A stretch of DNA of 64,000 nt, from positions 160,001-224,000 of the forward strand of contig CAVPHD010000003.1 in assembly GCA_963704165.1 (NCBI GenBank), read 5' to 3'. This document shows positions 1 to 64,000 of the stretch, piece by piece. Made by a program: the position numbers and the translations under genes. This DNA is from an uncultured delta proteobacterium (GTDB taxonomy: Bacteria > Myxococcota_A > UBA9160 > SZUA-336). Under the pieces are notes generated by a model. The model was not told where the DNA came from. It saw nothing but the letters and a program-made list of their open reading frames with translations, and made no database searches. Every line of letters begins with the position of its first letter. The first letter of the stretch is position 1.

Positions 1-1052
1 CTCGCGCGCGGTGCTCTTCCACGGCTACGTCGATCTCCGCACGCACGAGTACTTCCTCGCGCGCGACTATCCCGACATCGAGGTGCTCGAGCGGGTCTAC
101 CGGACGCTCGGCGCGAAGCCCGAGCCGCGCGCCGAGCTTCAGCGCGACCTGCGCATGGATCCCGACGAGCTCGAGCGCGTGCTCGAGAAGCTCTGGATCC
201 ACGGCGGCGCGATCGTCGATCCCGACGAGAACTCGGCCCGCGGACACGACCGTTGGCGCGAGCCGTACCAGGCGCAGCTCCGGCACAAGAAGACGCAGCT
301 CGACCAGATCCGCCGCTACGCCGAGAGCAACGCCTGCCGCATGCTGCAGCTCGTCCGGCACTTCGGCGACGAGGCGGACTCGGGCGCGGAGTGCGGAATC
401 TGCGACATCTGCGACGCCGGCAGCGCCGAGGCGCTCGGATTCGTCGCGCTCGACGCTGCGCAGGAATCCGCGCTGGAGCGGATCGTCGGCGCGCTTCGCG
501 CCCGCAACGGCCAACCCTCCGGAAAGCTACACCGCGAGGTGTTCGGTGACGCGCTCGAACGGCGCGAGTTCGGGCGGCTCGTCTCGGGGCTCGTGCGCGC
601 CGGCCTCGCGGTCGAGGAGAGCGAATCGTTCGAGCGCGATCTCGAGACGATCGCGTTCTCGCGGCTTCGCCTGACGCGGTCCGGGCTCGAAGCCGACGCC
701 GCGGCGCTCGCCTCCGTGCGGATCGAGCGCGAGAGCGAGCCGGAGCGTGCACCGCGCAAGCCGCGCGCGCGGGCAGGACCGCACACGCACACGCGCACGC
801 ACGAAGGTCCCGGCTGCGGACGCCGATCCGAGCATCGACGGCGCGCTGCTCGGCGCGCTGATGCGCTGGCGCGGCGCCGAAGCGAAGCGTCGGCGCATTC
901 CCGCGTTCCGCGTCATGACCAACGCCGCGCTCCAGGGCATCGCCTCGTCCCGGCCGAGCGACGAACGCGAGCTGCTCGCGGTGAAGGGCATCGGCCCCGC
1001 GCTCGCAGCCAAGTACGGTCCCGCCCTGCTCGACCTCGTGCGAGGCCGGTAG
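1..1052 (+). CDS. recQ: RecQ-family helicase, C-terminal part (Zn-binding RQC + HRDC); 5'-truncated by the window, +1 frameshift near 770-800
   Basis: ORF 11..1078 has CRMLQLVRHFGDE..CGICDIC (RecQ Zn module). ORF 747..1052 supplies the HRDC domain (LMRWRGAEAKRRRIPAFRVMTNAAL..VKGIGPALAAKYG). Confidence 0.85.
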
Positions 1053-1069
1053 TCCGGCCGGAAGGCCCG

Positions 1070-1972
1070 TCAGCGTGAGCCGCGCGCGACCGCCGCCTTG
1101 TGCGTGTGGCTCGAGATCGCATCGACGAGCTGCGGAAAGATCGGCCGCGGCATGTCGTGGCCCATGCCGGGAATCAGCAGCAGCTCCGCGCCCGGGATTG
1201 CGGCCGCGGTGTCGTGCCCTCCCTCGACGGGAACGAGCGGGTCGTCGCTGCCGTGGATGACGAGCGTCGGCGCGCGGACGCTGGCGAGTTTGGGAGCGCG
1301 ATTGCCGTGGGCGAGGATCGCGGCGAGCTGACGCGCCTGCCCTTCGGGGTGATTCGAGCGATCGTAGAGCGTCGCGCTGCGCGTGCGGATCAGCGCCTCG
1401 TCGAACGGGAAGCCGGGGCTGCCGATCTGCCGCCAGGTATTCACCGCCGCGTCGATGCTCGCCTCGCGGCCGACCGGCGGCGGCGTCATGAGCAACGCGA
1501 GGATCTCGGGTCGTGCGGGCGGGAGCGCGGGATTTCCGGTCGTGGACATGATCGAGACCAGGCTGCGCACCCGCGCGGGATGCCGGATCGCGACGGTCTG
1601 CACGATCATCCCGCCCATCGAGGCGCCGACGAAGTGGGCGTCGTCGAGGCCGAGCGCGTCGCAGAGTCCGATCGCGTCGTCGGCCATGTCGTCGAGCGTG
1701 TAGGGGACCGAGACGGCTTCTCCGCTCGCGGCCGCGGTCATCAGCGCGATCGGGTTGGGGACCCCGTGCGAGTCGAAATGCGACGAGAGGCCGATGTCGC
1801 GGTTGTCGAAGCGCACCACGAAGTGACCGCGGGCGGCGAGCGCTTCGCAGAACAGCTCGTCCCAGAGCAGCATCTGCCCGCCGAGCCCCATCACCAGGAG
1901 CAGCGGCTCGGCGCCGCGATCCCCGAAACTGTCGTACTCGATCCGGATCCCGTTCGCGTCGATGTTTGGCAT
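1070..1972 (-). CDS. alpha/beta-fold hydrolase
   Basis: [13 protein letters not shown] start; GASMGG nucleophile elbow; HGSDDPLV acid; GMGHD histidine. Confidence 0.9.
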
Positions 1973-2017
1973 GCGCGAAGTGTCCGCTCGCGCGCACCTC
2001 GGGGTCAAGCGGCAGTG

Positions 2018-2539
2018 CTAGAAGTCGCGCTCCATCACCGTGCGGCGTCCCTCGCGCATCGCGCTCTCGATCGCGTCGTCGCAGAGCCCGCGCAGCTTGT
2101 CGGAGAGGACCTCCATGACGGCGTCGGAGGTGCTCATGCCCGAGCGCTCGCGCACGTAGGATTTCAGCTTCGAGACCACGACCAGGACCTCGCGCTTCGG
2201 CTTGCTCGTGGCCGGTCGCGACGAGGGCACGATCCGGCGCTGCGGCTCGCGCACCGGCGCGGCTCCGGGCGCCGATGCCGGTGCCGACGCGCCCGCGGCC
2301 TCCTCCGCCTGCTCGCGGAGCCAGGCCTCGCGCGTCGGCGCGCGCCGCTCCTCGGCCCAGGCTTCGCGGTGGTTCATCAGCGGCAGATGGACGTCCCAAC
2401 ACGACGTCGAGCAGAACACGAGTCCCGTGCGCTTGCGGTTGCAGGTCGAGACGTTGCACACCCAGAAGGTCCTCGTGAAGCCGATCTCCTTCTTGCAACT
2501 GCTGCAGCGCCGCCAGAAGCTCGTACCCGCCTCACTCAT
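2018..2539 (-). CDS. Zinc-finger (ZZ-like) fused bacterial histone
   Basis: N-terminal CxxC..Cx4C..Cx3Cx3Hx5H; Ala/Pro linker; C-terminal [57 protein letters not shown] with the histone-fold R-T-V-x-x-x-D motif. Confidence 0.85.
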
Positions 2540-2683
2540 GCGTTCCCTCCGAAGTCCGCGCGATCCCGAGATGCCAGCATACTGCGATCGGCAGCACGCA
2601 CGCAGATCCGGCGCAGCTCTGGGTCATTCGTGCACGGGCGCGCGATCAAGTGCCATCCGCGGCGTTCCGATACCACTCGCGAC

Positions 2684-4000
2684 ATGATCGGGATCACCAT
2701 CGGAAGTTACGAGATCGCCGAGAAGATCGGCTCGGGTGGCGTCGCCGACGTCTACCGCGCCAGCGATCAGCTGCTCGGACGGAACGTCGCGATCAAATTC
2801 CTGCGCGAGGGTCTCGGCGATCGGCCCGAGGTCGTCGGGCGCTTCCAGACCGAAGCGCGGACGCTCGCCCAACTGATCCACCCCAACGTCGCGCTCTTGT
2901 ACTGCCTGCTTCGCGAAGGACCGCACCTGGGCATGGTGATGGAGTACGTCGAGGGACGGACGTTCGCGCAGCTGCTCGCAGCCTCCGGGCGCCTCGCGCC
3001 CGAACGCGCGCTGCCGCTCGTGCAGCAGGCGCTCGCGGGAATCGGTCATGCGCACGCGGCCGGCATCGTGCACCGCGACATCAAGACGTCCAACCTGATG
3101 CTCGCGACGAACGGCACGGTGAAGGTGATGGACTTCGGGATCGCGCGCTGTCTCGGCACGGATCGCGCGACGCGCCACGGTCACATGGTGGGGACGATGC
3201 AGTACATGTCGCCCGAGCAGGTACGCGGCGAGGAAACGGACGCACGCTCGGACGTGTACGCGCTCGGCGTCCTGCTCTACGAGCTGCTGAGCGGCGAGCT
3301 TCCCTTCGATTCGGACAACGACTACCAGCTCTGCCGGGCACAGATCGAGGAGCCGCCGCGGCCGCTGCGAATGCTCGTTCCGGACCTACCGGACTCGCTC
3401 GAAGCGGTGGTGGCGCGAGCGCTCGCGAAGGATCCGGCCGATCGGTTCGCCAGCGTGCACGAACTCGGCGATGCGCTTCAGAGCTCTTCTCGCCGCACCG
3501 CGGAGGCCCGCCTCACCGTCGATCGCGAAGCTCCCGTCACGCGCGAGCTCGCACTCGAGCAGGCCGAGCAGATCGCGCTCGCGGGCACGCGCTCCTTCAC
3601 GCCCACGGGCTCTTCACCCGCTCCGCGCAAGTCGACGGTCCGTGGCGCCGCAAACGTCCCCACCGATGTGGCGCCCGTCGAGGCCGAAACGGTCGTCGTG
3701 CCCGCGCCGCGCGCGTCTCGCCGCGGCAGGCTCGCCATCGTCGCCTGCGCGCTGATCGCGCTCGCGGTCGTGATCGGGGTGAATCTCGTGGGGCTCGAGG
3801 AGCGATCCGAGCCCACGCCGTCGATCGAGATTCGCGCTTCCGAGGCTGCGCCGGTGGGGCCGCCGATCGCGGTGCCACCGGCACTTCAGTCGGCAACGCC
3901 GAAGGCCGCTAGGTCTCTAGCTCCCAAGCCGACGGCCGCGGCCACGCAGACGCAGGAAGAGCCGCCAGGAGAAGCCAGTTGGGTCATCCGAAGGCGCTGA
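2684..4000 (+). CDS. Hanks-type Ser/Thr protein kinase with C-terminal TM segment
   Basis: [44 protein letters not shown]; hydrophobic [17 protein letters not shown]. Confidence 0.95.
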
Positions 4001-4479
4001 TCTCGGTTCTGGTCGCGCTCTCGTGCGCGGCCTGCGCGTCCCTCCCCGCTCCGCTCGACCGTCCGTTCCGCGCACCGGGCCAGAAGCTCGCCGACTTTCC
4101 CGAATCGGTGGCAGAGGAGTTCCTCTGCGCCGAGCAGACGCTTCCCTGGTTCAAGCTCGAGAAGGTCGAGATCTGGCCCAAGCGCGTGCGACCGGGCGGC
4201 GAAGTGGGTCACCGAATGGTGTACGTGCTCTGCACCGCCGGTCCGACCGAGGTCGTGACCGGCCGCCTCGAGATGAGAATCCTGTACCGGGGGAAACCGA
4301 TCGGCGGTGTCCCGGAGCCGACCTACGATCTGCGGCCGGGGCGCTGGGTCGTCGACGTGTTCGTCGCCGTTCCGCCCGAGGCGATCGACGGGCTCTACGC
4401 GCTCGAACTCGACTTCGAGAGCAGCGCCGTGAAATTCGCCGAGAGCGAGACTTTTGCCGTCGAGGCGGCCGCCAAGTAG
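3979..4479 (+). CDS. hypothetical lipoprotein
   Basis: hydrophobic signal plus lipobox-like CAAC; overlaps the end of the kinase gene. Confidence 0.65.
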
Positions 4480-4492
4480 CCGCCGCGCGCGC

Positions 4493-5230
4493 TCAGAGCT
4501 TCTCGGGCAGTTCGAAGGTCGCGTGCATGTGCTCGGTGAAGGTCGTGAACAGTGCCCGCCGGGGCAGGCCGAGCACCCGCAGCTCGTTCGCCAGTGGGTG
4601 ACTGCCGAGCACGAGCTCCGCTCCGCCGAGCCGCATCGCGAATCCCTCGCCACCCATCCTCGCGCGTGTGCGATGCGGCACGCCGTGCAGGTAGGTGTAC
4701 GAGATCAGCTCGCGCTCGGGCATACGGCCGGTTCCGCCGCGCGGAAAGCCGATCGTCAGCGCGTGCTCGCCGTCGACGTCGAGCCGGCAGGAATAGCGCT
4801 CGGCGCTCGCTTCGATCGCGATCCGCTCGACCGTCTTCGGAAAGCCCCAGATCGCCTTGCCGGCCTCGCAGGTGAAGCTCTGATTCACCGGCAGACGGTG
4901 GATGTACGTTCCGAGCTTTCCGCGCAGGAATTCGACGAGCGTGGAGACGACGGGCCAGCCGGGTCCGGCACCTCGCGGCCGGACGAAGAACGCGATCGAG
5001 ACCTCGTCGTAGTCGCCGAGGTCGTTGTCCCGGTAGTCGATCGCGGCGATCGAGAGCAGCGCGCGCCCCGGCAGAAGCTCTGCGACCTCGAATGCGCCAT
5101 CGGGGATCAGACGCCGGGCCGCCGCGCTCGAGACCAGAAACGTGGCCGATGCATTGGTGGCGTCGCGCACGACGACCGGGAGCGTCACGGCTCGGCCCCC
5201 GATCTCGAAGCGCGCGGCTTCCGGAGTCAA
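4493..5230 (-). CDS. acetoacetate decarboxylase-like family protein
   Basis: DYRDNDLGDYDEV, LPVNQSFTCEAGKAIWGFPK (Schiff-base Lys motif); 4-nt overlap with the upstream gene. Confidence 0.8.
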   Translation of the reverse strand: MTPEAARFEIGGRAVTLPVVVRDATNASATFLVSSAAARRLIPDGAFEVAELLPGRALLSIAAIDYRDNDLGDYDEVSIAFFVRPRGAGPGWPVVSTLVEFLRGKLGTYIHRLPVNQSFTCEAGKAIWGFPKTVERIAIEASAERYSCRLDVDGEHALTIGFPRGGTGRMPERELISYTYLHGVPHRTRARMGGEGFAMRLGGAELVLGSHPLANELRVLGLPRRALFTTFTEHMHATFELPEKL

Positions 5231-6691
5231 CCGGCCGACTTCTGCGCGCCGTTGCGATCCCCGGCGACGACGAGCGTCGGACGGGCGACGGCCAGGCTCA
5301 TGAGTTCGTCGAACGACGCCTCGATCGCGCCTACGAATTCACGCAGATCGGGCACGAGATCGTAGTCGGCGTTGAAGCCCCAGCAGAGCTTTCCGTTGTA
5401 GCTCATCAGCGCGATGCCGAGGCCGAGCCGATCGGTGAGCGGAACGTTCGGGAAGCACTCGAGCATCTCGGCTCCGAGCATGTACATCGGCGCCTGTGGA
5501 CCCGGGACGTTGGTGACCACGAGATTGAAGGGCAAGAGCCGCGTCATGTTGCGTGCGCCGAGCGCGAGCAGCGTCGATGGCGTGTATTCGGCCGCCTGCG
5601 TGAGCACCTCTGCGCCGACCGCGCTCTTGGACTCCTTGAGCCAGGTGGTGCGCTCGGAGATCTGCTCGAGCTGAACCCGCCGGTCCACCTGCCCGACGGG
5701 CAGCGGCACGATCCACGCCGATACGCGATTGCCCAGCGCCCCGTGCTCATTCTCGGTTCGCACCGAGACGGGCGCCATCACCCGGAAGTCGAGCTTGTCG
5801 GGGTTCACGTGCCGCGCGCGCAGGAAGTTGCGCACCGCGCCGGTCACGATCGTCAGCACGATGTCGTTCAACGAACCACCGAGCGCCTTGCGAAGCTTCT
5901 TGATGTCCGCGAGATCCATCGTCAGCCAGTCGAAGCGGCGATGCGGACCGATCTCGCGATTGAACGGCGTTTCGGACGGCAGCCGCAGGCTCCCGCCCAT
6001 CGCCTCGGTGAGCGCGCGAATTCGCGTCAGCAGGTCGAATCGAATGCTCTGCGCCGTGCGGATCGCGCTCGTCGCACCGCGCAGGATCTCGAACGGCAGA
6101 CGTGCGCGGCGCAGAAGCTCGTGACGCATGAGCTCGAAGCCCGAGGGCGCCGGGCGCGGAACCCAGCTCGGCTCGTCGGGCGTGCGCGTGTCGGGCTCGG
6201 GAGACATCAGGACGCGCATGATGTCGACGCCCGATGCGCCGTCGATCATGCAGTGGTGCGTCTTCGAGATGATCGCGAAGCGGTCGTCCTCGAGTCCCTC
6301 GACGATCCACATTTCCCAGAGCGGGCGACTGCGGTCGAGATGCTGTTGGAGGATGCGCGCGGACAGGCGCTTCAGCTGCTCGTCGGTGCCCGGGCGCGGA
6401 AGTCCCGGTGTGACGCAGGTGGAAGTCGAGATTGAAGTTGTCGTCGTCGACCCAGACCGGCTGGTTCTCGAACGGGATCCAGGCGAGCTTCTGCCGGTAG
6501 CGGGGAATTCTGTGCAGGAGCGAAGCGAGCAGCTTGCGAATCCGCGCGGCATCGACACCGCCGCCCTCGGTGCGCAGAGGCCCGGTCTTGTGGATCTGCG
6601 TCGCACCCACGTGCATGTACGAGCTGGGCTTCTCGAGCAGCAGGAACGAGTTGTCGAGGGCGGTGAGTCGATCGTAGGCGTAACGGGGCAT
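5227..6691 (-). CDS. wax ester synthase/diacylglycerol acyltransferase (WS/DGAT); +1 frameshift near 6405
   Basis: MPRYAYDRLTALDNSFL..MHVG in ORF 5747..6871; LDRSRPLWE, HHCMIDG catalytic motif and VTNVPGP in ORF 5227..7986. Confidence 0.9.
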
Positions 6692-6770
6692 TCGGGGAGC
6701 TCGCTTTCGTCGGTTGTCTCGGCCCCTCGAATAGTCGGCAGGCCGCGGCTTGTCAATGAATTCCGCGCGT

Positions 6771-9700
6771 TCAGGCGTCGGGTGCCGATTCCTCGAGCCG
6801 GTCGAGCAAGAGACGCGCGGCGCGTCCCGCGTAGTGGTCGAGGCCGAGCGGACGCAAGCGCGCGATCGCAAGCTTCGCGTGCGCGACTTTGGCCCCCTCG
6901 TCGCCCCGCATTCGGGCGACCTCGGCCAGGCCGAGGTGCGCGCGCCCTTCCACCTGGGCGAGGCCGCAGGACTTCGCGCGCGCGGCCGCGTCCGCGAAAT
7001 GACGCTCGGCGGTATCGAGATGTTGCAGACCGGACGCGAGCGCGACCAACCCGAGCGACAACGCGGCCTTCGCCTCGCGGAGCCGTCCGCCCGCTCGAGC
7101 CACGCGCGCCTCGGCCAGACGGCGAGCGCGCGCGACCTCGGAGTGCTCGAGGAGCGCTTCGACGATCGCCTCGGAGCCGGAGCCGAGATCCCCGTTCGAG
7201 AGCAACCCGCGCTCGAGCCGATCGATCTCGGCGCTGCTGACGCCCGTCGGGCCCCGCTGCGCGCGAACCAGGAGAAGAGTCGCCGCGGCGGATCTCCGAG
7301 AGGCGAGGCTCTCGATCGCCTCGGCGATCGGCAAGGCGACCTTCGCCCAGCGCTCCGCTTCGTCGTACGCGCCGCGAGCGAATGCGATCGACGCGAGCAT
7401 CGAAGCCGACGCGGCCTTCACCGTGCGGTTCGCGAAGCGGTCCGCGAGCGCGAACGATTCCGCGATCCACGACGCGGCGGTCTCGTAATCGCCGCTGTCG
7501 AGGAGCAGCCGGGCGCGGAAGAAACGTGCACCCATGTACGGCTCGGTTCCGCGCGATGCGTCGCCGTTGCGCTCGAACTCCGCGAGGATGCCGTCGACCA
7601 GGCGGCCCGCCTCTTCGAAGCGCGCGTCGAGGACGTAGGCGAAGACCAGCCCGCGCACCGCGCGCACGATCGAGAGCGCCGAGCCCGAGCGACGCGCGAT
7701 CTCGACGCTCTCCTCGACCATGGCGATCCCCTCGGCGAAGTGCTCCTGAGGGCCGTTCAAGGTCAGCAGGCCATAGGCCGCCAGCAGGTTCGAGTGCAGC
7801 TCGAGATCGCCGACCTCCTCGGCGAGTTCGATGCCGCGCTGCGCCGCGCGTCGATCCGCGTCGGACTCCGAGTCCCCGTAGACCGCTGCCGCGGTACAGA
7901 TCCCCACCGCAGCTTCGAGAGCGATGCGCTTCAGCGTCTGCGCCGGAGTCCGCGTCTCGTCGAGCACTCCCTCCGCGAGAAGCCACGCCTCGCGATAGAG
8001 CCGCATCGCGTCGCCGTACGAAGGGAGCGCCTGTGCCTGCTGAGCGGCCGCCAAGAGCGCGCGGATCCCCCGCGTGCGGTCGTCGCCTCGGGCGAGATGG
8101 TGAGCGGCGAGCGCGAGCCGACCCCGAGCGTCACCGAACTGCGTCGAGTCGCGACTCTCCGCTTCGAGCACTTCCGCAGCGCGATCGTGGAGCGACCGGC
8201 GTTCGCGCAGGAGCAGGCCCTCGTACGCGACCTCCTGCGTCAGGCTCTCGCCGAAGCGAAGCTCGTCCTCGGCCATGCCCCCGCTGCGGTGCAGCACGCC
8301 GCGCCGCTCGAGCTCTTCGAGCTCGGAATCGACGTCGATCGGCTCCTCCGCGAGGAGCACCGCGAGATGTCGTCGCCTGAACTGCCGGCCGAGCACGGCG
8401 GCGACCTGCGCGACGCGCTTCGCGCCCGGCCGGAGCCGATCGATCCGCGCGCCGAGGACCTCCCCGATCGTATCGGGAATGCGGATCTCCTCGGAGCTCC
8501 GCGTCGCCAGGACCCGCCCGTCGCTCGCGACGAGCGTGCCGTCCTCGACCAAGGTGCGCGTCAGCTCCTCGAGATAGAAGGGATTCCCGTCGGCCTTGCG
8601 CAGGATGCGCTCCTCGACCTCGCGGGGGGCGGGGCCGCCGGCACGCGCGCGCACGATGCGAAGCGCATCCGCCTCACCGAGCGGGCGAAGCCGCAGCTGC
8701 GTGAACGCGCCGTTCGGCTGCCAGCTCGGTTGGTGGTCGGGGCGGTAGGTCGTCACGATCATCAAGCGCGCGCTGCCGGTGCGCGCGACGGCCATCTCCA
8801 GGATGCGGCGAGACGCGTCGTCGAGCCAGTGGAGATCTTCGATGATCATCACCACCGGTGCGCGGAGCGAGGTGCGCGCGATCAACCGCGAGACCGCGTC
8901 GAATCCGCGCAGCTGCGCAGGATCGCTCTCGTCGGCCTGCCTTTCCTCGACGGGGATCGAGAGCAACCAGCACAGGTCGCTGTAGCCCTCGTCCCGAGTC
9001 CCGTCCTCGCCGCTCAATCGCTTCGAGATCTTCTCGCAGGCGCAGCGCTCGTCGTCGGCCGGAGTCACGTCGAACCAGCGCCTCAGCATCGCCGCCCACG
9101 GCGCGTACGGCACCGAGCGCGTCAGCGACGAACAACGCGTTTCGAGCAGCTCGAGCTCCCTTCCCTCGAGCCGCTTCCTGAACTCGTGCACGAGGCGCGA
9201 TTTTCCGATTCCGGCGTCGCCCACGATGGAGACGACCTGCGCGAGCCCGCCTTCGAGGCGATCGAAGCACGCCTCGAGCTGCGCGAGCTCCGCCTCGCGG
9301 CCGACGAACGGGGTCAGCTCGCCGCGCTCGCCGCTGAAAGAGGGGGCCCGCTCGGCCAGGCCATCGACCTGGTGCGCGGTCACGGGCTCGCTCCTTCCCT
9401 TCACGTCGAAGGGCCCGACCGGCGAGGTGCCGAACCGGCCGTGCAGGAGCGCACGCGTCGCGTCCGAGATCACGATCGTGCCGGGCGCGGCAATCGACTG
9501 AAGTCGCGCGGCGAGGTTGGTCGTGTCCCCGATCGCGGTGTAGTCCATCTTCAGGTCGTTGCCGACGGTACCCGCGACGACGATCCCGGTGTGGATGCCG
9601 ATGCGCGCGCGCAGCGCGACGCCGCGTTCCGCGAGCAGCCGCTTCGAGAGCTCGCCGAGCGACGATTGGATCGCGAGCGCCGCGCGCACGGCGCGCTCCG

Positions 9701-10193
9701 GAGCGTCCTCGTGCGCGATCGGCGCGCCGAACAGCGCCATGAACCCATCGCCTGCGAGCTGATTGACGATTCCCTCGAAGCGGTAGATCTCGGCGAGGAC
9801 GAGCTCGAGATAGCGATCGAGCAGCTCGCGGTAGACCTCGGGATCGAGGTTCTCGGCGATCGCGGTCGAGCCGACCAGATCACAGAAGAAGACCGTCGCT
9901 CGCTTTCGCTCCCCCGCCACCGCACCCGACGACCGGATTCTCGACGCGAGCGTCTCTGGAATGTGTCGCGCGATTCGCGCGAGCTGCTCGTCGATCGGAG
10001 CCGTCGGCTCGCTCGTGTTCGGGCTCGAAGGTACGGACGCGTCGCCCTGCGCGCGCCCGCACTCGGGGCAGAACCGCCAGGTGGGCTCCAGCCGGGTGCC
10101 GCACTCCGAGCACGCGGCTGGGACCGGCGCTCCGCAGGCGTGACAGAACTTCTTTCCGGGCAGGAGCTCGGTCCCGCACTGCGCACAGGGCAT
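6771..10193 (-). CDS. double Zn-ribbon / class III adenylate-guanylate cyclase / AAA (STAND) ATPase / TPR-like protein
   Basis: four CxxC; TVFFCDLVGST, GDGFMALFGAP, IGDTTNLAARLQ; Walker A GDAGIGKS; IEDLHWLD; helical C-terminus. Confidence 0.9.
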   Translation of the reverse strand: MPCAQCGTELLPGKKFCHACGAPVPAACSECGTRLEPTWRFCPECGRAQGDASVPSSPNTSEPTAPIDEQLARIARHIPETLASRIRSSGAVAGERKRATVFFCDLVGSTAIAENLDPEVYRELLDRYLELVLAEIYRFEGIVNQLAGDGFMALFGAPIAHEDAPERAVRAALAIQSSLGELSKRLLAERGVALRARIGIHTGIVVAGTVGNDLKMDYTAIGDTTNLAARLQSIAAPGTIVISDATRALLHGRFGTSPVGPFDVKGRSEPVTAHQVDGLAERAPSFSGERGELTPFVGREAELAQLEACFDRLEGGLAQVVSIVGDAGIGKSRLVHEFRKRLEGRELELLETRCSSLTRSVPYAPWAAMLRRWFDVTPADDERCACEKISKRLSGEDGTRDEGYSDLCWLLSIPVEERQADESDPAQLRGFDAVSRLIARTSLRAPVVMIIEDLHWLDDASRRILEMAVARTGSARLMIVTTYRPDHQPSWQPNGAFTQLRLRPLGEADALRIVRARAGGPAPREVEERILRKADGNPFYLEELTRTLVEDGTLVASDGRVLATRSSEEIRIPDTIGEVLGARIDRLRPGAKRVAQVAAVLGRQFRRRHLAVLLAEEPIDVDSELEELERRGVLHRSGGMAEDELRFGESLTQEVAYEGLLLRERRSLHDRAAEVLEAESRDSTQFGDARGRLALAAHHLARGDDRTRGIRALLAAAQQAQALPSYGDAMRLYREAWLLAEGVLDETRTPAQTLKRIALEAAVGICTAAAVYGDSESDADRRAAQRGIELAEEVGDLELHSNLLAAYGLLTLNGPQEHFAEGIAMVEESVEIARRSGSALSIVRAVRGLVFAYVLDARFEEAGRLVDGILAEFERNGDASRGTEPYMGARFFRARLLLDSGDYETAASWIAESFALADRFANRTVKAASASMLASIAFARGAYDEAERWAKVALPIAEAIESLASRRSAAATLLLVRAQRGPTGVSSAEIDRLERGLLSNGDLGSGSEAIVEALLEHSEVARARRLAEARVARAGGRLREAKAALSLGLVALASGLQHLDTAERHFADAAARAKSCGLAQVEGRAHLGLAEVARMRGDEGAKVAHAKLAIARLRPLGLDHYAGRAARLLLDRLEESAPDA

Positions 10194-10246
10194 CCACTCA
10201 CCTTCGGCCGGTCGTCCCGACCCGTCAAGCAACGTTCTTGGCTACG

Positions 10247-11026
10247 ATGCCGGGCACCGTGAAGCTGGTTACCTGGAACGTGAACTCGATCCGGCAGCGC
10301 TTCGAGCGGCTCGTCACGCTGCTCGAGCGCCACTCACCCGACGTGGTGTGTCTGCAGGAGACGAAGGTGACCGACACCGACTTCCCGGCCGATGCTCTGC
10401 GCAAAGCGGGCTACGCGAGCGTCTTCGCGGGACAGAAATCGTACAACGGGGTGGCGATCCTCGCGAAGAGCGCGCCGGCCGACGTCCGCTCGGGCTTTCG
10501 CGACGGCGGCGACGACGAGCAGGCTCGCTTGATCGCGGCGACGATCTCCGACGTGCGCGTGATCTGCGCCTACGTGCCCAACGGCCAGGCGGTGGGAACC
10601 GAGAAGTACGCCTACAAGCTCGAGTGGCTCGAGCGCCTGAGAAAGCTGCTCGAACGCGAGGCCGACCCCGCGCGACCGCTCGCGGTGGTCGGCGACTTCA
10701 ACGTCGCGCCGACCGACGCGGACGTGCACGATCCCGAGGCCTGGCGTGGACAGGTGCTCTGCTCGGAGCCCGAACGTGCGGCCTTGGCGCGCCTGCTCGA
10801 CTGGGGGCTCGTCGATGCGTTCCGCGAGCGCTACCCCGAGCGTGTCGCCTTCACCTGGTGGGACTACCGTCAGCTGGGGTTTCCGAAGAACCGCGGTCTG
10901 CGCATCGATCACGTCTTGATCACGCGACCGCTCGTGACCCGATTGGAGGACATCGTGATCGATCGAGAGGAACGAAAGGGCAAGGGCGCGAGCGACCACG
11001 CTCCTGTGCTGGCGGTGCTGCGATGA
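10247..11026 (+). CDS. xth: exodeoxyribonuclease III
   Basis: TWNVNSIR, CLQETK, YVPNG, GDFNVAP, FTWWDYR, GLRIDH, SDHAPV. Confidence 0.97.
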   Translation: MPGTVKLVTWNVNSIRQRFERLVTLLERHSPDVVCLQETKVTDTDFPADALRKAGYASVFAGQKSYNGVAILAKSAPADVRSGFRDGGDDEQARLIAATISDVRVICAYVPNGQAVGTEKYAYKLEWLERLRKLLEREADPARPLAVVGDFNVAPTDADVHDPEAWRGQVLCSEPERAALARLLDWGLVDAFRERYPERVAFTWWDYRQLGFPKNRGLRIDHVLITRPLVTRLEDIVIDREERKGKGASDHAPVLAVLR

Positions 11027-12094
11027 GGTCGTTCTCCGCGCTCACGGCCGGGCTGCTCTGCTGTGCATGCTCGACCCCGCTCGATCCGATCGTGGACTGC
11101 GCGCCGTCCGCAGACGCTCGGCCGATCTGCGGCTTCCAGAACCCCGAGGATCTCGCGCTGCTTCCCGGCGGAACGAGCCTCGTCGTCAGCCAGATGGGAG
11201 AGATGGACGGCTCCGAGCCGGGGAGCCTGGTCTTCTTCGAGCTCGCGAGCGACGCGATCACGCCGGCTTTTTCTGGCGCGCCCGCGGAGCGCAGCCCGGC
11301 GACGCCGGGCTGGGGCGATCCCGACTGTCGCGAGGCTCCCGACGCCGACTTCAGCCCGCACGGTCTCGCGCTCTCGCGACGGCCCGACGGCGCGCATCAG
11401 CTTCTCGTCGTCAATCACGGCGGCCGCGAGTCGATCGAGTTCTTCGAAGTCGGTGACTCCGGAAACGGGCCTTCGCTGGCGTGGCGCGGCTGCGCGATCC
11501 CACCGGCGGATTCGTTCCTGAACGACGTTGCCGCGCTGCCGGACGGCGGCTTCGTGACCACGCACATGTTCCCGAAGGGCGGAGCTGTCTTCGCGATGCT
11601 CAAGGGAATTCTCGGGCTGTCGACGGGCTGGGTCTACGAATGGCATCCCGGCGCCGGCTTCTCGAAAGTGCCCGGCAGCGACGGTCCGATGCCGAACGGC
11701 ATCGAGGCCGCGGCGGACGGCGAGACGCTGTACGTCGATCTCTATCTCGGAAGCGAAGTCCGGAGAGATCTCGCGAACGACCGGCGAGACCCTCGCCTCG
11801 GTCGAGATCTCCAATCCCGACAACGTCCTGTGGAGCCCCGACGGAAGCCTGCTCGTCGCCTCGCACGATGCGTCGCTGAACGAGATGCGAGCCTGCGGCG
11901 AGATCGAGCGCGGCGCCTGCCCGTTTCGTTTCTCGATCGTGCAGCTCGACCCCGAGTCCCTCACGCCGCGCTCGCTCTACGAGAACGTGGGCCCGCCGAT
12001 GGGCGCCGGCACGGCCGCCCTGCGAATCGGCGACGAGCTCGTGATCGGCAGCTTCCGGGGCGACCGGATCGTGCGCGTGACGCTGCCGAACTGA
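11023..12094 (+). CDS. paraoxonase/SMP-30-like beta-propeller lipoprotein; +1 frameshift near 11767
   Basis: lipobox CCAC; NPEDL, FSPHGL, VVNHGGRESIEFF, PNGI, NPDNV in successive frames; start overlaps the xth stop. Confidence 0.8.
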
Positions 12095-12102
12095 CGCGCG
12101 GC

Positions 12103-13356
12103 TCAACCGCCTTCGGCGCGGAGCGGCGCGGGCTTTCCGAAGAGCCAGCCCTGTCCGAACGGAATTCCCATCTCGCCGAGCGTCCGGAGCTCCTCGAGCG
12201 TGTCGAGGCCCTCGCCGACGATGCGCGAATTCATGTCGCGTGCGATCGCCTGGAATGCGCGGACCATGTTCTGACGCGCGGAGTCCTGATCGATCCCGCG
12301 CACGAACGAGCGATCGACCTTGATGAATTCGGGGGAGAGCTCCATGACCGCTTCGAGACTCGCGTACCCCGCACCGGTGTCGTCGAGCGCGAACTGGAAG
12401 CCGAGCTTTCCGTAGTTGTCGCGCGCCTCGCGGAAGATCTCGTAGTTCTCGATCGACTCCTGCTCGGAGATCTCGAAGACCACGTCCGATGGTGAGAGCC
12501 CGCAGCGCTCGAGCGTCCGCGTGAGCGCGTCCGGCTGGAAGTTCGGGTCGTGGATCGCCGTCGGGCGGATGTTCATGAAGAGCTTCGCCCCTTCCGGGAA
12601 TCCGATCGCGCCCTCGACCGCGGCGCGGCGGCACTGGCAATCGAGTTCGAAGAGCAGGTCTTCCTCGGCGGCGACACCGAAGAGCTCCAGAGGCGAAGCG
12701 AAGAGCCCGCCATCGGTGCCGCGAATCAGGGCCTCGTAGCCGAAGACCGTCAGCGACTTCGCATCGACGACCGGTTCGTACACGGAGTGCAGCTTGCCGC
12801 GGATGAGCACGTCGAGGAAGTCGCGTCTGCGCGTCCGGCGCGCGAGCTGCGCATTGAGCCGAGCGTCGTCGCGCGCTTCGTCCATGCCGCGGCGCAGCTG
12901 GGAGAGCGGCGAGATGATCGGATTGCGCTGCACGAACGCGATGCCGATCGGCAGCATCGGCAGCTTGCGCAGATACGGATAGGCGACACGCTGGGCGTTT
13001 CGCGTCAGGCGCTCGCGGACGGCCTTCTCGAGCGCGGGCAGGCCCTTGGCGTTGAAGTCGATGTCGGTGGGCGGACGAGCGACGAAACAGAGCACCTCAC
13101 CTCGGCCGGCTTCGCCTCGCGCGAGCGACTCGCGACGTCCGAGCACCTCCTGACAGGCGCCGCCGACGAGTTCCGCCACCGCCGCCAGGGCGCCCGCGTG
13201 CGCTCCCTCGCCATACACCCGCTCCACCTCGTCGAGCGCCGCGCAATCGACGTAGAGGACCCCGAGGGCTCCCTGGCGGGAGAACTCCGCGCAGATCTCC
13301 GCGTAGAGGTCACCAATGGGTGCCAGCAAGTTCTTCGGGTTCGTGCTCTCGTCCAT
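12103..13356 (-). CDS. EAL-domain c-di-GMP phosphodiesterase with a degenerate N-terminal GGDEF-like domain
   Basis: YEALIR, LFMN, FEISE, ALDDTGAGYASL, IKVDRSFV, GEG, GQGW. Confidence 0.9.
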   Translation of the reverse strand: MDESTNPKNLLAPIGDLYAEICAEFSRQGALGVLYVDCAALDEVERVYGEGAHAGALAAVAELVGGACQEVLGRRESLARGEAGRGEVLCFVARPPTDIDFNAKGLPALEKAVRERLTRNAQRVAYPYLRKLPMLPIGIAFVQRNPIISPLSQLRRGMDEARDDARLNAQLARRTRRRDFLDVLIRGKLHSVYEPVVDAKSLTVFGYEALIRGTDGGLFASPLELFGVAAEEDLLFELDCQCRRAAVEGAIGFPEGAKLFMNIRPTAIHDPNFQPDALTRTLERCGLSPSDVVFEISEQESIENYEIFREARDNYGKLGFQFALDDTGAGYASLEAVMELSPEFIKVDRSFVRGIDQDSARQNMVRAFQAIARDMNSRIVGEGLDTLEELRTLGEMGIPFGQGWLFGKPAPLRAEGG

Positions 13357-13645
13357 GCGCGATTCGACCTCGTGCGTATCCAGAGCCGAATCGGCAGGAG
13401 CGCCTCGCGCGTTGAGGGGTACGCCGCGCCCATGGCCCTCGATCGTCGGTACGAGCGCAAGCTGCGAAGCGTCTTCCGAGTGAGCTCGGCGGGAACCGCA
13501 CCCTGCCAGGTCCAGTTCGGCTCGCAGGCGCCGTCCCGGACGGCTGCCCGATCTCCCGGTCGGGATTCGAGTTCACGCTTCGGTGTAGCCCGCTCGCGGA
13601 GCACGTCGAGCACGGCGGATCGCCGGGGCGGAAGGCTTCACCCGC

Positions 13646-14739
13646 TCAGCGATAGACGATCACGCCGCGCGCGTTCACTCCCTTCTCGAGATCCTGGATC
13701 GCCCGCGCCGCGTCTTCGATCGAGTACGTGGCGCTGACCATGTCGTCGAGGTTCAGCTTCCCGCCGGTGTACAGGTCGAGGAGCATCGGGAAGTCGGCGC
13801 GGAAGTTCGTGTCGCCGTAGAAGCTGCCCTTGATGGTCTTGCCCTCCATCGAGAGCATCAGCGCCGTTGAAGGGCACCTGCTCGGTGAGCTTGCCGACGC
13901 CGACGATGGTCGTCGTCGCGCCGCGGCGTCCCGCGGCATGCGCCTCGACCATGAGCTGCGGGAATCCCGACCGCCTCGAAGGTGAAGTCGGGTCCCTGCC
14001 CGCCGGTGAACTCCTTGCACTTCATGACCGAGCTCTCCTTGGCGCCGTTCACGGTGTGCGTCGCGCCGAAGTGACGCGCCATCTCGAGCTTCTTGTCCGC
14101 CACGTCGACCGCGATGATCTTCGCAGCGCCGGCGAGGCGCGCGCCCTGGATGATCGAGAGACCGACGCCTCCGCAGCCGAAGACCGCGACCGACGAGCCC
14201 GGCGTCACCTTCGCGGTGTTGATCGCCGCGCCGACGCCCGTCATCACACCGCAGCCGACCAGCGCCGCCTTGTCGAGCGGGATCGACTTGTCGATCACGC
14301 AGGCGCTGATCGCCGGCACGATCACTTCCTCGGCCATGCAGCCGAGGAACTGCATCACCCCGAGATCCGCGCCGCTCTTGTCGTGCATCCGCGCGGTGCC
14401 GTCGAGCATGCGCCCATGGGGTCCACCGATGCTGCAGAACTGCGGCTGATGGTTCTTGCAGTACGAACAGACGCCGCACGCGGGTGCGAACGACAGCACC
14501 ACGTGATCGCCGACGGTGAAGCCGGTCACGCCCGCGCCGATCTCGGCGACGACGCCCGCGCCCTCGTGTCCGAGCACCATCGGCTTGGGCAGCGGCAGCG
14601 TGCCGTTGATCACGGAGAGGTCCGAGTGGCAGACGCCGGTGGCGCCCATCTTGATGCGCAGTTCGCCGGCCTTGGGCGGATCGAGCGTCACGTCCTCGAC
14701 GGCGTACTGGTTCAGCTCTCGGGTCACGACGGCTTTCAT
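13646..14739 (-). CDS. Zn-dependent alcohol dehydrogenase (MDR); two +1 frameshifts near 13957 and 13863
   Basis: GVCHSD, GHEGAG, CGVCSYC..C, GCGGVG; C-terminus continues in ORFs 13638..13952 and 13646..14479. Confidence 0.9.
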
Positions 14740-14833
14740 CTCTTCTCTCCTTGGGTTGGCGCGATGGTTATACGCGTCGGCCGGGTCGCGGATCAAGCGA
14801 GCCCCGTGCTCTAATCCGCGGCTTGGAGGAGCC

Positions 14834-15493
14834 ATGGACCTGAAGACCACCGACGAGCTTCTGACCCGGACGCGCTCTGTGAGAAAACGCCTCGATCTGT
14901 CGCGCCCGGTGCCCCGGGAGCTGATCGAGGAGTGCATCGAGATCGCGCTGCAGGCGCCGACCGGCTCGAACGCGCAGGGCTGGCACTTCGTCGTGGTCAC
15001 CGACGCCGCGAAGCGCGCCGAGATCGCGCGCTGCTACAAGGAGACGCTTGCCGGCTACCTGAAGATGCAGGAGGCCGGAGGACCGCGCTGGACGAAGCCC
15101 GGCGACCCGCGCAAGGCGCAGGAGGAGCGCGTGCGCGACTCCGCTCTCTACCTCGCCGAGCACCTGCACGAAGTTCCCGTGCACGTGATCCCGTGCATCG
15201 AGGGGCGCGTCGAGAACGCCGGAGCGATGGCGCAGGCCAGCGCTTACGGCTCGATTCTGCCCGCCGCCTGGTCGTTCATGCTCGCCGGACGCGCGCGCGG
15301 GCTCGGCATGGCGTGGACGACGCTCCACCTCGCGCACGAGGCTGCGATCTCGAAGCTGCTCGGGATCCCGGCGACGGTCACGCAGACCGCGCTCCTGCCG
15401 GTCGCCTTCTACAAGGGCAAGGACTTCAAGCGCGCCGCACGAATCCCCGCGCGCGACCTCACGAGCTGGGACCGCTGGGGCGAACGCGGCTAG
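14834..15493 (+). CDS. nitroreductase family protein
   Basis: TRSVRKRL, APTGSNAQGWHFVVV, ARGLGMAWTT; GGAGGAG RBS. Confidence 0.92.
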   Translation: MDLKTTDELLTRTRSVRKRLDLSRPVPRELIEECIEIALQAPTGSNAQGWHFVVVTDAAKRAEIARCYKETLAGYLKMQEAGGPRWTKPGDPRKAQEERVRDSALYLAEHLHEVPVHVIPCIEGRVENAGAMAQASAYGSILPAAWSFMLAGRARGLGMAWTTLHLAHEAAISKLLGIPATVTQTALLPVAFYKGKDFKRAARIPARDLTSWDRWGERG

Positions 15494-16900
15494 CGGCTCG
15501 GGACCCGGATCTCCGCCAGCGCGAAATACAGGCGGAGGGCGGAGCGCGCGGCCTTTCGGAAGTCGTCGAGGTTCAGGCTCTCGTTCTCGCCGTGGGCATT
15601 GCAGATCGGGTCTTCGAGCCCGAGCAGGAGCGCGGGCACGCCGCCGAGCACCTCGGCGAACGGCCCGACGAACGGGATCGATCCGCCGCAGCCGATCCGC
15701 GCGAGATCGCAGCCGTAGCCCGCTTCGAGCGCGGTCTGCGCGGCATCGAAGGCGGAACCGACCGGTGTCGTCTCCCAGCCGCCCGCGGCGCTGTCGAGCT
15801 CGAGCTCGACGACGACACCGTTCGGTGGATCCCGGCGCAGGAACTCGAGCAGGAGCCTCGAAGCGCGCTCCGCGTCCTGACTCGGCGCGAGCCGCAGGCC
15901 GACGCGCGCCGACGCCTCGTCCATCAGCCGATTCGCGGCGCCGGCGAGCGGCACGCCCTCGAGCGCCGTGAACGCGAGGCTCGGTCGAAACCAGAGCCTT
16001 TCCCAGGGCGTGAACTCGGGCTCGCCCGCGAGCTCGCCGCGCGTGAGGAGCCCCGCCTGCGCTCGGAAGCGGGTCTCGTCGAACGGCAGCCGCGCGAGGC
16101 GTGCGCGTTCGTCGGCCGAGAGCTCGCGCACGTCGTCGTAGAGACCCGGGATCTGGATCACGCCGCGATCGTCGACGAGTCGCGCGAGCAGCCGCACGAG
16201 CGCGCTCGCGGCGTCGGCGACCGGGCCTCCCCACATCCCGCTGTGCAGCGGATGGTCGAGCGCGCGCACGCGCACGTCGACGGTCACGAGTCCGCGCAGG
16301 CTCGTCGTGAGCGACGGGATTCCGGCGTCGAGATTCGCGGTGTCGGAGAGGACGATCACGTCCGCGTCGAGCCGCTCGCGATGGCTGCGCAGGAACGCTT
16401 CGAGATGCGGCGAGCCGATCTCCTCCTCTCCCTCGACGACGAACTTCACGTTCAGCGGCGGCACGCCGCCCGCCGCGAAGCACGCGCGCAGCGCCGCCAG
16501 GTGCACCAGGAGGCCGGCCTTGTCGTCGACCACGCCGCGGCCGTAGAGGCGGCCGTCCGCGCGCAGCGTCGGCTCGAAGGCCGGCGTCTCCCAGCGCTCG
16601 GCCCGACCCGGCGGCTGCACGTCGTGGTGCGCGTAGATCAGCAGCGTCGGCGCCGCGTTCCCGGCGTGCAGCCAATCACCGACGACGTACGGGTGCGCGC
16701 CGGCAACGCGCAGGATCTCGACGTGCTCGAGGCCCGACTCGCGCATCGCTCGCGCGACGGCGTCGGCGGAACGCTCGAGCTCCGTGGCCGGAAAGCCCTC
16801 GGCCGAAATCCCCGGCACGCGGGCGAGGACGACGAGCGCCTCGAGAACTGGAAGCGAACTCCCCTTCCAGTGCACGCAATGCCGACTCGATCGCGCTCAT
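15490..16900 (-). CDS. M20/M25/M40 metallopeptidase (dipeptidase); +1 frameshift near 16846
   Basis: HHDVQPPG, GRGVVDDK, EGEEEIGS, GGSIP, HGENE; likely true start MSAIESALRAL with GGAGGG RBS lies in the adjacent frame. Confidence 0.9.
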
Positions 16901-17022
16901 CACGCCCTCCCCTCCCGCGCGAATCCTCGTCGCGGCCCCGGTCGGAGTTTGCTTCGCGGCGTCTCGGCGATCCAGCCCGGGCGGGACCCAGACGAGGGTG
17001 TCCGCCGAGATAGACTGCGAAG

Positions 17023-18584
17023 ATGAGCTGGCAGGACGAGGTCGACGGCATCGAGGCGCGAAGACGCGCCGCGCTCGCGCTCGGCGGCGAAGCGGCGATC
17101 GCGGCGCAGCACGCCAAAGGTCGCCTCACCGTCCGAGAGCGCATCGACGCCTTGGTCGACCCCGGTTCCTTCCGGGAGCAGGGACCGATCGCCGGACACG
17201 CGGAGAAGGCCGAGGACGGGCGTCTCGAATCCTTCTCGCCCGCGAACTACGTGCTCGGGGTGGCGAAGCTCGACGGACGGCCCTGTGTCGTCGGTGGCGA
17301 GGACTTCACGCAGGCGGGCGGCTCGCCGTCGCCGGCCGGGCTGCGCAAGTCGGTGCTCGCCGAGGATCTGGCGGTCCGGCTCCGGCTGCCGCTGCTGCGA
17401 TTGCTCGAAGGCGGCGGGGGCAGCGTGGCACCGCGGGCCAGCCGCGGCGCGGCCCCGATCGTGGTCGATTCCGCGAACGCCCCGCCGAGATTCCTCTCGT
17501 TCGCGCAGGCCATGGCGCAGGGTCCGGTCGTCTCCGCCGCGCTCGGAGCGGTCGCCGGGTTGCCGGCCGCGCGCCTCGTCGCGTCGCACCTCTCGCTGAT
17601 GGCCCGCGAGAGCGCGCAGGTGCTGATCGCGGGTCCGGCCCTGGTCGAGCGCGCGCGCGGGATTTCGGCGACGAAGGAGGAGCTCGGCGGCGCACGCGTG
17701 CACCTGCGCAGCGGCGTCGTCGACAATGCGGCCGACGACGAGCGCGGCGTCTTCGCGCTCGTGCGGCGATTCCTCTCGTATCTGCCGACGAATGTCTGGG
17801 AGTCCGCGCCGGTCCTCGGCTGCGACGATCCCGCGGATCGCGCCGAGGAGGAGCTGATCTCGCTCGTGCCGCGGGAACGCCGGAAGTCGTACAAGATGCG
17901 CCGCGCGCTCGAGCTCGTGCTCGATCGCGGGAGCTTCTTCGAAGTCGCACCCGAGTTCGGCCGCTCGCTGATCTGTGGCCTCGCGCGGCTGCGTGGCCAG
18001 CCGATCGGCGTGATCGCGAACGACCCGAACTTCTACGCCGGCGCGATGACGGCGGCCGCGCGCGCAGAAGCTGCGCCGACACGTCGATCTCTGCGACACG
18101 TTCCATCTGCCGATCGCGAGCTTCGTCGACGAGCCCGGACTTCCTGATCGGTCCCGAGGCGGAGCGCGACGCCACGATCCGGCACGGAACGGCCGCGATC
18201 TTCGCCGTGATGCAATCGAGCGTTCCCTGGGCGACGGTGCACGTCCGCAAGGCGTTCGGAGTCGCGGCCGCGGCCCACTTCGGGCCCGGCGGACACGTGA
18301 TCGCCTGGCCCTCGGCCGAGTCCGGCGCGCTGCCGCTCGAAGGCGGCGTCGCGGTCGCATTCCGCCGCGAGATCGAGTCCGCACCCGATCCCGAGGCGAA
18401 GCGCCGCGAGCTCGAGGAGCGCCTCGCCGCGCGGCGCGACCCGTTCGCACGCGCCGAGAGCTTCGGGGTGGCGGACCTCGTCGATCCGCGCCGCACCCGC
18501 GGGGCGCTCTGCGCCTGGGTCGAGTGGATCCAGCCCGCGCTCGCCCAACACCTCGGACCGCGCAGCTACTCCATCCGGCCCTGA
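17023..18584 (+). CDS. acyl-CoA carboxylase, carboxyltransferase subunit; two +1 frameshifts near 18062 and 18139
   Basis: LGGEAAIAAQHAKGRLTVRERID, EDFTQAGGS, KEELGGARVH, DEPG/FLIG, RKAFG, DLVDPRRTR. Confidence 0.9.
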
Positions 18585-19850
18585 CCCGATCCGCCCGGCG
18601 CGCGCACTCGCGAAATCAGAAAGGCCGCGCACGCCGCGACCAACGCCAGTCCCTCGAACGCGTGCACGTACCCGCCGAACCCATCGTAGGCGACCCCGAC
18701 CGCGTACGGACCGAGCCCGCTCGCGAGCTGCGTGCCGAGCGCGAGCGCGCCGAAGACCCGGCCGAACGAGGCCGCCCCGAAGAAATCACCGACGAGGAGG
18801 GGCTGCATCATGAAGATGTTCCCCATCGTGAGTCCGAACACGAACGACGCCGCGATCGCGCTGGTCGCGTCCGGCGCGTGCGCGAAGAACAGCGTCGCGA
18901 GAGCCTGGACGAGGAAGAGACCGACCGCGATCGAGCTCTTTCGAAAACGATCTGCGATCGGCCCGACGAGAAGGCGTCCGACGACGCTCCCGACCGCGGT
19001 CGCGCTGACCGCGATCGCCGCCTCGCTCGGCCCGATCCGCTCGCGCAGCCACGCGATCTGATGCGCGAGGAATCCGACCTGACCGAAGAGGCCGAGCCCG
19101 AACGCGAGCATGAGTCCCCAGAACGCGGACTGTCGCAGCGCGTCGCGCGTTCTCGGGGTGTGCGGGCTCACGCGATGAGCGTGTCCGGGCATCGGGACGA
19201 GACCATCGGGGAAGAGCCCGTATCTGGCCGGATCGCTGCGCAGGACGAACGATCACCACGGGCAGAGCGACCCCGAGGACGATCACGGCGAGCGACGTCA
19301 TCGCGGCGGGAAGACCGTGCGCGGCGATCATCCAGATCGCGAGCGGCACGGCGACGATTCCGCCGAGCGAGACGCCTGTTTGCGACAGGGTCATCGCGCG
19401 CGCTCGGAGCGAGACGAACCAACGCGTGACGAGCGATGAGGTCGGAATCGGTCCACTCATCGACATGCCGACGGCCATCAGCGGAATCCAGACGTAGAGC
19501 ATGCCGACGGACTGCACGCGTCCCACCGCGACGAGCGATGCCGCGAGCAGGCACGCACCGGCCGCGATGAATCCGCGCTCGCCGAAACGGTCGATGCCGC
19601 GCCCGACGACGAGACCCGCGAAGCCGGAGGCGACGAAATAGAGTCCCGTCGCACCGGAGACCATCGAGCGCGACCAACCGCGTTCGTTGCAGAGCGCGTC
19701 GAGCAGGACACCCTGCGTGTAGAAGCCGATTCCCGCGCACGCGAACGAGAGCAGGCACGCACCGAGCGCCACCCACCAGCCGTAGAAGATCCCGGGCGAG
19801 ATCCGGTGGATCGCGGGGAGCGGAGTCGGCGCGTCGCGACTCGACTCCAT
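18566..19850 (-). CDS. MFS transporter; +1 frameshift near 19250
   Basis: FYGWWV, motif A GRGIDRFGER, second half GPIADRF; multiple TM helices. Confidence 0.88.
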
Positions 19851-19927
19851 GCAGACGCACTCCTCGGTTTGTCGCCCGGCGACGCGCGAGACTATCATGC
19901 GCTCCAGCGATCTCGCGGGAGTGTTCC

Positions 19928-20723
19928 ATGTCCGAGCCCGTTCTCCGGATCGAGCGCGACGCCGGCGTCGTCACGCGTGACGCTCAATCGTCCCCAGGCG
20001 ATGAACGCGCTCTCGCGCGACCTCCGCGTCGCGCTCGTCGACGCCTTCACGACGTTCGAGTTCGACCCCGACGCGCGCATCGTGATCCTCACCGGTGCCG
20101 GGCGCGCATTCTGCGCGGGCCTCGACCTGAAGGAGCTCGGCCGAGGCGCGGGACCGGTCGGCGCGGGTCGCGGCGGGGAGCCGAACGTGATGAAGGCGAT
20201 CTCGAGCTTCGCGGGGCCGATCATCGGCGCGATCAACGGCGTCGCCGTCACGGGCGGATTCGAGCTCGCACTCGCGTGCGACGTGCTGATCGCGTCGACC
20301 CAAGCTCGCTTCGCCGATACACATGCGCGTGTCGGCATCATGCCGGGCTGGGGCCTTTCCCAGAAGCTCTCGCGCGCGATCGGGATCTCTCGCGCGAAGG
20401 AGCTCTCGCTGACCGGAAACTACCTGGACGCCGAGCGAGCCAACGCGTGGGGACTGGTGAACCGCGTGGTCGCACCCGACGAGCTCCTGCCGACTTGCCG
20501 CGCGCTCGCGCAGGACATGCTCTCGGTTCCGAACGATGGGCTGCGCACCTACAAGCGCATCATCGATCAAGGCTTCGCCCTGGCGTTCGGCGAGGCGATG
20601 AACCTCGAACGAGAGCTCTCGCGCGAGGCGAACTCGAAGGTCGCGCCGCAGGCCGTCGAAGAAGCGCGCGTGCTCGTGCGCGCCCGCGGCCGGTCCCAGA
20701 CGCACGGCGACGATCGCGAGTGA
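19928..20723 (+). CDS. enoyl-CoA hydratase/crotonase; +1 frameshift near 19976
   Basis: TLNRPQAMNALS, AFCAGLDLKE, GGFELALACD, FADTHARVGIMPGWG. Confidence 0.92.
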
Positions 20724-20735
20724 CGGCTCGACGCG

Positions 20736-21835
20736 ATGCTGAACAAGCTCGACGACTATCCGATCCACCAGACGCCCGAACCGATCGCGCAACCCCTGAC
20801 CGGCGATCGAAACGTCTACGACCGCTACTGGTTCAACGGCTTCACTCGCGAAGCGGATCTGTTCTTCGCCGTCGCTCTCGGCGTGTACCCGAATCGGCGC
20901 GTGATGGACGCGGCGGTGTCGGTCGTGCGCGGGGGCGTGCAGTACGTCGTGCGCGGTTCACGGCTCGCGCCGGACGAGCGCACCGACACGCGTGCCGGGC
21001 CGATCTCGATCGAAGTGCAGGAGCCGATGCGAACGCTGCGCATCCGCATCGCACCGAATCCACACGGGCTCGTCGGCGAGCTGACCTTTCGAGCACGCAC
21101 GGAGGCGCTGGAAGAGCCGCGCTTCACGCTGCGACGACGGCAGCCGCATCTTCCTCGACTCGACGCGCTTCACGCAGTTCGGCACGTGGGAGGGGTGGCT
21201 CGAGGTCGGTTCGGAACGGATCAAGCTCGATCCGAGTCACGTGCTCGCCACGCGCGATCGCTCCTGGGGTACGCGTCCGGTCGGAGAGCGCGAGACGACG
21301 GGCGCGCCGGGTCCGCTGCCGCAGTTCTATCTGGATCTGGGCGCCGCTTCAGTTCGAAGACCGCTGCATGCACTTCCAGGTCAATGAAGACGCTTCGGGC
21401 CGCGCCCTGAGCTCGCACGGCGTCTTCGTGCCGCTGCTCGCGTCGGGCCGAACGCTCGAGGAGATGGCTTCGGTACACCATTCGGTGACGTGGGAGAAGG
21501 GGACGCGCCGCGCGCGCGCGGCGGAGCTCACGCTCGTCCCTCGACACGGGGATCCCCACCGGATCGAGCTCGAGCCGCTGCTCACCTTCCAGATGCGCGG
21601 CATCGGCTACACCGACCCCGAATGGGGTCACGGAATGTGGAAGGGAGAGGACGTGACGAGCGGCGCCCTGTGGCGGCTCTCGGAGATCGACCCGATGGAG
21701 CCCTGGCACCTGCACACCCAGCAGCTCTGCCGGGTGCGCATGGGTGAGCGCGTGGGCTACGGCGCGCTCGAGCAGCTCGTGATCGGACCGCACGCCCCGT
21801 CGGGCTTCAAGTCGCTGATCGATCCTTCGGAGTGA
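20736..21835 (+). CDS. conserved hypothetical protein (beta-rich); two +1 frameshifts near 21138 and 21330
   Basis: MLNKLDDYPIHQTPEP..NVYDRYWFNG; RDRSWGTRPVGE; GIGYTDPEWGHGMWKG; LEQLVIGPHAPSGF assembled across three frames. Confidence 0.75.
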
Positions 21836-22754
21836 ACCGGCGTCCGAGCGCGAAGCCGTTCGCGTTCCAGTGGTCCGCGAGGGTCGCGATCGCATCCGGC
21901 ATCACGTCGCCCGCGACGACGACCCCGCGGCCGGGAAGGAACTGCGCCCGGCACTTCGGCAGTCGGGCGACCAGCCAGTGCGCCATCGCGATCGGGCTCG
22001 CGCCGTCCTCCTCGCCGTGCCAGAGCCAGACGGGCGTGTCGATCTGATCGATCGCGAAACCCCAGTCGCTCGCGAGCAGTCGCTGCTCCCGAACCACGCC
22101 GTCGATCCCGGAGCGGAACGACTCGTAGGCGGCGTCCATGAACACTTCCGCGATCTCCGGCGAGCTGATCGCCCGCCGCTCCGAGCTCGGCATCGTGTCG
22201 GCGATCAGGCGCAGCAATCCGACGGGATCGCTGTCGGAGAGCCGGGCCATTCGCCTCCAGATCGGTCCGAGCAGCCACGGCGCGAACCGCGGCAGCCAGA
22301 CGAGAATCGCCCGCGAGCGGATGTCCATTCCGACCAGGGTCGACGATTCGTTGTACGGCGCTGGGCTGCTGATCAGCGAGAGCGCACGCACGCGTTCGGG
22401 CAATTTCGCGGCCGTGGCGAGCGCGAACGGACCGCCCGTCGATACGCCCACGAGCGAGAAGTGCTCCAGGCCGAGCGCGTCCGCGACGAGCGCGACATCG
22501 TCGGCGACGTCGGAGATGCGATGACCGGGTTGCAGATCGGTGAGCCCGAAGCCGGGGCGATCGAGCGCCACGATGCAGACGTTCCGCCGCAGACCCACCG
22601 CGTGCGCGAGCGCCCCCTCGAGCCGTGAGCTGGTCAACCCGTGGAAGTAGACGACGGGCACGCCCTCGGGATCGCCGTAGGTGGCGAAACCGATCTGGCG
22701 CCCGTCTCGGGCGCGCAGGGTCCGATCCACGGCGGCGGAATGGCGCTCAGTCAC
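21807..22754 (-). CDS. alpha/beta-fold hydrolase
   Basis: YGDPEGVPVVYFHG, DRPGFG, GVSTGG, WHGEED; start codon uncertain (GTG). Confidence 0.85.
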   Translation of the reverse strand: MTERHSAAVDRTLRARDGRQIGFATYGDPEGVPVVYFHGLTSSRLEGALAHAVGLRRNVCIVALDRPGFGLTDLQPGHRISDVADDVALVADALGLEHFSLVGVSTGGPFALATAAKLPERVRALSLISSPAPYNESSTLVGMDIRSRAILVWLPRFAPWLLGPIWRRMARLSDSDPVGLLRLIADTMPSSERRAISSPEIAEVFMDAAYESFRSGIDGVVREQRLLASDWGFAIDQIDTPVWLWHGEEDGASPIAMAHWLVARLPKCRAQFLPGRGVVVAGDVMPDAIATLADHWNANGFALGRRFTPKDRSAT

Positions 22755-22957
22755 ATTTTCCCCTCTCCGCGCCGTCCACGGGCGCGGCCTCACCCTTGAT
22801 AGTGTCCGGGCACACCCGAAAAAGGGGCGCGCACGCTCCGCGATCGGCAACTTTATCTCCTTCGAGGCCGCTCCGACAGCGTTCCCGGCTTCCGTCCAGC
22901 GTCGGAGCCTGAGGCTCGGGCCGAAAGAACCGGCCCGGAGGCTCCGATCCGTCTCTC

Positions 22958-24598
22958 GTGCCGGAGAGCGATGTCGCGGAGCGACTCGAAGTGGAGCTGC
23001 ACTGCCCGGAGTGCGGTGCCGCGGTCGTGGTCGGAGTCTGGGATCAGTCGGCGGCCTGTGCGTACTGCGCGTCCCTCCTGGTCTGCGGGCGGCTCTTCGG
23101 CGAAGAGGTCTTCGTCGTCTCGAACGCGAGCTCCGGGGCGCTCGACGCAGCCGAGCTCTTGATCCGCTACGAGACCGAGAGCTACCGCAACATCCTGATC
23201 GGTCGGGCACGAAGCCAGGAAGGGGTGAGCCTCGATTTCCCCGGCGTGATCGAGGCACGCGTGGCGGCCTTCCGTGCGCGGCTCGAGGGCGAGCTCGAGC
23301 GGGTCGAGACGATCGACTTCCTCGTTCCCTACGAGCTGCACGAGCGAACGATCGTGCAGGCCGTGCTCGGTCGCCGCGGTGCCGCCAAGGAAAGCTTCCT
23401 GCAGTGCTTCCGAACCGAAGACCTGCGTCGGCGCTACGACGGAACCCGACTCAACCTTCGCGACCGCGGATTGAAGATCCGGGGCTCCCGGCTCGAGCTG
23501 CTGTCGGAAACGCATCGCGACCATGCGAGCGGTCGCCATCTCGAGCGCATAACGGCAGCACCGGGCCGGAAGACGATCGACCGATCCGGCCTTCGCCTCG
23601 ACGAGCAGGTGCAGGTGATCGCGCAGTTCGATGGCGTGGTGAGCGAACGCAATCTGCAAGTCTGGAAGCACATGAGCGTCGCGCGGATCCGCCGGCTCGG
23701 CGTGATCGAGAGCTATCTCGTCGACCGCCAGTTCGACACGATCGCGGGCAAGCTCACGCTGGCCGAGTCCAGCGTGTATCGCTCGCTCCCCGAGCGCCCG
23801 CTCGCCGAGGTGTTCGCGAAGCCGAGCCTGCGCGCGATCGCGTCGGAGTGCCCGAACTGCAGTGCGCACTTGGATCTTCCGGCGCGCGCGAAGATCGCGT
23901 TCTGCCCGACCTGCGCGCTCGGCATTCGCATCACGCCCGAGAGACTCGAGCCCTGCGCCTACGCATGGGGCGAGCCGCCCCGAGCGTCCGGCGCCGACGG
24001 CACGATCGGATTTCCGTTCTGGTCTCTGCCCTTCCGGCTGCGCGCGGGCGGGCGTGAATTCACCCGCATCTGGGACTGGCTCGAAGCGGTATCGCCACAG
24101 CCCGCGGCCGTGAGCTTTCGTGAGAACGATCCGGAGCAGAGCCGCCTCTTCATTCCAGCGCGCGCGAGCTTCGGAACCCGTGAGCTCGACGACGCGTTCG
24201 CCGCGCTCGCGGCGACCGCGACCTGGCGGCAGCCGAGCGTCCGCGTCGAGCGCGCCGAGCCCGCGGCCGAGATCCGGCTGCTCGACGTCGAACTCGAAGC
24301 CGACGAGGCCACCGCACTCGCGCGCTACGCGCTCGTGGCGCTCCATGACGCCCAGAGCACCCGGAGCCTGACCGGGCTTGGCTTCCGCGAGCTCGTCGCG
24401 AAGGCCGAGTTCGTGCCCGGGGAGCCCTCGCTGGCCGTGCTCCCGCTGCCCTTGCACGGCGGAAGCTGGATTCCGTGCCCCCCGAACGCCCCGGGCGAGC
24501 CCGCGCGGATGCCTCCGGGCATGCGGCCGGTGCCGCGCGAGCTGCTCGAGGACGATGGACGCATCTCGCGCTCCGCTCGTGCCTTCTCGCTGTCCTGA
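22958..24598 (+). CDS. Zn-ribbon-containing hypothetical protein
   Basis: two pairs of CxxC (CPECGA..CAYC; CPNC..CPTC); first gene of a three-gene unit. Confidence 0.7.
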   Translation: MPESDVAERLEVELHCPECGAAVVVGVWDQSAACAYCASLLVCGRLFGEEVFVVSNASSGALDAAELLIRYETESYRNILIGRARSQEGVSLDFPGVIEARVAAFRARLEGELERVETIDFLVPYELHERTIVQAVLGRRGAAKESFLQCFRTEDLRRRYDGTRLNLRDRGLKIRGSRLELLSETHRDHASGRHLERITAAPGRKTIDRSGLRLDEQVQVIAQFDGVVSERNLQVWKHMSVARIRRLGVIESYLVDRQFDTIAGKLTLAESSVYRSLPERPLAEVFAKPSLRAIASECPNCSAHLDLPARAKIAFCPTCALGIRITPERLEPCAYAWGEPPRASGADGTIGFPFWSLPFRLRAGGREFTRIWDWLEAVSPQPAAVSFRENDPEQSRLFIPARASFGTRELDDAFAALAATATWRQPSVRVERAEPAAEIRLLDVELEADEATALARYALVALHDAQSTRSLTGLGFRELVAKAEFVPGEPSLAVLPLPLHGGSWIPCPPNAPGEPARMPPGMRPVPRELLEDDGRISRSARAFSLS

Positions 24599-24706
24599 CC
24601 GGACTCGCGGGGCCGCGGCGCTCAAGCGCGTTCGAGCCCGCGCCGAAGCACCGGAGAGCGCGCGCGTCTGAACAACGCTGGCGCATGGGTGCACGGGAGG
24701 CCGGAG

Positions 24707-25195
24707 ATGACGAGAGTTCGCGAGACGATCCGAGAGCAGCGCAATGTGCTCGAGCGCCTGGTGGCGAGAATCCCCGGATTCCGTGGCTATCAGGACCGCG
24801 AGGCGCGGCGCGAGGCCGACAAGCTCCTGCGCGAATACGGCGCGGCGCGGCTCGAGCGCGTGCTTCGCGATCTGCACGAGGTCGCCGCGCGATCCGCGCT
24901 CGACGAGCTCGAGGGCCTGCACGAGCTCTCGAACGAGGTGGACAAGCTTCGCGCGGAGCTGCGCTTCGCCGATCGCGGCTACTCCGGGTTCTTCGACGAG
25001 GTGAAGCTCGACTCGATGTCGGCGCTCGACGCGGTCTACGAACGGGACGAGCGAATCGTCGAGCAGATCGAGCAGCTCTGCAGGGACGTGACGGATGTCG
25101 AATTCCAGGCCGCGTCGATGCGCGCGGTCGTAAAGAGGCTCGGGTTGGCGGTCGCCGATCGGCGCACCGCGATCCTGGGTCTCGGGTCGAGGTGA
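24707..25195 (+). CDS. alpha-helical hypothetical protein
   Basis: IPGFRGYQDREARREADKLLR..ADRGYSGFFDEVK; RBS upstream; 3 nt from the SPFH gene. Confidence 0.8.
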   Translation: MTRVRETIREQRNVLERLVARIPGFRGYQDREARREADKLLREYGAARLERVLRDLHEVAARSALDELEGLHELSNEVDKLRAELRFADRGYSGFFDEVKLDSMSALDAVYERDERIVEQIEQLCRDVTDVEFQAASMRAVVKRLGLAVADRRTAILGLGSR

Positions 25196-25198
25196 GTG

Positions 25199-26256
25199 AT
25201 GTCGCAGTTCATCGAAGTCATCGAGTGTCTCGATAAGTCCCCCGAAACGATCGTGTCGAGATTCCCGGAACAGGGTTCGGGCGAGATCAAGGTCGGGGCA
25301 CAGCTGATCGTTCGCGAGAGTCAGGCCGCGGTCTTCTTCCGCGACGGCCGCGCCCTCGACACGTTCGGACCCGGACGCCACACCCTCAGCACGCTGAACG
25401 TTCCCCTGCTCACCAAGGCATTGTCCCTTCCGCTCGGCGGGAAGAGCCCCTTCCGGGCCGAGGTCTGCTTCACGAACCTGAAGACGTTCGTGAACCAGAA
25501 GTGGGGCACGATGGAGCCGATCCTGTTCCGCGACAGCGAGCTCCAGATGGTGCGTCTGCGCGCGTTCGGCATGTACTCGTTCCGGATCTCGAACCCGCAG
25601 GTCTTCTTGAACACGGTCGTCGGCACGCTGCCCGAGCTGCGCAGCCAGGCCGTCGAGGACTTCTTCCGAGGCTTCATCGTCACGGAGCTCGCGGACTACC
25701 TCGGTACGCATCTCTCGACGGTGCTCGACCTCGCCCAGTACTACGTCGAGCTCTCCGCGGGGGTCCAGGCGCGGCTGATCACGGACTTCGAGCGCTACGG
25801 CGTGACGCTCGCGGACTTCAAGATCATGTCGATCTCGCCACCGGATCACGTGCAGGAGATGATCGACAAGCGTGGAGGCATGGCGGCCGTCGGTTCGCTC
25901 GACGCGTTCGTTCGCTACCAGGCGGCCAATGCGCTCGAGAGAGCGTCGGGTGCGGGGGGCGGCGGCGGCGTGGACTCGCGGCCGCTGGCGTCGGTGCCGG
26001 CGCCGGCCTCGGTCTCGGTGCCGGAATGGCGGGCGTCGTCACGAACGCGCTCGGCGGCGGATCGACGGCGTCGACGACGCCTTGCGCGGCCTGCGGATCC
26101 GCAGTCGCCGCCGGTGCGAACTTCTGCTCACGCTGCGGCGTGCGGCAGGGCGCAGCCGCCTCGAGCTGTCCGAGCTGCCTCACGCAGAACGAAGCGGGCG
26201 CGCGGTTCTGCGCCGGCTGTGGAACGTCGCTCTCGGGCTCGACCGGCGGTACGTAG
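25199..26256 (+). CDS. SPFH (YdjI-like) domain protein with C-terminal double Zn ribbon; frameshift near 25970
   Basis: GAQLIVRESQAAVFFRDG..DTFGPGRHTL, KWGT..FRD, RAFG; C-terminal CAAC..CSRC..CPSC..CAGC in ORF 25501..26256. Confidence 0.88.
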
Positions 26257-26274
26257 CCGCGCGACGAAGATCGC

Positions 26275-28866
26275 TCAGTGCGGGCTGCGGGCCTGAGGGC
26301 CGACGCCGCTCTCCGCATCGAAGAGCATGCGGACGATCCCCGCGTGCCCATGGGCGCTCGCCAGCGTCGCCGCGGTCATGCCGTTGGACGTTCGCGCGTT
26401 CGGCGCGGCGCCGTTCTGCAGCAGGTACTGGACGATCTCGTCGTGGCCAGCGGCGGACGCATGGATCAGCGGGGTCCAGCCGTTCTCGTCGCGGGTGTCG
26501 GGTGCCGCGCCTTTCGCGAGCAGCGAGCGCAGATACGACACGTGGCCGTCTCGCGCGGCCTTCACGAGCGCCTTGTTCGAATCGTCTCGGCGGCGGCCCG
26601 CGGGGTCGGTGTCGGTCGGCAGCAGCGCGGCGAGCATGAGCGGCGTCCGTCCGTCGAGCCCTGCCGCGTTCGCATCCGCGCCCTTCTCGAGCAGCAGCAG
26701 TGCGAGCTGGCCATGACCGGCGGCGGTGGCGTAGAGAAGCGGAGACCAGCCTTGGCGATCCGAGAGGTTCGGATCCGCTCCGCTCTTGAGTAGAGCGCGG
26801 GCGGCATCGATGTGGCCCTCACGAACGGACCGGATCAGCGCCGTCTGGCCGTCGTCCGCTACGTCGTTCAGGTTCGCGCCCGCGGCCTGCAGCGTGAAGA
26901 TCGCGCGCACACGGCCCTTCCAAGCCGCGTACATCAGCGCCGTCTGACCGGTCAGGCTGCGATCGTTCACGTTGGCGCCCGCCTTGATCAGCGCGTTCAC
27001 CGCTGCAGCACGACCGTTCATCGCCGCGAACATCAGCGGGGTCTGTCCGTTGCGCGTGCGGCCGTTGGGGTCGGCTCCCGTGCGCAGGAGTTCGGCCATC
27101 ACCTCGATGTGACCCTCGCGTGCGGCGAGGACGAGCGCAGGCAAGCTCTTTCGATCCTTGGCGTTTGGATCGGCACCCGATCTCAGAAGCGAACTCAGGG
27201 TATCGAGCTGACCCATCTGCGCGGCGCGCGTCAGCGCGAGATCGCCCTGGGCGCCTCGAATGCTCTGGCTCGGGTCGCGCTCTAGAAGCAGCTCGACGAT
27301 CGACGTGTGACCCTCGCGGGCCGCGCGCGCGAGTGCACTCTGGCCGGTCTCGACGCCCGTGCGCGGGTCGGCGCCGGCCTCGAGCAGCATCCGGACGATC
27401 GGCTCGACTCCGTTCGCGGCGGCGGTCATCAGCGGCGTCGTGCCTGCATTCGTCGGTCGGTTGACGTCGGCGCCCGCGATGATCAGCTCCCGGACAACGT
27501 CGGTGCGGCCTTCGCTGACCGCACGGAAGAGCGGCGTCTGTCCGGCGTTGGTCGACTCGTCGATGGTGGCACCCGCGTTGATCAGCGCGGTCACGATCGC
27601 GACCTCTCCGGCGCGCGCAGCTTCGCCGAGCGCCGTGTGGCCACCATGGCTGACGGCGTCGAGATCGACGCCCTTCTCGATCATCTGCCGCAGCAGCTTC
27701 AGGTCGCCTCTGCGCGAAGCCTCGACGAAGAGATCGCTCGCGGCTTGCAACTCCGGAATCAGGACCGCGGGATCGGTCTGTGAGACGTCCGCACCCGCCT
27801 GGCGGAGAACCGACACGATCTCGCGGTGTCCTTCGCGCGCGGCGCGCTCGACGGCGGTCTGCCCGGCAGCGTCGGCTGCGTCGACTTCCGCACCGCTCTC
27901 GAGGAGCTTGCTCACGGTCTCGCTTCGCCCGCGCTCGGCGGCGAGCAGGAGAGCCGTCTTTCCTTCGGCCGATCGGGCATTGACGTCGGCGCCCTTGGCC
28001 AGCAGCGCCGAGATCAGCGTGGACGTCGTCGGCTTTCCGATCACGATCAGGTCGGGCTGAGCCATCGCGACCAGCGTCGTACTCGGCTCCGGCCGCGGCA
28101 GCGCTTCGAGCGCCCCGAGCAGGCTGGCGATGTCGTTGTGTTTCCTGCGCGATGCGTGGTCGCGCGCAGTCCGTCCCTCGTCGTCGATCGCGTTCGCATC
28201 GGCCCCGGCTGCGAGAAGCGCGCCAACGGTGTAGGTGCGTCCGGAGCCGGCGGCTCTCATCAGCGCCGTCACTCCCTCCTCGGAGCGTTCGTCCACGCGA
28301 GCGCCGGCCTTGACCAACACCTCGACGATGCGCGTCTTCCCGCTCTCCGCGGCGCTCGCGAGCGGCGTCTCGCCGCGCTCGCTCCGCAAATTGGGGTCGG
28401 CATTCGATTCGAGGAGAAGCCGGGCCAGCGGCAGGCGGCCCTCCGATGCGGCGAGATGAAGCGCGCCGATTCCCTCGGTGTTCTGCGCGTTGACCCCGAC
28501 GCCCCTGGCGAGGAGTTGCCGGGCGACCTCGAGATGCCCCCGCTCGCTCGAACGCATCAGCGCCGTGAAGCCCTGAACGTCCGCCGCGTGCGGGTCGGCT
28601 CCGGCATCGAGCAAGAGCCGGACGATCTCGTTGGACCCGGCTCGCGAAGCGATGATGAGCGCCGTCGCACCATCGGCGCCGCACGATTCGGTTGGAGCCC
28701 CGTCGGCAAGGGCCTTCCCGACACCGAGCACGTTGCGGACCCGCGCGGCCTCGAGCAGGTGCGCAGCCGGCACCGATGCGCTCGCCGTCCCCTCGGTTCC
28801 GGCCGCCTCGGCATCGGGCGCCGACAGGACGCCGATCAGCACGAATGTCAGGAGCAGTCGAACCAT
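26275..28866 (-). CDS. secreted ankyrin-repeat protein (about 20 or more repeats)
   Basis: signal-like MVRLLLTFVLIGVLSAPDAEA; tandem GxT(A/P)LxxAAxxGxxxxVxxLLxxGADxN repeats. Confidence 0.92.
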   Translation of the reverse strand: MVRLLLTFVLIGVLSAPDAEAAGTEGTASASVPAAHLLEAARVRNVLGVGKALADGAPTESCGADGATALIIASRAGSNEIVRLLLDAGADPHAADVQGFTALMRSSERGHLEVARQLLARGVGVNAQNTEGIGALHLAASEGRLPLARLLLESNADPNLRSERGETPLASAAESGKTRIVEVLVKAGARVDERSEEGVTALMRAAGSGRTYTVGALLAAGADANAIDDEGRTARDHASRRKHNDIASLLGALEALPRPEPSTTLVAMAQPDLIVIGKPTTSTLISALLAKGADVNARSAEGKTALLLAAERGRSETVSKLLESGAEVDAADAAGQTAVERAAREGHREIVSVLRQAGADVSQTDPAVLIPELQAASDLFVEASRRGDLKLLRQMIEKGVDLDAVSHGGHTALGEAARAGEVAIVTALINAGATIDESTNAGQTPLFRAVSEGRTDVVRELIIAGADVNRPTNAGTTPLMTAAANGVEPIVRMLLEAGADPRTGVETGQSALARAAREGHTSIVELLLERDPSQSIRGAQGDLALTRAAQMGQLDTLSSLLRSGADPNAKDRKSLPALVLAAREGHIEVMAELLRTGADPNGRTRNGQTPLMFAAMNGRAAAVNALIKAGANVNDRSLTGQTALMYAAWKGRVRAIFTLQAAGANLNDVADDGQTALIRSVREGHIDAARALLKSGADPNLSDRQGWSPLLYATAAGHGQLALLLLEKGADANAAGLDGRTPLMLAALLPTDTDPAGRRRDDSNKALVKAARDGHVSYLRSLLAKGAAPDTRDENGWTPLIHASAAGHDEIVQYLLQNGAAPNARTSNGMTAATLASAHGHAGIVRMLFDAESGVGPQARSPH

Positions 28867-29245
28867 GTACCTACCCGCTCTCGAGGCGCCAGGATGCCGA
28901 GCGTACCCGCAGCGATCGATCCTGCCGATCATGGGATTGCTCGGGCGCAGCGACATCGTCTTGGAATTGCTCAGGAAACGCATACCTCGCGGCCAGCCAC
29001 CCGGCGCCGCTTCCCGACGATCGCGGCGCCATTCTATCTCGCGTAGGTCGAAGCCCACAATCCCCCAGATCCCACCGTTCTCTCGACTAGAGTGACCGAA
29101 CCGAGAGTTCGGTGGCGATGCGCCGTCGCAGCGACCTTCCGAATCCCGCCTGGCGCTCGGGATCTTCGACCCGACCTGCCTACCCGCTGCGCACGGCCGG
29201 GACCCGGGACTTGTCCGATGCCCTGGTCTCGGCGAGCCTGCCGGG

Positions 29246-29470
29246 ATGAAGAAGATCTCGATCCAGTACTGCGTACGCTGAAACTACCTGCCACGGGCCA
29301 CCAGTCTGGCGGCCGAGATCGAGCAGAAACACGGCATCCAGCCGACCCTGATCAAGGGCGACGGTGGCGTCTTCGAGGTCGTCGTCGATGGGCGTCTGGT
29401 CTTCTCGAAGAAGGAAGCCGGCCGCTTCCCGACGCACGAGGAGATCCTCGCGGCACTCGCCCAGTGCTGA
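29246..29470 (+). CDS. Rdx (SelW/SelT/SelH)-family selenoprotein with in-frame UGA (Sec) at 29279-29281
   Basis: manual translation: MKKISIQYCVRUNYLPRATSLAAEIEQKHGIQPTLIKGDGGVFEVVVDGRLVFSKKEAGRFPTHEEILAALAQC; CxxU, GVFEV and RFP motifs. Confidence 0.9.
29296..29314 (+). promoter_or_regulatory. putative bacterial SECIS hairpin
   Basis: GGCC-A-CCA-GTC-TGG-C-GGCC stem-loop; G-containing apical loop about 21-22 nt after the in-frame UGA. Confidence 0.6.
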
Positions 29471-29476
29471 ACCCGG

Positions 29477-29584
29477 CTAGTCGCGTTCGCGAAGGACGGC
29501 GACGAGGCCGAAAATCACGGGGATGAAGAGCACGCCGCAAGTCGCGGCGAACATGTACATCAGGTGAAAGGCGTTCTGCTCCAT
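29477..29584 (-). CDS. small single-TM membrane peptide (35 aa)
   Basis: MEQNAFHLMYMFAATCGVLFIPVIFGLVAVLRERD; purine-rich RBS GAAGGAAGAGGA; starts 20 nt after the OFOR beta stop. Confidence 0.55.
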   Translation of the reverse strand: MEQNAFHLMYMFAATCGVLFIPVIFGLVAVLRERD

Positions 29585-29604
29585 CGAGATCCTCTTCCTT
29601 CGTC

Positions 29605-30642
29605 CTATACGTCCCAGCGATCGCCGGAGTAGAGCAACTGTTCGAGTGAACCCTCCCCGCGCGACGCCAGCTCCGCAGTTCTCTGCGCAAGGGCCTGATC
29701 CTCGAACGTCGGCTCCGACACCGCGCGCAGCACACCGATCGGTGTCGGGAACTCGGGAGGCGTGCAGCGCGCGAGCAGCATCGCGAGTCCGGGGTCCGGA
29801 TTCGCCTCGTCGTGCACCACCTCGACGCCCCCGTCCTTCTCGCCGAGCTTGCCGACGTAGAGTCGCATCCGCGCGGTGTCGAGCTTCACGCACTTCTCGC
29901 CATCCTTGCCGAACACGAGCGGCTTGCCGTCCTCGAGCTCGAGCAGGTGCTCCGATTTCGTGTCGCGGTCCTTCAGGCTCTCGTAGGCGCCGTCGTTGAA
30001 GACCGGGCAGTTCTGGTAGATCTCGAGGAAGGCGCTGCCCTTGTGGGCCGCCATGCGCGCGATCATCTCCTGCAGGTGCTGGAGCTCCGTATCGACCGCG
30101 CGCGCGACGAAGGTCGCCTCGGCCCCGAGCGCGAGCGAGAGCGTGCGGAACGGCCGTGCGATCGAGCCCCCCGGCGAGGACTTGGTCTTCATGCCGATCT
30201 CGGAGGTCGGCGAGAACTGACCCTTGGTGAGCCCGTAGACCTTGTTGTTGAAGAGCAGGATCTTCAGATCCACGTTTCGCCGCAGCGTGTGGATGATGTG
30301 GTTTCCGCCGATCGAGAGCGCGTCTCCGTCCCCGGTCACGACCCAGATCGAGAGATCGGGTCGCGCGAGCCTGAGCCCGGTCGCAATCGCCGGCGCGCGC
30401 CCGTGAATCGTGTGAAACCCGTACGTGTCCATGTAGTACGGGAAGCGCGAGCTGCAGCCGATTCCGGAGATGAAGACGATCTTCTCCTTCGGGATGCCGA
30501 GCTGCGCCATCACTTTCTGCATCTGCGAGAGGATCGCGTAGTCACCGCAACCCGGGCACCAACGAACGCCTTGGTCGCTCTCGAAATCCCGCTTGCTCAG
30601 CTTCGCGGGAGCCTGGCCAAGATCGTTCTGCGCGACACTCAT
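29605..30642 (-). CDS. korB: 2-oxoacid:ferredoxin oxidoreductase, beta subunit
   Basis: WCPGCGD, SGIGCSSR, HGRA, TPP motif GDGDALSIGGNH..NN; ATGA overlap with the alpha subunit. Confidence 0.93.
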   Translation of the reverse strand: MSVAQNDLGQAPAKLSKRDFESDQGVRWCPGCGDYAILSQMQKVMAQLGIPKEKIVFISGIGCSSRFPYYMDTYGFHTIHGRAPAIATGLRLARPDLSIWVVTGDGDALSIGGNHIIHTLRRNVDLKILLFNNKVYGLTKGQFSPTSEIGMKTKSSPGGSIARPFRTLSLALGAEATFVARAVDTELQHLQEMIARMAAHKGSAFLEIYQNCPVFNDGAYESLKDRDTKSEHLLELEDGKPLVFGKDGEKCVKLDTARMRLYVGKLGEKDGGVEVVHDEANPDPGLAMLLARCTPPEFPTPIGVLRAVSEPTFEDQALAQRTAELASRGEGSLEQLLYSGDRWDV

Positions 30643-32546
30643 GCGTGCAACTCCCTCGAGGCCGCGGCGGGAAGGAGATCCCGGACGGCCGCGACCACTT
30701 CGCGCACCTTGAACGGCTTGCCCTGGACCTTGTTCAATCCGTGCGCATCGACGAGGAACTTGTCGCGCAGGATCGAGCGGAGCTGGCCGCTGTTGAGCTC
30801 CGCGACGAGCACGTGGCGATAACGCGCGAGCAGCGCTCCGACGTTCACCTGGAGCGGGCTCAGATAGCGGATGTGGAGATGGCCGACCGCGTGCCCCTCG
30901 GCCTGAAGCTGGAGCGCCGCCTGGCGCAGCGAACCGTACGTGCCGCCCCAGCCGACGATCAGCACGTCGCCCGCGGGCGGGCCATCGATCTGCGCGGGCG
31001 GCAGACGCTCCGCGATCTTGTCGATCTTCGTCTGGCGCATCCGGGTCATGTGCTCGTGGTTCTCGGCCTCGTAGGAGATGTCGCCGGTGACGTCTTCCTT
31101 CTCGATGCCACCGATTCGATGCTCGAGACCGGGCGTGCCCGGGACCGCCCAGGGACGAACGAGCCGCGCATCGCGACGGAAGGGCTCGAAGCCCTCGGGG
31201 TCGGTTCGGAAGGCCGTCTTGATCGGGACGAGCTCGTCGAGCGCGGGCAAACGCCAGGGCTCCGCTCCGTTCGCGAGCGAGCCGTCGGACAGATAGGCGA
31301 CCGGGCACATGTGCTCGATGGCGATCCGCACGGCCTGCACCGCAAGGTCGAAGCAGTCCGCGGGCGTCGCGGGAGCGACCACCGCGATCGGGCTCTCGCC
31401 ATTGCGCCCGACGATCGCCTGGAGAAGATCCGCCTGCTCGGTCTTCGTCGGCATGCCGGTCGAGGGTCCGGCACGCTGAACGTTCAGGACCACGAGGGGA
31501 AGCTCGACCGAGACTGCGAGGCCGATCGCCTCCTGCTTCAGCGCAAATCCCGGACCCGAGGTGCCGGTCACGCCGATCGAGCCACCGAACGAAGCGCCGA
31601 TCGCCGCCGCGACCGCTGCGATCTCGTCCTCGGCCTGAAACGTCGAGACTCCGTAGCGCCCGTATGCCGCCAGGTTGTGAAGCACGTCCGAGGCGGGCGT
31701 GATCGGATAGCTCGCGTACAGGATCGGCAGGTTCGCGAGCTTGCCCGCCGTGACGAGCCCGAGCGAGGTGGCCTCGTTCCCGGTGATGTTCCGATAGTGC
31801 CCGGGGCCGAGGCTCGCGGGCGGAATGGTGTAGGTGGAGTCGAAGAGCTCGAGCGTCTCGCCGAGGTTGTAGCCGGTCTCGAAGACCTTCACGTTCGCGG
31901 TGCCGAACTCGGGGTTCTTCGCGAACTTCTTCTGGATCGATTCGATCTCGCGCGCGGGCTCGCGACCGTAGAGCCAGAACAGCAGGCCGAGCGCGAAGAA
32001 ATTCTGCGTGCGCGCCGCCTCCTTCGTCGACAGCCCCGCACCCTGTAGCGCGGCCGTCACGTGCTTGCCGAAGTCGATGGGCACGACCCGGTACGCCGCG
32101 AGACTTCCATCCTCGAGCGGATTCGAGTCGTAACCGGCGAGCTGAAGATTCCTGGGCTTGAAGGCACCGATGTTGACGATCAGCAGCCCCCCCCGCCTCA
32201 GATCGGGAAGGTTCGTGCGCAACGCCGCGGGATTCATCGCGACGAGCACGTCGGGCTCGTCTCCCGCGGTGAAGATCTCCTTCGACGAGAACTGCAGCTG
32301 GAATCCCGAGACGCCGGCGAGCGACCCCGCGGGTGCTCGGATTTCCGAGGGAAAGTCCGGAAACGTCGCGATGTCGTTTCCGTACAGCGCGGCGGTGCGC
32401 GTGAACTCCGTGCCGGTCAGCTGCATGCCGTCGCCCGAGTCGCCGGCGAACCGGATCACGACCGAATCGAGTCGCGTCACCGGTCTTTCTGGATCTGATG
32501 CTGCCTCGTCCGGGTGCCCGTTCGCGTTTGCCTGCTGGTCTTCCAT
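30639..32546 (-). CDS. korA: 2-oxoacid:ferredoxin oxidoreductase, alpha(gamma) subunit
   Basis: FAGDSGDGMQLTG, YPITPAS, QAEDEIAA, TSGPG, GPSTGMPTKTEQADL. Confidence 0.95.
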   Translation of the reverse strand: MEDQQANANGHPDEAASDPERPVTRLDSVVIRFAGDSGDGMQLTGTEFTRTAALYGNDIATFPDFPSEIRAPAGSLAGVSGFQLQFSSKEIFTAGDEPDVLVAMNPAALRTNLPDLRRGGLLIVNIGAFKPRNLQLAGYDSNPLEDGSLAAYRVVPIDFGKHVTAALQGAGLSTKEAARTQNFFALGLLFWLYGREPAREIESIQKKFAKNPEFGTANVKVFETGYNLGETLELFDSTYTIPPASLGPGHYRNITGNEATSLGLVTAGKLANLPILYASYPITPASDVLHNLAAYGRYGVSTFQAEDEIAAVAAAIGASFGGSIGVTGTSGPGFALKQEAIGLAVSVELPLVVLNVQRAGPSTGMPTKTEQADLLQAIVGRNGESPIAVVAPATPADCFDLAVQAVRIAIEHMCPVAYLSDGSLANGAEPWRLPALDELVPIKTAFRTDPEGFEPFRRDARLVRPWAVPGTPGLEHRIGGIEKEDVTGDISYEAENHEHMTRMRQTKIDKIAERLPPAQIDGPPAGDVLIVGWGGTYGSLRQAALQLQAEGHAVGHLHIRYLSPLQVNVGALLARYRHVLVAELNSGQLRSILRDKFLVDAHGLNKVQGKPFKVREVVAAVRDLLPAAASRELHA

Positions 32547-32705
32547 GAGCGCTGCCGTGCTACTCCGCGACTTCGGTGGGGACCTGATGATACCCGCGCG
32601 AGACCTGCCGACAACCGGCTGCGGCTCGGGTCGGGCGGCCCTCGCTTGAGGGCGCCATCCGCCGACGTGTAGAGTGCGCCGCGAGCTTCAAGAGGGGAAT
32701 CAACG

Positions 32706-33869
32706 GTGCGCGAAGTCTACATCATCGAGGCAGTGCGAAGTCCGATCGGCAAGCGCGGTGGAGGGCTTGCGGGCATGCACCCCGCCGACCTGCTCGGCAC
32801 GGTGCAGAAGGCCGCGTTGGACCGCAGCGGAGTCGCCCCCGAGGCGATCGGCCAGGTGCTCGGCGGCTGCGTGTCGCAGGTCGGCGAGCAGACCTTCAAC
32901 ATCGCCCGCCTCGCATGGCTCTCGAAGGGCCTGCCGATGGACGTCGCAGCGACCACGCTCGACGCGCAGTGCGGATCGAGCCAGCAGGCGACGACGCTCG
33001 CCACCGGCTTGGTCGGCTCCGGACTCGAAGACATCGTTCTCGCCTGCGGGCTCGAGATGATGAGCCGCGTGCCGCTCGGCGCGGCGATGAAGGGCGGCTC
33101 ACCGATCCCGAAGAGCTACCTCGAGCACTACCCGCTCTCCTCGCAGTTCGGCGGCGCGGAGATGATCGGCAACGAGTACGGCATCACGCGCGAGGACACC
33201 GATCGCTTCGGCCTGCGCAGCCAGGAGCTCGCGGCGCGCGCGTGGGAGGAGAAGCGCTTCGAACGCGAGGTGATTCCGATCGCAGCCCCCGGAATCGATC
33301 CGGAAGGCAAACCGACCGGCGACGTCGTGCGCGTGGTTCGCGACGAGGGTCTGCGCAAGACCTCGCTCGAGAAGCTCGCGTCGCTCGCGCCCGTGCCCGG
33401 ACAGAACCTGCACACCGCGGGAACGTCGTCGCAGGTCAGCGACGGTGCAGCCGCGCTGATCCTGGCGTCCGCGGACGGCGTGAAGCGTCTAGGGGTGAAG
33501 CCACGCGCGCGCATCGTCGACTCGGTGCTCGTCGGATGCGATCCCGTGACCATGCTGAAGGGACCGATCCCTGCGACGCAGAAGGTGCTCGGCCGCGCGG
33601 GACTGAAGATCGAGGAGATGTCGGTCTACGAGGTGAACGAGGCGTTCGCGTCGGTCGTGCTCGCGTGGATGAAGGCGTGCAAGCCGGTCGAGGAGCGCGT
33701 GAATCCGAACGGCGGCGCAATCGCGCTCGGTCATCCCACGGGCTGCACCGGCGCGAGGTTGATCACGTCGGCGCTCCACGAACTGGAGCGAACGGGCGGC
33801 CGCTATGGCCTGGTCAGCATGTGCTGCGGCGGGGGCCTCGGCACCGGCACGATCATCGAGCGCCTCTAG
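32706..33869 (+). CDS. acetyl-CoA C-acyltransferase (thiolase), similar to actinobacterial steroid-type thiolases
   Basis: AQCGSSQQA, EVNEAFA, NPNGGAIALGHPTG, SMCCGGG. Confidence 0.95.
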   Translation: MREVYIIEAVRSPIGKRGGGLAGMHPADLLGTVQKAALDRSGVAPEAIGQVLGGCVSQVGEQTFNIARLAWLSKGLPMDVAATTLDAQCGSSQQATTLATGLVGSGLEDIVLACGLEMMSRVPLGAAMKGGSPIPKSYLEHYPLSSQFGGAEMIGNEYGITREDTDRFGLRSQELAARAWEEKRFEREVIPIAAPGIDPEGKPTGDVVRVVRDEGLRKTSLEKLASLAPVPGQNLHTAGTSSQVSDGAAALILASADGVKRLGVKPRARIVDSVLVGCDPVTMLKGPIPATQKVLGRAGLKIEEMSVYEVNEAFASVVLAWMKACKPVEERVNPNGGAIALGHPTGCTGARLITSALHELERTGGRYGLVSMCCGGGLGTGTIIERL

Positions 33870-33896
33870 CCCCTCCGAGCGCGGAGCCGGCGCGCG

Positions 33897-35516
33897 CTAC
33901 GCGTAGCGATTCGCCGCGAACTCCTGCGCGCTCTTGTAGTCCGCCTTTCCGTTGGGCGCGCGGAACATCGCGGGTACCGCGAAGACGCGCTTCGGAAGCT
34001 TGTACGCCGCGAGCCGCTCGCGCGTGTGGGCGCGAAGCTTCTCCTCGTCGAGGATCGCGCCGTTGCGGAGCTGCACGACCGCTGCGACGGCGTTGCCCCA
34101 GCGGTCGTCGGGAACGCCGACCACGAGCGCGTCCTCGACGTCGGGGTGGGTCTTCAGCGCCTCCTCGACCTCCTCGGGGTAGATCTTCTCGCCCGCGGAG
34201 TTGATGCACGCGCTTCCGCGTCCGAGCAGCGTCAGCGTGCCATCGGTCTCGACCGTGCACCAATCGCCGGGAATCGAGTAGCGAACGCCGCCGATCGTCG
34301 GGAACGTCTTCTCGCTCTTCTCCGGATCCTTCCAGTACCCGACGGGGATCGGTCCGCTTCGCGCGATGAAACCCTTCTCGCCGCTTCCCGGCGCGACTTC
34401 ACGGTGATCCTCGCTGAAGACCTTGCAGCGCTCGCCGATCGTGAACTTCGCGGTCTTCACCTCGCCCGCAGCGGTCATGATCGAGGAGCCGAAGCCGACC
34501 GCCTCCGACGAGCCGAACGAGTCCGTGAGGATCATGCCGGGGTTGTGGCGCAAGAGGCCCTTCTTCACCTCGGTGCTCCACATCACGCCGGAGGAGACGA
34601 TCACCTTCACCGACGAGATGTCCCAGCGCCCCGGGTCCTCGTCGAGCGCGTTCAGCATCGGCTTCGCGAACGCGTCGCCGACGATCACGAGCGAGTTCAC
34701 CTGATGACGCTGAACGGTGTCATAGAGCTCGGCGGGGTCGAACCTGTGCCCCGGGGTGGTGACGATGCAACCGCCGGCGGTGATCGTCCCGATCGCCGTG
34801 AAGAGTCCCGTTCCGTGCATCAGCGGGCAGCACGGGATCTGCTTCGAGAGCGGCCCCGCCTTCACCACGTTCGAGACGTGCTCTGCGAGCGTCTCGGGCG
34901 CGACGCCGCCGTTCGCCGGCGCGTTCGCACCCGCGGCGAGCGCGTGCCAGAGGTCGTTCGCGGCCCACATCACGCCCTTCGGCATGCCGGTCGTCCCGCC
35001 GGTGTACAGGAAGAGCAGATCCTTCCCGTCGCGCGGAATCCCGAGCGCGCGCCCGTTGCCGGAGGTCGCGAGGGATTCGTAGGGGATCGCGAAGTCCAGC
35101 AGCTCTCCGCCGACCTGCACCCAGGTGGTCACCTTCGGGAGGCGCGCGTGCAGCTTCGCGACCCGGTCCGCGAACTCACCGTCGAAGACGACCACCTTCG
35201 CGTCGGAGTTGTCGAAGATGTACCAGAGCTCCTCGTCGAGGTAGCGGTAGTTCACGTTCACGTGCACGAGCCGCGCCTTGAAGCACGCCGCCAGCGTCTC
35301 GACGTATTCGGGACGGTTGCGCAGGTAGAAGCCGACCTTGTCGTCGGCCGTCCCGCCGCGCGCGAGAAGCTGCGCGGCGAGGTTGTTCGAGCGGCGCGCG
35401 AATTCGCTCCACGTCGTGACGACGTCGCCGTGGATCAGCGCGGGCGCGTCCGAGGCGTAATCCGCGTCGAGCGCGTCGAGGATGTCGCCGAGGTTCCAGT
35501 TCGGGGCCGTGGGCAT
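33897..35516 (-). CDS. acyl-CoA synthetase (FadD19-like)
   Basis: YTGGTTGMPKGVMW, FGSSE, GRGSACINSAGEKIYPEEVE, NGKADY. Confidence 0.93.
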   Translation of the reverse strand: MPTAPNWNLGDILDALDADYASDAPALIHGDVVTTWSEFARRSNNLAAQLLARGGTADDKVGFYLRNRPEYVETLAACFKARLVHVNVNYRYLDEELWYIFDNSDAKVVVFDGEFADRVAKLHARLPKVTTWVQVGGELLDFAIPYESLATSGNGRALGIPRDGKDLLFLYTGGTTGMPKGVMWAANDLWHALAAGANAPANGGVAPETLAEHVSNVVKAGPLSKQIPCCPLMHGTGLFTAIGTITAGGCIVTTPGHRFDPAELYDTVQRHQVNSLVIVGDAFAKPMLNALDEDPGRWDISSVKVIVSSGVMWSTEVKKGLLRHNPGMILTDSFGSSEAVGFGSSIMTAAGEVKTAKFTIGERCKVFSEDHREVAPGSGEKGFIARSGPIPVGYWKDPEKSEKTFPTIGGVRYSIPGDWCTVETDGTLTLLGRGSACINSAGEKIYPEEVEEALKTHPDVEDALVVGVPDDRWGNAVAAVVQLRNGAILDEEKLRAHTRERLAAYKLPKRVFAVPAMFRAPNGKADYKSAQEFAANRYA

Positions 35517-35605
35517 CTGAGATTCCTCCGAGGGAGCGCGGATGATACCCGAAACGCCCTGGGGCCCGATGACGGGATGGCTTCGATCCTCCCGCTGACG
35601 CGCGG

Positions 35606-36223
35606 TCAGCGGACCGGATCGGCGCCGAGCGGTCCGACGGTGGTCTCGACCACCGTGCGCAGGAAACGCGCGATCTGCTCGGGTGAGCGCCCCGCGAATT
35701 TCATCTGCGCGACGGCGGGCGCGATGGCGATGATCATGCGCGCGTCCTCCTCGGCATCGACGCTCGAGGGGACCGTGCCCTCCGCCTTGCCGCGCTCGAC
35801 GATGCGCGCGACTCGATCGGTCAGGCGATCCTGAAATGCGACGAAGCGAGGCCAGAGCTCGTCGCCGATCGCCGCGCTGCACTCGAGCCAGATTCGAGCG
35901 TACTCGGGGTGGGCGTCGATCGATTCCTCGAACGACGTCGCGAGTGCGAGCAATACACGCGGAGCCGGCCGATCGAGGGCGAGCGTCCGATCGACCATCG
36001 CGAGGAAGAACCGCTCGACCTCGTCGAGGACCGCCGTCACGAGCGCCGCCCGGGTCGGGAAGTAGACGAACACGGTGGAGACCGCGACGCCGCTCTGGCG
36101 GGCGATCTCCGCGTGCCGTCCCGCAGCGATCCCGCGTCGTCCGAAGACCTGGATCGCACAGGCGAGGAGCTGGGCTCGGCGGGCCTCAGGATCGAGACGG
36201 GATGCACGGGCTCGCTTCGCCAT
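35606..36223 (-). CDS. TetR-family regulator resembling Vibrio LuxR/HapR/SmcR
   Basis: RLDPEARRAQLL..VFGRRGIAAGRHAEIA..VAVSTVFVYFPTR; RIWLECSAAIGDELWPRFV. Confidence 0.9.
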   Translation of the reverse strand: MAKRARASRLDPEARRAQLLACAIQVFGRRGIAAGRHAEIARQSGVAVSTVFVYFPTRAALVTAVLDEVERFFLAMVDRTLALDRPAPRVLLALATSFEESIDAHPEYARIWLECSAAIGDELWPRFVAFQDRLTDRVARIVERGKAEGTVPSSVDAEEDARMIIAIAPAVAQMKFAGRSPEQIARFLRTVVETTVGPLGADPVR

Positions 36224-36244
36224 CGGGATCCCGACCATAAAAAC

Positions 36245-36298
36245 TATTGACAGACTTCTCAATTGAGCGGATAAGATTTATTGATAATGCTATCAGTA
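36245..36298. promoter_or_regulatory. two LuxR/SmcR-type operator palindromes in a divergent promoter region
   Basis: TATTGACAGACTTCTCAATT (36245-36264) and TATTGATAATGCTATCAGTA (36279-36298) in an AT-rich island; TTGACA at 36247 and TAAGAT at 36272 (19-nt spacer) may be a promoter. Confidence 0.7.
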
Positions 36299-36324
36299 GT
36301 GTTCGACCCAATATCGGAGGATCC

Positions 36325-37515
36325 ATGGCCGACTCGGTGAGAATCCACGAACTGCCGACGCTCCCGACCGACATCCCGCTGCACGACGCGGAGCTCTCGC
36401 ACTACGAGGACCGCTACCGCGGCGACCTTCGCCGCTGGTCCGAGATCCTGCAGCGCAACGCGGAGCGCATGAAGGCGGGAAAGTACTCGCTCCACTGGCT
36501 CGAGCAGGACGGTCCGAACTGGGGCCGCCGGGCGAAGCCCTCCTCGCGCGGCCTCACCTACACCGACATCAACCAGGTGCCCGGGTACGGCGACGTGCCC
36601 GCGGTCGCCGACTGGCTGAACTTCGCGCCGCGCGGCTCGGTGCGCGAACCGTATCGCGCCGACATGCCGACGGTCGACGACTACACCGTGCTCGACGGGC
36701 GCGAGCTCTGGGCCGAGAACGTGATCACGCTCTACGAAGAGGCGAAGGCGCGCCAGTGGAACGCGACGCGCGACATCGAGTGGAAGGAGCTCGAAAAGCT
36801 CCCCGACGATCTCGAGAAGGCGACCTGCCAGCTCTACACGTTCCTGACCGAGGTCGAATTCGTCGCCGGCGACTTCCCGGCCAAGTGGCTGGTGCGCATC
36901 CCGCAGGACTTCTTCGAGGTGAAGAGCTTCCTCACCACGCAGATCATGGACGAGGCGCGGCATCAGGAGGTCTTCCGCAAGCGCGCGATCGCGGGCGGCG
37001 GCCTGCGGCACTCCTCACCCGGCTTCGAGTGGGCGCTGAAGGCGATCCTCGACGCGCCGACGCACACGATGGGAACGTTCCTGCTGAACGTGCTCGGCGA
37101 GGGCCTCGTGCTCTCCGTGTTCCGCTCCGGCGAGATGATCGCCAAGACGCACGTCGACAAGGAGATCTTCCGACGCTGCCTGCAGGACGAGGCCCGCCAC
37201 GTCTCGTACGGCGTGATGCAGCTCAAGTGGTATCTCGATCACCACTCCGATCGCGCCGGAGCGCTCGAGGAGCTGCACCGCTTCGCCGACGTCGGCGAGC
37301 AGGTGATCCTGACCGCCTTCACCGAGTCCGCGCTGGTGGAGCCGCTCGCCGTGCTGCTCGGCGGCGGGCTCGACAAGATCGACCAGGGGATGCAGGGCTT
37401 CACCAAGCTCTGGTCGATGTTCATGGAGGAGTATCTGCAGCGCTGCGAGCGCGCGGGCTTCGATCGACGCGGTCGCATCAAGCTGCCGATCACCGCGCCG
37501 TGGGGAGGACGCTGA
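36325..37515 (+). CDS. ferritin-like non-heme diiron protein
   Basis: E (TEVEF)..DEARH..E (LGEG)..DEARH ligand pattern; GGAGG RBS. Confidence 0.85.
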   Translation: MADSVRIHELPTLPTDIPLHDAELSHYEDRYRGDLRRWSEILQRNAERMKAGKYSLHWLEQDGPNWGRRAKPSSRGLTYTDINQVPGYGDVPAVADWLNFAPRGSVREPYRADMPTVDDYTVLDGRELWAENVITLYEEAKARQWNATRDIEWKELEKLPDDLEKATCQLYTFLTEVEFVAGDFPAKWLVRIPQDFFEVKSFLTTQIMDEARHQEVFRKRAIAGGGLRHSSPGFEWALKAILDAPTHTMGTFLLNVLGEGLVLSVFRSGEMIAKTHVDKEIFRRCLQDEARHVSYGVMQLKWYLDHHSDRAGALEELHRFADVGEQVILTAFTESALVEPLAVLLGGGLDKIDQGMQGFTKLWSMFMEEYLQRCERAGFDRRGRIKLPITAPWGGR

Positions 37516-37516
37516 G

Positions 37517-37981
37517 ATGGCCGACACGATCCGATTCCCGTCGGTAGAGTGGTTTCAGCGCCTCGCGCTCCTGATGCACGAGAGCCGCACGCGCCAGATC
37601 CAGCTCGGCTACGTCGATTGCACGGTGCTCTTCACCGTGACCGACGGAGGCACGGGCGGTCGCCCTTGGTCCGCGCTCGTCACGTTCGAGGAGTTCGACG
37701 CGATCGATGTGCGCGAGGCCAGCGCGGCCGATGCCGCGCGCGCGGACTTCGCGCTCGAAGCGACGCTCGCGACCTGGCGCGAGATGATCGAGAGCATCGC
37801 CGCGGGCGGCGGGCGGCCCGACCTCGACCACACGCTGAACCGGCTGTCGCACCTCGGTTCACCGCTGCGGGTGAGCTCGGACGACGTGCTCAAGACGGAC
37901 CTCTACTTCCGCTTCAATCAGAGCCTGCAGGAGTTCGTCAACGCGTCGGCGGCGTTCCGCACCCAGATCGCGAGTCCGTAG
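37517..37981 (+). CDS. SCP2/sterol-carrier-like hypothetical protein
   Basis: FPSVEWF start, ADFALEATLATWREMI; 1 nt after the diiron gene. Confidence 0.65.
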   Translation: MADTIRFPSVEWFQRLALLMHESRTRQIQLGYVDCTVLFTVTDGGTGGRPWSALVTFEEFDAIDVREASAADAARADFALEATLATWREMIESIAAGGGRPDLDHTLNRLSHLGSPLRVSSDDVLKTDLYFRFNQSLQEFVNASAAFRTQIASP

Positions 37982-37992
37982 GACCCACGGCG

Positions 37993-38274
37993 GTGGCGCG
38001 CAGCGGCCACTTCTACATCGACGAGACCTGCATCGGCTGCGGGGCGTGCGAGCACGCCTGTCCGGGAAAGGTCGACGCGATCTATCCGGTCGCGGACGAC
38101 TTCCTCGGCCGCTTCGCGATCGTGCTCGAGAGCTGCATCGACTGCGGCAAGTGCACTCCGCTTTGCCCGGTGGCCTGCATCCACGACGCGCGGAGCGAGG
38201 GGATCGTCGCGGGCGCCGGCGGTTACACGCGCATCCGGGAGCTCCAGGCCTGGGCCAAGGAGCGGATCGGTTAG
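37993..38274 (+). CDS. 2x[4Fe-4S] ferredoxin
   Basis: CIGCGACEHACP and CIDCGKCTPLCP. Confidence 0.92.
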   Translation: MARSGHFYIDETCIGCGACEHACPGKVDAIYPVADDFLGRFAIVLESCIDCGKCTPLCPVACIHDARSEGIVAGAGGYTRIRELQAWAKERIG

Positions 38275-38879
38275 CCGCGCCCGGCTCGGCGGGGCGCCTC
38301 GAGATGCGCGACCTCGTTCAGCGCGACGATGCTTCGCTCACCCGACGAGGCCGCGGCGAAACGGTTGATGCTCGTGTAGTCGGGCTGGAAGAAGAGCTGC
38401 CGGGCCGCGCCAAGGACATGGGCCGCAAAGACGTTGATGACGCCGCCGTGGCAGAAGACCGCGACCCGGCGTCCGCGATGCCGCGCGATGCACGCGTCGA
38501 GCGCCGAGCGCACCTCGGCGACGAAGACCTCGATCGGCACGCCTTCGCCGTAGCCGTTCTCCATGAATGCCCTCCAGGCCGGGTAGTCGGTCCGCTTCAG
38601 CTCTTCGAGCGGGACGTAGAGGGCGCTGTCGCGGTCGAACTCCGCCACGCGAGGCTCGATCTCGACCTCGAGGCCCAAGGCCTCGGCCAGCGGCGCGGCG
38701 GTCTCGCGCGCCCGAAGCAAAGGGCTGGCGACGATGTGGTCGATGGACTCGTGCGCGAGCCAGTGCGCGACGGCCTCGGCCTGGGCCCGCCCCTGCGGCG
38801 CGAGCGGCGGGTCGGCCGGCCGGCCATCGTCGCGTTCGACGCGCAGGGGCAATCCGTGACGAATGAGCAGCAAGTCCAC
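38271..38879 (-). CDS. histidine phosphatase (phosphoglycerate mutase family)
   Basis: IRHG, SPLLRARETA, CHGGVI. Confidence 0.9.
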   Translation of the reverse strand: MDLLLIRHGLPLRVERDDGRPADPPLAPQGRAQAEAVAHWLAHESIDHIVASPLLRARETAAPLAEALGLEVEIEPRVAEFDRDSALYVPLEELKRTDYPAWRAFMENGYGEGVPIEVFVAEVRSALDACIARHRGRRVAVFCHGGVINVFAAHVLGAARQLFFQPDYTSINRFAAASSGERSIVALNEVAHLEAPRRAGRG

Positions 38880-38903
38880 CGCGCGCCAGGATACCCGTAG
38901 AAG

Positions 38904-41786
38904 CTAGGTCGGTGCGCTCCCGGCGGCCTTGCCCATCCAGCGCGCGCACGTCTCCACCAACGCGACCTTGTCGATGGGTTTGCTCGCGTAGTCGTCGCAG
39001 CCGGCGTCGAGGCAGCGCCGCCGATCGTCGGCCATCGCGTGCGCGGTCAGGGCCACGATCGGCAGGGGGCTCCCTTCCGAGCGGAGCATACGCACCAACG
39101 TGTAGCCATCGATCTCGGGCATCTGCATGTCGGTCAAGAGCAGGTCGTAGGGCTCTCCGTTCGCCTCGGCTTCGTCGATCATCGCGAGCGCGATCCTTCC
39201 ATCGGCGGCGACAGCCACCCGAGCTCCCGCCCGCTCGAGGTGGAAGCAGATCAGCCGCTGATTGGCCGGGCTGTCCTCGGCCAGCAGAATCCGCCCGGAG
39301 AGACGGACGGGCATCGGCACCGCGGCGGGCCGTATCTCTTCGTGCTCGTCGTCGAGCTCAGCCACCGTCGCCGCCCCGGGACCGGGCACGAGCGGAAGCT
39401 CGACGCGGAAGCGCGATCCCTGCCCGGGGGCGGTCCACGCGAGCGTCACGTCGCCGCCCATGAGACGCGCAAACCGGCGCGTGATGGCCAGGCCCAGCCC
39501 CGTGCCGCCGTACTTCCGGGTCACCGTCGAGTCGGCCTGGGTGAAGGCGGTGAAGAGCAGATCGATCCGTCCGGGCTCGACACCCGGGCCGGTATCGTCC
39601 ACGTCGACGACGAGCGTCGTTCTGCCGTCGCGCTCCGCCGCACCGACGCGTACCTCCACGCTTCCGGTCTCGGTGAACTTGGCCGCGTTGCCCGCGAGAT
39701 TCATCAGGATCTGCCGCATGCGGGTCGGGTCGGTCATCACGCGATCGGGAATCGGCGTCGCGAGCGTGACCGCGAAGGTCACGCCCTTTTCCGTCGTGCG
39801 CGGCCGCATCAGGCGCCCGATTTCGACGAGCAGGCCGACGAGAGACGTGTCGACGCACTCGACCGACATCTTGCCCGCTTCGATCTTGGAGAGGTCGAGG
39901 ATGTCGTTGATGACGGTGAGCAGGTGCTGGCCTGCGCTGAGAATCGTATCGACGGTCTGGATCCGACGCAGCGGCGCCTGGCTCAGCTCCCCGTCTTCGC
40001 GAAGCAGGTCGGCATAGCCGAGGATCGCGGTGAGCGGGGTTCGGATCTCGTGGCTCATGTTCGCCAGGAACTCGCTCTTCGCCAGGTTCGCCGACTTCGC
40101 GGCATCGCGGGCCAGCTCGAGATCCCGCTCGTTGCGCTTGCTCTCGGTAACGTCGATGCCGACGGCGATCTGGCCGCTGACTGTCCCGTTCGCGTCCAGG
40201 ATCGGCCCGACGGTGATGTCCACCCAGTACAGCGATCCGTCCCGGGCCTTGTTGCAGACCTCGGCCCGCCAGATCTCGCCTCGGCCGACCTTGCTCCGCA
40301 TCGCCGCCCAGAAAGCTTTCGGTCGCCGCCCGGAGTCGAGAATCCGGTGATCCGCCCCGACCAGGTCCGCCCGAGCGTAGCCGCTGACGCGGCAGAAGAG
40401 ATCGCTGACTTCGGCAATCCGGCCCGACGAGTCCATCACCGCGACGATCGCGTGCCGGTCCAGCGTCGCGCGGTACGCGGCGAGCCGCGCCAGCGTCGTC
40501 CGGGCCTCGCGTTCGCTGGCGTGCAGATCGCGGGTCATCTCCGTGGCCATGGCGAGCGCGCGCGCCCGCCCCGATCCCATGCTCCAGAAGACCAGCGCGA
40601 GGAGAACGCTGACGAACGCTCCGCCAGCGCCGACGAGAACATGCACCCCGTGGCGCACGTCCGCTTCGAATCTCGGTGTCGAGCTCGCCTGCAGCGTCCA
40701 CGTCAGTCCGCTCGCCCGGATCACGGATTGCCTGCGGATCGAGGAACGCTGCGCATCCGCGCCTTCCTTCGCGCTGACGTAGACCGGTGCGTTCGCGCGC
40801 GTCGTGTCCGAGCCCGCGTACATCTCGATCTCCACCCAGCCACCGGCGGCTTCGGTCACTCCGTCCAGCGCCGCTTCGATCGACACCGGCGAATACACCC
40901 AGCCCCGGAGCCCACCCCGACGCATTTCCGCGCTGTCCGGGTCCGCTCCGTCGCCGTAGATCGGCAGGAAGCAGACCAGGCCGGGCCGCTTCCCGGCCGC
41001 CGATTCGACGCTACCGGTGATCGCACACGTGGTTTTGCCGGTCCGCATGGCGCGGTCCGCGGCATCCCGACGCCTGCTGTCGGTCGCGACATCCCATCCG
41101 GGCCCCTCCGCGTCGGAGTCCGGCGGCTCGATCAGCCGGGTGACGTACATCTCGGGCAGGTCGCCGGAAGTCGTGATGGTGAACTTCCGGTCATCCCGCG
41201 TCCGAACCGATTCGGTGTAGGTTTGCAGCGCGCTCCGAGGCACGCGCTCGACGAATCCGAAGCCCGTCAGCCCCGGAAACTCGTTCGGAAGATCCCGCGA
41301 GGCCACGTAGTTGCGGAACTGCATCGCGTTGAGCGAGGGGGTCACGACGAACGGCCCGCGAGCCCCGCGCAGACCATAGGCGTAGCTCTTGAGTCTGCGC
41401 TCGATCTCGATCCTGACCTGCGTCGCGCGGTGGTCGAAGCGCGCCCGGTTCGCGTCGTGAACCTTCTCCTGGAAGTGCCAGGAACCCAGGGTCGAACTCA
41501 CGAGCCCTGCGACCAGAACCACTCCGGTCAGGATCTTCAGCCGGAGCAACGGGGCAGCGCGATCCGCGTCGGGCTCGACTTGGGTGCGCCGGGCTCCTTC
41601 CAAGGCGCGCCACAGGATCAGCGGCCCGGCCAGGAGAGTGAGTGCGACCACGTCGAGGATCGCCGCGGTCACGCCTTCCATCTCGGGCGCAACCGCTGGG
41701 AGCAGAGACATGATGGCGAGCTCTACCGAGGCGATGATCGCAATGATCTCGACGACGGATCGATAGAGCTCATGTCTGCGCGCCAT
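38904..41786 (-). CDS. hybrid sensor histidine kinase (TM-CHASE-PAS-HisKA-HATPase-REC)
   Basis: MSHEIRTPL, NLAGNAAKFT, DTGPG, GGTGLGL, LLTDMQMP; CHASE-like FPGLTGFGF. Confidence 0.93.
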   Translation of the reverse strand: MARRHELYRSVVEIIAIIASVELAIMSLLPAVAPEMEGVTAAILDVVALTLLAGPLILWRALEGARRTQVEPDADRAAPLLRLKILTGVVLVAGLVSSTLGSWHFQEKVHDANRARFDHRATQVRIEIERRLKSYAYGLRGARGPFVVTPSLNAMQFRNYVASRDLPNEFPGLTGFGFVERVPRSALQTYTESVRTRDDRKFTITTSGDLPEMYVTRLIEPPDSDAEGPGWDVATDSRRRDAADRAMRTGKTTCAITGSVESAAGKRPGLVCFLPIYGDGADPDSAEMRRGGLRGWVYSPVSIEAALDGVTEAAGGWVEIEMYAGSDTTRANAPVYVSAKEGADAQRSSIRRQSVIRASGLTWTLQASSTPRFEADVRHGVHVLVGAGGAFVSVLLALVFWSMGSGRARALAMATEMTRDLHASEREARTTLARLAAYRATLDRHAIVAVMDSSGRIAEVSDLFCRVSGYARADLVGADHRILDSGRRPKAFWAAMRSKVGRGEIWRAEVCNKARDGSLYWVDITVGPILDANGTVSGQIAVGIDVTESKRNERDLELARDAAKSANLAKSEFLANMSHEIRTPLTAILGYADLLREDGELSQAPLRRIQTVDTILSAGQHLLTVINDILDLSKIEAGKMSVECVDTSLVGLLVEIGRLMRPRTTEKGVTFAVTLATPIPDRVMTDPTRMRQILMNLAGNAAKFTETGSVEVRVGAAERDGRTTLVVDVDDTGPGVEPGRIDLLFTAFTQADSTVTRKYGGTGLGLAITRRFARLMGGDVTLAWTAPGQGSRFRVELPLVPGPGAATVAELDDEHEEIRPAAVPMPVRLSGRILLAEDSPANQRLICFHLERAGARVAVAADGRIALAMIDEAEANGEPYDLLLTDMQMPEIDGYTLVRMLRSEGSPLPIVALTAHAMADDRRRCLDAGCDDYASKPIDKVALVETCARWMGKAAGSAPT

Positions 41787-41873
41787 CGCTGACTCCGACT
41801 CCGCCGACGCGAGCCCCGGCGGAGACCTCCCTCGTCATCGGTCGTCGGACCGTCGGGAGTTGACCGTTCCGAG

Positions 41874-42896
41874 TCACTCGAAGAACGCTGAGACACGCTC
41901 CACCAGCCAGAACGCCGCGAGCGAACCGATCAGGTAGGCGATCGGCGTTCGGATCCGCGCGTCCTCGGGCCACGCAGAGCGCCGCGCTCCTCCCCGCCGG
42001 ACGAGAAGCGCCCGGAAGCCAAGCCCGAGGCCGAGGATCCCGGCAACGAACGCGAGCTGCCCGGCTTCGACGCCGACGTTGAAGCACAAGAGCGCGAGCG
42101 GGATGTCCTTCGACGGAAGCCCGACCTCGCGTAGGGCGCCGGCGAAGCCGAAGCCGTGCAGAAGGCCGAACGCGAACGCGACGATCCACGGTGCACGCGC
42201 CGTGAGCCCGCGCCGGCCTCTCCCGGAGTGCACGATCTCGGTCGCTACGAAGACGACGCTGAGCGCGATCGTCGCCTCGACCGGCGCCTGCGCCAGGTGC
42301 ATCCAACCCAGCGTCGCCGCCGTCAGCGTGACGCTGTGCGCGAGCGTGAATGCGGTCACGGTCGCGACCAGACGCCGGAAATTGCCGACGAGAAGGAGCA
42401 GGCCGAGGACGAAGAGCACGTGATCGACGCCGAAAAGGATGTGCTCCACGCCGAGCATCAGGTACGTCCGCGCCACCGCGCCCGTGCTCGGCGTGGCGTC
42501 GACCGTGAACGAGGGTCGGTCCGGCGTCAGTCGCGCAATCCGGCTCGTGCCGTCCGCGACCGCTACGCGCACGAGCACGTCGGTGCGCGTCGCGCCAAGC
42601 CCCTCGATCGAGACGGTCCGGCCGATGAGCCCGCCCGGACAGCGCGCGCTCCAGCGCTGCACGAACGCCCCACCGACGAACGAGCCCGATGGCGGCGTGG
42701 GGATGCACTCGGTGGGCAGGCGAACGTCGAGACGGAGGCGGAACTCGCCGCGCGCCGGGATCTTCCAGAGCACGTCGACGTCGTCGCGCCCGTGCTCGCG
42801 GAGCTCGAGGTAGCCCGGACGCACCTCGTGCGCATCGACGGCGCGCGCGGCTCCGACGATCGAGACGAACGCCAGCAGCGCGATCCGCGCGATCAC
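41874..42896 (-). CDS. HupE/UreJ family membrane protein
   Basis: AHEVRPGYLEL, GVEHILFGVDH, AFTLAHSVTL, GLLHGFGFA, FNVGVEAGQ. Confidence 0.9.
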   Translation of the reverse strand: MIARIALLAFVSIVGAARAVDAHEVRPGYLELREHGRDDVDVLWKIPARGEFRLRLDVRLPTECIPTPPSGSFVGGAFVQRWSARCPGGLIGRTVSIEGLGATRTDVLVRVAVADGTSRIARLTPDRPSFTVDATPSTGAVARTYLMLGVEHILFGVDHVLFVLGLLLLVGNFRRLVATVTAFTLAHSVTLTAATLGWMHLAQAPVEATIALSVVFVATEIVHSGRGRRGLTARAPWIVAFAFGLLHGFGFAGALREVGLPSKDIPLALLCFNVGVEAGQLAFVAGILGLGLGFRALLVRRGGARRSAWPEDARIRTPIAYLIGSLAAFWLVERVSAFFE

Positions 42897-43759
42897 GGCT
42901 CGATCCGCACCTCGTACCCGGCGCGAAGCCGCGCGAGGAAGGCGCGGTTCGTCTCCGTGCGAAGCTCCGCCTCCCACGCTCGCACCACTTCCGCGCGCGC
43001 CTCGTCGAGGGTCCGCGCGGCGCCGGGATCGCGGCGCTCCACGCGGACGATGTGAAAGCCGTACGGGGATCGGAGCGGCCCCCCCCAGCTCCCGACCGGG
43101 AGCTTCGCGAGCTTTTCGGCGAACTCGTCTCCGAACGCGTTCGCGATCTCCTGCGCGTCCGCCGCGGCCATCGTCCGCGGCAGGAGCGTCGGATCCGCGA
43201 CGTCCGCAGGCGATGCCGGTGAAGCTTCGGACTCGAGCTGCGCCAGGAGTCGTTCCGCGTCGCTCTGCGCGGCCTCACCGCGTCGCTCGGCGCTGAAGTA
43301 GAGCTGCTGGAACGTCAGGCGCACGGGGTGGGCGAATCTCGCGGCGTTCATTTCGAAGTAGCGATCGAGCTCTTCGTCGCCGGGCGCGATTCCCGCGCCG
43401 AGGTCTTCCGAGACGAACTCCATCTTCTGGCGCAGGCGACGTCGAATCACCGTGTCGTCCAGGTCGAGCCCCAGGGCGAGCGCTTCGCGGTAGTAGATCT
43501 CCTCGTTCACGAAGTCGTCGATCAGTGCCGAGAGCTCCTCGTCCGTAGGAGGACGGAGCCAGGTGCGCGCGAATCCCTCGGCCAACGTGTCGATCCGCGC
43601 GCGCGTGACCACGATCTCGCCCGGCGCACCCGAGCCGTCGCGGCTCACCGCGGAGTACACCGTGAACAGCACGGTCCCGATCACCAGGAAGTGCAGCAGT
43701 GGCTCACGCGCAAAGCGAGCGAATCGACCCGATCGCGCGGGTGGCGCGCCCTCGCTCAC
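42893..43759 (-). CDS. PpiC/parvulin-type peptidyl-prolyl isomerase
   Basis: REPLLHFL, EIYYREALALGLD..IRRRLRQKMEF, WGGPLRSPYGFH; 4-nt overlaps on both sides. Confidence 0.85.
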   Translation of the reverse strand: MSEGAPPARSGRFARFAREPLLHFLVIGTVLFTVYSAVSRDGSGAPGEIVVTRARIDTLAEGFARTWLRPPTDEELSALIDDFVNEEIYYREALALGLDLDDTVIRRRLRQKMEFVSEDLGAGIAPGDEELDRYFEMNAARFAHPVRLTFQQLYFSAERRGEAAQSDAERLLAQLESEASPASPADVADPTLLPRTMAAADAQEIANAFGDEFAEKLAKLPVGSWGGPLRSPYGFHIVRVERRDPGAARTLDEARAEVVRAWEAELRTETNRAFLARLRAGYEVRIEP

Positions 43760-45666
43760 TTCCCCGGCGTGTACCAGATCGGCGACGTGTAGGCGCGATC
43801 CTGCAGCGTCTTCGGGATGTCCTCGGGCAGCTGGGTGCCGTAGTACGCCGCGTCGTACGCGGTCCAGCGTGGCGTCGGGATCTGAAGCACGCGCGCGTAG
43901 TAGAACGCGCTCTCCTTCGCGTCGAAATCCGGATCCTTCCACACGGCGACGAGCTCGGGATCGCCGATGGTGTTGGTCCAGGTGGCCCTCGCGACATCCA
44001 CGCTGCTGCCGACGGGAGAGACGCGTCCGTCCGCTCCGAGCGTGCGGCGAGCGGCGTCGCCCCAGACGACGTCGTAGACCTGCTCGTGTGTCTCGCCCTT
44101 CGCGTCGAGCCAGCCCTTCACGATCTGGATGCGATCGAGATTCGCGCCGAGCGGGTCCTTCAGCGCGGCGACGAGGAACGTCGGCGCCGCACCCGCCTTC
44201 GCACCCTTCAGGTCGCCGCCCATCGGCACGCCCTTCGCGTAGCCCACGTCGGCGGGCAGGCGGCTGCGGACATCGTCGGGCTGGAAGTCCCAACCGCCGA
44301 AGAAGCGCACCACCATGCGCGGCCCCGTCGTCGCGTAGGTTTCACGGCGCTGCATCGCGTCGAAGAGCGACTCGCGCGTGTTCTCCATCGCCCAGACACC
44401 AGCGTAGCCCGAGGCACTCGTCATCCAGGTCATGATCTTGCGTCCGGTCGTCGGATTCTGAACGAAAGGATGAGTCGTACGCGCCGCGCTCGGCTCGGAG
44501 TTGGACGCCTTGCCGAAGAAGTTGTCCTCGTCCGCCGTCGCGAGACCCGTGTGCGAGTCGGTCGACCCGATCAGGCCGATCTTGTACGGGTTGGTGCCGA
44601 GCTCTTTTTCGAACCGGAGGCCGTTTCGCAGCGCCGCGCGCGCGTACTCGAACTCGAGCATTGCCGGCTCCTTCGCCTCGCTGAGGTCGAGGTTGCCGAG
44701 GTCCCAGGTCTCGAAGTCGGCGAACTCGTCGTTGGGCGAGAGAGTGGGATGGGTCTCTCCATCGCCCTTGATCTGAGTCACCTCGTACAGGCGCTCCCAC
44801 TTCGCGCGCGTGGTCGCGTACTCGCGGTCGATCTTCGTTCCGGTGAACGACTCGATGATCGGAAACATGCGACCGTTCGAGAGATTTCCGTTGTGCGCGA
44901 TCGCGAGCACCCGCCCCCCGGTCTTCTCCTCGTAGGCCTCGAGCCACTTCCACAGCTCGCGGGGATCGTCGCTGCCGAGCGGCTTCATGGTCGTGTACGG
45001 CACGATCTGGCCTGCCTTCGCGCCGTCGTCGCGGAAGATCACGTTGCGGTGCAGGTTGTTCCCGCTGGTGTTCGAGGTCCACTCGTAGCCGATGAAGGCC
45101 GTGAACTGACCCGGGTCGTTGGCTTCTTCCGCGGCCTTGATCGTCTCGTCCCAGGCATCGCGGAAGGCAGGGGTTCCGGGCACCGGGAGGATGGCTCGCG
45201 AGATCGTGCCCTTGCCGAAGTTGATGATGATGTCGACGGCCGCCTCCGCGCCCTTCCCGCCGGTGACCATGTCGTGCCACTTCTTGCCCTGCGGGTCGGC
45301 CATCATCGTCGGACCGCCGGCGAGAATCTGGGGGAAGAAACCCATTCCGTCGGAGTGGTCGGCCACGACCAGGAAGTCGAGCGGCCGGGAGAGCTTCACG
45401 AGCTGGCCGGTCGACGACTTGATCTCGTTGCCCTTGGCGAAGACGTAGGCGTCGCGCGGCGACAGACGCGCGCCGAACGCGCCCGCGTCCATCGAGAACG
45501 ACGTGTGCAGATGCGTGTCTCCGAAGTAGACGCGCGTCGGGAAGTCGCGAGACGCGTACGGGGAGTACGGGGGCTTCATGTCGTCGGCCCCGGCCGTCGT
45601 CGCCAGAAGGCTGCCGATCACGACTCCGAAGAGTCCCCTGCGGATCCGATTCGTGTGGGTCGTCAT
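43756..45666 (-). CDS. DUF3604 family secreted protein (PHP-like metal-binding)
   Basis: YFGDTHLHTSFSMDA, VADHSD, GYEWTS, NLHRNVIFR, AHNGN, GSTDSH, RAYTSPIWY. Confidence 0.9.
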   Translation of the reverse strand: MTTHTNRIRRGLFGVVIGSLLATTAGADDMKPPYSPYASRDFPTRVYFGDTHLHTSFSMDAGAFGARLSPRDAYVFAKGNEIKSSTGQLVKLSRPLDFLVVADHSDGMGFFPQILAGGPTMMADPQGKKWHDMVTGGKGAEAAVDIIINFGKGTISRAILPVPGTPAFRDAWDETIKAAEEANDPGQFTAFIGYEWTSNTSGNNLHRNVIFRDDGAKAGQIVPYTTMKPLGSDDPRELWKWLEAYEEKTGGRVLAIAHNGNLSNGRMFPIIESFTGTKIDREYATTRAKWERLYEVTQIKGDGETHPTLSPNDEFADFETWDLGNLDLSEAKEPAMLEFEYARAALRNGLRFEKELGTNPYKIGLIGSTDSHTGLATADEDNFFGKASNSEPSAARTTHPFVQNPTTGRKIMTWMTSASGYAGVWAMENTRESLFDAMQRRETYATTGPRMVVRFFGGWDFQPDDVRSRLPADVGYAKGVPMGGDLKGAKAGAAPTFLVAALKDPLGANLDRIQIVKGWLDAKGETHEQVYDVVWGDAARRTLGADGRVSPVGSSVDVARATWTNTIGDPELVAVWKDPDFDAKESAFYYARVLQIPTPRWTAYDAAYYGTQLPEDIPKTLQDRAYTSPIWYTPGK

Positions 45667-45862
45667 GGAGCCCATGGTACCCGAGTCTCGCGGGGATTCA
45701 CGTCTGGGCCGTCGCGACGATCGAAGCGACGAGCCCGAAGTGTGGCTCGACTGCAGGTCGAAACACATCGACGGATCAGCGGCGCCACCAGAACGGACTT
45801 CGTGTACACGGACGCCACGCGGCCTTCCCGCTTCCGTGTCGAACGGCATGACCGGAAGCTAC

Positions 45863-46204
45863 CTAGTTCGGTGTCACCGCGGTCCCGCGCGCCTCCGTGC
45901 AGGTGTTGCTCCACAGGATCCAGTACTGCGAGTACGAGTCGGAGGTGACGCTCACCAGCGCCGTTGCCCCGGGCGCCTGCTTCAATGCGTCCTGAATCGC
46001 GTTGTCGGTGCGGTTCCCGCCCGAGATCGGAAGGATCATGAGGAGGGAGACCTGGCAGTCGGAGCCGCGCACGTTCTCCTTCACGACGGTGTAGCCGCCC
46101 GGCGCGAGCGGGATCGTCGACGGCGCGATTCCACCCGGCGTGTGGGTGCACCCAACCGAGGCGAGCGTGAACAGGACGACGAGTCCAACCGAGGCCATTC
46201 GCAT
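45863..46204 (-). CDS. TRL-like small lipoprotein
   Basis: lipobox SVGC; two further Cys; CTEARGTAV C-terminus; GGAGGG RBS. Confidence 0.7.
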   Translation of the reverse strand: MRMASVGLVVLFTLASVGCTHTPGGIAPSTIPLAPGGYTVVKENVRGSDCQVSLLMILPISGGNRTDNAIQDALKQAPGATALVSVTSDSYSQYWILWSNTCTEARGTAVTPN

Positions 46205-46231
46205 CTCGACCCTCCATGTTTCGACCGAGTG

Positions 46232-46435
46232 TCAAACGTACGGAATACCCGGACGTCGCGCATCGATGGAGGGAGCGCCGACGATTCGAAGCCGTGCAGG
46301 CCGAGCCGTCCGCCCGGCATCGTAGGAGACCTCGACTTCGATCTGTCCCGGACGCGGAACCGGGGCGTCGATCTCGCCGAGCGCGAGCGGGAACCGGTCG
46401 ATCGGGTCCGGCCGCGAGAGGATCCACGCGCGCAT
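46232..46435 (-). pseudogene. possible remnant of the N-terminus of a Zn-dependent alcohol dehydrogenase
   Basis: MRAWILSRPDPIDRFPLALGEIDAPVPRPGQIEVEV resembles an MDR N-terminus, then diverges before the catalytic Cys. Confidence 0.45.
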
Positions 46436-46462
46436 CGCTCGCAAGTCTTACACTCGCGCGCG

Positions 46463-47173
46463 TTGAACGTATTTCTCTTCGACGCGAACGACGAGACCGT
46501 CCCGGGACGCGTGCGCGCGGCCGACCGGCGCCACCGCCACGTGCGCGAGATCCTGCGCGCGAACGTCGGCGACTCGATCGCGGTCGGCCGGATCGACGGA
46601 AAGCTCGGTCGGGGGAGGATCGTCGCGATCGACGACGCCGCCCTCGAGCTCGAGGTGACGCTCGATCGCGAGCCGCCGGCGCCGCTTCCCGTCACGCTCG
46701 CGCTCGCGCTGCCGCGCCCACCCAGCCTTCGCAAGGTGCTGCAGCAGGCGACGGCGCTCGGCGTGAAGCGCTTCGTGCTCTTCGCGAGCGCGCGCGTCGA
46801 GAAGAGCTACTGGCAGAGCACCGGCCTCGCGCATTCGGCGATTCGCGAGCAACTCCTGCTCGGTCTGGAGCAGGCGGTCGACACGGTCGTTCCCGAGATC
46901 GAGTTCGCCCGCCGCTTCCGGCCGTTCGTCGAGGACGAGCTGCCGCGTCTCGCGAACGGCGCGCCGATTCTCGTCGCGCACCCGGGTCCGGCCGCGACGC
47001 CTGCGCCCTTCGCGAAGGGATTCGCCGTGCTCGTCGTCGGTCCCGAAGGCGGGTTTCAGGACCACGAGCTCGAGAGGCTCGATTCCGTCGGGGCAACGCG
47101 GGTCGTCCTGGGTCCACGCGTGCTTCGTGTCGAGACCGCCGTCGTCGTTCTGCTCGCGCGCCTCGCTGGTTGA
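46463..47173 (+). CDS. rsmE: 16S rRNA (uracil1498-N3)-methyltransferase
   Basis: LALPRP..KVLQQATALGV, EQA, VGPEGGF, LGPRVLRVETA. Confidence 0.92.
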   Translation: MNVFLFDANDETVPGRVRAADRRHRHVREILRANVGDSIAVGRIDGKLGRGRIVAIDDAALELEVTLDREPPAPLPVTLALALPRPPSLRKVLQQATALGVKRFVLFASARVEKSYWQSTGLAHSAIREQLLLGLEQAVDTVVPEIEFARRFRPFVEDELPRLANGAPILVAHPGPAATPAPFAKGFAVLVVGPEGGFQDHELERLDSVGATRVVLGPRVLRVETAVVVLLARLAG

Positions 47174-47214
47174 CACCCCAGAGGGTCATTCGGATACTCG
47201 CCGCCGTGGACGTC

Positions 47215-48510
47215 ATGGAAAAGCTCGTCGCGCTGTGCCTGAACCGAGGATTCATCTACCCGTCGAGCGAGATCTACGGCGGTATCGCGGGATTCTGGGA
47301 TTACGGGCCGCTCGGCACCGAGATGCGCAACAACGTCAAGGCGGCGTGGTGGCAGCGCATGGTGCGCGAACGAGACGACGTGGTGGGCCTCGATTCGTCC
47401 ATCATCGCCAACCCGAAGACCTGGGTGGCGTCGGGGCACGTCGCGAACTTCAACGATCCGATGATCGATTGCCGTCGCTGCAAACGGCGCTTCCGGGAAG
47501 GACAGATCGACGACGACGATCGCTGCACCGCGGCGGAAGACGGGAAGCACGACCTGACCGAGCCGCGGCAGTTCAACCTGATGCTGAAGACGCGCGTCGG
47601 CGCCGCGGACGACTCGGCCGGCGACGCGTATCTCCGAGCCGAGACGTGTCAGTCGATCTTCCTCGACTTCAAACGAGTCATGCAATCCGCGCGCATGAAA
47701 CCCGCTTTCGGCATCGCCCAGATCGGAAAGGCGTTCCGGAACGAGATCACTCCGCGCAACTTCATCTTCCGGTCGCGCGAGTTCGAGCAGATGGAACTCG
47801 AGTTCTTCACTCCCCCTGCGGAGGCGATGGACTGGTTCGAGCGCTTTCGCGAGATCCGCATGCGCTGGCATCACGACGTCGGGATCGCGCCCGCGAAGCT
47901 GCGCTGGCACGCGCACGCCGCCGACGAGCTCGCACACTACGCGAAGGCCGCCTACGACGTGGTCTTCGAGTTCCCCTTCGGCTGGCAGGAACTCGAAGGC
48001 GTGCACAACCGCGGCGATTTCGATCTGCGCCAGCACAGCGAGCACTCGGGCAAGGATCAGTCCTACACCGACCCCGAGACGAAAGAGCGGTACTTCCCGT
48101 ACGTCGTGGAGACGTCGGTCGGCGTGGATCGCTGCCTGCTCGCGCTGCTCTGCAGCGCGTACCACGAGGACGAAGTGGGCGGAGAGAAGCGCGTCGTGCT
48201 GCGTCTCACCCCGCAGATCGCCCCGATCAAGGTGGCGATCCTGCCATTGTCGAAGAAGCTCGCCGAGCCGGCCGAGAAGATCGCCGCCGATCTGCGCCGG
48301 CGTTTCGCCGTCGATTTCGACGTTCCCGGCAGCATCGGCAAGCGCTATCGACGCCAGGACGAGGTCGGGACACCATTCTGCGTCACGTACGACTTCGACT
48401 CCGAGCAGGACCAGAAGGCGACCGTCCGCGAACGCGACACGACGAAGCAGGAGCGGATCGCCCTCGGAGAGCTGCCGTCGTACCTCTCGGAGCGAATCCT
48501 CGGCTTCTAG
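47215..48510 (+). CDS. glyQS: glycine--tRNA ligase, homodimeric (alpha2) type
   Basis: [59 protein letters not shown]. Confidence 0.95.
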
Positions 48511-49613
48511 AACTTGATCACCGAGCGGATCGCGGATCCGTCGTGCATCGAGTCGAAGGCTTCGTTGATGCGCTCGAGCGGAAGCTCTGCGGTGACCATC
48601 TCGTCGAGCTTGATCTTTCCGCTCATGTAGCGATCGACGAAGCGGGGGAGTTGCGTGCGGCCCTTCGTGCCACCGAAGGCGGTGCCACGCCACGAGCGCC
48701 CGGTGACGAGCAGGAAGGGTCTCGCGTGGATCTCCTGCCCCGCCCCCGCGACCCCGATGATGATCGCCTGCCCCCAGCCGCGGCTCGTGCAGGCGAGCGC
48801 CTGGCCCATCACGTCGACGTTGCCGATGCATTCGAACGAGTAGTCCACGCCGCCGTCGGTCATCGACACGATCGCGGCGGCAACGTCCGCGACGTCCGTC
48901 GGATTCAGGAAGTCCGTCGCGCCCAGGCTTTTCGCGAGCTCGAACTTCCGCGGATTGAGATCGATCCCGATGATGCGCTCGGCTCCGGCCATCACCGCGC
49001 CTTGAACCACGGAGAGACCGATGCCTCCGAGGCCGAAGACCGCGACGGACGCCCCCGGCTCGACCTTTGCCGTGTGGAGCACCGCGCCGATTCCCGTCGT
49101 GACACCGCAACCGAGCAGGCAGATGCGGTCGAGCGGCGCGTCCGAGCGAACCTTCGCGAGCGCGATCTCCGGAACGACGGTGTACTCGCCGAACGTCGAT
49201 GTGCCCATGTAGTGGTGTAGGCGTTTTCCGCGCGCGGAGAGGCGACTCGATCCGTCGGGCATCAGGCCCCTGCCCTGCGTCTCGCGGATCCGCGCGCAGA
49301 GGTTCGTCCTGCCGGAGAGGCAGAACCGGCACTCACGGCACTCCGGGATGTAGAGCGGAATCACGTGGTCCCCGACCGAGAGCGAGCGGACTCCGGCGCC
49401 GACCTCGACCACCTCGCCCGCGCCTTCGTGACCGAGCACCGCGGGGAACAAGCCTTCCGGATCCTTTCCCGACAGCGTGTACGCGTCCGTGTGGCAGACC
49501 CCGGTTGCCGACAACCGGACCAGGCACTCGCCTTCGCGAGGGCCCTCGAGGTCGATCTGCTCGACTTCGAGCTTCTTCCCCGGCTCCCATGCCACGGCCG
49601 CCCTGATCTTCAC
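48507..49613 (-). CDS. frmA: S-(hydroxymethyl)glutathione dehydrogenase / class III ADH
   Basis: [44 protein letters not shown]. Confidence 0.95.
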
Positions 49614-49727
49614 GAACGTCCCTCCCGCTCGGCGCGGCGATGATACCAGCCGAGACCGGGGGTTTTTACCGAACTTTGACGCGCGGAGGGCGCGTCCCCG
49701 ATGGCGCGACCCTACCTTGTGCTCCCA

Positions 49728-50822
49728 ATGGCAAGTCCTGAAGCGTCTCCAGAGGCTGAAGCGGTAGAGTCCGGTCCCACGATCACCGACGTGATCAAGA
49801 TCCTGCCCGAGCACGTCTATCACAACCCGACGAGCCTGGGCTTGATCTACTTCGCGCGCGACGCCGCGCTCTATCTGGGCTTGATCGCCCTGCTCGTGGT
49901 GGTCGAGTCGCCCTTCCTACTGGTCCCACTCTGGGTGCTCACCGCGCTCACCACGGCCGCCCTCTTCATCCTGGCGCACGACGCCGCCCATGACTCGCTC
50001 TTCGCGAGCAAGCGCCTGAACTATGTGATCGGGCAGATCTGCATGCTGCCGTCACTCCACGTCCTCGAGGCCTGGGTGCTCGGGCACAACCGGATTCACC
50101 ACGGGCACACGGTGCGCGAGGGAATGGACTACGTCTGGCACCCTGCGACGCCGGAGAACTACCGGTCGATGACGCCGACGCAGCGCGCGATGCACCGCCT
50201 GAAGTGGTCCTGGCTCGGCGCCGGCGTGTACTACGGCTGGGACATCTGGTGGAAGAGCATGATGAACTTCACGCCTCCCGCGAAGATCGCGGCGAACGTG
50301 AAGCGTGACCGGACGATCGTCTGGACGTACGCGGCCGTGCTGAGCCTGGTATTGCTCGGTGCCGGCGCATTCCAGTACGGCGGGATCGGCGGCGCGCTGT
50401 GGATGTGGACGAAGGTCTTCGCCGTGCCGTTCCTGCTCTGGAACTACGTGATCGGCATCGCCGTCTACGTTCACCACATCGCGCCCGACATCGCCTGGCA
50501 GAGTCGCCGCGAGTGGACTCGCTTCAAGGGCCAGATGGAGGGGACGACGATCCTTCACGTACCCGCGTGGATGAACTTCTTCATGCACAACATCATGCTG
50601 CACGTCCCCCACCACGTGGACATGCGGATTCCGTTCTACCGCCTGCCGGAGGCCTGCGAGGCGATCCGCAGCGGATACGGCGACGTCGTGCGCGAGCGGA
50701 GCTTCCAGCTTTCCGACTACCGGCGCACGACCCGCGTCTGCAAGCTGTACGACTTCGAGACGCACAGCTGGCATGGCTACGACGTTGCGAACGAGGCGCC
50801 CGAGCTAGTCACGCAAGCGTAG
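49728..50822 (+). CDS. membrane fatty acid desaturase (omega-6/delta-12-like)
   Basis: His boxes HDAAH, HNRIHH, HVPHH; TM segments. Confidence 0.9.
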
Positions 50823-52587
50823 CCCGAGCTCCTTGAGCTGAGCGTCATCGACGGCGCTCGGCGACTCCATGAAGCTGTCCTGTGCGCGCTGCGTTTTCGG
50901 AAAAGCGAGCACGTCCCGCAGGCTCTCGCCCCCGGCGAGCATCAGCGCGAAACGGTCGAAGCCGAATGCGAATCCGCCGTGCGGCGGCGCTCCGGTGTCG
51001 AGCGCGTCGAGCATGAATCCGAAACGCGCCCGTGCTTCCGCCTCGGAGTACCCGAGGATCTCGAGGATCTTGAGCTGCACGTCGGAGCGGTGATTTCGCA
51101 GGCTACCGGAGCCGAGCTCGACACCGTTCAAGACCAGATCGTAGTGCGTGGCCACGACGCTCCTCGGATCCGTGTCGAGCTTGTCGAGATCGCTTTCGAG
51201 CGGTGCGACGAACGGCATGTGCATGTAGGTCAGCTTGCCGCCCTCCCCCTCCTCGAAGAGCGGAAAGCCGACGACGAAGTGGGGATCCCACGCCCGGCCA
51301 TCGTATCGATCGAGCTTCTGACCGAGGTCGAGGCGTAGTCGGCCGAGCACGTCGGAGACGATCGTCTCCCGGTCCGCGCCGAACAGGATCACCGAGCCGG
51401 GTCGCAGACCGGGCCCGTGCACCGATCGCCGCCTTCTCGTCGTCGGAGAGGAACTTCGCGATCGGTGACTGCCACGTTCCATCGTCGCCGACCCTCACCC
51501 AGGCCAGCCCCTTGGCACCGAAGCCACGCGCCTGCTCGTTCAGCCGATCGAGCTCGCTGCGGGTGAGCGCACTCGCGTCGTGGATCGGCAGTCCGCGTAC
51601 GACACCACCCGCCGAGAGCGCGCCGGCGAAGACCTTGAACTCGCTTGCGGCGAGCAGGTCCGAGAGCTCGACGATTTCGAGCTGGATGCGCCGCTCCGGT
51701 TTGTCGGAGCCGTAACGCGCCATCGCGTCCGCGTACTCGATGCGCGGAAACGGACGCTCGAGCTCCACGCCGAGCACGTCGCGGAACGCGCGTACGGTCA
51801 GGTGCTCGAGCAGATCGAGCACGTCGTCCATGCCGACGAACGACAGCTCCAGATCGAGCTGCGTGAACTCGAGCTGCCGATCGGCGCGTTGATCTTCGTC
51901 GCGGAAGCAGCGCGCGAGCTGGAAGTACGAGTCGAAGCCCGCGACCATCAGCATCTGCTTCAAGATCTGGGGTGACTGCGGGAGCGCGAAGAAACTGCCG
52001 TGGTGCATTCGGCTCGGCACGAGGAAGTCACGCGCGCCCTCGGGCGTGGCGCGCGCCAGGATCGGCGTCTCGATCTCGGTCAGCCCGCGCTCGGCGCAAC
52101 CGAGCCTCATCGACTGCGCGAGTTCGTGGCGCACCCGGAGACGTCTCTGCATTGCCGGACGTCGCAGGTCGTGGATTCGGTACTTGAGACGACTGCTCTC
52201 GTCGAGCTGCACGTCGTCCTCGATCTCGAACGGCGGCGTCGTGGCCGTGTTGAGGATGCGAACCTCGTGCGCGATCAGCTCGACCGCGCCCGTCGGCAGG
52301 TTCGGGTTCACGACGTCCGCGTCCCTGCGGGCGAGCACACCCCGCACGATCAGCACCCACTCGGCTCGCACCGCCTGCGCCTTGGCGTGTGCCTCGGGCT
52401 CTGCGTCCGGCTTGAAGACGACCTGCGCGATCCCGCTCCGGTCGCGCAGATCTACGAAGATCACGCCGCCGTGGTCGCGCCGCTTTCGCACCCAGCCGCA
52501 GAGAACCACTTCGCGGCCGACGTCGCTCGGTCGCACCTCTCCACAGAAATGTGTTCTGCGCAGATCGCCGAGTGGATCGAGTTGCAA
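50805..52587 (-). CDS. aspS: aspartate--tRNA ligase; +1 frameshift near 51411
   Basis: RTHFCGE, RDHGGVIFVDLRD, TPEGARDFLVPSR, LPQSPQ, CFRDED; C-terminus GAPPHGGFAFGFDR in ORF 50805..51482. Confidence 0.95.
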
Positions 52588-52662
52588 GGAGGCTCCCTCT
52601 GCCGCGTCGGACGCTTCGGCGCGCGGAGCCTACCAAGGCCCCGCGGGCGGGTCAAAGTCCGG

Positions 52663-54057
52663 CTATCCCCGCGACGATGAGAGGTCGTCCGCCGAGCAGA
52701 CGTGATCGCGCCCGAGCGCCTTCGCGAGGTACATCGCCTTGTCGGCCAGATCGAGCAGCCGCTCGCGACTGTCCCCGTGCGTCGGAAACGTCGCCACGCC
52801 GACGGAGATCGTGAGCCGCAAGTCGAGCCCGCGCTCGGCTCCGAACGAGTGGCTGGCCACCGACTGGCGAATTCGGTCCGCGACCGAGAGCGCGCCCTCG
52901 AGTCCGGTATCGACGAGCAGGATCGTGAACTCGTCGCCGCCGTACCGTCCGACCGTGTCGATCGCTCGCACGGAATCCTGCAGCAGCACGCCGAGCTCGC
53001 GCAGCACGCGCGAGCCGACGAGGTGCCCGAATCGGTCGTTCACCGTCTTGAATCGATCGAGATCGAGGAAGAGCACGGAAAGGCGGTTCTGCGAACGCGA
53101 TGCGCGGTTGACCTCACGGTCGAGCGCGGAGAGCAGGTACCGCGCGTTGTAGAGCGAGGTGACGTCGTCGATGAAGGCCTTCTCGCGCGCGTGGAGGAAG
53201 CGCTCGGCGTTGATCAATGCGAGCTCCGCCTGCTCGATCACGAGCTCGGCGCGTTCGCCCTCGTCGTCGTCGAACGGCCGGCCGTCCGAGAAGACCCAGA
53301 TGCCTCCGATCACGCGACCCTCGCTGCGAATCGGCAGCGCCAGGAGATCGGCGTCCACGATTCCCATGCCCTCGAGGGTGGCCGCATGGGCATCGCCGCT
53401 TCGGACCTCCGGCCGCTCGAGCTCGGACGGGTCGAAGATCTTGCCGAGCTCGATCTCCGCGCGAAGCGCGGTCAACTGCTCGGGCGAGAACCCGACGATC
53501 TCGACGCCCTCGCCGGTGTGGGCGGCCAGCTCGACGAGTCGGCCGACGGCACGGCTGCGCCCGGTGAGGCGAAGCACGATGTCGAGAGCCAGGGGCAGCA
53601 CGTCGCCGCTCTCGAGGCAGGCAGCGAGTACGCGTGCGGCCTCGAACGCCTGAATGCGGCCGCGCAGCGACAGGTTCTCGTCCATCAGACGCCGGCGGAG
53701 CAGGGTCCGCTTCACGCCGTAGGTGATCTCGGAGGCCGAGACCGGTTTGCGCAGGTAGTCTGCCGCGCCAAGACGCATGGCCTGGAGCGCGCTCTCGAGC
53801 GACGCGTATCCGGTCAGGACCACGACCTCGGTCCGCGGCGATGCACGCTTCACGCGCTCGAGCAGCTCGAGCCCGTCCATCTCTCGCATCGAGAGATCGG
53901 TGATCACCAGGTCGAATGGGCCCTCGTCACCGAGGCGGGACAGCGCCTCCCGGCCGCTCGCAGCCGTCGCGACGCGGAAGCCCTCCTGGACCAGCGCGTC
54001 GCGCGTCATCTCGCGTATCAGGCGGTCGTCATCGACCACCAGCACCCGCTTGTCCAT
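52663..54057 (-). CDS. response regulator diguanylate cyclase (REC-GAF-like-GGDEF)
   Basis: VLVVDDD, VITD, DLDRFKTVND, I-site RAID, RYGGDEF. Confidence 0.93.
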   Translation of the reverse strand: MDKRVLVVDDDRLIREMTRDALVQEGFRVATAASGREALSRLGDEGPFDLVITDLSMREMDGLELLERVKRASPRTEVVVLTGYASLESALQAMRLGAADYLRKPVSASEITYGVKRTLLRRRLMDENLSLRGRIQAFEAARVLAACLESGDVLPLALDIVLRLTGRSRAVGRLVELAAHTGEGVEIVGFSPEQLTALRAEIELGKIFDPSELERPEVRSGDAHAATLEGMGIVDADLLALPIRSEGRVIGGIWVFSDGRPFDDDEGERAELVIEQAELALINAERFLHAREKAFIDDVTSLYNARYLLSALDREVNRASRSQNRLSVLFLDLDRFKTVNDRFGHLVGSRVLRELGVLLQDSVRAIDTVGRYGGDEFTILLVDTGLEGALSVADRIRQSVASHSFGAERGLDLRLTISVGVATFPTHGDSRERLLDLADKAMYLAKALGRDHVCSADDLSSSRG

Positions 54058-54189
54058 CGCTTCGCGCCCCCCGCTCGCGTCGCTCCTCCGCGCTCGATCG
54101 GCTCGCGCGATCGGTAGCTTGATGGCGGAGTTGCGCGCGCGAGAGGCGGCGATGGCGCGACCGGACACGCCTGTCCCCGGGCGAAGCGC

Positions 54190-54819
54190 TCAGCCGTCCT
54201 CGCCCGCCCCGCGGATCACGACGCGGCGCCCCTCGATGCGCAGCCGCCCTCGCGCGTGGAGCTCGATCGCCATCGGGTAGAGCTCGCGCTCGACGGCGGC
54301 GACGCGATCGCCGAGCGAGGTCGGGGTGTCGTCCTCGCGAACGTCGATCGCCCGCTGCAGGATGATCGGTCCGGTGTCGTACTGCTCGTCGCAATAGTGG
54401 ATCGTCGCGCCGGTGACCTTCGCGCCGTACTCGAGTACCGCTCGGTGCACACGCTCGCCGTAGAACCCCTTGCCACAGAAGGCGGGGATCAGGGACGGGT
54501 GCGTGTTCATCGTGCGCCCGTTGTAGCCGCGAAGCTCGATTCGCGACAGGAATCCGGCGAGCACCAGGAGATCCGGAGGATCCTGCGCGAGCACCTCATG
54601 GATCGCGTCGTTGAAGGCACGTTCGTCGTCGAAGGCACGTCGCGCGATTCCGTACGCCGGGATCTGGTGGCGCCGGGCGCGCTCGAGTCCGAATGCATCG
54701 GGTTTCGACGAGATCACCGCGGTCAGATCGACGTCGAGGCGGCCGCGGGCGCGCTCCGCGATCAGGTTCTCGAGCGTCGTCCCGCCCCCGGAGAGGAGCA
54801 CCGCGATGCGAAGCGCCAT
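54190..54819 (-). CDS. purN: phosphoribosylglycinamide formyltransferase
   Basis: LSGGGTTL, LVLAGF, NTHPSLIPAF, TGATIH, YDTGPII. Confidence 0.96.
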   Translation of the reverse strand: MALRIAVLLSGGGTTLENLIAERARGRLDVDLTAVISSKPDAFGLERARRHQIPAYGIARRAFDDERAFNDAIHEVLAQDPPDLLVLAGFLSRIELRGYNGRTMNTHPSLIPAFCGKGFYGERVHRAVLEYGAKVTGATIHYCDEQYDTGPIILQRAIDVREDDTPTSLGDRVAAVERELYPMAIELHARGRLRIEGRRVVIRGAGEDG

Positions 54820-54836
54820 ATCTCCCCCCGAAACGC

Positions 54837-54873
54837 GAAGGCGCCTCCGGGCCTGGGGCCGAGAGGCGCCTTC
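54837..54873 (-). terminator. hairpin, putative intrinsic terminator after the giant outer-membrane protein gene
   Basis: 11-bp inverted repeat GAAGGCGCCTC / GAGGCGCCTTC; weak U-tract. Confidence 0.55.
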
Positions 54874-54894
54874 TTCAGTTCTCCGATCGCGCCA

Positions 54895-57800
54895 CTAGAA
54901 CGTGTAGCGAATCCGGAGCTCGGCCATGTCGCGATACAGAACCGGCGCGACGCCGCGGAAGACCGGGCTCTTGTAGTCCGAAACCGAGCCGTACTGCGCG
55001 ATCGGGTAGTACGAGCCCTGCTGCTTGTAGACGTGACCGAAGAACTGCGTGAACCCGATGCTCGTCGAGAACTTGTCGTTCCAGCGGTACGAGAGACCGG
55101 TGATCAACGCGCCCTGTGACTCCCAAGGTGCGTACAGGAGCGTCACGCGCGGAGCGAGGCGGTCCTGGAAGTAGCCGGTGAAGAACGTGAACGCGACGTT
55201 GCCGGTGATCGGAGCCCCCGCATACCCGTAGTTGCCGTCCTGACCACCCTCGCTGCCGTCGTAGTCCGGCAGGTAGCGCAGGAACATCTGCAGATTCAGG
55301 AAGAAGCTGCGGTTCGGGTTCAGGAAGTTGAAGAACGTCGGGCGATCGACGGAGACCGAGAGCACCAGCTCGTCGGTCTGCGACAGTCCCTCGTATTCGG
55401 TGTTGTTCGGGATCAGCTTGTTCGCCATCCACGAGAACTCGATGCCCCAGCTGGTCTTCGTGACGTCTTCGGCGAAGTCGAGACCGAAACCGAAGACGTT
55501 GCGCTTCTGGTAGTTGAAGACCATCTGGCGTCCGCCCTGCCAGAGGAAATCGCGGCGCCCGTAGCGGCCGTCACCGCCCGCCTTTCGGACCGGCAGGGTC
55601 TGCGTCGTCGCGCTGAGGATTCCCGCGACGCCTCTGCAGAAGACCGGTGAGCGAGGCGGCAAGCCGTTCGGGAACAGCGCGGCGAAGTTCTCCGAGCCCA
55701 CGCCTTCGTCGGCGCGGTACGGGCTGTACTGCACGCCGTCCTGGAGCGTGTCTCCGGGGATGCCGCTGCCGCAGAGGATGTTGTCGTCGGTGATCGGACC
55801 GGGAAGGTAGTCGTCCTGCCCGTCCCAGACCGCATCGCGGTTTCGGTCGAGATCGGCGCTGAGATCGCCGTCCAGGTCGCGACCGCGATTCGTCTGGCTT
55901 CCGAACTCCCCGAGCAGCGCATTGCGCTGCGCCACGCTCATCTGCACGTACTCCGGACCGTAGGGCGTGTCGATCGCCACCACCTGCGAGGCGAGCAGCC
56001 GGCGAAGCGTCGAGAGTCCCTCGGTCTGCTGCAGGTACTGCAGCTTCGCGAGATTCACGAGCCGGTTGACTCCGGTCCCGATCGGAGGCTGATTCGGGTC
56101 GCTGGGATTGTTGGGGTCGGCGACCGTGACGATCTCGACGGCGAAGCCGATCGGCATCGCGAGAACCAGCGACTTGCCCTCGGCCTTCGCGTCCCGCGGA
56201 TCGACGAGGACGCTGTTCACGCCTAGATAGCACCACTGCGACGAACAGCTCTCCTGTGGATCGTACGCGAGCAGGAAGTCCCGACCGGCAACTCGGGGAT
56301 CGGCCCCTCCGGGCACCGGAACGTCCACGATCTGGTAGTCGGCGGAGACGTTGGGATCCGACAGCGGCGCGGAGACGACGTCGAAATCGACCTCTTCGTC
56401 GTCGAAGACGTACTGGTTGCGAGCGAAGATGCCGTCCGGGCCGGCGATCGGATCGCCCGTCGCCTGGAGCGACGTATTGGACTGCGACCAGTAGCTGAGC
56501 TCCTGCAAGCTCTCCGGCGGATCGAAGACACGATCGGCGCCGATGATCTCGAGCGAGATCAGCAGCCGCTCGAAGTTCGCCGAAACCGTCTCGAGCGAGG
56601 TGCAGCCGAGGTTGAACGGGGTGGCGACGAGTCCCGCGTTCTCGGAGTTCATCCAGCGCGAACAGTATTCGCCGTCGATGTCGGAGTAGTCGATGTTCGC
56701 GAGGTCGTTCGGATCCTGGTTCGGGTCGATCAGGTTCCACTTGTTCAACGGGCTGTCGAGGTCGAGCGGGTTGTTCGGATCCGTGTTGAAGACGATCGCG
56801 CCGAACTTGTCGAGCATCTCCTGGTTGACGGTCCAGGGCATCGGCTCGATCCAGCTGTCCGCCTCGCGAATGTTGCCCGGCTGGATCTGGTACTCCGCAC
56901 GGCCGGTCGTCCCGAGGTTGATCACGTCCTGCGGCGTGAGCCCGAGGTACTCACCGCTCTCGATGTTCCCGACCGGCGACGGAGGGCTGTTCTGCACGCC
57001 CTGGCGCGTGAAGTCGGCATCGATGTCCATGCTCTGCTGCCCGTTGCGGCTGTAGTTCAGCCCGTACTGGTAGTAGAGCTTGTACTGGTTGTTCAGTCGC
57101 GTTCCGACGAGCGCACCGGGCGAGAGCGCCTTCAGGCCGACGAACTCCTGGGTCACCACGCTCGCGTCGGCGTTCATCAGGTCGATGCCGCCGAGCTTCG
57201 ACACGCCCAGCTCCGCGTCGCGCGTGAGATCCGTCGTGATCGAGGGATCGGCGGCCCAGAGCGCCTGCTGCTCGACGCTGCACGGCGAGGCGTAGGAAGG
57301 TCCGCAGCCGAGCAGGCTGGCCTGTCCCGGCACCAGGCTGACGCCGAGATCTTGATACTGGCCGTCCTGCAGGGCGAGCGGCTCGATCGCGAGGAACTGC
57401 TGCTTGAGGAAATCCATGTCGGTGCGGTTGATGACGCTGGTGCTGCCGTCGAGCTCGACGGCCTGGATCGTCTCGACACCGTCGAGGAGCACGGCACCGA
57501 GGGAACCGAGGCCGGAGATGATGTTCGAGAGCAGGCCGAAGTCGGTCGGGAAGTTCAGCCGGTCGAACGCGCAGAACCCTTCGTCCGAATCGAACGTGTA
57601 GGCGCACAGGGAATGGAAGAGCGTCTGGTTGATGTTCTGGAGCGCCGCCACCCCATCGGTGCTGCGCAGCGTCTGCTGTCCGTCGGGCGTGTCGGGCGGA
57701 TTCCAGAGCAGGCAGTTGCCGGCGCTCGGGAAGATGTTGTCGCCGGTCGTGTCGGCTCGTCCGTCCGGACCGACGGCCTGACCCTCGTCATTCGTGCGAA

Positions 57801-60390
57801 TCGTGCAGCCGGTGGAGGCATTTCGCGAGCCGACGGAGAGCGGCGCCCCCGTCACCGGGTCGGAGGTGCGCTCGTACTGCTGGACCAGATCGAGATAGAA
57901 GCCGTCGTCCCAGCCGTAGAAGTCGGAGATCGCGAACGTGAAGCGGTCCAAGCGCCCCTCGATGCGCGCGCCGAAGTCGAAGCGCTCGAACCCGGCATAG
58001 TCGTCGTAGGGGTTGTGCTCCCCGATCACACCGATTCCGGCGAGCCCGTTGGCCATCGCGCCGAAGCTCTTCAGGCAGACGATGTCGACCGCGGAACCCT
58101 CGCCGCACTTGCCGAGATCCGTCGGCTCGAAGCGGTTGAAGAGCCCGAGCACCTCGAGACGCAGATCCTCGACCGGACCCACGCGCATGAACATCTCCGG
58201 GGAGAACGTCATGCTGACGCCCCACTGCCCGACGCGCTGCTCCTCGAGCGGCGCGAAGATGCCGTTGCCGATGTCGAGCGGGTTGTTTCGATCCTGGTTG
58301 CGGAAGAGCTCCGTCTTGCCCCAGACCGTGATCAGCTTGCCGACGCGCGTGTAGACCTGGCTGTCCGCCATCTCGAACTCGAGGTAGCCCTCGGCAAACT
58401 CGTGCTCACGCTGGCTCGCGCCGTGGTTCCACTGCAGCGAATCGACGCTGTACTTGAGGTCGAGGTTCGACACCAGGTTGTCGTAGTTCTGGTACTCCCG
58501 GCGCTGGCCGGGCGAGTCGAAGTAGATCCCGTTGTCGCTCGCGCGCGGCCGGGCCGGCAGCGTGTTGTTCGGTCCGCCGTCCGCGTAGGATCGGAAGTCG
58601 GTCGCATCGAGCGGCTCGACCGTGGAGTCGAGAGGCCGAACGGTGAGATCGCCGAGCAGGCTCAGCACCTCGAACTGGACCCGCGCTTGCGGCGCGACCT
58701 GGCCGGCGTTCTGAGTCGGTGACGTGGTGTTGATCTCGATGCAGTTGCCGTCCCCGTTGACCCCGATGTTCAACGACGTGTTGTTCCTCGCGGTGGTGCT
58801 GCAGCCGATCGCCAGCGCCTGAGAGGTCAGGTCGCCGGCCGACGAGCCACAGGTCCCGGCCAACCGGTTGTACGTTCCGCCGGCAGCCGAACATCCCTGA
58901 TTGATCAGGAATGCATCGGTGTACACACCGTAGAGCTCGACGAGCTTCGTCGAGCCCGGGTTGCTCGCGCTCGGAACGTTGATCTTCGCGGTCAGCGAGT
59001 ACTTCGGACGCGCGACATCCGTCGCGGAGTTCCGGCCGAAGGTCGCGTCGAAGCGGTCCTCGTCCTCCGGGCCGGAAGCGGTGATCGGAGTCGAGAGCTC
59101 GTAGCCGGCCTGCAGGGCGCGATCGTTGTTGACGACGTAGGGCAAGTCGTCGGCCGTGTCGCGGATGCCGTCCGGACCGACGAAGAACGGATTGACCCGG
59201 TTGGAGGCGTTCGCCGCCGAGAAGACCGCCGTCCCCTCCGCGTCGTTGGTCTGCGGAAGGCCTCCGATCGTCATGACCAGCGTCTCGCCGAGCGCCTGGT
59301 CGTAGTGACCGATCGTGTCGAGCGCGCCACCGCCCGCGAAGTATCCATCGGGGCGAATCGGCGTGTTGATCGTCGCCAGGAACGGCCAGACCATGCTGCC
59401 GAGCTGACTCGAGCCCCACTTCGCGGTGAGCAGCTCGGGAGCCATGTCCTCGGCCAGGATCCCGAAGCGACTCACATCCGGGCGCGTCGCGAGGAGCGCG
59501 GGAATGTTCGCGTCGAAGGTCGTCTCCGGCGTGCCCAGGATCGCGTCCGCCTCCGCGGTCAACGCCGCCGCGAGCGCGGGATCGTCGGTCTCGCTCGCCT
59601 CCGCAAGCAGCGCCATGCGGTAGGCGTTTTGCGCGTTCGACAGAACGTTGCCGTTGATCAGCAGGCTCTGGATGCGCGTGTATTCGTCGTTTCCGATCCG
59701 GGGTCGTGCCGCGGCCGAAAGGCTCGCGCGAGTGAACGGATGGAAGGATCCCGCTCGGACCTCCCAGGTCTTGTTGCCCGTCTGGTTGTTCGGGTTGTCG
59801 AGCGGGGACTTGTTGTTCAGGTTGCAGAAGACCGCCAGCGGAAAGGGATTCGAGAAGACCCCGGCCGGATTCTCACAGTCGCGGTAGCGGCGGCCCGGGT
59901 TCAGCTCCTGCTGCCCCGGGACGAGCGAGCCGGGGCGGTACGTCTGCTCGAGCAGGCCCGCGAAGTACGGCGACTTGTTCTTGACGTCCTCTCGGAGCGA
60001 GAGCGGCTGCCGCACCGCCGAGCGCTGATCGTCCCCGTACGAATCGGCGCTGTTGAAGAGTCCGCAGGAGCGCGAGTAGATGCAGTCGTAGCTGATCAGG
60101 AAGCGCGAGAACAAGAACATCGAGTCGAACGGCCCGAAGCCGTCCGGGAAGGCGTTGAACTCGACCTCGGTCGAGAGCACGTGGCGCCAGCTCGACCAGG
60201 TCGCTCCGTTCAGCGGCAGCTCGGAACCGACGAACATGAGCCGCGACTCGTAGAAACCGTGGATGGAGAGCTTGCGTTCCCCCTCCAGTTCCCACTCGAA
60301 CGCCGCGGCCGTCCGCGCGACTCCGCTCCCGATCAACAGGATGCCGAGGAGCAGAGCGGCAGCATTTCCGGCTTTCAGCGTTCCCCTCAT
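54895..60390 (-). CDS. giant DUF1302-like outer-membrane beta-barrel protein (about 1,830 aa)
   Basis: signal peptide (..TAAA/FEW); EGYLE..RVGKLITVWGKTELFRNQDRNNPLD; amphipathic C-terminal strands ending ELRIRYTF. Confidence 0.75.
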   Translation of the reverse strand: MRGTLKAGNAAALLLGILLIGSGVARTAAAFEWELEGERKLSIHGFYESRLMFVGSELPLNGATWSSWRHVLSTEVEFNAFPDGFGPFDSMFLFSRFLISYDCIYSRSCGLFNSADSYGDDQRSAVRQPLSLREDVKNKSPYFAGLLEQTYRPGSLVPGQQELNPGRRYRDCENPAGVFSNPFPLAVFCNLNNKSPLDNPNNQTGNKTWEVRAGSFHPFTRASLSAAARPRIGNDEYTRIQSLLINGNVLSNAQNAYRMALLAEASETDDPALAAALTAEADAILGTPETTFDANIPALLATRPDVSRFGILAEDMAPELLTAKWGSSQLGSMVWPFLATINTPIRPDGYFAGGGALDTIGHYDQALGETLVMTIGGLPQTNDAEGTAVFSAANASNRVNPFFVGPDGIRDTADDLPYVVNNDRALQAGYELSTPITASGPEDEDRFDATFGRNSATDVARPKYSLTAKINVPSASNPGSTKLVELYGVYTDAFLINQGCSAAGGTYNRLAGTCGSSAGDLTSQALAIGCSTTARNNTSLNIGVNGDGNCIEINTTSPTQNAGQVAPQARVQFEVLSLLGDLTVRPLDSTVEPLDATDFRSYADGGPNNTLPARPRASDNGIYFDSPGQRREYQNYDNLVSNLDLKYSVDSLQWNHGASQREHEFAEGYLEFEMADSQVYTRVGKLITVWGKTELFRNQDRNNPLDIGNGIFAPLEEQRVGQWGVSMTFSPEMFMRVGPVEDLRLEVLGLFNRFEPTDLGKCGEGSAVDIVCLKSFGAMANGLAGIGVIGEHNPYDDYAGFERFDFGARIEGRLDRFTFAISDFYGWDDGFYLDLVQQYERTSDPVTGAPLSVGSRNASTGCTIRTNDEGQAVGPDGRADTTGDNIFPSAGNCLLWNPPDTPDGQQTLRSTDGVAALQNINQTLFHSLCAYTFDSDEGFCAFDRLNFPTDFGLLSNIISGLGSLGAVLLDGVETIQAVELDGSTSVINRTDMDFLKQQFLAIEPLALQDGQYQDLGVSLVPGQASLLGCGPSYASPCSVEQQALWAADPSITTDLTRDAELGVSKLGGIDLMNADASVVTQEFVGLKALSPGALVGTRLNNQYKLYYQYGLNYSRNGQQSMDIDADFTRQGVQNSPPSPVGNIESGEYLGLTPQDVINLGTTGRAEYQIQPGNIREADSWIEPMPWTVNQEMLDKFGAIVFNTDPNNPLDLDSPLNKWNLIDPNQDPNDLANIDYSDIDGEYCSRWMNSENAGLVATPFNLGCTSLETVSANFERLLISLEIIGADRVFDPPESLQELSYWSQSNTSLQATGDPIAGPDGIFARNQYVFDDEEVDFDVVSAPLSDPNVSADYQIVDVPVPGGADPRVAGRDFLLAYDPQESCSSQWCYLGVNSVLVDPRDAKAEGKSLVLAMPIGFAVEIVTVADPNNPSDPNQPPIGTGVNRLVNLAKLQYLQQTEGLSTLRRLLASQVVAIDTPYGPEYVQMSVAQRNALLGEFGSQTNRGRDLDGDLSADLDRNRDAVWDGQDDYLPGPITDDNILCGSGIPGDTLQDGVQYSPYRADEGVGSENFAALFPNGLPPRSPVFCRGVAGILSATTQTLPVRKAGGDGRYGRRDFLWQGGRQMVFNYQKRNVFGFGLDFAEDVTKTSWGIEFSWMANKLIPNNTEYEGLSQTDELVLSVSVDRPTFFNFLNPNRSFFLNLQMFLRYLPDYDGSEGGQDGNYGYAGAPITGNVAFTFFTGYFQDRLAPRVTLLYAPWESQGALITGLSYRWNDKFSTSIGFTQFFGHVYKQQGSYYPIAQYGSVSDYKSPVFRGVAPVLYRDMAELRIRYTF

Positions 60391-60427
60391 CACGTTCCCC
60401 TCTCTGCGAGCGACCCGAATCTGGAAA

Positions 60428-63400
60428 TTATCCGATGCTTCCGACCGCGGACTTCACTTGCGTGGCACCCATGTCATGTTGCTCCGAAGACGCAGAGGGT
60501 GACGCTGAGAAGAACTTCGGCCGCAGGATCGAAACGCACGCCGGAACGAGAAAAACCGCGCCCAGCATGTTCATGCCCATCAAGATGCTCAGAAGTTGCG
60601 CCATCTCGGCTTGGAAGCGGAGATTGCTGAACGACCACACGACGATGCCCGCGATCAACGTCGTCGCCGTGAACGAGACGGCCATTCCGGTGGTCCGAAT
60701 CGCGCGGCGGATCGCCTCGTCGAGGTCGCCGCACCAGACGTATTCCTGTTTGATCCGGTCGGTGACATAGAGCGAGTAGTCTACGCCGATTCCGACACCG
60801 ACGGATTGGACCGGTAGCGTCTGGATCGTGAGCCCGGTTTCTCGCAGCGCCATGTAGGCGAGCGATCCCATCGTGGCGACGGCCAGGCTGAAGACCAGGA
60901 TCAGGCCGGACGACGGCGAGCGATAGCTGACCGCCACGAACGTCCAGCAGATCAGGAAGATCAGCACGATGTTCGCGACGTGTCCGCGCTCGACCTCTTC
61001 GTTCACGGCGGCGTACACACCCATGATGCCGCCGGCGAGCACGAACTCGGCGCCTCGCGTGTAGGTGTTCGTACGCTGGGGGTTGAACGAGGTGTCCTTG
61101 AACTTCGAGTTCTGGGTCCAGAGCTCGTAACGGCAGTAGTGGCGGCAGTACCGGATCGTCTGCGCGGTGATGTTGCCGTCGTCGTTCTTCCACTCCTCGT
61201 CGATGTAGTACACGCTGCGGGACACGATGTGGTTGACGAGATCGCCGACGGTCTCGAGACCGACCATCACGTCTTCCTTGGTGGAATCGACGGTCTCGAC
61301 CCGGTAGTCGTACTCGGCCGAGAGCTTCTCGCCGATCTTGCCGAGCCTCTGGGCATTCAGGCCGAGATCCTTTCTCATCCGATCGGTGAGGCTGATCTCG
61401 GGAAGCTTCTTGAGCGACAGCGCCTTGATCGCCGCGATCACGTTCTTCTCGACCTCGGCCGGATCGACCGACTCGGTCCAGCGATCGATGCGGACGGCAT
61501 CCTTCCCCTGGTAGCCGGTGATCTTCTGGTCGTCGTTGATGTCCGCGACCTGCACGACCATCTCGCTGTGTCGGGGGAAGAGCACCGGACCGAAGAGGTA
61601 GTAGGCGGCCGAGAGAATCCCGCCCTTGTCCTCGACGAGGCGCACGCTGATGCGCCCCATCGGGTTGGCCTCGATGAACTCCTGCGCATAGTGGATCGCG
61701 CGCTTGATCGTCCTGCCTTTGTGATCGCGGAAGAAGAACGTGATGTTCGCGTCCTCCGCGTCCTCGGTCAGGAACGGGCGCAGGAACCCCGGGATGCTGC
61801 TCCGCTGAAGCTGGAAGATGATCCCGCCGACGGTCTGCGCGGAATCGGGCACGAACCCCCACTTCGGATCCGCGTAGTGATTCACGAGCCAGTACTGCTT
61901 GATGATGTCGACGAGCGATATCGTCGCGCCCGGATCGACGTGCTTCTTCATCCAGCGCTGCATCGCTTCCATGCGCTGGAGCACGAGCCCGTCGGAGCTT
62001 GCGCTCTTGCCGTCGCCATCGACGAAGATCGTCATCTGGTCGACACCACCGAACTTCTCGCCGAGCTCCGCGGTCGCGACGTTGAACGGATGATCGGGCC
62101 AGAAGATCGGAACGCCCGGACGGCTCTCGCCCACCGTCGTGTGGAAGAGCACGTAGTAGGTCGCCACCATCAACGCGAGAGCGGTTCCGCCCGTGAGCGC
62201 GAACTTGCTGACCCGCCCGGTGGCGAGGTTGCCGGCGAAGGTGAGGAAGGCGTTCATCCAACGCGGCGTGAAGTGCTCGTAAGCGTGCGGTGGCGGCAGG
62301 TACGCGATCATGATCGGGTGGAGCAGGATCACGTTGAAGATGATCGCGATGACCCAGAACGAGCCGAAGATCGACAGATCTCGCATCGTCTGGATCGTCG
62401 TCAGGAAGCACACCGCGAGACCCGCGGCGTCGGTGATGATCCCGAGCATCCCGGGCAGCATCAGCTTGGCCATGGCGGTGGTCGCGGTCTCGACCTTCGC
62501 TTCGTTCATCTCCTCCGGCGTCATCTTGCGACCGAGCTTCCGCTCGAGCGCGCCGCACTCCATCTCGTAGTCCTCGAAGAAGCGCTCGGCCATCTGGATC
62601 GTGTGCGAGATCGAGCGCGCCGTGATCAAGAGCGGAATCACGAGGATGAGCGGATCGAGCGTGATCCCGAGCCAGGCGCAGAAGCCCATGCCCCAGATCG
62701 CGGTCGCGAGTCCGGCGACCATCGGAATCGCCACGCCGTGCAGCCGGCGGAAGTAGGCGAGCAGCAGGAAGAACAGCGAGACGATCGTGAGCAGCAGGTA
62801 GTAGCCCATCTCGAACGCCTGCGAGATCACGTAGCCCGTCGCCATCGGAGCGCCCGAGATGAAGATCTCCGCGGTTCCGTCCGCTTCCTCTTCGGCCTTC
62901 AGATTCTGCAGATAGTTGAAGAGCTCGATGTAGGCTTCGCTGTTGTCGAGCCGGTGCGTGATGAAGCCGGCCGAGACGAGACAGGCGCGGTGATCCTTCG
63001 AGACGAGGTTGCCGTAGATCATGCCCGGGTTCTCGAGCACCGTCTCTTTCAGCTTGGCGAGATCCTCGGGCTCTTCGGGGATCTCCTCGAGCAGCGGGAC
63101 GGCCTCGATGGCGCCGTCGGGCTCGATGTGGATCACGCGCGTGTTGATGTGAGAGAGGCTCCGCACCTGGTAGTGATTGACGTTGGGCGCCTTGTCGAGC
63201 TTGTCCGTGACGCGCGAGACCTTCTCGAGGAAGTCGTAGTCGTAGATCTGCCCCTCTTTCTTGATCACCGCGATCGCGATGAACGAGGCCGATCCGAACT
63301 TGCCCGAGAACTTGTCCTGCGAGTGGATGTACGGGTGCTCGGGGTAGGTCTTCCGCACGTTCGCGTCGACGCGGAAGCGCGCCTTCACGCCGAGCAGGAG

Positions 63401-63607
63401 CTCGCCCTCGCCGGTCTCGCTCTGCGAAGCCGTGTAGTTGTAATAGGCGGCGTTCACGAGCGGAAACGAGAAGAAGACGCCGATGCTGAGCAGAGTGATC
63501 AGCGTCGCGAAGCGATTTCGCATGATCATCCGGCCAAAGCGCATCGAGAACGCGCTCTCCGGCAGGTTCTCTTCGACGGGACCGCGCTGCGGATTCTGGT
63601 CGGACAT
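60428..63607 (-). CDS. MMPL/RND-family transporter with a periplasmic insertion of about 200 aa
   Basis: 2x(1+5) TM layout; ARSISHTIQ, GIITDAAG, GVGIGVDYSLY, TTGMAVSFTATTL. Confidence 0.9.
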   Translation of the reverse strand: MSDQNPQRGPVEENLPESAFSMRFGRMIMRNRFATLITLLSIGVFFSFPLVNAAYYNYTASQSETGEGELLLGVKARFRVDANVRKTYPEHPYIHSQDKFSGKFGSASFIAIAVIKKEGQIYDYDFLEKVSRVTDKLDKAPNVNHYQVRSLSHINTRVIHIEPDGAIEAVPLLEEIPEEPEDLAKLKETVLENPGMIYGNLVSKDHRACLVSAGFITHRLDNSEAYIELFNYLQNLKAEEEADGTAEIFISGAPMATGYVISQAFEMGYYLLLTIVSLFFLLLAYFRRLHGVAIPMVAGLATAIWGMGFCAWLGITLDPLILVIPLLITARSISHTIQMAERFFEDYEMECGALERKLGRKMTPEEMNEAKVETATTAMAKLMLPGMLGIITDAAGLAVCFLTTIQTMRDLSIFGSFWVIAIIFNVILLHPIMIAYLPPPHAYEHFTPRWMNAFLTFAGNLATGRVSKFALTGGTALALMVATYYVLFHTTVGESRPGVPIFWPDHPFNVATAELGEKFGGVDQMTIFVDGDGKSASSDGLVLQRMEAMQRWMKKHVDPGATISLVDIIKQYWLVNHYADPKWGFVPDSAQTVGGIIFQLQRSSIPGFLRPFLTEDAEDANITFFFRDHKGRTIKRAIHYAQEFIEANPMGRISVRLVEDKGGILSAAYYLFGPVLFPRHSEMVVQVADINDDQKITGYQGKDAVRIDRWTESVDPAEVEKNVIAAIKALSLKKLPEISLTDRMRKDLGLNAQRLGKIGEKLSAEYDYRVETVDSTKEDVMVGLETVGDLVNHIVSRSVYYIDEEWKNDDGNITAQTIRYCRHYCRYELWTQNSKFKDTSFNPQRTNTYTRGAEFVLAGGIMGVYAAVNEEVERGHVANIVLIFLICWTFVAVSYRSPSSGLILVFSLAVATMGSLAYMALRETGLTIQTLPVQSVGVGIGVDYSLYVTDRIKQEYVWCGDLDEAIRRAIRTTGMAVSFTATTLIAGIVVWSFSNLRFQAEMAQLLSILMGMNMLGAVFLVPACVSILRPKFFSASPSASSEQHDMGATQVKSAVGSIG

Positions 63608-63609
63608 GC

Positions 63610-64000
63610 TCACTCCCCCGCGCCGGTCGTCGGGATCTGCTCGCGTTTGGGCAGGATCTCGAACCAGTTCAATCCAGAGTCGGTCGAGCGCAGTACGTTT
63701 CCGCCCGCGCCCACCATCCAGCACACGTTCGGCGTTCCGCACGTCACGTCGCGGAAGTAGCCGTGCTTGTCGGCCGGGAATCGGCCCTTGCCCTTGCCGG
63801 TCTCGTCGCCCAGACGGACGAAGGTGGCTCCACCGTCGTCACTGATCCGGCGAATGCCCTTCTCGCCGACGACGATCAGGTTGCGATCCGCGAACGCGCC
63901 CGAAAAGAGCGCCTGCCTCGAGCCGCTCGGCAAGTACGTCCAGGTCCGGCCGCCATCGGCGGAGCTGAGCAGGACGCCGCCGAGCCCCGTGATCATGCCT
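63610..64000 (-). CDS. YCF48/BNR-repeat beta-propeller protein (C-terminal part, truncated by the window)
   Basis: Asp-box repeats SADGGRTW, SDDGGATF, STDSGLNW. Confidence 0.85.
   Translation of the reverse strand, partial: GMITGLGGVLLSSADGGRTWTYLPSGSRQALFSGAFADRNLIVVGEKGIRRISDDGGATFVRLGDETGKGKGRFPADKHGYFRDVTCGTPNVCWMVGAGGNVLRSTDSGLNWFEILPKREQIPTTGAGE

Follow-up and report, generated by a model that had tools for sequence, protein, structure and literature searches.

The closest described relatives of the protein discussed here are HBb (Bd0055), the histone of Bdellovibrio bacteriovorus, and the ZZ histones, a class with D0LYE7 of Haliangium ochraceum as its type, in which an N-terminal C4 + C2H2 finger precedes a C-terminal alpha3 histone resembling the bacterial dimer histones (PMC11390915). 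The class rests on predictions, alpha3 histones are defined by their shortened alpha2, and the ZZ histone of Bdellovibrio is weakly expressed, all according to the same paper. B. bacteriovorus has a longer second histone, Bd3044 (PMC10627809), which is probably its ZZ histone; the genes for Bd0055 and Bd3044 both peak late in the growth phase (10.1101/2025.09.24.678257). A review calls Bd3044 essential (PMC11318664), whereas the relevant passages of the primary work support essentiality for Bd0055 only. The literature searched, with most subscription papers outside it, contained neither a bench study of any ZZ histone nor a description of an internal start in such a gene.

The window (i.e. the whole stretch of 64,000 nucleotides that was analysed) encodes at 2018-2539, on the minus strand, a protein of 173 residues with an ATG start (P0002). 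The reading frame reported in the preliminary description is present, and the 57 C-terminal residues quoted there are exact. It is a real gene, because three signals coincide: a codon bias (GC of 0.92 at the third codon position versus 0.61 at the first and 0.57 at the second), a Shine-Dalgarno site GGAGG 7-11 nt 5' of the ATG (2546..2550, minus strand; duplex about -10 kcal/mol), and an excess of third-position changes among the finger codons of 10 genes from the same genus (130 differences, versus 40 at first and 46 at second positions). Searches for a sigma-70 promoter or a terminator gave no match. In a protein collection, 1900 of 2314 candidates are relatives at E <= 0.001 (among the best 120 of the list, all that carry a taxon name have a Myxococcota label), and when genome contigs were scanned, 308 of 349 stretches proved to be relatives, mostly with a Myxococcota or Bdellovibrionota label.

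The next gene downstream, after 45 nt and in the same orientation, codes for an alpha/beta hydrolase (1070-1972), while a Ser/Thr kinase gene (2684-4000, plus strand) is divergent from the histone gene. Together with an overlapping small gene, which has a lipoprotein-like N-terminus and is without a family match, the kinase gene occupies 2684-4479 (plus strand). The end of a RecQ-like gene lies at 2-1052 (plus strand); its HRDC domain is in another frame than its RecQ zinc-binding part, and the break surrounds a CACACG-type repeat near 780-805, which suggests a frameshift or an assembly error. A conserved operon partner or functional module was considered and rejected, as the neighbour order is common to only 7 of 80 related loci, all close kin: the hydrolase, lipoprotein-like and RecQ-like genes each recur in 7 of the 80, the kinase gene shows synteny in 7 as well, and 7 further, more distant kinases are found at other places in the loci.

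The C-terminal part (residues 116-173; 2021..2194, minus strand) is predicted to adopt the histone fold that had been claimed for it, of the Bd0055/HBb type, with a short alpha2, a one-turn alpha3 and the RD clamp R165-D172. The Bd0055 pattern given in the preliminary description is right: in a sequence search of solved structures residues 116-172 match HBb/Bd0055 (PDB 8cmp) at E 1.4e-9 and HLp at E 3.8e-6, with 27 of 56 residues (48%) identical between HBb and the histone part. In the AlphaFold2 model two helices (122-133 and 139-162) are followed by a one-turn alpha3 (pLDDT 85-97), and the model superposes on HBb (8fvx/8cmp) with an rmsd of 1.7 A (1.6-1.8). The proposed check against CBFD_NFYB_HMF (PF00808) failed, giving no match in one search and a match short of the cut-off in another (E 0.355), and Pfam/NCBIfam profiles offered no family name for the protein, the top rows being AAA_lid_3 (E 0.058) and an archaeal histone (E 0.017), both short of the cut-off. 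The full-length alpha2/alpha3 of archaeal nucleosomal histones is absent, since P0002 ends at F173 (NF043032 score 15.5 versus a cut-off of 50).

Ten HBb residues contact DNA in 9EZZ/9F0E (PMC11317129), seven of which are identical in P0002, the remaining changes being K52 to R, T8 to V and A25 to D. The HBb clamp residues R51, D49 and D58 correspond to R165, E163 and D172, so that the RD clamp is retained, and both the RKTxxxxD motif of the HBb type (R165-R166-T167...D172) and the basic alpha1 residues K124, K126 and R130 are present. K126, R165, T167, R171 and D172 are each kept in 88-89 of 90 relatives. The R and N that mark face-to-face tetramers (-6 and -2 from RxT) are missing in P0002, where S159 and E163 are found instead; 82 of the 90 relatives have D, A or E at the position of E163.

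The Cys/His-rich domain that had been noticed N-terminally is a finger of residues 8-66 (2342..2518, minus strand) with a basic loop R35-K36-R37 and a predicted ZZ-like two-zinc fold. Its ligands form a C4 site (C12, C15, C43, C47) and a C2H2 site (C28, C33, H51, H57). All eight ligands occur in 93 of 93 distinct fingers (loci L002-L112), a conservation that is overstated because 80 of the loci had been collected with finger patterns. Modelled alone, the finger reaches a pLDDT of 94. Foldseek gave no match at E <= 0.001 for this model, most top rows being ZZ domains, and in VIA-align the top places went to chains of RSC, Nbr1 and SAGA (Z 4.2-4.8), the matched ranges of RSC and SAGA being, we presume, ZZ domains. 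The ZZ domains of HERC2, p300 and ZZZ3 were all matched as well, at Z 3.7-4.0, which are low scores shared with other fingers: B-box and NosL (both 4.0) come within 1 Z of the best score of 4.8, and Bcd1 HIT (3.7) and ZMYM5 TRASH (3.5) are on a par with several ZZ domains. The low scores (best Z 4.8) and the ties with B-box, TRASH and HIT fingers would count against the finger part of the predicted fold. In profile searches, none of 79 fingers matches Pfam ZZ at E <= 0.1 and 7 of the 79 match zf-FCS weakly (best E 0.0055), while the ESM Atlas gave unnamed Myxococcota clusters and, at a value under 0.9, a hint of zf-FCS. Since ZZ domains lead the fold searches but no finger matches Pfam ZZ, 'ZZ' denotes a fold likeness here, not a sequence family.

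Between the two domains an Ala/Pro linker had been described, which accounts for part of the region: residues 84-115 (2195..2290, minus strand) are Ala/Pro-rich, low in pLDDT and predicted to be disordered, but the region also holds a predicted helix directly after the finger (residues 70-83; 2291..2332, minus strand; from the AlphaFold2 model and conservation) and a conserved RRIV motif (residues 101-104; 2228..2239, minus strand). Linker length varies among relatives, and [RK][RK][IVL][IVLA] is found in 76 of 140 distinct linkers, whereas 500 shuffles gave 3.3 on average and never more than 11 (the linkers are kin and thus not independent). Four finger-less histones (L225, L230, L231 and L234, in G134, G166, G206 and G190) retain an RRILV linker motif and apparently derive from ZZ histones.

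P0002 is almost certainly a ZZ-class histone (Schwab 2024): the assignment that had been proposed is borne out by the ligand spacing of the finger, the HBb-type histone fold and the ZZ-like finger model, and it adds an ordinary member to the published class, not a new kind. For D0LYE7 the ligands C20, C23, C36, C41, C51, C53, H59 and H65 are given (PMC11390915), and from these published positions seven of the eight correspond to those of P0002 at a constant offset of +8, whereas the eighth would be 55, not C53. The C53 of the legend to Fig. 4 of that paper (C43 in the HMM) is at odds with the CxxxC spacing that every relative examined shows and that leads one to expect C55; judged by these sequences, it is probably a slip. 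A fusion beside a free HBb is encoded in G228, where the free histone equals the solved HBb segment (by eye), which fits the longer Bd3044 (PMC10627809) and the weakly expressed ZZ histone (PMC11390915). Among 41 genomes of the class of P0002, 37 give a match, and in 33 of these the fusion is complete and uninterrupted in frame; the other four consist of one fusion split over two contigs, one finger alone and two histone matches only. At L032:2825-3154 (G026:C103, minus strand) a finger stands alone, the protein stopping just past the domain, and a Bd0055-type histone fold was not found anywhere in G026 (96% complete). Short fingers without a histone make up 70 of 150 finger representatives and are probably mostly fragments. 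Fusion of the finger to other domains was rejected, as the two longer matches look frameshifted and, by eye, the long non-histone tails in 14 of the 150 representatives look frameshifted or chimeric.

Following these results, it seems reasonably probable that P0002 is an HBb-like DNA-binding dimer whose basic finger directs an accessory histone to particular sites, although the parts of this explanation differ in strength. By analogy with HBb, the histone fold likely forms a homodimer that binds and bends DNA, which would occur without sequence preference. The predicted flexible linker would tether the finger, itself predicted to bind two zinc ions, to the histone fold, so that each dimer would carry two fingers. 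The finger has conserved basic residues (K16, R35, K36, R37 and R58), and with its basic surface it might grip nucleic acid (DNA or RNA) or else an acidic partner; that its ligand is polyanionic or acidic is a tentative suggestion from surface residues, and the basic RKR loop is not universal, as many fingers of the Bdellovibrionota type have other loops. Through such contacts the finger could direct the histone to its sites, and we infer, as had been proposed, that P0002 is a nucleoid protein with a Zn-finger interaction domain. An accessory role is supported by the weak expression of the Bdellovibrio ZZ histone, by two HU/IHF genes and a second histone in the same genome, and by neighbours common to only 7 of 80 loci. 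It is weakened by the strong Shine-Dalgarno site and by P0002 being the only Bd0055-type histone found in its genome, as is also the case in the 20 of 24 family relatives that have one.

The second histone bears on the stand-alone partner that was to be looked for. No free Bd0055-type gene was found in the genome (84% complete), but a stand-alone 70-residue histone of archaeal HMf length is present (P0122; G000:C4:271336-271545, i.e. L025:5337-5546, plus strand; PF00808 E 4e-12), near groES/groEL. It might pair with P0002 to give an asymmetric histone dimer with one finger, an explanation that we consider improbable, if the best of the alternatives. It could be widened, with equally little likelihood, to ZZ histones in general being the finger-bearing subunit of asymmetric bacterial dimers, the finger-less subunit then having a different source in each lineage, be it a separate Bd0055 gene, an internal start in the ZZ gene itself, a second fold fused in tandem or, for the genome of P0002, the archaeal-length histone. 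The distribution within the class argues for such a pairing, as the P0122 type occurs in 34 of 41 genomes (34 of 35 outside family f5 and 0 of 6 within it) and free Bd0055-type histones occur in f5 only (6 of 6); yet this exchange is a single family-level swap and therefore counts as one evolutionary event. G013, G014 and G016 (75-89% complete) have the P0122 type while no ZZ histone was found in them, the genes for P0002 and P0122 are unlinked, and the alpha2 of P0002 is four residues shorter than that of P0122.

Natural proteins with one finger on two tandem histone folds also favour the asymmetric dimer. They make up 7 of the 150 finger representatives (P0092, P0256, P0304, P0315, P0321, P0329 and P0345), and a further one is encoded in G032 (L023:3286-4026, G032:C87). 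A quick tree was built from 82 of 145 rows, after one duplicate and 4 rows that lacked a motif match had been set aside; on it the tandem form requires 4 changes, and a single origin is compatible with it as well.

A third point in favour is that some relatives have a ribosome-binding site and an ATG right before the histone fold, which could, as far as can be read from the genes, yield a free histone from the same ZZ gene. An in-frame ATG in the linker with a Shine-Dalgarno-like site was seen at L059, L063, L074, L080, L081, L095, L100 and L105, at L045, L049, L061, L064, L070 and L094, and at L071, L073, L092, L096, L108 and L110; such loci often have a weak 5' start, and the sites are lineage-restricted. 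In a Bdellovibrionota-labelled clade, all 8 genes read GAA AGG GA, two more codons and then the ATG directly before the histone fold, although AGG accounts for 5.6% of the Arg codons nearby. Each of these sites ranks only in the top 12-13% of control ATGs, while of six further linker sites five fall in the top 0-2% and the sixth in the top 8%. No second Bd0055-type match was found in the 14 genomes concerned (the clade of eight and six more).

That an internal start generally stands in for a free histone is nevertheless not supported. In an even sample of 55 ZZ histones from the phylum of G047, a linker ATG with a duplex of <= -4.5 occurs in 8, i.e. in 1 of 17 where a free histone is present, 4 of 24 with no other match and 3 of 14 that are unclear, which gives no clear tie; furthermore, ten genomes (G071-G080), none with a linker site at an ATG, likewise have a single Bd0055-type match. 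P0002 has no linker ATG, which counts against the asymmetric dimer here, and an internal start was rejected for it, since none of 10 genes of the same genus shares its one GTG (V96, duplex -5.8).

Slightly less probable still is that P0002 is not an accessory but a bulk chromatin protein of its lineage that takes the place of free Bd0055, its finger acting as a zinc/redox switch or as a second DNA-binding arm that bridges DNA. The two features that weaken the accessory role, namely the strong Shine-Dalgarno site and the single Bd0055-type histone found in the genome, speak for it, as does the fact that 33 of the 41 genomes of the class carry the complete fusion. The genome, however, also encodes HU/IHF and another conserved histone, finger-less derivatives exist, and the Bdellovibrio orthologue is expressed at a low level (PMC11390915).

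That the finger is a peptide reader like the eukaryotic ZZ domains, with a histone tail or an N-terminal degron as its target, is very unlikely, in spite of its fold likeness to the ZZ domains of p62, HERC2, ZZZ3, BIG and Nbr1. The acidic pocket with which p62 holds an N-terminus consists of D129, N132, D147 and D149 (PMC6098011), which map by ligand spacing to S13, K16, G39 and V41 of P0002, so that none of the four is kept and the finger is basic in this region, and Asp directly after the first ligand is found in 0 of 93 fingers and in none of the 146 pattern-fitting sequences among the 150 representatives. We infer that the finger cannot read peptides in the eukaryotic ZZ way, in line with the view stated for the class in PMC11390915, and the second histone, P0122, is without a tail that could be read. 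Least credible of all is a histone fold that merely dimerises the finger without binding DNA, the target then being RNA or the ribosome, for which a 71-residue chain of the archaeal 30S subunit (9fhl_a, possibly aS34) ties with ZZ domains (Z 5.3 and 4.1), but this chain superposes less well (rmsd 3.2-4.2 A, versus 2.0-2.3 A for Nbr1 ZZ) and the DNA-contact residues of the histone are near-invariant.

With the accessory, finger-directed histone as the preferred reading, P0002 offers sharper tests for the class through the residues that replace the ZZ pocket, the conserved linker motif and the natural proteins with one finger and two folds. Its lineage offers a further one, since the ZZ histone there occurs alongside a histone of archaeal length, not a free Bd0055. 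If P0002 and P0122 were nevertheless to pair, this would be a heterodimer across two histone classes within one bacterium; bacterial heteromeric histone dimers would then exist with a targeting module, which would bear on the origins of histone variants and readers, and the ZZ histone, as the finger-bearing subunit of an asymmetric dimer, would correspond in prokaryotes to a histone variant that brings its own targeting module.

Compared with known systems, P0002 has the architecture of the published ZZ histones, for which the eukaryotic ZZ pocket is likewise described as not conserved (PMC11390915). In B. bacteriovorus a ZZ histone stands beside a free Bd0055-type histone, whereas no free one was found in the genome of P0002 (84% complete). 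The histone part resembles HBb/Bd0055 (8cmp, 8fvx, 9ezz, 9f0e) in its short alpha2, one-turn alpha3, RD clamp and seven of ten DNA contacts; HBb, however, is an abundant stand-alone protein of 64 residues, while P0002 has an extra 115 N-terminal residues of finger and linker and an Asp at the position of A25. The face-to-face histones HLp and HTkC (9qt0, 9f2c) share the alpha3-truncated fold (Z 7.0-7.2), but at the tetramer positions -6 and -2 before RxT they have R and N, and P0002 has S159 and E163. The finger, finally, shares its C4/C2H2 ligand order and predicted overall fold with the eukaryotic ZZ domains of p62, HERC2, ZZZ3, p300, BIG and Nbr1 (Z 3.7-5.0, rmsd 2.0-4.7 A over 48-56 residues), and differs from them in the S/K/G/V that replaces the acidic pocket and in having CxxxC instead of CxxC at ligands 5-6, a spacing that also occurs in FCS/TRASH, HIT and MYND fingers.
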